The notes under the pieces are model-generated. The model had not been told where the DNA came from, did not search any database, and was given only the letters and a program-made list of their open reading frames with translations. The position numbers and the translations under genes were made by a program. Shown here piece by piece: positions 1 through 32,000 of a stretch of DNA of 32,000 nucleotides. This DNA is from Candidatus Electrothrix sp. GW3-4 (GTDB taxonomy: Bacteria > Desulfobacterota > Desulfobulbia > Desulfobulbales > Desulfobulbaceae), in NCBI RefSeq assembly GCF_037902255.1, contig NZ_CP147990.1, forward strand, positions 1,890,001 to 1,922,000, written 5' to 3'. Within the stretch, counting starts at the first letter, position 1. Each line of letters begins with the position of its first letter.

Positions 1-380
1 ATTGTTAGCAATGAAGTGATTAAAGAATGACCCGCTGCGTACCCTAGACCAACAGATATTGCAAGAAACAGATAGACTAGTTCTTCAGGTTCCTTTATCG
101 GAGTTCTAAATCTAACTATAGATAATGCACCAACTAAACCAAGAGATAAAGCAAGAGATGATTTTACAATAACTATTACGATAAATACAACAGATGACAA
201 CAAAGGAAGAACTGAAGCAATATGATGTTTACCCGTCAAAGAAAAAGATCTCTTCAAGTAAAAATATCTAATTACAAATGACATAGCTACGCACAGCAAA
301 AAATTAAAGCATGTAGGAAGTAAATCAAGCTGGTTCTGTGTAATTCGAAGCCCTTCCGTTATATTTAAAATATTTTCCAT
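1..380 (-). CDS. DUF4956-like small membrane protein; partial, 3' end runs off the window
   Basis: Not in the supplied track because there is no stop inside the window. The reverse-strand ATG at 380..378 opens a frame reading MENILNITEGLRITQNQLDLLPTCFNFLLCVAMSFVIRYFYLKRSF...LGLVGALSIVRFRTPIKEPEELVYLFLAISVGLGYAAG. The GALSIVRFRTPIK-E/D-P motif between hydrophobic helices is what I recall for DUF4956. The segment is more AT-rich than the adjacent GT2 gene. Confidence 0.5.
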   Translation of the reverse strand, partial: MENILNITEGLRITQNQLDLLPTCFNFLLCVAMSFVIRYFYLKRSFSLTGKHHIASVLPLLSSVVFIVIVIVKSSLALSLGLVGALSIVRFRTPIKEPEELVYLFLAISVGLGYAAGHSLITSLLT

Positions 381-420
381 AAAATTATTCAACCTAAGAA
401 TATAAAAAAATAATCTATTT

Positions 421-1368
421 TCATTTCAAATCCTTATTACACTCCATATCAAACCACATAGCAAACAGTGTAAATAAACTAGAGCTCATAAAGGAAAACA
501 TGGCTGCCAAGGTATTGATAGGAGGAAGATGCCCATCAATACCGAGATAAATAAAGGCACGGACAGTCAGAATAAAGCCAAAAAACAAGAAGAGCCCTCC
601 AAGAAAATAAAAAAAGATGAGCGGATGAAAATCACGAATTATGTATTTTTCCACCATCCTTCTCGTAAAGCCCTTAACAAGGATCAAGGGAATGGTACAG
701 AGCACTTTTTTCACCTTAATACCGGAGACTTCTCCCACATTATAAACTGGTCGTATTGAGATATCCCTGACCCGAAAATTGGCAATATTCAGACTGATCA
801 GAAGATCATTGGGCATTCCGTAGCGCGGATAGATTGCCTCCAGATCAAGAGCCTTCAATGCCTGCAATGAGATGGCGGTATATCCACTCTGTGAATCAGC
901 CACATGCCAGTACCCTGAGGCTATCTTAGTAAACAAAGAAAGAAAAGAGTTGCCGATATAGCGATACTTGGGAATCATCCCCCATGACTCACCGCGAAAC
1001 AGCCGATTACCCTTTGTGTAATCGCATTCCCCCCTACAGACAGGCTCTAAAATTCTCGGCAGATCTTCCGGGTCCATCTGAAAATCAGCCGCCATGACAG
1101 CAGCCACATCTACCTGTTGATCCCGGGCCCAGATATATCCCGTTGCAATGGCTGCCCCGACACCTCGGTTCCGCTCATGTTCAAGGCAGACGATCTTCTT
1201 ATTCGCTGTTGCCAACGCCTGGACAACAGCCACGGTCTGGTCTTGACTGCGGTCGTCAACCACCACGATAATGTCCACATAGTTGGGCATGGTCTTGATG
1301 ACCTTTCCGATGAGTTTTTCCTCGTTATACGCAGGAATGACAACGGCTATTTTCTTTTCAAGGTGCAT
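421..1368 (-). CDS. Family 2 glycosyltransferase (dolichyl-phosphate sugar transferase-like) with C-terminal TM helices
   Basis: 315-aa ORF with an ATG at 1368. The N-terminus KIAVVIPAYNEEKLIGKVI...VVVDDRSQDQT is the classic GT2 (GT-A fold, DxD-type) signature. The C-terminal hydrophobic stretch is FFYFLGGLFLFFGFILTV. Confidence 0.85.
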   Translation of the reverse strand: MHLEKKIAVVIPAYNEEKLIGKVIKTMPNYVDIIVVVDDRSQDQTVAVVQALATANKKIVCLEHERNRGVGAAIATGYIWARDQQVDVAAVMAADFQMDPEDLPRILEPVCRGECDYTKGNRLFRGESWGMIPKYRYIGNSFLSLFTKIASGYWHVADSQSGYTAISLQALKALDLEAIYPRYGMPNDLLISLNIANFRVRDISIRPVYNVGEVSGIKVKKVLCTIPLILVKGFTRRMVEKYIIRDFHPLIFFYFLGGLFLFFGFILTVRAFIYLGIDGHLPPINTLAAMFSFMSSSLFTLFAMWFDMECNKDLK

Positions 1369-1764
1369 GCAATGGAACCATAGGTAAATACTGAACGGTT
1401 TAATATCTATTAAAAAAGATTATATCACCACCGCCCGGCAATAGCAAGTCGCCATCTACGATGTAACAAAAATCAGCAGAAAGCTCAAGCGCTCCCCCAC
1501 TCCACATGCCCCTTTAAGAACATTCACGCATACAACAACAACTCAATATCAGTCTATTAAGCTGAGGCTATAGACAGGGCTTCTCATGTCATGCCGCGCG
1601 ATGTCGATAAATCGCACCAAAAAAAACAGCGTTTGCCCACCTTACTTAATGAAAAAAAACTGGATTTATGGTTCAATTGTCGAACTCAGTTCGTAAGTAC
1701 TATGATAGCATGCCAACCCTATTGGCACCATGCTGCGTCCTCTTTACAACAAGCAAAAAATCCA

Positions 1765-4323
1765 ATGACAACAGATCAGGAAAATAACTCGCCCGAACTC
1801 CACACCGTCGGCATTGAACAGGAGCTGCGCAAATCCTATCTGGATTATGCAATGTCCGTTATCGTTGGTCGGGCCCTGCCCGACGTTCGCGATGGTCTGA
1901 AGCCGGTGCACCGGCGCACCCTATACGCTATGCGGGAACTGGGCAATACCCATAATCGCCCCTATGTCAAATCAGCCAGGATTGTCGGTGATGTCATCGG
2001 TAAATATCATCCCCACGGCGACTCAGCTGTCTATGACACCCTGGTACGAATGGCTCAGAATTTTTCCCTGCGCTATCCCTTAGTTGATGGCCAGGGAAAC
2101 TTTGGTTCTATGGACGGCGATCCACCAGCCGCTATGCGTTACACCGAAGCACGCATGACCCGGCTGGACCAGGAGCTTGTTGCCGATATCGAAAAGGAAA
2201 CCGTTGATTTTATACCAACATATGACAACTCGCAGCTGGAACCCACGGTTCTGCCTTCTAAGATTCCCAACATCCTGATCAATGGGTCCGAGGGTATTGC
2301 GGTGGGTATGGCCACCAAGATCCCGCCGCATAATCTGACCGAGGTCATTGATGGCCTGATCGCCTTAGTAGATGATCCAGATCTTTCTGTGCATCAGCTG
2401 ATGCACATTATTACCGGGCCGGATTTTCCCACAGGAGGTTTTATCTGCGGACGGGCCGGGATTCGGGAGGCTTATGAAACCGGGCGCGGTGTCATTATGA
2501 TGCGGGCCCGCATGCATGTCGAAAAAAAGAAAAAAAGCGGTGAGGCCATTGTGGTCACAGAGATTCCTTTTCAACAGAACAAGGCCAAATTGGTCAAGAA
2601 AATAGCCCTGTTGATGAAGGAAAAACGGATCACCTCCATTGCCGAGGTACGTGATGAATCGGATCGCCACGGCCTGCGCGTGGTCATGGATCTCAAAAAA
2701 GACGAAATCCCGGATGTGACGATCAATCAGCTGTTCAAGATGACACCGTTGCAGAAAAGTTTCGGCATCATCATGCTCTGTATTGTCAATAATAAGCCGG
2801 AGATCCTGAACCTGAAAGAGGTATTGGTTCATTTTATCGAACATCGGCGCACAGTGATCTATCGACGCACCGCCTTTGAACTGCGTAAGGCCGAAGAACG
2901 GGCCCACCTCCTGGAAGGACTGAAAATCGCTTTAGACAACCTTGATGAAGTTGTTCAACTCATCAGGGCCTCTTCCAGTCCAACAGAGGCCAAGATCTGT
3001 CTAATGGAACGCTTTGAGCTCTCCGAACTCCAGGCCCAGGTTATTTTAGATATGCGTCTGCAAAAGCTTACAGGCTTAGAGCGCGATAAAATTATCCAGG
3101 AATACACGGAAATCATGGAGCGTATTGCCTGGCTCAAGGACGTGCTCTCAGATGACGTCTTGGTCATGCAGCTTATTCGGCAGGAATTTGAAGCGGTTCG
3201 GGAGCAGTACGGAGATGAGCGTCTGACCGAGATCATTGACGCGCCTGATGAAATCTTACCCGAGGATATGATCACTCCAGAAGAGATGGTGGTGACGATC
3301 TCTCATCATGGCTATATCAAGCGCAACCAGTTATCCCTGTATCGGGCCCAGCGCCGAGGCGGTAAAGGTGTCGCCGGTATGGCGGCTGTAGACGATGATT
3401 TTGTCACGGATCTCTACACCGCCTCCACCTTGGACACCTTTCTCTTCTTTACCAATAAGGCAAGGGTGTTCTGGCGCAAGGTATATGAGTTGCCCATGGC
3501 CGGACGCACGGCACGGGGCCGGGCTGTGGTCAATCTTCTTGAGCTGGCAGAAGGAGAAAAACTGGCCACGATTCTCTCGGTACCCAACTTGGCTGAGGCA
3601 GATGAGAACTATACCATCCTGACGGTAACCAAGAAAGGTCGGGTGAAGAAAACCAGCATTGCCGAGTATAAACGGCCGGTACGTAAGGGCAAGCTGGGAC
3701 TGACCATTAAGGATGACGATGAGATGCTCTGCGCAGCCATAACCGCTGGTGATGATCATGTCTTCCTGGTAACAAAAAAAGGCCTTTCCATCCATTTTCA
3801 TGAAGACGATGTTCGGACTATGGGCCGCACTGCTGCTGGCGTAAAAGGGATCACCCTTGCTGACGATGACGAGGTGGTCGCAGCAGTTGTCCTGAAAAAT
3901 CATGAAGAAGAAAATTCCATTCTCACGGTCACGGAAAACGGCTTTGGCAAACGAACAGCGGTGTCTGATTACCGCCTTCAGAAACGGGGCGGCAAAGGTA
4001 TCTTCGCTATTAAGTCCAGTGAACGGAATGGGATGGTGGTCGGGGCACTCCAGGTAGTGGATGACGACCAGGTTATGCTTATCGCGGATTCCGCCAAGGT
4101 TATCCGGCTCCCTATGGACTCCATGCGGATTATAGGACGCAATACCCAGGGCGTCAAGATGATCAATCTTAATGAAGGCGAGAAGGTCGTGGCGCTGTCC
4201 ATGCTGGCTCGTACTAATGATGAGATCGACGAGGAGAACGACGACGAAGGTATCTTGACTGATGACAGGCTAGACACTGAGCAGGATACTGATAAGGGGA
4301 CAGATGGAACTCCAACCGATTAA
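1765..4323 (+). CDS. gyrA: DNA gyrase subunit A
   Basis: ORF 1591..4323. The conserved GyrA N-terminus ([59 protein letters not shown] with the catalytic Tyr) begins just after Met59. I therefore moved the start to ATG 1765. C-terminal beta-pinwheel repeats and an acidic tail are present. Confidence 0.95.
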
Positions 4324-5323
4324 ACAGATAGCGGTTATCGGGGCGGGCAGTTGGGGAACTGCCCTGGCCAAGCTCTTGGCGGATAAGGGAGAGCAGGTTC
4401 TTCTTTGGAGCCATAGGGCCGAGCATGTGGATGCCCTGCGTCGGGATCGGGAGAATCGGAAATACCTGCCCGGTGCTGCCTTGCCGACCAATCTGCTGGC
4501 AGTGAACACCTTTGATGACCTGCCCTCCTGTCAATGCCTGGTCATGGCCGTGCCCTCCCATGGGTTCCGTGAGGTGTTCAGCAAGCTCATCCCCCGAATC
4601 CAGGAGGGAACCTTTCTTGTCTCGGCTGTTAAGGGGATTGAGGTCGAGACTGGCCAGACCATGTGTGAAATCATGCAGCAGGAACTTGCCCGGCAGAACA
4701 GAGCAGGAACTCTGTTCGCCGGGGTGCTGAGCGGCCCCAGCTTTGCCGATGAGGTCGCCATAGGCCAACCCACTGCCGTGACTGTGGGCTTTACGGACAA
4801 CAGGGTGGCCCAGGCGGTCCAACACCTCTTCTCAACATCCTTTTTCAGGGTCTACACCAGTTCAGACACCATTGGTCTGGAGATCTCTGCGGCCATGAAA
4901 AATGTGATCGCCATTGCGGCCGGTATTTCCGACGGCTTAGGCTACGGACTGAATACGCGGGCCGCCTTAATTACCCGGGGGCTGGCAGAAATCACCCGTT
5001 TAGGCACCGCGCTCGGAGCTGATCCACTCACCTTTTCCGGTCTTGGAGGCCTGGGCGACTTGGTCCTGACCTGTACTGGCAGCCTGAGCCGTAATCGGAC
5101 AGTAGGACTGAAGCTCGGCGAGGGCCGTACCCTGGAACAGGCCCTGGCAGAGATGACAATGGTTGCTGAGGGGGTCAAAACGACAAAATCCTGCTATAAT
5201 CTGGCCGCCACGGTCGGCGTTGAGATGCCCATTCTTGAGCAGATCTATCAGATTCTCTATAAAGATAAGCCCTGCCGAGATGCTGTTCAGGATTTATTCG
5301 GGCGGAGCCTGAAAGAGGAGTAA
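4304..5323 (+). CDS. gpsA: NAD(P)H-dependent glycerol-3-phosphate dehydrogenase
   Basis: 339-aa ORF. It has the Rossmann motif [14 protein letters not shown], plus [18 protein letters not shown] and [20 protein letters not shown], which are typical of GpsA. It overlaps the gyrA stop by 20 nt. Confidence 0.9.
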
Positions 5324-6518
5324 GAGGTCGAACGAATATATACTGCCCTAACGTTTTCTTTCCTTCTCTCTCCCCTTCTTTTTCCTTCTTCAACCCCTGC
5401 AGCCCATTTTTTGTGAGGTTCCCCCCGGCGTTGCCGGATAGGGACGTGCGTACTTCCTGCTCCTGAAGGACTGCTAGGACTGCTGCAAATTCATCAAGGA
5501 CTTTTTCAATGGGAATGGCAAAACCACCCCCTTTGCCATCCTGCACTGTCCTGGTCACGACGCCACGGACATATCCGGCTGCATCCAAAACAGGCCCCCC
5601 GCTCTTATCCTGCGAAATCTCCGTATCAATCTGAAGAAACATCCGGTTTTGCACACCCAGCCGTCGATATCCAGCAAAGATCGCGGCAGTCAGTCTCACC
5701 TCAACGCCAACAGAACCGCCTGGAACAAAAACGGAATCACCTAATCTGAGAAGAGCGTCAAGCGGAGGGGGCTGAAGAACTGTTTTTTGGGAAACTGATG
5801 GAGATGATGTGAGCAGGGCGAGATCGTATTCCTCATTAATCTGCACCAAGGATGCCCTCTGTTCAGAACTGTCTGCGAAAATAATCTTAATGATGGGATG
5901 CTCCTGGGCCTTTTTCTGCTGTGCCAGACGCTGCTCGTCTTTCTCCTGTTGAAATCTGAAATCAGCAAGATACTTTTTCCGCTCAGAGATCAAAAGGTTG
6001 AGCTCTTTTTTCGAACTACCCCTGCCCATATTCTTAAGGCGTGCCCGATAGCTGCGCATTTTTTCTTCCTCAAGGGCCAAGAGCTGCCTGTTTCGATCGA
6101 CCTGCTCCTGCAAAGCTGTCAGTTTTTCTGGATCAGGCTCAGCCACCTGCTTACTGGTGATCAGAGCGTTCTCCCTGATAAAAAATCCAGGCCATCTGCC
6201 CCAAGATGTTGTAACAGAAACGATTGCCGGATGGAGATGTTCGGCAGAGTATATGCCACGCTCCTTTTCCGGCACAGCGCTCAACCGCCCCGACCCAGGA
6301 CCACTTGTGGACATATCACCAGAGATGTCGCCAGAAAATTGAGCAACCAAATACGGCCATATCCTTTCCTTTTTCATGTAGGAATAGCCGACAACTCCAA
6401 AGGCGAGCACTAAACCAAACAATTGTATATAGTTGCCTACACTGGAAGAAGGCAGTTCCTTGGCCGCTCCACTCATCGTGGCAGAGTTCTTTGTATCTTT
6501 ATCCGTGTTCCCTTTCAA
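5175..6518 (-). CDS. Membrane-anchored trypsin/HtrA-like serine protease domain protein with a coiled-coil linker
   Basis: 447-aa ORF. It has an N-terminal TM helix (YIQLFGLVLAFGVVGYSYM) and a coiled-coil (LTALQEQVDRNRQLLALEEEKMRSYRARL...). The C-terminal domain carries DKSGGPVLD (a GDSGGP-like Ser motif) and GGFAIPIEKV. The track start at 6518 is a TTG, and an ATG alternative lies at 6476. The last 149 nt overlap gpsA convergently. Confidence 0.6.
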   Translation of the reverse strand: MKGNTDKDTKNSATMSGAAKELPSSSVGNYIQLFGLVLAFGVVGYSYMKKERIWPYLVAQFSGDISGDMSTSGPGSGRLSAVPEKERGIYSAEHLHPAIVSVTTSWGRWPGFFIRENALITSKQVAEPDPEKLTALQEQVDRNRQLLALEEEKMRSYRARLKNMGRGSSKKELNLLISERKKYLADFRFQQEKDEQRLAQQKKAQEHPIIKIIFADSSEQRASLVQINEEYDLALLTSSPSVSQKTVLQPPPLDALLRLGDSVFVPGGSVGVEVRLTAAIFAGYRRLGVQNRMFLQIDTEISQDKSGGPVLDAAGYVRGVVTRTVQDGKGGGFAIPIEKVLDEFAAVLAVLQEQEVRTSLSGNAGGNLTKNGLQGLKKEKEGEREGKKTLGQYIFVRPLTPLSGSARINPEQHLGRAYLYRESDRSAQEWASQRRPWRPDYSRILSF

Positions 6519-6554
6519 TTATTCTTCAATGAGTTCTTCGATTAGAGATAAAAA

Positions 6555-6740
6555 CTATGCTCTCCGCTGTTCCGAGTCCTCATCCTCTTCCATGATGGAG
6601 GGGAACAAAAGATTCCCGAACAGATCTTCTGCCTTATTGGCAAAAATCCTCGGCAGATGCATACTCATATAGTCTTCCCGCTTTTCCATTTTCTCGCGGA
6701 ACCAATCAATATTTTTCGAGAAGTTGTCTGCGTCGTGCAT
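6555..6740 (-). CDS. Small hypothetical protein (61 aa, acidic C-terminus)
   Basis: The ATG at 6740 is preceded by a good SD on the minus strand (aaGGGGAataaaaATG). The ORF overlaps the 3' end of the upstream GAF gene by 35 nt. I recognise no family. Confidence 0.35.
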   Translation of the reverse strand: MHDADNFSKNIDWFREKMEKREDYMSMHLPRIFANKAEDLFGNLLFPSIMEEDEDSEQRRA

Positions 6741-7830
6741 TTTTATTCCCCTTCATGATAAGCATATGATTCACTGTTATGGAAGAGGCCACAGCATCGC
6801 TCAGCATATCAGCGATAAAACGAATGCCATCAATGTGCTCCTCGCAAAATCCCTTTGTCCTTCCTGAGGCCAGATACACCATTCCGATCATACTCTTCTT
6901 TTTACCGTCCCAGGCCCTTAAAGGCGCAATGGCCAAGGATTTCACTCCCTGGAGCGATTCGTCCTCTGCCTCAGTAAAGATCTGTTCCCGGATGGCCTTT
7001 TTGATATCCCTGTAGACCAGGACGTTGCAGGCCTCTCGCTCTTCAATCAAATAGCGAGGAATCCCTTTATTCGCAGGAACGGCTCGGTCAACCCATTCAT
7101 TTCCCTGAAGACCATTGGTCCGGACCAGGGTCTGATAGATGATATTGCCCTGTTCTTGCTGGTGCGGCAGGGCAATACGGACGACCAGTTCAACACCTTT
7201 TTCCCGGGTGATTATTCGAAGATAACCTTGGGCCAACGCCAAGATTTCTGTGAGATGGCCAAGACAATCTTCAGGCGAGGCCTTTTCTTTCCCAGCAAGC
7301 CGTTGCAAGAGTTGCGAGTGCTCGTTGCGCAGCTGATGGGCAAGTTGATGCAGGCTCTCCTGCATTGCCAGTAACTGGAGCGTCCGTCTGCGCAGGGCGA
7401 AAAAATTCACGCCAAGAAACAGGAAAGCCAAAGCGAGAATAAGAGCATTTTTAACAGCAGAGGAAAGATCAGGAAAAAAGACCACATGCAGGCTGAGAAA
7501 AACAAGTATGAAGGCGATAAGCAGGTAGAGCGACCATCGCCTGCGAAAAAAAAAGGCGAATTGATTATATCGCCAGGCGGATTGCCCTTCAGCATATGCT
7601 GCAAGGCATTGCTGTTCAGGCCCACGAACAAGGGCGGATAAGGGGGCATCCTGCACCTCTTTAAAGATGAACATTGTTGTCAGCAGGGGAACGGCATAAA
7701 AAACGAGCCAATAATCCTGAAGAAAAATTTTTAACGCATCTCCCTGAAGGTAGGTGGAGGTCTCCAGGCCTATCCAAAGACAGGCTGCCTGAACAAAATA
7801 GAGAATGAGGAACTTAGTAATTTTTGCCAT
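6706..7830 (-). CDS. Integral membrane protein with a C-terminal GAF-like sensor domain
   Basis: ORF 6706..7869, but that start is a TTG. The first ATG (7830, MAKITKFLILYF) precedes four or five hydrophobic helices. The C-terminal ~170 aa (…SLAIAPLRAWDGKKKSMIGMVYLASGRTKGFCEEHIDGIRFIADMLSDAV) look like a GAF fold. Confidence 0.55.
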   Translation of the reverse strand: MAKITKFLILYFVQAACLWIGLETSTYLQGDALKIFLQDYWLVFYAVPLLTTMFIFKEVQDAPLSALVRGPEQQCLAAYAEGQSAWRYNQFAFFFRRRWSLYLLIAFILVFLSLHVVFFPDLSSAVKNALILALAFLFLGVNFFALRRRTLQLLAMQESLHQLAHQLRNEHSQLLQRLAGKEKASPEDCLGHLTEILALAQGYLRIITREKGVELVVRIALPHQQEQGNIIYQTLVRTNGLQGNEWVDRAVPANKGIPRYLIEEREACNVLVYRDIKKAIREQIFTEAEDESLQGVKSLAIAPLRAWDGKKKSMIGMVYLASGRTKGFCEEHIDGIRFIADMLSDAVASSITVNHMLIMKGNKNARRRQLLEKY

Positions 7831-7946
7831 CAAGGGTATTCTTTCTGCTAAGGGGAAAAGGATTGCCAACGCTCACCTGTTTGAACATGACCAGGCAAAA
7901 AAGTCAACAGTAACATGCTGTGTTCGAAGCTAAAATTTCCTTTACA

Positions 7947-10556
7947 TCAAGGCCCAAAAGCCTTTCCTGTAAAGTCCACGCAGCATAGTTGCCCCCTGCC
8001 TGTTTCACAGCTGATCGTGCCCTGTTCCCTGGTCACAGCCACGACAATTCCCCGTTCTTTCCATACGGCGAGATTCACCGGGGCAGGATAATATCGTTTT
8101 CCGTACTTACCTGCTGAGACAATAATCAGAGCAGGATCGACTGCGTCCAGAAAAGCGTCACTGCTTGATGTGCGACTGCCGTGATGGGGTGCAAGCAGCA
8201 CATCCGCTGCCAGATCAATATGCCTTGTAAGCAGGGCAGCTTCCTGTTTCTTACTGATATCTGCTGGAAAAAGGAAGGATCTTTCCCTATGCCGGTAGCG
8301 CAGGACTAAGGAGGCATCATTCACTGACCTCCTTGTGGTTTGTTCAGCCCCGCTGAGAATTTCCAGCTCCTCATTCCCATGCGCTACAATCTTTTCTCCA
8401 GACTGAGGGAAAACCACCTCTCCCCCCTGGCCTGCAGCTTGTTCGATGATTTCCTGATATTTTCCCTCGACCCGAGGATCACCGTTGATAAAGAGCTTTT
8501 TCGGACGAAAACGGGCCAGGATAAAATCCATGCCATTAAAATGATCACTATGCGGATGGGTGATCACGGCCTGATCCAATCGCCAGACCCGTTGCTGCCA
8601 TAAGTACGGGGCAATGACCTGCTCGCCAATATTACGCCTGCTCTCTCTGTTTCCTCCTCCGTCTATCAGTACCCTGATCCCGTTGGCCATCTGGAGAAAG
8701 CTGGCCGTGCCCTGGCCAACATCCAGGTAAGCAACCGTACTGTTTTTTGACCTGGCTGAAAAAAAGAGGCCCCAGGTAAAATGAAGCACAAGAAGCCCTG
8801 TTCCGACGATGACAATACTTCGCACGACCTTTTGAAATCTTTCTCTTTTCGAGCTAAGCCCCCAGAGGAGGAGCAGTACCCCATAACATAGGATCTCAGC
8901 TGTTGTGGGGGTGATGGTCCAAACTGAGGCCCAAGGCAGAGCAGCCCCAAGAGTCGTGCAAAAAAGCCCGGCCCGGATACCCAGACCCCCGATCTTGAGC
9001 AGGACGGTCGCTGCCTGGGGAGCAATAAAGAGACAGGGAAGAGCAGCCAGTCCCCAGGGAAGGGCCCAAAAACAGAGAAAGGGCTCCACCAGCAGGTTCA
9101 TCACCGGACCGATCAGGGAAAAGCGATGAAAATGAGAGAGCATAAAGGGAAGAGTTCCCAGGCTTGCCACCAGAGAGACCAAGAAGGCAGGAAGAATAAA
9201 GCCTTGCCAGAGACGGGCCAACCAGTTCTGATGTTCTGTTCTGTCCTTTTGTTCTCTTTCGGCATCTGAGGATGAGGAAAGAATTGCTGGAAGAAAGAGG
9301 AGCAAGACAGCGACCGCGCTGAAGGAAAGTTGAAAAGAAGCAGTAAACAGGGCCAGTGGGGTATGAACAAGGACAATCAGGGCCGCAACAGCCAATAAGT
9401 GGAGCAGAGAATGCTGCCTGCGGAGGATGAGCGCGCTAAAGAAAACCAAGGTCATGATCAGAGCACGCAGAACCGGGGTGTTCATGCCAGCAATAAAGCT
9501 ATACCCGAACAGGATGGGTAGGGTAGCGATTAAGGTCAGGGTGGGCACATGGGTACGGAGCAATAACTGTTCAGAGCACTTGAGCAGACGACTGATAATG
9601 GTCCCGATCATCAGGGCGAGTAATCCCATATGAAGGCCAGATATGGCGAGCAAATGCATAGTGCCTGTGGCCTTAAACTGCTCCTGAATCTCCTGCGGCA
9701 CCCCAGCCCTGCTCCCAATAAGAAGGGCCTGATAGGTTCCGGCAATCGGCCGGGGAAGGCTATCTCTGATAAATTGCTTCACCCGTTGCCTCGCCTGCTC
9801 CGGTAGAAAATAGAGCGCGTGGATCGTCCTGAGGAAACCTCTTTTTTGTTGGTCCCTGAGAACGGTCACTTGCTTGCCAAGCACCCAGCCATTGATAAAG
9901 ATGTCCTTGGCCGCAAGATACCCCTGGTAATCAAAAACGCCTGGCGTCTTAAAGTTTGTTATCGGGCCAATCTTGACTGGAAGCATCAGGGGTATGCCCG
10001 GCTGCAATTCTTGATTTCTTCCCTGCATAGACAGGCGCACGCGCCCGTGAACTGGCTGCCAAGACCCTCTGTTATTGTGCAACAAGATCTCCTCTGTGTC
10101 GATCTCAAATCGAGAAACGACAATCTCCTTCCCGTCCCGCTGAAACGCGCTTTCCTCAACCATAGTTGCCAAAGTCCCCACCAAGGTGACCTGTTGGCGT
10201 TTTTGGATCAAGGCTGCAATATGGCCAGCATCCTGCGGTTGTTGGTCATGTTGGACCAGGACAAGGGAGCCAAGCAGAAAAAAAACGAGCAGAACAAGCA
10301 GGAAGGAATACAGGGAGCCTGTTTTTTCCTTCAGGTAAAGGAGGAAAAGAGATCCTGCCAGGAGAAGAACAGCAGCAATGATGATGAATTGGGGTAAAAC
10401 AACGAGCTGGGAATGGGTACCGATGATACCAAGAACAAAGGACAGCGTGACAAGGAGGAAGACATTGCGGTCCGTCCAGCGCAGGCATTGACGAAGCGGT
10501 GCAACAACGTGAGCAAGCAGATGATCAGCCTGTGCTGAACCGTCATTGCCCGGCAT
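7947..10556 (-). CDS. comEC: DNA internalisation-related competence protein ComEC/Rec2
   Basis: 869-aa ORF. It has the polytopic ComEC core (…HLLAISGLHMGLLA…) and a C-terminal metallo-beta-lactamase motif, VITHPHSDHFNG. The ATG at 10556 lies 3 nt after the waaA stop, which implies an operon. Confidence 0.9.
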   Translation of the reverse strand: MPGNDGSAQADHLLAHVVAPLRQCLRWTDRNVFLLVTLSFVLGIIGTHSQLVVLPQFIIIAAVLLLAGSLFLLYLKEKTGSLYSFLLVLLVFFLLGSLVLVQHDQQPQDAGHIAALIQKRQQVTLVGTLATMVEESAFQRDGKEIVVSRFEIDTEEILLHNNRGSWQPVHGRVRLSMQGRNQELQPGIPLMLPVKIGPITNFKTPGVFDYQGYLAAKDIFINGWVLGKQVTVLRDQQKRGFLRTIHALYFLPEQARQRVKQFIRDSLPRPIAGTYQALLIGSRAGVPQEIQEQFKATGTMHLLAISGLHMGLLALMIGTIISRLLKCSEQLLLRTHVPTLTLIATLPILFGYSFIAGMNTPVLRALIMTLVFFSALILRRQHSLLHLLAVAALIVLVHTPLALFTASFQLSFSAVAVLLLFLPAILSSSSDAEREQKDRTEHQNWLARLWQGFILPAFLVSLVASLGTLPFMLSHFHRFSLIGPVMNLLVEPFLCFWALPWGLAALPCLFIAPQAATVLLKIGGLGIRAGLFCTTLGAALPWASVWTITPTTAEILCYGVLLLLWGLSSKRERFQKVVRSIVIVGTGLLVLHFTWGLFFSARSKNSTVAYLDVGQGTASFLQMANGIRVLIDGGGNRESRRNIGEQVIAPYLWQQRVWRLDQAVITHPHSDHFNGMDFILARFRPKKLFINGDPRVEGKYQEIIEQAAGQGGEVVFPQSGEKIVAHGNEELEILSGAEQTTRRSVNDASLVLRYRHRERSFLFPADISKKQEAALLTRHIDLAADVLLAPHHGSRTSSSDAFLDAVDPALIIVSAGKYGKRYYPAPVNLAVWKERGIVVAVTREQGTISCETGRGQLCCVDFTGKAFGP

Positions 10557-10559
10557 GAC

Positions 10560-11867
10560 TTAAGGCAGCAGATCCTGTATGGCTTGGACATGCCGCTGCA
10601 CCCCGCCACGATGACGTTCCACCAGCTCCTGCGCGGCCTGTCCCATCTGAACGCGTGCCCTTTGATCAGAGAACAAAGAGGCCAGGGTATCTGTAAGAGA
10701 ATCCACTGTCATCGTTTTTCCTCCGCCACAGTCAAGCAGTTCACGGACGATTTCGGAAAAATCTTCCATATGGGGCCCGAACAGCACCGGCACTCCGTGG
10801 ATGGCCGGTTCAATGGGATTATGCCCCCCTTGGTTGACCAGACTACCACCGACAAAGGCAAGCTGCGCTTGGCTATAACAGAAAGCCAGTTCCCCCAAGG
10901 TGTCCAGGATGAGCACTTGGCCCTTATTCTCTCGGCAACTGCGCCTTCCTGCTTCCAGGCCGAGGTCGCCAGCCATGTCAACAAGCTCCTGGCCCCGGTT
11001 AATGTCACGCGGTGCCAGAACAAGAAAGAGTTGTTCGTTAATATCCTTGGTAATATCCCGCCTGGCCAGCAGTTGAGCAAACGCGGCAAAGAGGAGTTCC
11101 TCCTCGCCGGGATGGGTTGACCCGCAGACCCAAACCAAACGCCCTTCCCCGGCCAACTCGGGAAAAACGGATTCTTTTTCTGTTTCAGCCGTACGTTCCA
11201 TATCATACTTCAGATTTCCCAGGGAAATAATCTTATCAGCTGGCACACCAAGCACGGTCATCTTGCGGCAATCCTCTTCTGTCTGCATGGAGAGAAGATC
11301 GAATGAGCGGAACATGGGCCGAAAAAAGAAAGCAAAGCGTTGGTAGGCAAGAAAAGATCTCTCAGAAATACGACCGTTAACCAGCATGGTTGGAATACCA
11401 TGCTTCTGGAGCAGGGCAAGCCAGTTTGGCCAAAAATCCGTCTCCACCTGAAGAAAGATATCCGGTCGAAATGCTGTTATATAGCGTTGCACAGCAAAAC
11501 GGAGATCAAAAGGGCCGGAAAGGATGAGCTGCACATAGGGGGCAAGCAGGTTCTCAGCTATTTTTTTTCCGTTGCTCGTGGCAACGGTCAGGATAATCAC
11601 GGCCTCTGCCATGTCTTTCCGTAATGCTTTGACAAGCGGCAGGGCCGAGGTGACCTCGCCGACGGAAAGGGCGTGTATCCAAATAACGGGACTCTTCACT
11701 GCCTCTTGAGTAACCTTGGCGAGGTTCGTTTGAACCTTCCCTATCGTCAATCCCAGACGCTCCAGCGTACGGCCACGATATTTTGCCCGGCTCAGAACGA
11801 CAAGCAGAAGCAAGGGCAGCAGGATGACCCAGGAAATAGTGAACAGCAGGTTGTAAATAAAAAGCAT
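10560..11867 (-). CDS. waaA: 3-deoxy-D-manno-octulosonic acid (KDO) transferase
   Basis: VIWIHALSVGEVTSALPLVKAL matches the KdtA/WaaA signature (WIHxxSVGE), followed by a glycosyltransferase C-terminal domain. The track ORF runs on to 12044, but that part only translates GC-rich hairpin repeats (…GRTHRFAPT…). I moved the start to ATG 11867, just before the N-terminal TM helix. Confidence 0.85.
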   Translation of the reverse strand: MLFIYNLLFTISWVILLPLLLLVVLSRAKYRGRTLERLGLTIGKVQTNLAKVTQEAVKSPVIWIHALSVGEVTSALPLVKALRKDMAEAVIILTVATSNGKKIAENLLAPYVQLILSGPFDLRFAVQRYITAFRPDIFLQVETDFWPNWLALLQKHGIPTMLVNGRISERSFLAYQRFAFFFRPMFRSFDLLSMQTEEDCRKMTVLGVPADKIISLGNLKYDMERTAETEKESVFPELAGEGRLVWVCGSTHPGEEELLFAAFAQLLARRDITKDINEQLFLVLAPRDINRGQELVDMAGDLGLEAGRRSCRENKGQVLILDTLGELAFCYSQAQLAFVGGSLVNQGGHNPIEPAIHGVPVLFGPHMEDFSEIVRELLDCGGGKTMTVDSLTDTLASLFSDQRARVQMGQAAQELVERHRGGVQRHVQAIQDLLP

Positions 11868-11922
11868 ATGAGAGTCGGTTAGGAATTCAACAAGAAATAT
11901 CCTACCCATTATTTCGGGGGCC

Positions 11923-11984
11923 GTAGGGGCGAACCTATGTGTTCGCCCTTTTATGTCGGGCAGACACGCAGGTCTGCCCCGACA
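11923..11984. repeat. Two adjacent GC-rich REP-like hairpins in the waaA leader
   Basis: Hairpin 1 has stem GGGCGAAC (11927-11934) / GTTCGCCC (11941-11948) and loop ctatgt. Hairpin 2 has stem GGGCAGAC (11958-11965) / GTCTGCCC (11972-11979) and loop acgcag. Both share the frame GT(A/C)GGGGC-N4...N4'-GCCC with the copy at 24773. Confidence 0.6.
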
Positions 11985-12375
11985 ATTCTGCACCTGAAAA
12001 CGGGGAATCAGCAAATAAACATAATGATTTTTAAAAGTCAACAATAAACAATAGCAAATATATCAAGACTATAAAAAGTTACACTCTCCTGCACCGCTAC
12101 TTCAAAAAGAACACAAAGGGGATAACTGCGCATACAGAACAGGTCTATTGCCGATAAAATCTCTTGATACTCCCTCACAGCAAATATGCTCATGCTCCAG
12201 AGAAAATTGACGATTTGGCAAAAAAATGCTATGCAGAGATACGCTCTAATAACGCCTCATCAAAATAACATCCATCCCTCCCCACTGGGGAGGGACAACA
12301 AAATATGAAAGCTGTTCGGACGACTCCAAGGAGGCGTCGGTACTTTCATATATACCTAAACGATTCGTATATCCA

Positions 12376-13674
12376 ATGATCGCAGAAAAACAATACGCCC
12401 CTGAACTGGCCAATTTTATCGGTTCCTCCCCCACAGCCTTTCATGCTGTTGCCTTGGCCGTTGACCTCCTGAAAAAAAACGGCTTTGAGCAATTAGATGA
12501 AAAAGAGACCTGGGAGAGATTGCCTGCTGGCAAATATTTTGTCCTGCGTAATGAATCCAGTCTGATCGGCTTTATCTGGCAGGACAGGGCAAAATCTGTA
12601 GAGATGATCGGGGCCCATACTGACAGTCCCTGCCTCAAGGTCAAGCCAAAACCCGTTATAAAAACCTGCAATTGTTTTCAACTGGGTGTAGAGATCTACG
12701 GCGGTGCTCTGCTCAGACCTTGGTTTGATCGGGAACTCTCTCTTGCAGGTCGTGCCCTTTGGCATGAACTGGGCTCATCAGAACTCCACTCAAGCCTGCT
12801 CGATTTCAAGCGACCCATTGCCATTATTCCTAACCTGGCTATCCATTTAAACCGCGAAGCCAATAAACTCCAGGAAGTCAACAGACAGAGTGACATGGTT
12901 CCTCTCCTCTCCTTAACCGAGGAAGAACAACCAGATTTCCTTGCACTCATCGAAAAGCAGCTGCGCAGCCAGTATTCCCTTCCTGAGCAAATCGCGGTCA
13001 CCGACCATGAACTCTTCTTTTACGATGCGGCTCCGCCTGCTCTAATCGGTCTGGAGGAGCAATTTCTCAGCGGGGGCCGCCTGGATAATCTGGCATCCTG
13101 CTTTGCTGCCCTGCAGGCCCTGCTCGCGGCTGACACTAATGAAACGACCCAGAACTGCATGATCATGCTCAATGATCACGAAGAGGTGGGCAGTACCTCG
13201 GCTGTGGGTGCGCAAGGTTCCTTTCTTCGTGATATTCTGGAACGGCTCTTACCTAACCCAGGGGAACGGCAGGCCATGCTGCGCAATTCCCTGCTCATCT
13301 CAGCAGATAATGCCCATGCACTTCATCCTAATTTCGCGGATAAGCATGATCCCCAACACCAACCCCTGATGAACAAAGGGCTGGTGATCAAGGTCAACGC
13401 CAACCAGCGCTATGCCACCAATGCCAAGACCTCGGCTCGATTCCGCCTGCTCTGTGAACAGGCTCAAGTACCGGTGCAAGAGTTTGTTGTGCGCAACGAT
13501 ATGGGCTGCGGTTCCACCATTGGGCCGTTGACTGCTGCCAAGATCGGGGTTGAGACCATTGACATTGGCATCCCCTCCCTGGCCATGCACTCCATCCGAG
13601 AGACAGCCGCCTGCAAGGATTGCTGGTACCTCTATCAGGTCTTACAGACCTTTTTTACCCCGGCCCGGAGCTAG
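12376..13674 (+). CDS. M18-family (aspartyl) aminopeptidase
   Basis: 432-aa ORF. The motifs IGAHTDSPCLKVKP, LNDHEEVGSTSAVGAQG and DIGIPSLAMHS are the metal-ligand and signature regions I associate with peptidase family M18. Confidence 0.85.
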   Translation: MIAEKQYAPELANFIGSSPTAFHAVALAVDLLKKNGFEQLDEKETWERLPAGKYFVLRNESSLIGFIWQDRAKSVEMIGAHTDSPCLKVKPKPVIKTCNCFQLGVEIYGGALLRPWFDRELSLAGRALWHELGSSELHSSLLDFKRPIAIIPNLAIHLNREANKLQEVNRQSDMVPLLSLTEEEQPDFLALIEKQLRSQYSLPEQIAVTDHELFFYDAAPPALIGLEEQFLSGGRLDNLASCFAALQALLAADTNETTQNCMIMLNDHEEVGSTSAVGAQGSFLRDILERLLPNPGERQAMLRNSLLISADNAHALHPNFADKHDPQHQPLMNKGLVIKVNANQRYATNAKTSARFRLLCEQAQVPVQEFVVRNDMGCGSTIGPLTAAKIGVETIDIGIPSLAMHSIRETAACKDCWYLYQVLQTFFTPARS

Positions 13675-13689
13675 AGAGAAGGGAAAGAG

Positions 13690-14082
13690 ATGTCATTTAC
13701 TGAGGAAGAAAAACATTGCGCCTTTGGCTTTCATCTCATGCTGGACTGCTACCAATGCAGCCCTGAGCATCTGGACAATATCGATGCCTGCTACAGATTT
13801 CTTGATGAACTGGTGATCATAACCGGGGCAACCAAGCAGACCCAGCCCTATGTGTTCAGGACTCCTGATGGATTTGCGGGTAAAGAAGGGTTGTCCGGCT
13901 GGGTGCCCTTGGTGGAATCAGGGATTTCCCTCCATACCCTGACCGGAAAACGCTTTATCAGCCTGGATGTCTATTCGTGCAAGGAATTCAGCATTGAGGA
14001 TATCAAGGGGTTCACCCAGCAATTCTTTCAGCCCGCCGAGATCGAAGAGCGATTCCTGTTACGGGGCGTGAAATATCATTGA
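13690..14082 (+). CDS. S-adenosylmethionine decarboxylase-family (pyruvoyl-dependent, SpeH-like) proenzyme
   Basis: 130-aa ORF. The size and the VESGISLHTL segment resemble the small bacterial/archaeal AdoMetDC family (the ES self-cleavage site, as in ESH-x-x-IHTWPE). Some members of this family are arginine decarboxylases, so the substrate is uncertain. Confidence 0.6.
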   Translation: MSFTEEEKHCAFGFHLMLDCYQCSPEHLDNIDACYRFLDELVIITGATKQTQPYVFRTPDGFAGKEGLSGWVPLVESGISLHTLTGKRFISLDVYSCKEFSIEDIKGFTQQFFQPAEIEERFLLRGVKYH

Positions 14083-14086
14083 GTGG

Positions 14087-14213
14087 GCTTGGTTCTAAGT
14101 TTGGCCAATAGATTTACGACTGACACTTGGGAGAATAATAAGACTGTAAAATCAAGCATATTTACCTGGCAACACAGGTCGATCCAGCTAGGTGGCCGGA
14201 GTTAGAACCAAGC
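14087..14213 (+). repeat. 127-bp imperfect palindrome (degenerate solo attC-like or MITE-like element)
   Basis: The terminal arms are GCTTGGTTCTAAGTTTGGCC (14087-14106) and GGCCGGAGTTAGAACCAAGC (14194-14213). They pair over 20 positions with one mismatch and two G-T pairs. The right arm contains GTTAGAA (a GTTRRRY-like core), and the left arm contains TTCTAAG instead of the expected TTCTAAC. The element is bracketed by CATTGAGTGGGC at 14077-14088 and 14216-14227. Confidence 0.4.
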
Positions 14214-14367
14214 TCCATTGAGTGGGCATTGAAGCTGTCATGGGGATAATCTTGTGAATGAAAATATGCGGCGGTAGGAGAAGGAGTGAAAACGGTGCGA
14301 TCCCTAGCCTGTTTTCCATTTTAGCCTCTGTATATCATGATAAGAGGAAAAGCGGAGGTACAAGTTG

Positions 14368-14480
14368 ATAAGTGGAAACAGTTTCCACTTTTACTGCCTC
14401 AATATCTGAATAAGTGGATTTTTGCGGAATATATTACGGTCAATAGCAGGACAGTTTTCCACTTATTAATACTGTTAGCC
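14368..14480 (+). promoter_or_regulatory. attI-like junction or operator region: four copies of ATAAGTGGAAA followed by the crossover core GTTAGCC
   Basis: The four copies are ATAAGTGGAAAC (14368-14379, +), its inverted partner GTTTCCACTTTT (14381-14392), ATAAGTGGA (14410-14418, +) and TTTTCCACTTAT (14455-14466, inverted). The core GTTAGCC at 14474-14480 is the exact reverse complement of the R'' box (GGCTAAC) of the attC that closes the first cassette. Confidence 0.5.
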
Positions 14481-14495
14481 ATATAAGAGAGAGAA

Positions 14496-14855
14496 ATGGA
14501 TAATTCATTGTCACGTCAAGAAATTGTTGAGCTACTAGCAGATTTTGTTAGGGGGGCAATCAGCGAAGAGGATGATAAATACGTCGTAACAGTGACAAGA
14601 CGCGAATCTTCAATTCAGCTACATGCGTACTTTTCAGAAATTGATGAGCTTTCTCGAACATTATCTAGTCTTGAGGTTAATGATGAAACAGCTCTATATG
14701 GAGATACGCGGTATGAGATCATTGTAAGAGAAGAGTCCGTTGGCCCCATGCGTCGCATGAGGGAAGATAAGATTGAAGTACATAATGAAGAAAATGGCCT
14801 TGTTTATGAGCTTTCATCAGCATCAGATGAGTATCTAGTGCTCTGTAAAAGCTAA
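14496..14855 (+). CDS. Hypothetical acidic protein (119 aa); either the N-terminal part of the downstream HEPN-like gene or a separate partner
   Basis: This is the first ORF of cassette 1, with its ATG 15 nt after the GTTAGCC core. I recognise no family. The frame of the next ORF opens at 14849, only 4 nt before this ORF's stop (14853-14855), within and after an AAAA run (14847-14850). Confidence 0.5.
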   Translation: MDNSLSRQEIVELLADFVRGAISEEDDKYVVTVTRRESSIQLHAYFSEIDELSRTLSSLEVNDETALYGDTRYEIIVREESVGPMRRMREDKIEVHNEENGLVYELSSASDEYLVLCKS

Positions 14856-14908
14856 AATTTAGGATTGGTCGTTTCCGTAATTGTTCCATCTTTCGATTTG
14901 GTCCGGAA

Positions 14909-15883
14909 ATGGTAACCCTAAAATTTAGTCATGACTTAGCACTAGTTTGGCTTTTGAATGAAATTAAGCAAAATTTATCCTCAAGAGATTTTAGGTTAGG
15001 TTTTTACTATAGCCCAAGAATTGACAGATATTTAGATGAAGAAGATGAGGCAAATCTGATAGAGTTCATACGCTTAACGTCTTTCAGATTTCTGACACTA
15101 AAAATAACATCAGACAAAAAACATAGCCCTTTACAATATTCTAGGCTTACTCATGCATTCTTGTTCCACATCGGATTTAATCTAGACATAGCGTTGGTTC
15201 CTCAAAGGCTTCTAGAAGAAATTGCTAGAAGAGGAAGAATTACAAGAATGCGCCGCTCCAGGCCCGACGAAATTGATCCGCCTCGAAGGATATATAACGA
15301 GGACTTAGTTCAACATTATCTCCTTGCTGTATCTACTGACAATCCAGTTATTGAATTTCTCTCGTATTATCATGTGCTAGAGCACTTTTATGAAGCAGTA
15401 TTTAATGATGACCTGCTGGAAACAATCAAAGATAAAATTACTGATCCTGGGTTTTCATATAAACGAAAGAAGGATATCGGACAGTTAGTCAGCACTATAA
15501 AGCGTTCTCTTCAAATAAGAAGTGAAACCATTACATTCAGTGAAAGTGAAGCATTGAGGCTTTGCCTGCAAAAATATGTCGTGCTTCCTGATCTTATTTC
15601 AAAGCTGGAAGAATACGATGAGACTCTTTTGGATTATTACAGGTCCACGAAGGTAGAATTTTCAGGTGGTACTGAGGTGGATATTGAAAATACTGAAGAA
15701 GAAACAGTCTTTAAGTCACTGACTAAACGTATTTATTCTACAAGAAATGCCCTTGTGCATAGTAAAGACGGCGATAAGTCAAAATATACACCATTTAAAG
15801 ACGATAGAATATTAGTGAAAGAAGTTCCACTAATGAGGTTTATTTCTGAAATGGTTATTTTGCAAGAGTCAGTGGTTCAATAA
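14909..15883 (+). CDS. HEPN-like (Rx4H motif) putative RNase, ApeA / MAE_18760-like architecture
   Basis: 324-aa ORF. The C-terminal KRIYSTRNALVHSKDG contains R-N-x-L-x-H, the HEPN Rx4-6H catalytic motif. The upstream helix region FLSYYHVLEHFYEAVF resembles HEPN nuclease families I recall (Apea-like, MAE_28990/MAE_18760-like). There is no convincing SD before ATG 14909. Confidence 0.55.
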   Translation: MVTLKFSHDLALVWLLNEIKQNLSSRDFRLGFYYSPRIDRYLDEEDEANLIEFIRLTSFRFLTLKITSDKKHSPLQYSRLTHAFLFHIGFNLDIALVPQRLLEEIARRGRITRMRRSRPDEIDPPRRIYNEDLVQHYLLAVSTDNPVIEFLSYYHVLEHFYEAVFNDDLLETIKDKITDPGFSYKRKKDIGQLVSTIKRSLQIRSETITFSESEALRLCLQKYVVLPDLISKLEEYDETLLDYYRSTKVEFSGGTEVDIENTEEETVFKSLTKRIYSTRNALVHSKDGDKSKYTPFKDDRILVKEVPLMRFISEMVILQESVVQ

Positions 15884-15884
15884 T

Positions 15885-15992
15885 GGCTAACAAGGCAAAT
15901 TCACTCGGACAAATTTCCGCAACGTTCGTTTGTGCTATGAATAGCACAAGCCTCACGTCGCTTCAATTTGCCGGTGATTTTCGGCGTTATGT
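15885..15992 (+). repeat. attC recombination site (attC-a, 108 nt)
   Basis: The layout is: R'' GGCTAAC (15885-91), spacer AAGGC, L'' AAAT(T)CAC (15897-904), stem CGG(A)CAAATT (15906-15) / AATTTGCCG (15965-73), central hairpin TTGTGCTA-tgaa-TAGCACAA, L' GTGATTT (15974-80), spacer TCGGC, R' GTTATGT (15986-92). Bases in brackets are unpaired (extrahelical). The site starts 1 nt after the stop codon. Confidence 0.65.
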
Positions 15993-16035
15993 GCTTAACC
16001 AAACTATGCCAAATTGTTAATAATTTAACAGGTGA

Positions 16036-17862
16036 ATGATTATGTTTTTTGCTGAATATTCTCGACGATTATTAAATTTAAAGCAGATATGGTTACTTGT
16101 CATACCATTGTTAACTGGTATCGTTTTCACGCCAAATGTTAGCGCAAATATAAACCCACTTTCAATTATTGTTGATGATTATTCTCCAACTTCAACTTAT
16201 CGCAACTGGTATTATAGTCGAATTGGAACTGATAGGGGTGAGATGGGGGCAGATAATTATAATGTCATCATTGGTGGTGGAACTGCATCAGTTAATGTGA
16301 CAACTGGATGGGCTGGAGTCTGGACAAATTTAATGCACCTTGGAGGAGATACTTTAAACCCTACTCAATTATTAGGGCCTTATGTTAAACAAGAATATCA
16401 AGCTCAAGTCGTAGGTATTGAAATTGATATTCTCGATGGTTCAGGCACATTAAAGATTGAGTTAACTAATCAAATTGGCACACCGATACATACTAATTTG
16501 TTTTCATTGACAGGAGGAGAACAAACTTTAAGTTATCAAGTAAATCCTACAGAACCTCTAAAATCTCTCAATTGGTTGGTCGATGGTCCGGGTCATGTAA
16601 TTGTTGATGAAATCAGGCTAATGATTAATGCACCTGACTATCAAACCAAAGAAGCTATTTTTTTATTTTCCTACAGTCACCTTTCACAATGTTACGATGA
16701 TGCAACAGGACTTGTGAGGGACAGAGCGCGTTGGCCTGTAGAAGATTCAGCAGCGGTTCAATCTATAGGTATGTTTGCTCTTGTAACAGCTGTTGCTTAT
16801 GATTTAGGTTTTGTAGAGGAAAATATTGCTAACGCGATAGTAAATAAAACAAAAGAAAGACTTGGGTTGTTGCCAACATACAAAGGTTTGCTTCCTCACT
16901 TCTTAAAGAATGGGGATATTGCCCCAAATACAGAATGGTCAAGCGTAGATACTGTTATTGCGTTAGTTTCAAATATACTGGCAGCACAATCTCTTAATAT
17001 TGAAACGTCCAGTTTAGAATCAATGTTAACAGATATTGATTGGAGTGATTTATCTAATGGATTTACTGGCGGAATAAGCATGGGTTATGACTATTCTAAG
17101 GTTAAAATAACGAATACATGGGACACATTTGGCTCCGAGACTTTTCTTTTAGCTGTAGCATATGCTGCCGCTACCACTGGGAAAATAGCCATAATAGAGC
17201 AATATCCAAATAAACCAACATGGGATGGCTCTGGCTTTAATGATGAAATGGCAACATTATTCTTTCCAATGACCGGAAGAGATTATTGGGGAAATGACTG
17301 GAACAACTACAGGTGTTCAGCATTTAAAAAACAGTATGCATATTTTTTAAATAATAACACTTATTCTGACTTGGGTTTATTTGGGTTAAGTGCCTCGGAA
17401 GTACCAGAAAAATGGGCTGTTGCAAATGACGCAGATCATTATGCTGCATGGGGGGTTGGTGGGCATAACGGAGCAGCTAATGATGGAACTACTGTTGCGG
17501 GCTATCCTATAGTCGCACCACACTATGCTGCTTTAACCTGTAATGAACATTCCGCTTCCTGTGAAAAACTTTTTGAATTTATTGCATCAAATAATATTTT
17601 TACACCTTTAAACAATGTTGAATCATGTGGCATTACAGGAAGTGCGCTGAAATGGAGTTCATTAAAAGGATCATGGAATCTTGTGCTACAGGCACTCGGT
17701 GTAGGCAGGGCATTATCTGGGGTTAACTTTGTGTCATACCTGGCCCTGAAACAAAATAATTTCTTGTTAAATGGCTATAATTCAATTTTTACAGAATATG
17801 GTAAACCTTGTTCGTTCGTAATTCCACCTGGTTTGATTTTTCTTTTAAACTCCAACGAGTAA
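16036..17862 (+). CDS. Secreted (alpha/alpha)6-barrel glycoside-hydrolase-like protein (GH144 / DUF3131 'glucoamylase-like' family) with an N-terminal beta-rich domain
   Basis: 608-aa ORF with a signal peptide (…LLVIPLLTGIVFTPNVSA|NI). The order of blocks is GLVRDRARWP, SIGMFALVTAVAYDLGFV, LLPHFLKNGD, SSVDTVIALVSNILAAQ, DIDWSDL, FGSETFLLAVAYAAAT, GLFGLSASE and IVAPHYAALT. This order parallels what I recall of the PF10091/GH144 endo-beta-1,2-glucanase fold. The start may be ATG 16042, which has better spacing to AGGTGA. Confidence 0.6.
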   Translation: MIMFFAEYSRRLLNLKQIWLLVIPLLTGIVFTPNVSANINPLSIIVDDYSPTSTYRNWYYSRIGTDRGEMGADNYNVIIGGGTASVNVTTGWAGVWTNLMHLGGDTLNPTQLLGPYVKQEYQAQVVGIEIDILDGSGTLKIELTNQIGTPIHTNLFSLTGGEQTLSYQVNPTEPLKSLNWLVDGPGHVIVDEIRLMINAPDYQTKEAIFLFSYSHLSQCYDDATGLVRDRARWPVEDSAAVQSIGMFALVTAVAYDLGFVEENIANAIVNKTKERLGLLPTYKGLLPHFLKNGDIAPNTEWSSVDTVIALVSNILAAQSLNIETSSLESMLTDIDWSDLSNGFTGGISMGYDYSKVKITNTWDTFGSETFLLAVAYAAATTGKIAIIEQYPNKPTWDGSGFNDEMATLFFPMTGRDYWGNDWNNYRCSAFKKQYAYFLNNNTYSDLGLFGLSASEVPEKWAVANDADHYAAWGVGGHNGAANDGTTVAGYPIVAPHYAALTCNEHSASCEKLFEFIASNNIFTPLNNVESCGITGSALKWSSLKGSWNLVLQALGVGRALSGVNFVSYLALKQNNFLLNGYNSIFTEYGKPCSFVIPPGLIFLLNSNE

Positions 17863-17894
17863 AAAGGAGAGTTCAGCTTAACAGAGTCATCATC

Positions 17895-18016
17895 ACATAA
17901 CCAGTCGCTGCACCCGACCCGCTAACATCGGCGGAATTCGGATTGAAATTCAGGCTCCCGTCCCGCTTCGGGCATCGCGGTGATGCGGCGGCGGGCGCGT
18001 GAGCTTGGTGTTATAC
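17895..18016 (+). repeat. attC recombination site (attC-b, 122 nt)
   Basis: The layout is: R'' ACATAAC (17895-901), spacer CAGTC, L'' GCT(G)CAC (17907-13), stem CG(A)CCCGC / GCGGGCG, GC-rich branched centre (CCCG-cttc-GGG, GCATC-gcggt-GATGC), L' GTGAGC (17999-18004), spacer TTGGT, R' GTTATAC (18010-16). ACATAAC is the exact reverse complement of the preceding R' GTTATGT. Confidence 0.6.
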
Positions 18017-18026
18017 TGAATAAAAA

Positions 18027-18866
18027 ATGAATAATCACAAACCATTGTCATTTCAGTTGTCTACAAGTTCCTATGGCTATGTTAGGGCAATACCACTACT
18101 ACTTGCTAATGAGGTAAATTCTGAACTAGAACGTTGGTTTCAAAATTATAAATTATTATTCACTGCCATAAATAACCTAAAAGAAAGTGATTTCCAAAAA
18201 CATCTTCAACTTGAGTACACATATACTAGAAGAACCTTGCCTGTAAGAAAATATGATCAAATAGTTTCCGACGTAACAACTGAAAGCGATCTTCTCAACT
18301 ACCACCAACTCATTAAAATAATACATAAATATATTGAATTGTCTTACCGTATTTACAAATCACTCAAGGAAAAGAAAATAGGCACAAATATCACTGATTT
18401 TGAAAAACATATTGATCAAATTTGCTTGAAATTTCACAGGTCAAACTTCCCCAACAAACTCAACACCATATATGCAGACTTAAAACTGACTGATAATCTT
18501 GGGTATCTAGAGCAAATTAATAGAGTTAGAAATTGCTTGGAACATCGGTCTGGAATCGTATCGGAGAAAGACTGTGATGAAAATAAAAATTACATGTCAA
18601 TTAAATTTCGCTATCCTAAAATCTCAACTCCTTCTGGTGAATTCTCACCAACGTCTGACATAAAAGGAAAACAGAATCATTCAATAATATTCGAGGATGA
18701 AGTTATTAAATTTCGTTTAAATCAAAAAATCAATTTTGGTTTTGATGAAAACACTAAGCTATTGTTTTCGATAAACATTTGTTTCAAATATATCATTGAT
18801 GGCATTTACGACTTAATGAAAGTAGACCAAACTCAAACTGAAACCATAATAAGAGAAATAAAATAA
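18027..18866 (+). CDS. Hypothetical protein with a HEPN-like Rx4H motif (second putative RNase)
   Basis: 279-aa ORF that is the sole ORF of cassette 3. LEQINRVRNCLEHRSGIV contains R-N-x-L-x-H, the same spacing as in the cassette-1 protein. The flanks are helical and K/E/N-rich. I recognise no other family. Confidence 0.5.
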   Translation: MNNHKPLSFQLSTSSYGYVRAIPLLLANEVNSELERWFQNYKLLFTAINNLKESDFQKHLQLEYTYTRRTLPVRKYDQIVSDVTTESDLLNYHQLIKIIHKYIELSYRIYKSLKEKKIGTNITDFEKHIDQICLKFHRSNFPNKLNTIYADLKLTDNLGYLEQINRVRNCLEHRSGIVSEKDCDENKNYMSIKFRYPKISTPSGEFSPTSDIKGKQNHSIIFEDEVIKFRLNQKINFGFDENTKLLFSINICFKYIIDGIYDLMKVDQTQTETIIREIK

Positions 18867-18930
18867 GTATAACCAGCCAATAAACGCGGACCCGCAAACA
18901 GCGCGCGGGCCGGTTATCGCAACGTTAGGG
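18867..18930 (+). repeat. attC recombination site (attC-c, 64 nt)
   Basis: The site starts directly after the stop codon. The layout is: R'' GTATAAC (18867-73), spacer CAGCC, L'' ATAA(A)C, stem CGG(A)CCCGC (18887-95) / GCGGGCCG (18905-12), L' GTTAT, R' GTTAGGG (18924-30). GTATAAC is the exact reverse complement of the preceding R' GTTATAC. Confidence 0.6.
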
Positions 18931-19107
18931 GCGGCAGGAATTCCTGTGGGTGCATCCGCAGTTTGAGACGGAGTATTGATGCTACATGCTATGCAGAGAT
19001 GCAGAATGATAAACTGAAAAAAAAGCACTACCTGCTGCGCGGACAAAAATATTTCTGATTATCTTAAAAACCCTCATAACCCACTCAAAGTATACAACAC
19101 CAATAAT

Positions 19108-20190
19108 ATGGAGACCATCTGTACAGAGAGACTCGGCATTGCCGAATACAAGCAGCTTATCAAGCAGGTCTATGCGGGCAATCCCAGTTTCCGCGACTCC
19201 CTGAGTAGTATTCTGACCATCGTCAATAATCCCAAAGGAACCTTTGCCAAGCGCACTCAACAACAGGCCGTTGTAGTGAAGGATGAGAACGGTGCTCCGC
19301 TAGCCTCTGCCCTGCTCCTCCAGGCAAAAGAGATGCCTGACCAGCTCCAGCTCTGTTTTTTCGAGGCCCTCCCCAGTGCCCAAGAAGCTGTTCAGGCCCT
19401 GGTAGAAAAGGCCTCCTCCATTGCCCAACAATGGAAAGCAAATAATCTGCTGGTGAGCATGAACGGGCATGTCAATTATGGTTTAGGTTTTCTTGCAGAC
19501 AGCTTTGACGAAATGCCCTGCTTTGGTTCGGCCTATACCCCACCTTATTATCTCGATTATTTTCGATCTCTGGACTTTAACGAGCAGCAGCTTGTCTCCT
19601 ATCGCTACCCCATGTCCTCCTTTGTTGATCAGCAGGAAAAAAGGATCCTGAAGCGGACCAAAAAACGTTTTAACATTCGCAAAGCGGATTTTTCCCGCCT
19701 CAAGGAAGAAATCAGTATCTACACCCGGCTCAACAATGAATGCTTTGCTGACCACCCCATCTATTTCCATCGTTTTGACGATGAAGATTACGAGCTGTTT
19801 CACCCCTTCCGCTGGTTCCTGCGAGAAGAAAATTTACTTATTGCTGAGCACGGTGGAATACCAGTGGGGTTCCTGCTCTGGTATCCTGATTTTAACGAAC
19901 TGATCGGGCCAGGCCAGGAGCTGGGTGTACAGGCCCTGCTGCAATATAAGCTGCTCCGGCGGCCCATCAAACGCTTCAAGCTCGTGGAAATAGGGGTCTT
20001 GCCAAAATTCCAAGGAAGTTCGGTAATCCTTGGCCTCTTTCATGCCTGTTTTGAGTTGACCCGACATTGCTTTCAGGAATGCGAGTCTGGCTGGATTTTC
20101 TCGGAAAATTCCAAATCAAAAAATATCTGTAAGCGCTGGAATCCCGAGATCGGTCCCACCTATTCTGTCTTCACCCTTTCTCTGCGATGA
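19108..20190 (+). CDS. GNAT-superfamily acyltransferase-like protein
   Basis: 360-aa ORF. The C-terminal VEIGVLPKFQGSSVILGLFHACF…SGWIFSENSKSKN resembles GNAT motif A (Q/R-x-x-G-x-G/A) and the common WILE-x-N tail. The stop overlaps the next start (ATGA at 20187-20190). Confidence 0.55.
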   Translation: METICTERLGIAEYKQLIKQVYAGNPSFRDSLSSILTIVNNPKGTFAKRTQQQAVVVKDENGAPLASALLLQAKEMPDQLQLCFFEALPSAQEAVQALVEKASSIAQQWKANNLLVSMNGHVNYGLGFLADSFDEMPCFGSAYTPPYYLDYFRSLDFNEQQLVSYRYPMSSFVDQQEKRILKRTKKRFNIRKADFSRLKEEISIYTRLNNECFADHPIYFHRFDDEDYELFHPFRWFLREENLLIAEHGGIPVGFLLWYPDFNELIGPGQELGVQALLQYKLLRRPIKRFKLVEIGVLPKFQGSSVILGLFHACFELTRHCFQECESGWIFSENSKSKNICKRWNPEIGPTYSVFTLSLR

Positions 20191-21198
20191 GCATCTCTGG
20201 CTTTTCGGTTTTCTCCACTGCCCAAGACCTGCCTGCAAGCTGGGACAAGGCCTGCGATGACAATCCCTTTCTTTGCCGATCCGTGCTCATAATCCTGGAA
20301 CAGGTTAATCCCACAGGACAACGCTATTACCTGCTTGAAAAAAGAGAAGAAGCCTCTCTCTTCATGACCTACCAACATCGGCTGGATATCTTCACCTACG
20401 GTCCTGGCAGCCTGCGTCTTCCTGTGACTATCCTGGGAGTTCCCTGCTCGGTTTCCTGGCCAGGTCTACAGATTCAAGAACAGGACAGAGAGGCATTCCA
20501 ACAGGCTTTGCAAGAAATCCCCGGAGCCGTGCTCATCCTTAACGACAAAGCCCCCCCTCCCCTCTTCATCAAGCTATGCTCAGGGGCTCACCCTGCCCAA
20601 CTGCGAGCTGGATATCCAAGGGCTTAATTTTTCCGCTTATCTTGACAAAATGCGCAGCCATTACCGCTATAAACTCCGCTCTTCAATGAAACGCTTTCAA
20701 GGGGTAACAACCAAGATCCTTCAGGACAACAGGGAGTTTAACAGCCAGCTCTACCAACTTTATGAACAGGTGTATGAGCGCTCGGAATTCAAGCTGGAAA
20801 AACTGCCCCTGAGTTTTTTCCAGGATTTTCCGGCGACCATCTCTGTTTTCTCAACAGAGGATCAAGTACTTGGCTTTACCCAAACCATGTTCAGCAATCA
20901 AGGGGGCAAGAAAGAGCAGATCTTTCTCTTTGGCGGCCTGGATTATGCATTGAACAAAGAGTTTCACACCTATATCAACCTGCTCCTCCATGTCGTGAGA
21001 ACAGGGATGGGACAAGGAGCTGACCGGATTAATATGGGCCAGACCGCCGAGGATGTGAAGACCAGATTGGGATGCACTCTGCATCGCCGTTATCTCTATG
21101 CTCGTCACGCAAACCCGGTGATTCATTTCCTGGTTCGCCGAGGAATTGGCTTACTCAGCTATACAGCACCGCTTGCAGAACGGCATGTTTTCCGGTAA
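20187..21198 (+). CDS. FemAB-like / DUF482-type GNAT acyltransferase, interrupted by an apparent single-base frameshift (track ORFs 20187..20627 and 20650..21198)
   Basis: The downstream frame is open from 20428 and reads …YAQGLTLPNCELDIQGLNFSAYLDKMRSHYRYKLR across the first ORF's stop. The total length is 1012 nt, which is 3n+1. Removing one C from the C7 run (20551-20557) gives a continuous 336-aa protein. Confidence 0.6.
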
Positions 21199-22510
21199 GA
21201 CCGCCCGGATCCTGCTGGTACGTCCCCAATATAACACTGGCCTGAGCCGATTTGCCTCCATCAGCACGGAGCCGCTGGAGCTTGAATATTTGGCCACAGC
21301 AGTGACGGAGCAAGGGCATCATTATCGGGTCTGGGATAGCCAGTTTGATGGTTCCTTTGCCCGAGTGTGCAGATCCTATCAGCCAGATATGGTGGTTATT
21401 ACCGGCTATTATCCGGCCCGTGATGAAATGCTGGCCTCTGCCCGCAGGGCAAGGCAGATCTGTCCGGAAACGATTATTATCGTCGGTGGGGTACATGCCG
21501 AACTCAATCAGGAAAATTTCTATTATCCTGCGGTAAATCTTATCGTTTATTCAGGTGGAGCATTGACCTTTCAGGAAATCCTTGCTAAGGAACGAGCTGA
21601 TTGGCCAAACCTTGCTGGTATATCATGGCAGGATGAGCAAGGCCGATGGCAAAAAAATCCAAGGGCTAGCTTTAACCCTAAAAATCTTCCCCTGCCGGAT
21701 CGCAGCTATTTTACCAAACATAAAGAGCGGTTCACCTGGCTCTACCACGGTCCAACAGCTCTGGTCAAGACAGGCTTTGGTTGTCCCTATAACTGCTCTT
21801 TCTGTTACTGCCGCCTGCTCAACAACGGAACCTACCAAGCACGGGATGTGGAAGATGTGGTTACGGAAATCGAAAAAATCGACTGTCCGGTTATATGGCT
21901 GATTGACGATACCTTTCTCCTTGATATCCAGCGGCTGCGTTGTTTTGCTGCTGAGCTCGTTCGCCAGAAAATAAAGCGAAAATTTATTCTTTACGGGCGG
22001 GCTGATTTTATCAGCGAACACCCTGAAGTACTGCCCATGCTCCAGGAGATGGGAGTCATTGAGGTTATTGTTGGCTTGGAAGCTATTGACGACAAGGGCC
22101 TTCGGGAGTTTAATAAACAGGTTAACGCGAAGCAGAATCGACGCTGCGTGTCCCTGCTCAGACAATATGATATCGGCTGTGTGGGCCTGTTTATCATGGA
22201 TCAACAGGCAAGGGCTGCAGATTTTCGTAGGCTCGATTGCTGGATACAAGAGGTTGGATTAACGACGTACACGATTTCCGTGTTCAGCCCCTTTCCTGGT
22301 ACTGAGGAGTACCCTTCCCTGGTCGATCAACTCCTCACCACCGACTGCCGAAAATGGGATCTCCTGCACCTGGTGCTGCCAACGAGCCACCTCACCCGCC
22401 TCGGATTTATGGGGAGGATCTGGTGGCTCCACTGCAAACTGCTCTGGCGTAACCGCAAACTGCGTCGGCACCTGCTGACCACGGCTTTGACATATTGGAA
22501 AAAAGAATGA
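21185..22510 (+). CDS. B12-binding domain / radical SAM protein
   Basis: The N-terminal cobalamin-binding-like domain has RILLVRPQYN…EPLELEYLATAV…VVITGYY…IIVGGVHAE. The radical SAM cluster motif is GCPYNCSFCYC (CxxxCxxC). I prefer ATG 21185, which overlaps the upstream stop by 14 nt, over 21146. Confidence 0.85.
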   Translation: MFSGKTARILLVRPQYNTGLSRFASISTEPLELEYLATAVTEQGHHYRVWDSQFDGSFARVCRSYQPDMVVITGYYPARDEMLASARRARQICPETIIIVGGVHAELNQENFYYPAVNLIVYSGGALTFQEILAKERADWPNLAGISWQDEQGRWQKNPRASFNPKNLPLPDRSYFTKHKERFTWLYHGPTALVKTGFGCPYNCSFCYCRLLNNGTYQARDVEDVVTEIEKIDCPVIWLIDDTFLLDIQRLRCFAAELVRQKIKRKFILYGRADFISEHPEVLPMLQEMGVIEVIVGLEAIDDKGLREFNKQVNAKQNRRCVSLLRQYDIGCVGLFIMDQQARAADFRRLDCWIQEVGLTTYTISVFSPFPGTEEYPSLVDQLLTTDCRKWDLLHLVLPTSHLTRLGFMGRIWWLHCKLLWRNRKLRRHLLTTALTYWKKE

Positions 22511-23148
22511 ACCGACAAGGTATTTGGGATTTTTGGGCAAAATATTATGATCGTCTCTTGTTGCAACGGGTTTCTCTGCAACCCACCCGGGCCTTAGTCT
22601 GTAAAAAAATTTTGGCTGTTATGAAAAAAAAGGAGACAACTCAAGAAACATCCCCTGTGGAGATCCTTGACATGGGTTGCGGAACCGGTCAGCTGTATGG
22701 AGATCTCGTCCAGACCTTAGGAGAAGGGAATTTTCACTACCTTGGCGTTGACCCCTCTGGGGGAATGCTGGAGCAGGCTGTGGAAAAATTTCCTGAAGCA
22801 TCCTTTTTCCAAAGTGATGTCATGGACGTTATACCTGATCAAGAAGCCTTTGACCTGATCGTGTGCAGCCACTCTTTCCCGTATTATCCTGACGGGCAAG
22901 GTGCCCTGCAAAAAATGGCCAGCATGCTCAAGCCGGGTGGACACTTGCTTCTTTCCCAGGCCTGCACCAATAATATATATGATGCCATCATGCTTAAGCT
23001 AACCGGCCTGACCACCTCAACGGCTGTCTATCGATCCTCGCAACAGATGACAGAGCTAGGGAGCGTCCCCTTTCGCGAATTGAAGATGTTTCGGATTTCA
23101 GAAAAGTTTTTCGTACCCTCGCTGTGGCTCTTTCAGTGGGTGAAATAA
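22507..23148 (+). CDS. Class I SAM-dependent methyltransferase
   Basis: [11 protein letters not shown] (motif I) and [11 protein letters not shown] are present. ATG 22507 forms an ATGA overlap with the radical SAM stop (22508-22510). The track start at 22495 is the alternative. Confidence 0.8.
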
Positions 23149-23149
23149 G

Positions 23150-23605
23150 ATGAAAATATGGGTAGATGCCGACGCATGTCCTGTTGTCATTAAAGAAGTG
23201 TTGTACAAGGCAGCAGAACGAACACAAATCCAACTGATCTTGGTGGCGAACACCTCTTTTCGGATACCTCGATCCCCATTAATTCATTTCATTCATGTCC
23301 GCAAGGGGTTGGATATCGCAGATAATGAAATAGCCAACAACGTTGAGCAAGACGATCTCGTCATTACAGCGGATATCCCCTTAGCTGCCCGAGTTGTGGA
23401 AAAAGGAGGACTTGCGCTCAATCCCAGGGGGGAGGTCTATACGGAAGAAAATATACGGGAGAGGTTAAGCACGAGAGATTTCTTAGATGATTTACGATCC
23501 AGCGGCATAGAAACCGGTGGCCCAGCTGCATTCAATGCCCGTGACAAACAGACCTTTGCAAACAGGTTAGACCAAATTCTAACAAGATACAAAAACAAGG
23601 CATGA
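23150..23605 (+). CDS. yaiI: YaiI/YqxD-family protein (UPF0178 / DUF188)
   Basis: 151-aa ORF. The N-terminus [24 protein letters not shown] and the protein size are characteristic of UPF0178. It starts 2 nt after the methyltransferase stop. Confidence 0.8.
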
Positions 23606-23695
23606 ACAACGGGAAAAGTGGTCGATGAAACCGGCCAAGCTGATCTTTCATGTTTTGTTGTCTCGGCCCGGAGGACCGAGATGAAAATTTGTCTC

Positions 23696-24742
23696 TCAGA
23701 CAATCCACTCCTGAAAGACCTCATCAGCAAGGACCTTAGCCTGTAGCATATGTTGTACTTCCCCTTCCTGAAAAAACACCTCACCCGGTGGAAATTTTCC
23801 CTGTATCTTTCTTCCGTATCGAATAACCAGCCCTGTCACCGCACCAAGTATTTTTTCGCGCTCCTCTGAATGAGAAATCAGGGTGCAGCCCCGGCGGAGC
23901 AAGGCCGCAGGCCCTGGGCGTTCCGGCATATAGAGCAGCCAATCATCTTGCTCGCAGAGTTCCTGCAGACGATCATTCTCCTGTTCATTCCTGCCCAGGA
24001 CCAGCCAATGCCCGCCAGGCAGACGAAACTGACGCCCCAGCAGGAGGAGCTGGATATCCGAGGTGGTGATTTCCTCCTTGCCGATCAAAAAAAGCCCCTC
24101 ATAAAAACGACGGATTCGGGCCGCAAGATTCGGATCTGTGAGCACACAGCCACCAGCTGGCGCAGGAAAATCAGTAATGCCCAGTTCACGGGCCAAGGCG
24201 ATCTGCGGCTTCCGTCCTCGACCAGAAAATGTATACAAGCGCTCACGATCCACCAGGCCTTGCTGCTCCGGCAGACTGGGATTCATCAGCTGGGCCGATA
24301 AGGGACGGATGAGGATATCGCGACACTCGGCATCCCGCTCAATCAGGTTAAGGGTATCTCGTCGCTGTGACATGGGGCGTTGGCCCAGGACCTCGCCAGT
24401 GATGAGAAACGAGGCCCCGTATTTTTTCATCAACTCCTTGGCCTTGCGGAGCATCATAATCTTGCAATCAATGCAGGGATTGAAATTCTTGCCAAACCCG
24501 TGTGAGGGGTTGCGTAGCAGCTCAATATAGCCTGCACTCAAGTCAACCAGTTCCACATCCAGGCCATATTTTTCTTTGACCTCCTGCTGATAGGCCTCTT
24601 CCCGGTCCAGTAAATCGTGATCAAAAAAAGGAGTGACAAATTTTAAGGCCCAAACCCGGATGCCCTGCTCGGCAATAACCCGGCAGGCAAGGATGGAGTC
24701 CAGACCGCCGGAGAAAAGGCCAATAGCTGTAACGTCTTGCAT
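23696..24742 (-). CDS. PP-loop ATP-pyrophosphatase family protein (ThiI/MnmA-like putative tRNA sulfurtransferase)
   Basis: 348-aa ORF with the PP-loop GLFSGGLDSILA at the N-terminus, followed by NPCIDCKIMM and ITGEVLGQRPMSQ. These motifs are typical of tRNA thiolation enzymes. Confidence 0.7.
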   Translation of the reverse strand: MQDVTAIGLFSGGLDSILACRVIAEQGIRVWALKFVTPFFDHDLLDREEAYQQEVKEKYGLDVELVDLSAGYIELLRNPSHGFGKNFNPCIDCKIMMLRKAKELMKKYGASFLITGEVLGQRPMSQRRDTLNLIERDAECRDILIRPLSAQLMNPSLPEQQGLVDRERLYTFSGRGRKPQIALARELGITDFPAPAGGCVLTDPNLAARIRRFYEGLFLIGKEEITTSDIQLLLLGRQFRLPGGHWLVLGRNEQENDRLQELCEQDDWLLYMPERPGPAALLRRGCTLISHSEEREKILGAVTGLVIRYGRKIQGKFPPGEVFFQEGEVQHMLQAKVLADEVFQEWIV

Positions 24743-24772
24743 GAATGATATGTGATGTTTCAGAGATGGGGA

Positions 24773-24800
24773 GTAAGGGCACGGCGCGCCGTGCCCCTAC
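24773..24800. repeat. GC-rich REP-like hairpin, same family as 11923-11984
   Basis: GGGCACGGCGCGCCGTGCCC (24777-24796) is a perfect 20-nt palindrome. On the minus strand the element reads GTAGGGGC-ACGG-cgcg-CCGT-GCCCTTAC. It lies between the recN stop and the PP-loop gene start and has no T-tract. Confidence 0.55.
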
Positions 24801-24813
24801 CACATCATGTTGT

Positions 24814-26514
24814 TTATGGTTTTATTTTATCTGCCCGCCCTTCTACCAGCTCCTTGGCAAAGATCAGGGTTTGTTCGCTGGGATTATCCCCACCCAGCAT
24901 GCGGGCCAGCTCGTTCACGCGCTCGTCATGGCTAAGGGGGCGAATCGTGGTAAAGGTCCGGTTAGCATCGACCTGCTTTTCCACTAGGAAATGGGCATCA
25001 GCATAGGCGGCAATCTGGGGGAGATGGGTGATGCAGAAGACCTGGTGATGGCTGGCCAGCTCGTCAATCTTGCGGGCCACAGCCTCAGCCGCCTCACCGC
25101 CAATTCCCGCATCAATCTCATCAAAAATGACAGTGTCCACCTTGTCCCGGCGGGCGAGCAGACATTTCATGGCCAACATGAGCCGGGACAGCTCACCACC
25201 AGACACCACCTCGGTGAGGGGTTTGGGTGGTTCACCAGGATTGGCAGAAAAGAGAAAGGAAACCGTATCTCCGCCGGTTGCTGACAACGTTGAGGCATCG
25301 CCGGGGTCGCTGCTTTTCACCGAGACCTCAAACAGGGCCTGCTGAAAACTTAACGAACTCAACTCCGCCTGCATTGCTGCGGTCAGCTGTTCGCCAACCC
25401 GCAACCTATCCAGGGAAAGGACCTCTGCTTTCTTGTGCAGCTCAGAACCGATGGTCTCCAACTCTTTTTCAAGGGCTGCAATCTGTTCATCCAGATGATC
25501 CAGGGAGTGCAGCTCCTGTTCTACCTGCCCGGCAAAGGCAATCACCTCTTCCAAGGTCGTACCGTATTTACGCTGCAACTGACGAAGCTGGGCCAGGCGA
25601 GAGCTAATCTGATCCACCCTCCCCTGATTTTTTGGGATGCCATCCAGATAACTATGGAGGTTTCCTTCCAGGGCCTCTACTTCAAAGGAAAGAGAGCTGC
25701 TCTGTTGAGCCAGCTCCTTGAGGGCAGGATCAAGGGCAGCAGCGTGCTCCATATTTTTTCGGAGCTCTGTCAGTAGAGGAGTCACTTGATCCTGGAGCTG
25801 ATAATGGCTCTTGCCTATTAATTCAACCAAGATGGTTGAGGATTTAAGCAGGTCTCGTTCCTTAATCAGTTGTTCATCCTCATCCGGCAAGGGGGCTGTC
25901 TCCCGGATCTCTTTGAGCTGAAACCTGAGAAAATCGCGACGTTGCTCCTTGTCCTGTTCCTGCTCCTGGAGTTCACGGAGCTGTCGGGCGATTTTTTGCC
26001 AGCGGCTATAGACCTGCCGGTATTGCTCGCGCTGCTGCCAGAGTTCGCCATAGCTGTCCAGGAAGTCAATATGGCTATTGCTCTTGAGCAGGAGCTGCTG
26101 ATCGTGCTGACTGGCGATATTGACCAAGCTCTCTGCCAAGGCATGAACCAGCTTGGTCGTGGCGAGCCGATCATTGATAAAAATCCGGCTCCTTCCCTTG
26201 CTGCTGACGATCCGGCGGAGGATACAGTCTTCCTCGTCGTCTCCATTCTCCAGCCCATGTTCCTGCAAGAGAGACAGGATATCCTCCCGACCGCTGATGC
26301 CGAACTGGGCCTCTGTCACGGCCTGATCGCAATCATTGCGTACCCAGGAGGCTGAGGCCCGCCCGCCGGTGAGCAGATGCACAGCCTGCAAAATGATAGA
26401 CTTGCCTGCTCCGGTTTCACCGGTAAAGGCGATTAAACCGGTGCCGGTTTCGGAAAAATCCAGATCCAGCCTGTTAATCAGGGCCAGATTATTGACGCGT
26501 AATTCTTGGAGCAT
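24814..26514 (-). CDS. recN: DNA repair protein RecN
   Basis: 566-aa ORF. The N-terminus is MLQELRVNNLALINRLDLDFSETGTGLIAFTGETGAGKSIILQAV (Walker A). A long coiled-coil follows, then C-terminal SGGELSRLMLAMK (signature) and VIFDEIDAGIGG (Walker B). Confidence 0.95.
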   Translation of the reverse strand: MLQELRVNNLALINRLDLDFSETGTGLIAFTGETGAGKSIILQAVHLLTGGRASASWVRNDCDQAVTEAQFGISGREDILSLLQEHGLENGDDEEDCILRRIVSSKGRSRIFINDRLATTKLVHALAESLVNIASQHDQQLLLKSNSHIDFLDSYGELWQQREQYRQVYSRWQKIARQLRELQEQEQDKEQRRDFLRFQLKEIRETAPLPDEDEQLIKERDLLKSSTILVELIGKSHYQLQDQVTPLLTELRKNMEHAAALDPALKELAQQSSSLSFEVEALEGNLHSYLDGIPKNQGRVDQISSRLAQLRQLQRKYGTTLEEVIAFAGQVEQELHSLDHLDEQIAALEKELETIGSELHKKAEVLSLDRLRVGEQLTAAMQAELSSLSFQQALFEVSVKSSDPGDASTLSATGGDTVSFLFSANPGEPPKPLTEVVSGGELSRLMLAMKCLLARRDKVDTVIFDEIDAGIGGEAAEAVARKIDELASHHQVFCITHLPQIAAYADAHFLVEKQVDANRTFTTIRPLSHDERVNELARMLGGDNPSEQTLIFAKELVEGRADKIKP

Positions 26515-26624
26515 GGTATTTATTGTGTTCTTTTAGAGAACAGGAAGTCTTCAGCAGGACATGCAGTTGCCGCAGAACCGTCCCTTTGGCCCACGCTGTC
26601 TCTGCGAAGGGTTCTTGGATCAAT

Positions 26625-26942
26625 CTACGACTTAATCATGGTCAGCATCATCTTAAAGCGGGTAACAGCCCGCAAAGCATGCGGTTCGTTTGCAGGCATA
26701 ATCAGCATCTCGCCCTGTCCCAACTGAAATGGCTTCCCTGAAACCGTGATCTCTGCCTCGCCCTCAAGAACCTGCACCAAGGCATCATAGGCAGCTGTAT
26801 GCTCACTCAGGCCCTGATCTTTATCAAAGGCGAACAGGGTAACCGTGCCGGTCAGTTTATTGATGATCGTCGAGCTGACCACCGATCCTTCCTGATACGC
26901 TGCTATCTCTGCCAGTTTTTTCACCGTCATTTCGTGCGTCAT
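26625..26942 (-). CDS. Cupin-domain protein
   Basis: The core LSEHTAAYDALVQVLEGEAEITVSGKPFQLGQGEMLIMPANEPHAL is a small cupin barrel. I moved the start to ATG 26942 (MTHEMTVKK…), which has a GGAGAGAGA SD. The track ORF start at 27062 adds 40 implausible residues. Confidence 0.75.
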   Translation of the reverse strand: MTHEMTVKKLAEIAAYQEGSVVSSTIINKLTGTVTLFAFDKDQGLSEHTAAYDALVQVLEGEAEITVSGKPFQLGQGEMLIMPANEPHALRAVTRFKMMLTMIKS

Positions 26943-27074
26943 CGTCTCTCTCCTTTCTGGTTTTCTTAGAGCAAAGCAGCCTGCTATGGGGCTACCAACC
27001 TCCTGCTTTTGCCAAACAAAGGGAAAAGCCCAAGGGCTCCTCCTGCAATAATCTGCACACATTAACCTGTTGCC

Positions 27075-27260
27075 TCCGCATTATACCCAATTATTCCGAG
27101 ACAGCAACACCGTTCCCTGTTGGCAATTTTTGCTGTACATATTATACTTCAACAGTACGGGACAGGAAAAAATACACTGCACAACGCATATAGAGCGCAT
27201 ATCGAGTTGAATAAGGCAATCAACGACCAAGAGGCAAGGGGAGTTCTGGAGCAGCTCCAG
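27075..27260 (+). repeat. Decayed duplicate of the folC promoter and first ~14 codons (copy 1)
   Basis: It shares an exact 24-mer CAACACCGTTCCCTGTTGGCAATT (27105-27128 = 28682-28705) with copy 2. It also shares collinear similarity through …ACCAAGAGGCA.GG.GA.TTCTGGA.CAGCT.CAG. In the same register it reads INDQEARGVLEQLQ, against folC MNYQEAWRFLDQLQ, and the ATG has decayed to ATC. Confidence 0.7.
27120..27148 (+). promoter_or_regulatory. Putative sigma-70 promoter of the beta-helix protein gene
   Basis: -35 TTGGCA (27120-25), 17-nt spacer, -10 TATACT (27143-48). The same geometry is conserved in the duplicated copy upstream of folC. Confidence 0.45.
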
Positions 27261-27326
27261 CCCCATAAGCCGGGTGAGTTTACAAACCCCGGCAGCAGCG
27301 GCTGGTTTCTTTCTGTAAAGACGACC

Positions 27327-28562
27327 ATGAATACTGGTTTTGCTCTATGCATCATAGGGATGACCCTTGCACTTTTTATTACCCTATCATGGCAAAACTC
27401 TTGTACAGCAGCCGTCTACGTCAGTACGGTCAACGAGCTCGTTAACGCCGTGACAGCGGCAAACACTGGCAGTGATCACACTATCCTTGTCAATAAGGGA
27501 ACATACGACCTCAATGGTGAGTACCTGAGAATTACAGCGGATAATGTCACGGTCCGTTCAACGAACGGCGCCCGGAGCGATGTTGTTCTGGACGGAAACT
27601 ATGTGACCACAGAGATCTTCCAGATCCTTGCCTCAAACGTCACGATTGCAGACATGACCCTGCAAAAGGCCCAGGATCATCCGATCCATATGATGGGTGC
27701 CGACGATCATAACATCAGCGGCGTTCTGATCGAAAACGTACATATTATTGACCCTGGTCAGCAAGCTGTAAAAATCAATGCCGGGGGCTCCGGTCACAGC
27801 GCGGATCAGGGGATCATCCGAGACTCGTTGCTTGAATTGACCGCAGCTGGTCGAACCTTTGTCTGGGACCACAACGGCTCCTGCTACACCGGGGGTATTG
27901 ATGGACACGGCGCGACGTACTGGCGTATCCAGGATAATGAGGTGCGTGGTTTTTGGTGCAACGGCGACTTATCTGAGCATGCCATCCATTTCTGGTCGAA
28001 TTCTGCCGACACTCTGGTGGAGCGTAATCTGATTGTGGACTGCGACCGGGGAATCGGCTTCGGCCTTGGTACGAGCGGTCACCAAAGGGGGATCATCCGC
28101 AACAATATGATCTACCATCCTGAAAATCACGGCTACAGCGACGTGGGGATCGGCCTGGAATCAGCGCCCAATGCCAAGGTCTATAATAATACCATCTTCC
28201 TGAATCATGAATATGCCAACGCCATCGAATATCGATGGTCTGTCACCACGGGAGTGGAGATCCGCAATAATCTGACCAATAAAGATATCACCAGCAGGGA
28301 TGAGGCCTCTGGGACGGTCAGCCATAACAGCATAACCGCGCAGGCTGACTGGTTTCTTGATGCGACCGCTGGGGATCTCCATCTTACCGGAACAGGGCAC
28401 GGTGTTGTCGACACCGGCATGGCCTTGCCAGAGGTCAATGATGATTTTGACCAGGAAAGCAGGCCCCAAGGTGTGGGTGTAGATATCGGTGCAGATGAGT
28501 ACAGTGCGGCTCAGGGAAGTTCCCCTGTCTTGCCTCCAATTTTTCTCCTCCTTCTTCGCTAA
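27327..28562 (+). CDS. Secreted/anchored right-handed parallel beta-helix repeat protein (pectate-lyase-fold)
   Basis: I moved the start to ATG 27327 (MNTGFALCIIGMTLALFITLSWQNSCTAA, a signal peptide or anchor). The body has NxxIxDN-type beta-helix repeats: VTVRSTNG, VTIADMTLQ, VLIENVHIIDPG, IQDNEVRGF, VERNLIVDCDRGIGFG, IIRNNMIYH, VYNNTIF, IRNNLT. The track N-terminal extension is the decayed folC-leader duplicate. Confidence 0.75.
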   Translation: MNTGFALCIIGMTLALFITLSWQNSCTAAVYVSTVNELVNAVTAANTGSDHTILVNKGTYDLNGEYLRITADNVTVRSTNGARSDVVLDGNYVTTEIFQILASNVTIADMTLQKAQDHPIHMMGADDHNISGVLIENVHIIDPGQQAVKINAGGSGHSADQGIIRDSLLELTAAGRTFVWDHNGSCYTGGIDGHGATYWRIQDNEVRGFWCNGDLSEHAIHFWSNSADTLVERNLIVDCDRGIGFGLGTSGHQRGIIRNNMIYHPENHGYSDVGIGLESAPNAKVYNNTIFLNHEYANAIEYRWSVTTGVEIRNNLTNKDITSRDEASGTVSHNSITAQADWFLDATAGDLHLTGTGHGVVDTGMALPEVNDDFDQESRPQGVGVDIGADEYSAAQGSSPVLPPIFLLLLR

Positions 28563-28651
28563 ACGACAAACTATATCATAATCGCTTACCTCCCTTCAGC
28601 GTTGCTTAACGGGATCTTTCCCGCAGTACCCTTTTAAATAAACCCGTTTTT

Positions 28652-28827
28652 TCCGCATGATAGTGCATTATACCAAGACAACAACACCGTTCCCTGTTGG
28701 CAATTCCTAAAGTACATATTATAGTCGTGCCTACTGGAGAGAGGGAAAAGTCAACTAAAAAACGCATAACCGGGTTTATAAGGCTATGAATTACCAAGAG
28801 GCATGGAGATTTCTGGATCAGCTTCAG
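28652..28827 (+). repeat. folC promoter and 5' end (copy 2 of the duplication)
   Basis: See copy 1. This copy contains the functional folC start at 28786. Confidence 0.7.
28697..28725 (+). promoter_or_regulatory. Putative sigma-70 promoter of folC
   Basis: -35 TTGGCA (28697-702), 17-nt spacer, -10 TATAGT (28720-25), about 60 nt upstream of the folC ATG. Confidence 0.45.
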
Positions 28828-30107
28828 TTCTTCAAGATCAAATTGGGTCTGGATTCCATGAACCAATTTTTGGAACGACTGGGCAATCCGCACCACGATC
28901 TACCATGTATCCACGTTGGTGGCACCAACGGCAAGGGGTCAGTGGGCGCAACGCTCTGTTCCATTCTCACTGCTGCTGGTTATCAAACAGGTTTTTACAC
29001 CTCACCCCATCTCAGCTCGGTGCGGGAACGTTTCCGAATCGGGGACAACTACATCACGAAGGAGGATTTTGCCCGTCTGATCACGAAAATCCATGATGTA
29101 CTCAACGGTAGTCAGATCACCTACTTTGAATGCACCACCACCTTGGCCCTGCTCTGGTTTGCCGAGCAAAAGGTGGACTGCGCCATCCTGGAAGTGGGTA
29201 TGGGCGGTCGCCTGGACGCCACCAATGTGGTCACTCCCCTGCTCTCCCTGATCACCAATGTCAGCATGGATCATGAACAGTACCTGGGCACGACCCTGGC
29301 AGAGGTCTCCGCTGAAAAGGCGGGGATCATCAAAGAGGATGTTCCAGTGGTATCAGGGGTCGCAGACGACGATTCCAGACAGGTCATCCGCCAGGCCTGT
29401 GATGAACGCGAGGCCCCGCTCTTTCTCTTTGGTCGGGAGTTCAACGGTTCCTTTAGTCCAGACGATCAAAGCTCCTGGCAATATCAAGGACTGGACGGTC
29501 AGGTCCTGATGGATCTCCCCATGGCCCTGCGCGGCAACTACCAGGTCGCCAATGCCTCTCTGGCCCTTGCCGCTGTCCAGCTGCTGCGCCAGCAGGGCTG
29601 GACAATACCAGATGAGCAGCTCCGCATCGGGCTACAACAGACCTTCTGGCCAGGTCGCCTGGAATTCTTTCGTCTGAATAAGGACAATAAACAGGTTGAG
29701 GAACAAGACCAAGGCTGGAATTTTCTCCTGGACGGGGCCCATAACCCTGCCGGAGTCAAGTCCCTGAAGCATGCCTTGCGTGATTTTTCTCGCAATCGCC
29801 TCATCCTGGTCTGGGGAGCAATGAACGATAAAGATCTCAGTACCACCCTACGCGAGATTGCCCCCAGGCAGATATTATTATTTTCACCCGGCCCGAGTCA
29901 GAACGTTCGGCTCAAACCGATCAGCTCAAGGATAACCTGCCCAGTGCTATGCAGCAAAAGGTGGTTTGTAAAGAAACTGTTCCTGCGGCTCTGCAACAGG
30001 CCCGTATTCTGGCAGGGAGCCATGACCTGATATGTATTGCCGGTTCACTTTATCTTGTTGGAATAGCTCGACAGCTGTTGTTAGGAGGACTTGTCGATGA
30101 TGAATGA
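28786..30107 (+). CDS. folC: Bifunctional folylpolyglutamate synthase / dihydrofolate synthase, with an apparent 1-nt frameshift near 29861-29865
   Basis: HVGGTNGKGS (P-loop) and LEVGMGGRLDATNV are typical of FolC. The track ORF ends at 30030 with a nonsense tail. The -1 frame, open from 29832, reads ADIIIFTRPESERSAQTDQLKDNL…ICIAGSLYLVGIARQLL and stops at 30105-30107. The total is 1322 nt (3n-1). Adding one C to the C5 run restores a 440-aa protein. Confidence 0.85.
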
Positions 30108-30384
30108 AGATTTTATCTATGGTTTTGGTGTTGATGATTCAACTATCAGAGCAGAAAGAAGAAAAGCCAGGGAGCTGCGCAAGACCCGTTGGTGGCAACA
30201 AAAGACGGCTGATGGCATCTGTCATTACTGTCAACGTAAGTTCCCTGTCAAAGAGCTGACTATGGATCATATCATTCCCCTGTCCAGAGGGGGCCGCTCC
30301 ACCAAAGGGAATTTGGTTCCCTGTTGCAAGACATGTAACACGGCCAAAAAGACTGATCTGCCCCCGGAGCTTGAGGAGCTCTAA
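30097..30384 (+). CDS. Small HNH endonuclease-family protein (YajD-like)
   Basis: CHYCQRKFPVKELTMDHIIPLSRGGRSTKGNLVPCCKTCNTAKK is an HNH motif with a Cys4 zinc finger. ATG 30097 lies 7 nt after AGGAGGA (30083-89). The track start at 30091 is a TTG. Confidence 0.8.
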   Translation: MMNEDFIYGFGVDDSTIRAERRKARELRKTRWWQQKTADGICHYCQRKFPVKELTMDHIIPLSRGGRSTKGNLVPCCKTCNTAKKTDLPPELEEL

Positions 30385-30570
30385 TGAGCACATCCCATCA
30401 CTGACAAGCAGCTTTCACGTTTCCCATTAAGGCTGTTTGTCTCTCTCCTCCATCTCTTTTTTTCTTTTAACCATTCTCTTTGACTTGTTTCTTCCTCTCA
30501 TATAGAATTATGAGCAAAATAGTAACACCACATCGCATGCCTTACCAATCCAATTAAATAGGAGGAAAAA

Positions 30571-31566
30571 ATGAAGATCAAAGCAGGTGTGATGTCCTTC
30601 CTTTGCATGGCTCTTTTGGGCGCAGCAGGTGCTGTTGCCGCAGAGGAACCCATCCAACCCATTGCCCCGGTCAAGGAGATTAATTTGGCTAAGGCCGAAC
30701 TGGGCAAGAAGCTCTTTTTTGATCCCCGCCTCTCCAAGTCAGGTTTTATCTCCTGTAACTCCTGTCATAATCTGAGCATGGGCGGCTCAGACAACCTCAA
30801 GACCTCTATCGGCCATAACTGGCAGCAAGGCCCGATTAACGCACCCACTGTCCTGAACTCCAGCTTGAATTTTGTCCAATTCTGGGATGGCCGGGCAGAG
30901 AGCCTGAAGGATCAGGCCGGAGGCCCCATTGCCAATCCCGGTGAAATGGCCCTGACCCATGCCCTGGCAAAAGGCATCCTGGAATCCATCCCTGGTTACG
31001 TCACCGAATTCACCCAGGTCTTTGGCGACAATACCGTCAATATTGATCGGGTCACCGATGCCATTGCTGAGTTTGAAAAGACCCTGGTTACCCCGAATTC
31101 CCGCTTTGACCAATGGCTCATGGGCGATAAGGAGGCCCTGACCGCTGATGAACAGGCTGGCTATAAACTGTTTAAGGACTCCGGCTGTATCTCCTGTCAT
31201 TACGGGGCAGGCATGGGAGGGACTTCTTTTCAAAAGATGGGGGTCATGGAAGAGTATAAGGCCAAGAGTCCGGCCGAGGGCCGCAAGGCTGTGACCGGTA
31301 AGGATGAAGATCGCTTTGCCTTTAAGGTCCCGACCCTGCGTAATGTGGAGCTGACCTACCCGTACTTCCATGACGGCGAGGCCGAGACCCTGACCGAGGC
31401 GGTTGACATCATGGGCCGCCTGCAGCTGGGTGCCAAATTCACCGATGAGCAGAACGCCCAGATCGTGGCCTTTCTCAAAAGTCTGACCGGTGAGCAGCCG
31501 TCATTTACTCTGCCCATCCTGCCGCCTTCCAGCGACAAGACGCCGCCACCCAAACCCTTTGAGTAA
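30571..31566 (+). CDS. ccp: Di-haem cytochrome c peroxidase (CCP/MauG family)
   Basis: 331-aa ORF with a signal peptide and two CxxCH haem motifs (CNSCHNL, CISCHYG). FWDGRA, PTLRNVELTYPYFHDG and the conserved family order are present. Confidence 0.9.
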   Translation: MKIKAGVMSFLCMALLGAAGAVAAEEPIQPIAPVKEINLAKAELGKKLFFDPRLSKSGFISCNSCHNLSMGGSDNLKTSIGHNWQQGPINAPTVLNSSLNFVQFWDGRAESLKDQAGGPIANPGEMALTHALAKGILESIPGYVTEFTQVFGDNTVNIDRVTDAIAEFEKTLVTPNSRFDQWLMGDKEALTADEQAGYKLFKDSGCISCHYGAGMGGTSFQKMGVMEEYKAKSPAEGRKAVTGKDEDRFAFKVPTLRNVELTYPYFHDGEAETLTEAVDIMGRLQLGAKFTDEQNAQIVAFLKSLTGEQPSFTLPILPPSSDKTPPPKPFE

Positions 31567-31608
31567 GATCCGGTCTTTTATGCCAACAAGTTGATCTATC
31601 TTTCGTCT

Positions 31609-31645
31609 CCCCGGCTCTGCCGGGGATTCTTTGAGGTATTTTTTG
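31609..31645 (+). terminator. Putative intrinsic terminator after ccp
   Basis: Stem CCCCGGC (31609-15) / GCCGGGG (31619-25) with loop tct, followed by the T-rich attctttgaggtatttttt. Confidence 0.45.
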
Positions 31646-31656
31646 AGACACTTTCT

Positions 31657-32000
31657 ATGAAAAAAACAGTCGGCGTCATTCTCTTGACCTATGGGCTCTC
31701 CTTGGCTGTCAGTACAGCCGGAGCCGCCCAGAAACCGGTAGAACCCATTGCCCCGGCCACGGGCATTAACCAAGCAAAGGCTGAATTGGGCAAGAAGCTC
31801 TTTTTTGATCCCCGCCTCTCCAAATCAGGCTTTATCTCCTGCAATTCCTGCCATAACCTGAGCAGGGGCGGCACCGATAATCTGAAGACCTCCATTGGCC
31901 ATAACTGGCAGCAGGGCCCTATTAACTCGCCCACAGTCCTCAATTCCAGTATGAATTTTGTCCAGTTCTGGGATGGCCGGGCCAAGGACCTCCAGGATCA
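31657..32000 (+). CDS. Second di-haem cytochrome c peroxidase paralogue; partial, runs off the window
   Basis: Not in the track because there is no stop. ATG 31657 opens MKKTVGVILLTYGLSLAVSTAGAAQKPVEPIAPATGINQAKAELGKKLFFDPRLSKSGFISCNSCHNLSRGG…FWDGRAKDLQD. This is collinear with the upstream ccp. Confidence 0.85.
   Translation, partial: MKKTVGVILLTYGLSLAVSTAGAAQKPVEPIAPATGINQAKAELGKKLFFDPRLSKSGFISCNSCHNLSRGGTDNLKTSIGHNWQQGPINSPTVLNSSMNFVQFWDGRAKDLQD

Follow-up and report, generated by a model that had tools for sequence, protein, structure and literature searches.

An integron cassette array without its own integrase gene in the chromosome of Candidatus Electrothrix sp. GW3-4

The block at positions 14474-18930 of the DNA analyzed (a 32-kb stretch, here called the window, from the chromosome of the cable bacterium Candidatus Electrothrix sp. 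GW3-4) is a chromosomal integron cassette array of three cassettes, the own intI gene of which has been deleted. The array retains the whole intI-attI intergenic region and attI (14320-14480), the three cassettes, each made of one gene and one attC site, and, from 18924, the original right half of attI. Its neighbors are an AdoMetDC-like gene on one side and a conserved gene of 360 aa (g360) on the other. Having at least two attC sites but lacking intI within 4 kb, it is a CALIN as defined in PMC4889954, i.e. an already-known element class and not a new kind. The joint reading, in which we have high confidence, is that of an integrase-less attI platform with three cassettes, the traffic of which would be run in trans by the IntI of a second integron.

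The GC content of the block, 0.31-0.43 versus ~0.50 in the flanks, agrees with the AT-rich character pointed out in a preliminary description. The four open reading frames counted there are really three genes, as 14496-14855 and 14909-15883 are halves of one gene of 426 aa. The lack of an integrase gene was confirmed, since none of the large ORFs of the 32-kb window matched Pfam Phage_integrase, and tblastn of two IntI proteins against the window gave no match.

attC sites and cassette closure

A covariance model (R2), trained on 16 attC sites that all came from loci outside the window, was run with filters off on both strands of the window. Exactly three matches were obtained, all of them on the + strand: attC-a (15885-15992; 108 nt; R'' GGCTAAC, R' GTTATGT; 35.8 bits, E=1.7e-6), attC-b (17895-18016; 122 nt; R'' ACATAAC, R' GTTATAC; 41.4 bits, E=7.6e-8) and attC-c, the last site of the array (18867-18930; 64 nt; R'' GTATAAC, R' GTTAGGG; 37.5 bits, E=6.5e-7). 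So, a model from outside the window returned, with E values of 1e-6 to 1e-8, the same coordinates that had been proposed for the three sites, while the next-best match in the window scored 10.2 bits (E=2.3). The site attC-c was also scored by an independent mini-model, R1 (34.2 bits, E=2.2e-5), and over a stretch of 49 nt it shares 92% identity with the attC of a different cassette in E. aarhusensis (L006). The attC family concerned is 58 to 131 nt long. When R2 was applied to relatives, arrays were found at the same locus, and none in L003, L007 and L009.

The helices of R2 covary in the training sites, with 92% of cells paired versus 29-45% with the partner slid, and with changes on both sides in 12 of the 17 model pairs; these statistics are partly circular, because the training sites were picked by an in-house filter of stem score and closure (their six-base right spacers being trimmed to five). 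The R2 matches in the window are unaffected by this circularity.

Canonical attC sites, for instance that of aadA7, consist of R'' (..TAAC), about 5 nt, L'' with one extra base, a stem with a bulged A, CGG(A)C, a variable loop, L', 5 to 6 nt and R' (GTTR...). The window sites, compared by layout only, are arranged in the same manner but depart from the strict consensus RYYYAAC/GTTRRRY (GGCTAAC, ACATAAC, GTATAAC), and for this reason a strict-consensus scan missed their R'' and R'. The stems drawn in the preliminary description were placed at the right sites, with the omission of T15905 in attC-a, a C/C mismatch in attC-b and an extra G in attC-c.

The circular closure expected of cassettes was observed in all three: GTTAGCC at 14474 pairs with GGCTAAC at 15885 (cassette 1), GTTATGT at 15986 with ACATAAC at 17895 (cassette 2), and GTTATAC at 18010 with GTATAAC at 18867 (cassette 3). 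Closure had been claimed over seven bases per cassette, of which only four are informative because AAC and GTT are fixed by the definition of the site; the chance of closure in all three cassettes is then between about (1/16)^3 and (1/256)^3. Closure links between successive sites occur also in L004, L008, L052, L058, L065 and L071.

Integron integrases bind the folded bottom strand of attC. For attC-a, the minimum-energy DNA fold of this strand is canonical, with R box, unpaired spacer and bulged L box (-21.6 kcal/mol, z=-3.75, compared with -19.4 for the top strand). For attC-b it is not, as the fold with the R box forced reaches -22.2 versus -23.0 kcal/mol, and the L box has a competitor in pairs formed within the variable region; nor is the canonical fold of attC-c the minimum-energy one.

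The orphan attI and the deleted integrase gene

The window sequence 14312-14480 is homologous to the stretch of intI-bearing integrons that is bounded by the intI start codon and the attI crossover. Of intI itself, no more than the initial 8 nt survive (ATGGAAAA, 14312-14319 on the - strand, with the start codon at 14319-14317), so the integrase gene was deleted, with the breakpoint mapped between 14311 and 14312. The intI-attI intergenic region and attI follow (14320-14480, + strand), with the crossover G14474/T14475 within GTTAGCC (14474-14480; here and below, a slash marks the crossover or a junction). These ~165 nt before the first cassette share 70-87% identity with intI-attI intergenic regions of complete integrons; the blastn values were 84% for the intI-linked region of GW3-4 itself (L064/L065), 87% for L014, 86% for L063 and ~74% for L021. 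The intI genes abutting homologous attI regions score 405-435 bits with TIGR02249 (cutoff 265). Between species, the homology starts at the intI ATG and stops exactly at ...AATACTG/TT. In alignment A7, L064, L014, L063, L021 and L059 run leftwards as IntI coding sequence, and the window, L008, L005, L052 and L058 switch to ...CCTAGCC(T/C)G after TTTTCCAT; L004 (alignment A1) has the same junction as the window. The core GTTAGCC reported earlier at 14474 is not an isolated core but the crossover of a recognizable attI.

Read from the sequence, the 9-mer ATAAGTGGA appears at 14368-14376 and 14410-14418 on the + strand and, beside the crossover, at 14458-14466 on the - strand. There is also a perfect palindrome, GTGGAAA-CAG-TTTCCAC, at 14372-14388, and an inverted pair at 14365-14378/14456-14469. 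The 9-mer and the palindrome show little or no variation across ten loci, some with intI and some without, and they may be candidate protein-binding sites, either accessory sites for IntI or an operator overlapping the intI promoter. Promoters are presumed to lie within 14320-14480; a promoter scan of the attI region gave no more sites than shuffles predict, and none stands out.

At the other end of the array, the right flank (18924-18983, + strand) begins exactly at GTTAGGG, where what is left of the right side of the ancestral attI is joined to chromosomal sequence. In alignment A2, the sequences of the window, L008, L004 and L006 can be aligned from exactly GTTAGG(G)GCGGCAGGAATTCC... onwards, with 95-98% identity, and positions 14-58 of this flank are found also in L007, which has no array.

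No fewer than six other Electrothrix lineages carry, at this locus, an intI-less platform with the same breakpoint. The junction ATGGAAAA/CAGGCTAGG is shared by the window, L004, L005, L008 and L052, has one base changed in L058, and can be followed in L006 as far as an inserted IS. Synteny is kept at the locus, where 1.4 to 7.3 kb separate AdoMetDC from g360, yet the cassette sets are entirely different: none is common to the seven arrays, the similarity being at the attC level only, and cassette turnover between species is complete.

Content of the cassettes

Cassette 1 (14475-15986, + strand) starts with TTAGCC and contains attC-a and a disrupted homologue of a family of 426-aa proteins, DzbB-like or MauJ-like, the homologues being 85% identical. 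Its gene (14496-15883, + strand) is a pseudogene. On tblastn, residues 1-115 of the homologue P0329 matched 14496-14840, and residues 92-426 matched 14855-15880 in another frame. The interruption is due to a MITE-like insertion of ~104 nt (14838-14941; cassette coordinates 364-467) with imperfect terminal inverted repeats and CTAGT on both sides, which is missing from the homologues L071-L074; an inverted repeat spans 14835-14866/14914-14945. The Logan contigs L001 and L002 break exactly in the insertion, at window positions 14864 and 14916.

Among the PADLOC models, DzbB (E=1.6e-15) and, weakly, Cas13-ApeA (E=9.5e-4) match the cassette-1 protein. Below the Pfam thresholds, the protein matches MauJ (26.6 bits, cutoff 28) and HEPN_Apea (E=0.08 to 0.004), and no structural match was found in the PDB. 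The family carries a C-terminal RNxxxH motif (RNALVH in the window), with R381, N382 and H386 invariant in the alignment. An intact homologue with the same cassette boundaries is found in L071, inside an array with at least five attC matches, in a host of high GC (flanks, 62%).

Cassette 2 (15987-18010, + strand; closure TTATGT/ACATAAC) comprises a gene at 16036-17862, coding for 608 aa, and attC-b. The hydrophobic N-terminal segment of the protein is read as a putative signal peptide. The protein could be placed in no family of Pfam, NCBIfam or PADLOC, and comparison with PDB sequences gave no meaningful match; its homologues make up 352 representative clusters, in many cases as a single domain within a larger protein.

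Cassette 3 (18011-18924, + strand; closure TTATAC/GTATAAC) comprises a gene at 18027-18866, coding for 279 aa, and attC-c. There are 41 homologues, about 60% identical, some of them named Sulfurovum or Sulfurimonas by their sources, and the family has an invariant INRVRNCLEHR motif. The AF2 model has a pLDDT of 88; no family match was obtained, nor any Foldseek match in the PDB, and profile comparison showed no relation of the family to that of cassette 1. The suggestion that two cassettes encode HEPN-like proteins stands in part for cassette 1, with its sub-threshold matches and invariant RNxxxH, while for cassette 3 it is the RNCLEHR motif that may point to HEPN. In L067, a homologue of cassette 3 starts at G/TTATAC beside an attI-like core and is followed by GTATAAC. 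Cassettes 1 and 3 thus appear to be mobile units elsewhere.

Cassette traffic and relation to known systems

A full-length integron integrase, P0122, was found at a second integron of the GW3-4 chromosome (TIGR02249, 433 bits over the full length). P0122 and the cassette proteins P0137 and P0328, the latter two 100% identical to window ORFs, are each named by their sources as Ca. Electrothrix sp. GW3-4, each listed with a longest contig of 4,642,691 bp; the run SRR28154588 yields both P0122 and a contig identical to the window. This intI comes with a complete attI of its own and with a separate array of four or more attC (L064/L065). Likewise, the MAG JBATKL01 holds an orphan attI (L005) together with an intact intI (L063).

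Following established integron biology, the array most likely works as follows. Integrase would bind the folded bottom strands of attC-a, attC-b and attC-c, recombination of attC with attC would excise cassettes, and recombination of attI with attC would insert circular cassettes at G14474/T14475. With no local intI left, the second integron must be the source of the enzyme, i.e. IntI P0122, with its own attI region 84% identical, would be supplied in trans to the orphan array. We infer that cassette turnover at the orphan attI proceeds in this way, and transcription of the cassettes probably starts from a promoter in the attI region. Some observations count against this explanation as a whole: no promoter stands out, the canonical hairpins of attC-b and attC-c are not those of minimum energy, and the attI region of P0122 differs by 16% from the orphan attI, the crossover-proximal repeat (CCATTT versus CCACTT) being among the differences. 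So, of the earlier proposal, a CALIN served in trans or an integrase-deleted platform, the deletion and the CALIN hold, while the sequences compared support service in trans and do not prove it.

The array could instead be a fossil, dead since the loss of its integrase, a reading that we consider possible but rather doubtful. Different arrays behind one breakpoint could also be given by replacement of the whole locus via the flanks, which are conserved enough for homologous exchange (following natural transformation, for instance), or by differential loss from a larger ancestral array. The pseudogene of cassette 1 with its MITE-like insertion fits an array left untouched for some time, the attI-region platform carries insertions in L004 and an IS in L006, and Xanthomonas strains with the same intI lesion usually have identical arrays (10.1101/2025.06.18.660453). 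However, wherever the attI-cassette junction is intact (window, L008 and L052; it is altered in L004, L005 and L058), the first cassette starts exactly at the G/TT of attI. Differential loss would need a very large ancestral array, because no cassette is common to the seven, and whole-locus exchange still needs donor arrays assembled at attI with the same deletion. Moreover, the orphan attI is more conserved across integrase-deleted species (92-95% identity) than the neighboring coding genes (82-91% for the AdoMetDC gene, 78% for g360), and the same genomes hold intact IntI genes with homologous attI.

The other explanations have to do with the origin of the sites. A cassette part of the single integron of the genome, parted from intI by inversion or translocation, is very improbable: such rearrangement is one source of CALINs, half of which lie in IntI-encoding genomes (PMC4889954), but the intI of GW3-4 has a complete attI and array of its own, the two attI regions, only 84% identical, are paralogous copies and not halves of one site, and seven lineages have the intI-less locus at one and the same chromosomal position. 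The window also retains the start codon of intI and all of the intergenic region, which indicates a deletion and not a breakpoint at attI. Insertion by an integrase into a non-att genomic site (attG), giving a CALIN without platform, has a precedent insofar as IntI can insert cassettes outside att sites, as far as the source 10.1101/2022.09.11.507474 indicates; it is hardly credible here, being contradicted by the full attI and intI-promoter region with start codon, ~165 nt homologous to complete integrons, to the left of the first cassette. Finally, it might be thought that there is no integron and that the sites are generic palindromic repeats (REP-like or terminators) in an AT-rich, horizontally acquired island, as each of them comes just after a stop codon, one scored terminator-like on the minus strand and two of the three lack a canonical minimum-energy fold. 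The R2 matches on the + strand only, closure in three of three cassettes, the adjoining attI homologous to those of complete integrons and the occurrence of the same genes as cassettes in other arrays contradict this idea and leave it next to no probability.

Concerning known systems, CALINs are clusters of attC sites lacking an integron-integrase (Cury et al. 2016, PMC4889954), and 95% of them are without a recognizable intI remnant (PMC4889954). Like about half of them, the array of GW3-4 is in a genome that encodes IntI elsewhere (PMC4889954). Unlike most, it keeps a complete attI, the intI-promoter region and the intI start codon, with the breakpoint mapped to the base, and the same deletion is fixed across several species. 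IntegronFinder would not annotate this attI, because it matches only the known class 1-3 attI exactly.

The array resembles the sedentary chromosomal integrons of Vibrio and others, which carry anti-phage cassettes (10.1101/2024.07.02.601686), in being chromosomal and species-variable, in the family resemblance of its attC sites and in its promoter-less single-gene cassettes, one of which appears similar to a defense protein (DzbB-like). It differs from them in its very small size (three cassettes), in the lack of an adjacent integrase and in that the DzbB-like gene is broken; no toxin-antitoxin cassettes were seen among the three.

With the Xanthomonas integron at ilvD (Gillings et al. 2005, as cited in 10.1101/2025.06.18.660453), as far as that account goes, it shares an ancestral platform at a fixed chromosomal locus genus-wide, an integrase repeatedly or anciently inactivated, arrays that vary by lineage, and CALINs at conserved positions. 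In Xanthomonas, a shared intI lesion usually goes with identical arrays, which indicates that inactivation freezes the array (10.1101/2025.06.18.660453). Unlike Xanthomonas, Electrothrix pairs one shared deletion with entirely different arrays and with a second, intact integron.

Detection and structure of the attC sites

The attC sites of the array were sought with a covariance model of our own, R2, because Rfam gave no attC family; a search at the Rfam gathering thresholds yielded no match, CRISPR-DR6 at E=0.075 being a chance match. R2 was trained on 16 aligned attC sites (alignment A6) from arrays of other genomes and on none from the window, the training sites being located by a crude stem-scoring scan combined with the circular-closure rule, i.e., the agreement of the start of each cassette with the R'' box of its own attC. 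Run on the window with filters off, R2 gave exactly three matches with E<1e-5, all on the + strand: attC-b (17895-18016, 41.4 bits), attC-c (18867-18930, 37.5 bits) and attC-a (15885-15992, 35.8 bits). Their E values ranged from 1e-6 to 1e-8, and the next-best match scored 10.2 bits (E=2.3). A preliminary description, made from the sequence without searches, had placed three attC sites at precisely these coordinates, and their R'' and R' heptamers were found where it had located them.

A model made from trimmed mini-sites, R1, penalised long variable loops and so recovered the short attC-c alone; R2 was then rebuilt from full-length sites. The MAFFT alignment of raw attC sites (A3) was out of register at the 3' side, and the right spacer was normalised to 5 nt, which is a manipulation of the training data. 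A strict-consensus scan (RYYYAAC...GTTRRRY) matched none of the three sites, as their R boxes depart from that consensus; a looser stem-scoring scan ranked them top, modestly above background. Helix covariation was evaluated in a 17-site mini-site training set (A5) that closely overlapped the one of R2: 92% of the cells were paired, versus 29-45% with the partner slid, and 12 of 17 pairs had changed on both sides. This statistic is partly circular, as the sites were picked by stem score and six-base spacers were cut to five; no such circularity affects the test on the window.

The closure rule held, as claimed beforehand, for the three window cassettes. The joint probability of this by chance is about 2e-4 to 6e-8, four of the seven bases being free and those compositionally biased; this evidence is weaker than the "7/7" of the preliminary description implies but remains strong. 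Closure links likewise run through the arrays of E. laxa (L004), E. marina (L008), the complete integron of GW3-4 itself (L065) and three further loci (L052, L058 and L071). In folding calculations, which had been proposed as a check, the bottom strand was more stable than the top strand at every site. The support from folding was mixed: the canonical fold was the minimum-energy one in attC-a (textbook structure, -21.6 kcal/mol, z=-3.75) and not in the other two, where it was sub-optimal, lying above the minimum by 0.8 kcal/mol in attC-b and by 4.3 kcal/mol in attC-c. The block 14474-18930 is indeed AT-rich, with a GC content of 0.31-0.43 versus about 0.50 in its flanks.

When compared with L036, L071, L065 and L006, each window attC site had an 81-92% identical counterpart on a different cassette, like L071 4757-4864 for attC-a (87%) and a site of E. 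aarhusensis (L006) for attC-c (92%). Families of attC sequences are therefore common to cassettes that are otherwise unrelated.

The attI region and the fate of the integrase

The noncoding stretch of about 200 nt that follows the stop codon of the AdoMetDC-like gene, the left neighbour of the array, was near-identical in the window, L008, L004 and L005 (a contig of the MAG JBATKL01). The conserved stretch stopped exactly at ...TTCCACTTATTAATACTG|TTAGSC, beyond which every species diverged, and at the right end all the arrays became alignable again exactly from GTTAGGGGCGGCAGGAATTCC... As judged from the alignments, these two limits are the signature to be expected of an attI that has received cassettes.

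Scanned against metagenomes, the 19-mer beside the crossover (G14474|T14475) retrieved 48 contigs, many of them 70-93% identical to window 14312-14478. In several contigs, the homologous stretch abutted a divergent gene of 331-335 aa that scored 405-435 bits with TIGR02249, the NCBIfam integron-integrase model (cutoff 265), and the closest homologues of the metagenomic IntI were annotated as integron integrases of Ca. Electrothrix species, among them E. aestuarii, E. communis and sp. GW3-4. Window 14320-14480 was 84-87% identical to the region running from intI to the first cassette in the IntI-encoding loci, and the conservation stopped at G|TT. In a ten-way alignment (A7), the homology between loci with and without intI started at the intI start codon, TTTTCCAT (14312-14319, + strand). 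To the left of it, the intI-bearing loci continued with IntI coding sequence, and the window and four other intI-less loci with one and the same unrelated ...CCTAGCCTG. From this alignment, it follows that 14320-14480 corresponds to the intI-attI intergenic region plus attI, and that a deletion took away the integrase gene except for 8 nt. The head of the array is thus assigned as attI by homology. The same deletion was present in the window, L004, L005, L008 and L052, with one base changed in L058, and could be followed up to an IS insertion in L006.

No integrase gene was found in the window itself. A search for an intI pseudogene in 14083-14345, by tblastn and six-frame reading, recovered only the first 8 nt of intI, ATGGAAAA; there was no Phage_integrase domain in the large ORFs of the window, and tblastn with IntI gave no match in it. 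The absence of intI beside the array, as first described, holds for the 14.4 kb of the window on its left and the 13 kb on its right. A sigma-70 consensus scan of 14320-14480 for a cassette promoter (Pc) gave no convincing site and no excess over shuffled sequences. The ATAAGTGGA repeats and the palindrome GTGGAAA-CAG-TTTCCAC of the attI region are candidate protein-binding sites.

The left side of the window locus also displayed, at 14083-14216, an insertion of about 134 nt placed directly after the AdoMetDC stop codon and absent in all the relatives. It carries terminal inverted repeats (14087-14107 and 14193-14213, 86% complementary) and is flanked on either side by the direct repeat CATTGAGTGGGC. 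By these features it resembles a MITE; its sequence shows no relation to that of the element found in cassette 1.

The search for intI elsewhere in the genome, also suggested beforehand, was successful. P0122 (WYD82742.1), an integrase named as from Ca. Electrothrix sp. GW3-4 and derived from the same sequencing run as a contig identical to the window, matched TIGR02249 end to end with 433 bits. Its locus (L064/L065) contains its own attI region, 84% identical to that of the window, and a separate array in which at least four attC matches were obtained. The neighbours of the P0122 gene were absent from the window, and therefore it occupies a separate locus, more than 13 kb away from the array on either side. 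A similar pair occurs in the MAG JBATKL01, where one contig has an orphan attI behind AdoMetDC (L005) and a different contig carries an intact intI (L063). In E. aestuarii and in L014, intI adjoins a Pat-like acetyltransferase gene, and this neighbour suggests that the genus has a second conserved locus for integrons. In the metagenome loci L019, L020, L041 and L055, the intI matches were split across frames or segments by apparent frameshifts, which suggests frequent integrase decay in this integron family.

Cassette cargo

The preliminary description counted four ORFs, and this had to be corrected to three genes, as ORF1 and ORF2 are a single gene split by an insertion. Proteins homologous to ORF2 measure 426 aa, with 85% identity, and their N-termini match ORF1. 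At the DNA level, positions 364-467 of cassette 1 (window ~14838-14941) were missing from four homologous loci. This segment of about 104 nt has imperfect terminal inverted repeats, with CTAGT on both sides, and looks like a MITE-like insertion in the cassette-1 gene. Logan contigs identical to the window (assemblies of runs SRR28154588-90) break at 14864 and 14916 because of it, and these breaks in short-read contigs indicate that several copies of the element may exist in the genome. L067 (6746-6774) contains a 29-nt match to the right end of the element. Two other readings of this zone were discarded. A two-gene cassette, Dazbog-like or toxin-antitoxin, is ruled out by the single split gene. 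The inverted repeat 14835-14945, considered as a remnant of an attC between the two ORFs, gave no R2 match and belongs to the inserted element as its terminal inverted repeat.

The intact cassette-1 family matched DzbB in PADLOC (E=1.6e-15), with an invariant RNxxxH motif; the match is partial, covering residues 127-298 versus profile positions 183-316 of 341. The similarity was just under threshold for Pfam MauJ and weak for ApeA-type HEPN models. The Dazbog anti-phage system consists of DzbA plus DzbB, whereas cassette 1 offers the partial DzbB-like match alone: a search for DzbA gave no match, and ORF1 is not a partner. The AlphaFold model of the family (pLDDT 78) retrieved nothing in the PDB. 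Cassette 2 encodes a 608-aa protein with 352 homologous clusters, for which no described family was found; its hydrophobic N-terminal segment is read as a putative signal peptide. Cassette 3 encodes a 279-aa protein of a family with an invariant INRVRNCLEHR motif (confident model, pLDDT 88); it matched neither a family nor a PDB entry, and profile comparison did not relate it to the cassette-1 family. PDB sequence searches with the three cargo proteins gave no meaningful matches. HEPN-domain nucleases are characterised by a significant match to a HEPN model or fold together with an Rx4-6H motif in the conserved helix. Of the two cassettes described beforehand as carrying HEPN-like motifs, cassette 1 retains the invariant RNxxxH and the weak HEPN similarity, and cassette 3 the motif alone.

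The genes of cassettes 1 and 3 are also known as cassettes from other loci. In an array with at least five attC matches, on a contig with flanks of 62% GC, the cassette-1 gene has the start TTAGCC and the R'' GGCTAAC that it has in the window; in L067, the cassette-3 gene adjoins an attI-like core at G|TTATAC. This contig (3300-3545 and 4620-4660) has a degenerate copy of the platform, in which CTGTTTTCCATG, resembling the intI-deletion junction, is followed by ...GCATGGAAAGTTTCTATTTATTAATACTG|TTATAC, and a second attI-like core, TTCTTATTAACATTGTTAGCA, lies downstream of the cassette. R2 detected no full attC in this platform region. L067 may be another decayed platform or an attI-cassette-attI arrangement.

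The orphan platform in Electrothrix and its relation to known integrons

The AdoMetDC-like gene and g360, a conserved 360-aa gene to the right of the array, are syntenic in Electrothrix, with 1.4-7.3 kb between them and, in the relatives, without any of the window cassette genes. The platform occupies this locus in the window, L004, L006, L008, L052 and L058; in L005 it directly follows AdoMetDC and the contig stops before g360. It is absent in L007, L009 (E. gigas) and L003. The alignment of related genomes proposed in the preliminary description thus returned a syntenic locus with wholly different arrays and a platform missing in three relatives. The window flanks are ordinary chromosomal genes (gyrA, gpsA, comEC, Kdo transferase, M18 aminopeptidase, AdoMetDC-like, a radical-SAM/B12 enzyme, a methyltransferase, yaiI and recN), and the closest relatives of the M18 aminopeptidase are from Candidatus Electrothrix genomes (79-87% identity). 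Two of the cassette proteins are 100% identical to proteins attributed to Ca. Electrothrix sp. GW3-4, which places the window in the chromosome of this cable bacterium.

Several other features were observed at these loci. The orphan attI region of E. laxa carries an insertion of about 280 nt between its repeats (L004 11900-12178), and in E. aarhusensis a DDE_Tnp_1 transposase (IS) lies at the intI-deletion junction (L006 11828-13105). After the AdoMetDC gene of E. gigas (L009 11790-11960), there are, instead of the attI platform, palindromic repeats TTCCAC-TGTA-GTGGAA, with GTGGAA/TTCCAC half-sites as in the window attI region in the opposite arrangement, followed by a 61% GC segment and a TPR-like ORF. 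The first cassette of E. marina (L008 4890-10558), bounded by GTTAGGC and GCCTAAC, contains two large ORFs of 581 and 1180 aa with no Pfam match; its 5.6 kb are unusually large for an integron cassette, and it may hold a multi-gene system. Cassettes of other relatives encode patatin-like, 8xMP and pYEATS-domain proteins. To the right of the array, a noncoding element of 45-60 nt, GCAGGAATTCCTGTGGGTGCATCCGCAGTTTGAGACGGAGTATTG, containing the palindrome CAGGAATTCCTG (window 18937-18983; L007 15160-15204), is 89-98% conserved across species, above the neighbouring genes, and has no Rfam match; as it is present in the array-less L007, it is chromosomal and not integron-derived. At the far left, window 1-500 has a GC content of 0.31 and adjoins a family-2 glycosyltransferase gene (421-1368, minus strand), and may be the edge of another acquired region.

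CALINs are defined by at least two attC sites, similarly oriented and each less than 4 kb from the next, and by no intI within 4 kb (PMC4889954). The window array has three attC sites, spaced by 1.9 kb and 0.85 kb and all on the + strand. Of a CALIN-type array and a platform with a deleted integrase, offered beforehand as alternatives, both descriptions apply, the second one by the attI homology and the 8-nt intI remnant. The finding of the preliminary description is real and its interpretation essentially right, and we consider it very probable that the block is an integron array from which the integrase has been deleted.

Whether the orphan platform is still used is a matter of how its conservation and its arrays are explained. 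The seven arrays behind the one shared deletion breakpoint have no cassette in common, and wherever the attI-cassette junction is intact (window, L008 and L052) the first cassette begins exactly at the attI G|TT. Between species, the orphan attI region is 92-95% identical, versus 82-91% for the AdoMetDC gene and 78% for g360. Gene conversion from the intI-linked copy of the same genome is not the explanation of this conservation, because the window attI is only 84% identical to that copy. Continued service in trans would account for the breakpoint shared by seven unlike arrays, for the exact G|TT starts and for an attI conserved above the neighbouring genes. On the other side, the platform could be a fossil, since replacement of the whole locus by homologous recombination through its conserved flanks could yield the same pattern; that cassette 1 is a pseudogene, and that the platform has taken insertions in some species, favour this explanation. 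On balance, we lean slightly towards continued service in trans.

A broader proposal, which we put forward tentatively and rate at a little under an even chance, is that Electrothrix possesses a two-site integron, formed by the IntI locus with its own attI and array and by a second, integrase-free docking platform. The AdoMetDC/g360 platform (attI, regulatory repeats and array) would be kept under purifying selection, with cassettes brought in and taken out in trans by that same IntI. If true, cassette capture would be spread over two chromosomal sites, an arrangement that would have persisted through the speciation of the genus.

The case bears on the question of whether the integrase-less arrays known as CALINs are dead remnants or still used. 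It is useful in offering a base-mapped breakpoint common to several species, a conserved attI, full array turnover and a candidate trans-acting IntI in the same chromosome. Attention is also drawn to attI-bearing CALINs, which would be missed as platforms by tools knowing only the class 1-3 attI sites, and three uncharacterised cassette gene families are gained, one of them resembling the defence protein DzbB. A search of the available literature combining "cable bacteria" and "integron" found no account of cable-bacterial integrons, as judged by titles and term counts, and this appears to be the first description of such content, comprising a complete integron plus a second platform without integrase. 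Its value lies in presenting a natural example, clean and testable, of an orphan attI platform that has a candidate trans-acting integrase; it implies no new mechanism, and leaves unchanged what is known of the workings of integrons.

Concerning known systems, in a complete integron intI adjoins the array, whereas the window array lacks intI and retains attC-bounded cassettes and, by homology, attI. The platform resembles a sedentary chromosomal integron in its fixed locus within the genus and its vertically inherited flanks; however, the sedentary type of Cury et al. has its own integrase and more than 19 attC sites, as against three in the window array, which has no intI beside it. The same authors explicitly mention the case of a genome with several integrons in which one loses its integrase; half of the CALINs lie in IntI-encoding genomes, and 95% of all CALINs show no recognisable intI remnant (PMC4889954). 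The nearest natural parallel is Xanthomonas, where a genus-wide ilvD platform repeatedly lost intI and CALINs stand at conserved loci (10.1101/2025.06.18.660453). Xanthomonas strains with a common intI lesion usually carry identical arrays (10.1101/2025.06.18.660453), whereas in Electrothrix the common lesion accompanies completely different arrays.

Follow-up and report, generated by a model that had tools for sequence, protein, structure and literature searches.

A cassette gene for a probable HEPN-like protein, evidently split by an IS630-type MITE in Candidatus Electrothrix sp. GW3-4

Two reading frames within an integron cassette

The window, i.e., the whole stretch of 32,000 nucleotides of the Candidatus Electrothrix sp. 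GW3-4 genome that was analysed, carries two consecutive reading frames at 14496-15883, enclosed in an integron gene cassette with the following features.

14475-15986 (+), integron gene cassette 1, with crossovers G|TTAGCC (14474-80) and G|TTATGT (15986-92), 1512 bp at present and 1405 bp prior to the MITE
14496-14855 (+), ORF1, 119 aa
14909-15883 (+), ORF2, 324 aa
15885-15992 (+), attC site of cassette 1, GGCTAAC ... ATTCACTCGGAC ... GCCGGTGAT ... GGCGTTATGT, with paired R''/L'' and L'/R' boxes
14396-14481 (+), upstream attC-like hairpin ending GTTAGCC

The ORF1 product is markedly acidic, with 27 D+E for 13 K+R and a pI of 4.4. Its stop codon (14853-55) lies just beyond a run of four adenines, AAAA, at 14847-50, and the frame of ORF2, closed by a TAA at 14846-48, is open from 14849 onward. 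The interval 14496-15883 measures 1388 nt, that is, 3n-1. Upstream of the ATG at 14909 no good Shine-Dalgarno sequence was detected. A protein identical to the 324-aa product is entered in the public record (P0014). All the sequence facts put forward in the initial annotation (the ORFs, the acidity of the first, the frame, the A-run, the length, the lack of a good Shine-Dalgarno and a motif considered below) proved correct on rechecking.

The same annotation placed these frames in an integron cassette, a context that holds up well: more than one array contains this gene together with its attC, between shared boundaries. When the window is compared with loci L025, L026 and L030-33, conservation stops at the cassette boundaries and the flanks beyond are unrelated. 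Common to these loci are an upstream TTAGCC...ATG and a downstream GGCTAAC...GGCG|TTAT, the boundaries taking the form G|TTRRRY. The bottom strand of the cassette attC folds into a long imperfect hairpin (-21.6 kcal/mol, z = -3.75), and homologous attC sites reach z = -5.17 in L025 and -3.2 in L026. In these two loci the attC has been kept with the gene; it is degraded in L033, and its centre is variable. The upstream attC-like hairpin (bottom strand -15.5 kcal/mol, z = -3.28) is the recombination site joined to cassette 1. To judge from these comparisons of sequence, the gene is mobile as an integron cassette that brings along its own attC. The island around the cassette is low in GC, and an Rfam scan of the window matched no family. 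A Pfam scan of all large ORFs of the 32-kb window for an integron integrase returned no Phage_integrase match; consequently, the array reads as an attC cluster that shows no integrase within the window.

One gene of an uncharacterised family

A homologue search returned 325 matches, the best being proteins of 426 aa that cover 100% of both ORFs. The family is large, with at least 481 clusters at 50% identity and E<1e-30, none of which bears a name, and 239 of the 268 family proteins retrieved are 410-450 aa in length. Aligned with these homologues, the window copy, and only the window copy, contains 36 extra residues. Once the insert is removed, the restored translation is 426 aa long and aligns without gaps to P0001, its nearest homologue, with 84.3% identity. 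The suspicion voiced in the initial annotation that the two ORFs form one broken gene is thereby borne out by single-chain homologues spanning both of them, and ORF1 and ORF2 are best described as one gene of an uncharacterised family of ~426 aa, now in two parts.

14496-14838 (+), 5' part of the interrupted gene, codons 1-114 and the first base of codon 115, aligning to residues 1-115 of the ~426-aa single-chain homologues
14946-15883 (+), 3' part of the interrupted gene, from the remainder of codon 115 to the stop codon, as delimited by the restored translation and P0001

The 5' part encodes an acidic alpha/beta N-terminal domain of ~110 aa, and the AF2 model of P0001 exhibits strands and helices across residues 7-108 with pLDDT values mostly of 84-94. 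The 3' part encodes a basic, Arg-rich middle region (~115 aa) with a conserved loop, RRGRITRMRRSR, followed by a MauJ/HEPN-like C-terminal domain.

A mobile element at the break

Between the two parts of the gene lies a short element with the hallmarks of a MITE, recognized by its inverted repeats, its other copies, its empty sites and a parent-like IS.

14835-14838 (no strand assigned), left CTAG target-site duplication, CTAG being present at both element ends
14839-14941 (no strand assigned), MITE of an IS630-type family, 103 nt
14942-14945 (no strand assigned), right CTAG target-site duplication, matching the left one

The MITE ends read TGCTCTGTAAAAGCTAAAATTTAGG and, as reverse complement, TGCTAAGTCATGACTAAATTTTAGG. 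Its terminal inverted repeats are imperfect and extend over ~25-32 nt, the 32-nt arms (CTAG included) being 75% complementary. Within the element are found the stop codon of ORF1 (14853-55), the AAAA run (14847-50) and the ATG of ORF2 (14909). The net insertion amounts to 107 nt at a CTAG spanning codons 114-115, and an empty site, in the form of a 107-nt gap at exactly this position, is seen in four homologous loci (L025, L026, L030 and L033).

In a collection that excludes the source genome, 24 loci were found to match the MITE, most of them in Candidatus Electrothrix genomes. These genomes contain 12 further full-length copies of 102-103 nt, 70-87% identical and inserted at unrelated sites. 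The same four bases (CTAG, CTAT, ATAG or CTAC) occur at both ends in 11 of the 12; the remaining copy, L010, has CTAG at one end and ATAG at the other. A second copy was sought within the window and none was found. A parent-like IS of 1222 bp was identified in Electrothrix sp. YB6 (L007:4157-5378); it is flanked by CTAG, contains ORFs with HTH_32 and DDE_3 domains, and its ends, TGCTCTGTCAGATC... and TGCTATGTAAAAGCTAAATTTTAG..., resemble those of the MITE. From its DDE_3 and HTH domains, we take this IS to belong to IS630.

The initial annotation had tentatively explained the break by a one-base slip at the AAAA run, with a fusion product of 462 aa. One added A does join both frames, and a slip or sequencing error at 14847-50 would then have broken a 462-aa gene carrying LCKKLKFRIGRF... 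in frame. However, the homologues are 426 aa long, not 462, and they lack the whole 107-nt segment that holds the A-run; this segment has terminal inverted repeats and a target duplication and recurs elsewhere as a mobile element. Since the run lies inside the 103-nt MITE, the 462-aa fusion would contain ~36 transposon-derived residues. The slip is refuted by the empty-site alignment and we give it practically no credence; the gene is, on the alignments presented here, broken by the MITE insertion and its true product is one of 426 aa.

The other possibility raised initially was a two-gene module, in which an acidic antitoxin or immunity protein of 119 aa precedes a HEPN toxin of 324 aa. Such a module would agree with the pI of 4.4 and with the frequent occurrence of toxin-antitoxin pairs in integron cassettes. 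Yet in nearly all relatives (239/268 family proteins retrieved) the counterpart of ORF1 is the N-terminal domain of one polypeptide that also includes ORF2; ORF1 has no antitoxin match in PADLOC, Pfam or NCBIfam, while the stop of ORF1 and the start of ORF2 both consist of MITE sequence. We therefore reject the antitoxin partner as exceedingly improbable.

State of the interrupted copy

The 107-nt insertion shifts the frame and ends the N-terminal fragment at the MITE-borne stop codon, and the element supplies a fortuitous ATG for the 324-aa remainder. As a result of this break, the copy of Electrothrix sp. GW3-4 is most likely a dead gene. Because all family-invariant residues are intact in the window copy and the target duplication is perfect, we infer that it is a recent pseudogene. 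An uninterrupted allele of the same species was sought in two metagenome scans, where an exact 26-mer gave no match; a degenerate junction pattern matched only the known P0001 allele in a metagenome scan.

Alternatively, the MITE may have re-shaped the gene rather than killed it, leaving a partly active 324-aa protein, devoid of the N-terminal domain and started at ATG 14909, and a 119-aa fragment that might act in trans. Both fragments are still open, the invariant residues are all kept and the 324-aa product is listed publicly as a protein under P0014. On the other hand, no Shine-Dalgarno precedes 14909, and a scan of the MITE surroundings for promoters and terminators remained at background level, with no promoter-like site inside the element or just upstream of that ATG. 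Furthermore, the break coincides with the predicted start of a helix, native sequence is replaced by eleven residues encoded by the MITE, and a HEPN fragment devoid of regulation should be either toxic or misfolded. We thus view a re-shaped, working gene as improbable and retain the recent pseudogene as our reading of this copy.

The C-terminal domain

Near the C-terminus, ORF2 contains a motif of the kind found in HEPN RNases.

15743-15760 (+), R-N-A-L-V-H (Rx4H) motif, with R381, N382, V385 and H386 invariant in alignment A2

The motif, KRIYSTRNALVHSKDG, has its R codon at 15743-45 and its H codon at 15758-60. Its R, N, V and H (R-N-x-x-V-H) are invariant across 41 homologues, down to 44% identity, and so are Y256, H257 and E260. 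Such conservation sets the motif apart from a chance match. In HEPN domains, the motif stands at the end of a helix and is followed by a loop and terminal helices; a conserved acidic residue is located in an earlier helix, and additional segments may occur between helices 2 and 3 (PMC3710099). The AF2 model of the C-terminal 205 aa of the window copy (pLDDT 87.5) places R160...H165 at the C-terminal end of a long helix (145-165), which is followed by a loop (166-179) and the last helices (180-200). The invariant E39 and E43 are within helices 27-59 of this model, and a helical insert occupies 68-127. The domain as modelled agrees with both HEPN features, namely the Rx4-6H motif and the helix layout with an earlier acidic residue.

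Profile searches relate the domain to several families. ORF2 scored 26.6 bits against Pfam MauJ (PF17419), whose gathering cutoff is 28; this cutoff is passed by the relatives P0268 (28.8 bits) and Priestia MauJ (33.6 bits). MauJ is matched at E<0.01 in 40/41 family members, and a precomputed PF17419 match is on record for P0014. A protein named MauJ by PGAP, from a Priestia plasmid, shares 36% identity over residues 222-423 (E = 3e-28). HEPN_Apea scored 13.8 bits for a cutoff of 24.4, with sub-threshold matches recurring over the motif in relatives. Among the PADLOC models, Cas13-ApeA was matched at E = 9.5e-4 and DzbB at E = 1.6e-15, the latter partially, with ORF2 residues 127-298 aligned to model positions 183-316 of 341.

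As for structure, Foldseek returned chance-level matches only for both the full-length and the C-terminal model in the PDB, and no significant match for the full-length model in BFVD; known HEPN proteins appeared in its output only at E>1. A profile search of PDB sequences gave two spurious matches and no solved relative, and NCBIfam and PHROGs had no match for ORF1, ORF2 or the intact homologue. The HEPN assignment of the initial annotation, with its likeness to the ApeA/MAE type, is thus made probable by the invariant motif and by C-terminal profile matches; Foldseek provided no significant fold match for it. We conclude that the C-terminal domain is probably HEPN-like.

A MauJ/DzbB-like domain could also be something other than a nuclease, i.e., a regulatory or nucleic-acid-binding family that uses the Rx4H-like motif for binding instead of catalysis. 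The lack of a fold-level match to HEPN enzymes would agree with this, as would the strongly conserved Arg-rich loop, which suggests nucleic-acid binding. Moreover, a dzbB deletion of the Dazbog system was not transformable, possibly through toxicity, which hints that the task of DzbB may be to hold its partner in check and not to kill the cell. Against a non-catalytic role, the invariant R, N and H together with the invariant E and H of the earlier helix reproduce the catalytic HEPN pattern (PMC3710099), and ApeA-type HEPN models repeatedly match exactly the motif region. We regard a domain devoid of nuclease activity as rather unlikely, though it deserves consideration.

Proposed function

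DzbA, a DUF262 protein or any other partner was sought among the window neighbours by a PADLOC scan and beside nine homologues; none was found, and no adjoining gene is conserved. By its gene context, the family is a single-protein module. A defence role is made plausible by genes that lie beside the family in other loci, among them those for an N6 methyltransferase, a KAP NTPase, a tyrosine integrase, DNA methylases and a CHAT protein.

The ancestral protein would be a self-contained, single-protein HEPN-type RNase, whose C-terminal helical domain (MauJ/DzbB/ApeA-like) would hold R381 and H386 as its catalytic pair. Sensing, regulation or nucleic-acid binding would fall to the acidic N-terminal domain and the Arg-rich middle, and these two regions would hold the nuclease inactive in the absence of a trigger. 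On the model of ApeA, activation would lead to cleavage of cellular RNA, e.g., tRNA, and to growth arrest, which would serve phage defence or maintenance of the cassette. In favour of a defence role, phage resistance has been demonstrated for HEPN cassettes carried by integrons. The explanation as a whole, namely one cassette gene split by an IS630-type MITE, turned recently into a pseudogene and encoding ancestrally a single-protein HEPN-type RNase, appears to us very likely.

More speculatively, the 426-aa family might constitute a single-gene anti-phage system of the abortive-infection type, combining an acidic sensor, an Arg-rich nucleic-acid-binding loop and a MauJ/DzbB-type HEPN RNase, and spread as an integron cassette through bacteria of sediments and soils, cable bacteria among them. 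We offer this proposal tentatively. If true, the widespread Pfam MauJ domain would have to be re-read as a HEPN nuclease module, and the MITE insertion described here would be an instance in which a costly defence gene has been turned off.

For annotation purposes, the locus should be treated as one MITE-interrupted pseudogene, neither as two hypothetical proteins nor as a homopolymer frameshift. The same MITE occurs dispersed in the genomes of cable bacteria, where it will interrupt further genes likewise. Beyond this locus, the analysis brings out a large uncharacterised integron-cassette family whose domain links MauJ, Dazbog DzbB and ApeA-type HEPN nucleases. Consisting of a single gene, it would be inexpensive to include in screens for defence systems or toxins, and these could yield a function for the MauJ domain.

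Comparison with known systems

The interrupting element compares well with IS630-family MITEs, being a 103-nt non-coding, multi-copy sequence with terminal inverted repeats and duplicated CTAG/NTAN sites. IS630 elements classically duplicate TA only. Unlike this classical TA duplication, the four flanking bases co-vary here on both sides, and consequently the duplication reads as 4 bp.

The gene itself was compared with several described systems. The C-terminal 200 residues match Pfam MauJ ("methylamine utilization protein MauJ"), a name derived from operon context and not from an assayed activity; the present family differs by a ~70-residue insert within the domain and by two extra N-terminal regions. 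Dazbog is a two-gene system consisting of DzbA (DUF262) and DzbB. DzbB is the best match to any known defence protein (E = 1.6e-15), but only the C-terminal domain is common to both. As this match is partial (183-316 of 341) and no DzbA/DUF262 gene adjoins in the window or beside the nine homologues examined, the module is not Dazbog.

ApeA acts against phages as a single HEPN protein, a tRNA anticodon nuclease that becomes active once a ligand has bound. The present family is alike in standing alone and in placing a HEPN-type domain with Rx4H at the C-terminus, behind a non-catalytic N-terminal region. The HEPN_Apea and Cas13-ApeA models weakly match the motif region, with matches below the curated cutoff. 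However, the beta-rich N-terminal domain of ApeA (~300 aa) gave no Pfam match in this family, which possesses instead an acidic domain of ~110 aa and a basic Arg-rich middle. Membership of ApeA was rejected on these grounds, the ApeA N-terminal domain being absent by Pfam and the corresponding region only ~110 aa long.

Finally, HEPN proteins are already known from integron cassettes, i.e., the PDB 3jrt family, the AbiV-like brcN and an AbiU2-HEPN cassette. The PDB sequence search revealed no sequence relationship with them, and the family described here is much larger, with 426 aa in three regions. They are nevertheless alike in being single-gene cassettes of the HEPN type, and several of these integron-cassette HEPN proteins protect against phages.

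Gene structure and MITE insertion

Cassette 1 contains two reading frames, the acidic ORF1 and ORF2, which carries the HEPN-like motif; on re-check, all coordinates and sequence facts in the initial annotation were correct.

Features of cassette 1 and its surroundings
14396-14481: attC-like site (z = -3.28)
14496-14855, forward strand: ORF1, 119 aa, D+E 27 versus K+R 13, pI 4.4
14835-14838: left CTAG, bounding the extra DNA
14839-14941: miniature inverted-repeat element (MITE), 103 nt between two CTAG
14942-14945: right CTAG, bounding the extra DNA
14909-15883, forward strand: ORF2, 324 aa
15885-15992, forward strand: cassette 1 attC, GGCTAAC...ATTCACTCGGAC...GCCGGTGAT...GGCGTTATGT, directly 3' of the stop codon
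about 17880-18016: further attC-like site
18866-18932: further attC-like site

From the start of ORF1 to the end of ORF2 there are 1388 nt (3n-1). A TAA lies at 14846-14848, the ORF2 frame is open from 14849 onward, and an AAAA run (14847-14850) precedes the ORF1 stop codon (14853-14855). Positions 15728-15775 encode KRIYSTRNALVHSKDG, with the R codon at 15743-15745 and the H codon at 15758-15760.

The 462-aa fused translation matched 325 relatives in a sequence search, the best being single 426-aa proteins (query coverage 100%, identity 73-78%), while the sole 100%-identical entry was the 324-aa ORF2 of Candidatus Electrothrix sp. GW3-4 itself. An exhaustive profile search (E<=0.001) yielded 1763 relatives, with 481 clusters at 50% identity and E<1e-30; 239 of the 268 family proteins retrieved are 410-450 aa long (median 426). 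Since the homologues are single chains of about 426 aa spanning both ORFs, ORF1 and ORF2 belong to one protein, with ORF1 as its N-terminal domain. One gene has been broken in two, as first proposed, and the alternative reading of the acidic ORF1 as an antitoxin or immunity partner is rejected. The proposed 462-aa product does not hold either: in every aligned homologue ...ASDEY-L-(I/V) joins WLLNEIK... directly, and the 36 extra residues at this junction are found only in the window.

Inverted repeats close the extra DNA on both sides (TGCTCTGTAAAAGCTAAAATTTAGG; TGCTAAGTCATGACTAAATTTTAGG in reverse complement), and a repeat finder gives their arms as 32 nt and 75% complementary. A pattern built from both ends and scanned over one genome per species matched 24 loci, the majority in Candidatus Electrothrix (eight in strain YB6, others in several MAGs and in aarhusensis, laxa and marina), and many matches formed opposite-strand pairs with a spacing of about 74 nt. 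Twelve further full-length copies were extracted (102-103 nt, 70-87% identity), each in unrelated flanking DNA; 11 carry the same four bases (CTAG, CTAT, ATAG or CTAC) at both ends, the exception, at L010, being flanked by CTAG and ATAG. Four homologous loci (L025, L026, L030 and L033) read GATGAGTAY/CTNRTYTGG at the insertion point and show a gap of exactly 107 nt opposite the MITE plus one CTAG. In Electrothrix sp. YB6, a CTAG-flanked element of 1222 bp with similar ends (L007:4157-5378) contains two ORFs, one with HTH_32 and one with DDE_3, arranged as in IS630-family transposases. The inverted repeats, the copies elsewhere, the 107-nt gaps and this relative show that the interruption is a non-autonomous IS630-type MITE.

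The ORF1 stop codon, the AAAA run and the ORF2 ATG all lie within the MITE, and deletion of 14839-14945 restores a 426-aa ORF, 84.3% identical without gaps to P0001, the nearest intact single-chain homologue. The initial attribution of the break to a slip in the A-run is wrong; that run is part of a segment absent from the homologous loci.

Every family-invariant residue is kept and the two CTAG match perfectly; the insertion is likely to be recent. A promoter scan found no promoter-like site within the MITE, and ATG 14909 lacks a Shine-Dalgarno sequence. We regard the window copy as an ordinary instance of a MITE-inactivated pseudogene.

The YB6 loci sampled hold at least eight copies of the MITE family. 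The HTH_32 and DDE_3 parts of the YB6 element occupy two ORFs, probably joined by frameshift, and a truncated copy of the related MITE lies about 120 nt downstream (L007:4157-5589; CP178758.1).

Integron cassette context

The interrupted gene lies in a low-GC island (about 14.2-19.0 kb, 36-40% versus about 50%) set among core chromosomal genes, including gyrA, gpsA, comEC, a Kdo transferase, an M18 aminopeptidase and radical-SAM genes. The bottom strand of the cassette 1 attC folds into a long imperfect hairpin (z = -3.75). The same kind of attC, with a variable centre, follows the homologous gene in L025 and L026 (z = -5.17 and -3.2), and a degraded version does so in L033 (z = -1.5). Upstream of the gene, the window, L025, L026 and L030-33 have only .../TTAGCCAtAaAAaG...ATG in common, and beyond G/TTAGCC and GGCG/TTAT the sequences are unrelated. 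A shared unit with unrelated flanks is the signature of one cassette placed in different arrays, which bears out the cassette context originally assigned. A Pfam scan of the large ORFs found no tyrosine recombinase or integron integrase encoded in the 32-kb window, where the visible array is an attC cluster without integrase on a cable-bacterium chromosome.

Altogether, three cassettes and no fewer than four attC-like sites occupy the island (14200-19000), with housekeeping genes on both sides. The second cassette ORF (16036-17862, forward strand) encodes 608 aa, unusually large for a cassette, with a signal-peptide-like N-terminus; Pfam, PADLOC and PHROGs gave no match to it, and the sole NCBIfam hit is far below threshold. 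The third (18027-18866, forward strand; 279 aa) has no match in Pfam, PADLOC, NCBIfam or PHROGs. It carries its own Rx4H-like motif, NRVRNCLEHRSG, and may represent a second, unrelated HEPN-like cassette of this array. Upstream of cassette 1, some 410 nt of non-coding sequence (14083-14495) contain repeated AAGTGGA(A/T) boxes, among them a perfect 21-nt palindrome, AAGTGGAAACAGTTTCCACTT (14370-14390), and the attC-like hairpin of this stretch (14396-14481) ends in GTTAGCC; the stretch may represent an empty cassette, a remnant of attI or a region bound by protein. Elsewhere in the window, a GNAT-like ORF (20650-21198, forward strand) overlaps a B12-binding radical-SAM ORF (21146-22510, forward strand) by about 50 nt in a different frame.

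Domain matches and predicted structure

ORF2 matches Pfam MauJ (PF17419) over residues 135-314 at 26.6 bits (cutoff 28), HEPN_Apea weakly over the motif region, PADLOC DzbB with E = 1.6e-15 over model positions 183-316 of 341 only, and PADLOC Cas13-ApeA with E = 9.5e-4 in the motif region. Among 41 aligned family members, 40 match MauJ, some above cutoff, and HEPN_Apea recurs below threshold. A MauJ-annotated protein from a Priestia megaterium plasmid, which adjoins a CHAT-domain protein, is 36% identical over residues 222-423 (E = 3e-28).

The full-length AF2 model of P0001 (pLDDT 80.8) shows an alpha/beta N-terminal domain (about 7-108), a mixed middle region and a helical C-terminal domain. 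Its loop RRGRITRMRRSR (residues 209-221) is disordered yet strongly conserved. Across the alignment, the segment RRGRIxRMRRSRxxExDPPRR (P0001 residues 209-229; window about 15230-15290) is near-invariant and predicted disordered (pLDDT below 50), an unusual mix suggestive of nucleic-acid binding or autoinhibition.

When the C-terminal 205 residues of the window copy are modelled with AF2 (pLDDT 87.5), a long helix ends in R-N-A-L-V-H, and a loop and the terminal helices come after it; earlier in the domain there is a helical insert, and the preceding helices bear invariant H and E. HEPN domains have been described with this arrangement (PMC3710099). The HEPN-like flavour noted initially holds, and we lean towards a HEPN-type nuclease domain as the probable identity of this region.

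Neighbourhoods and proposed function

No conserved neighbour gene was found across nine homologous loci. Neighbours include an 884-aa N6 methyltransferase (L026) and a Dam-type methylase (L036, Pseudomonas), and one homologue is carried by a conjugative cyanobacterial plasmid. In Dyella sp. ASV21 (JAELTT010000042.1, 1-17281), the homologue lies two genes downstream of a tyrosine integrase in a region with a 1128-aa KAP NTPase, a VbhA-like antitoxin ORF and a cytosine DNA methylase, suggestive of a defence or mobile island. These neighbourhoods are consistent with a conflict gene that is mobile and stands alone. Interest rests with its family, which is large and unnamed and whose function is putative, rather than with the window copy.

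Family scans of neighbouring ORFs found no DUF262/DzbA in the window, and the two-gene Dazbog system (DzbA and DzbB) is therefore rejected. On the model of ApeA, a HEPN tRNA anticodon nuclease that works as a single protein and stays off until it binds a ligand, the intact protein would be a self-regulated RNase. Its R/H catalytic pair would come from the C-terminal domain, sensing, inhibition or RNA binding would fall to the acidic N-terminal domain together with the Arg-rich loop, and activation would lead to growth arrest. As a caution, attempts to transform a dzbB deletion of Dazbog failed, possibly owing to toxicity, so the MauJ/DzbB-type domain may have a restraining and non-catalytic role. 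For integron HEPN cassettes, a role in stress dormancy was proposed earlier, and phage protection has been shown experimentally.
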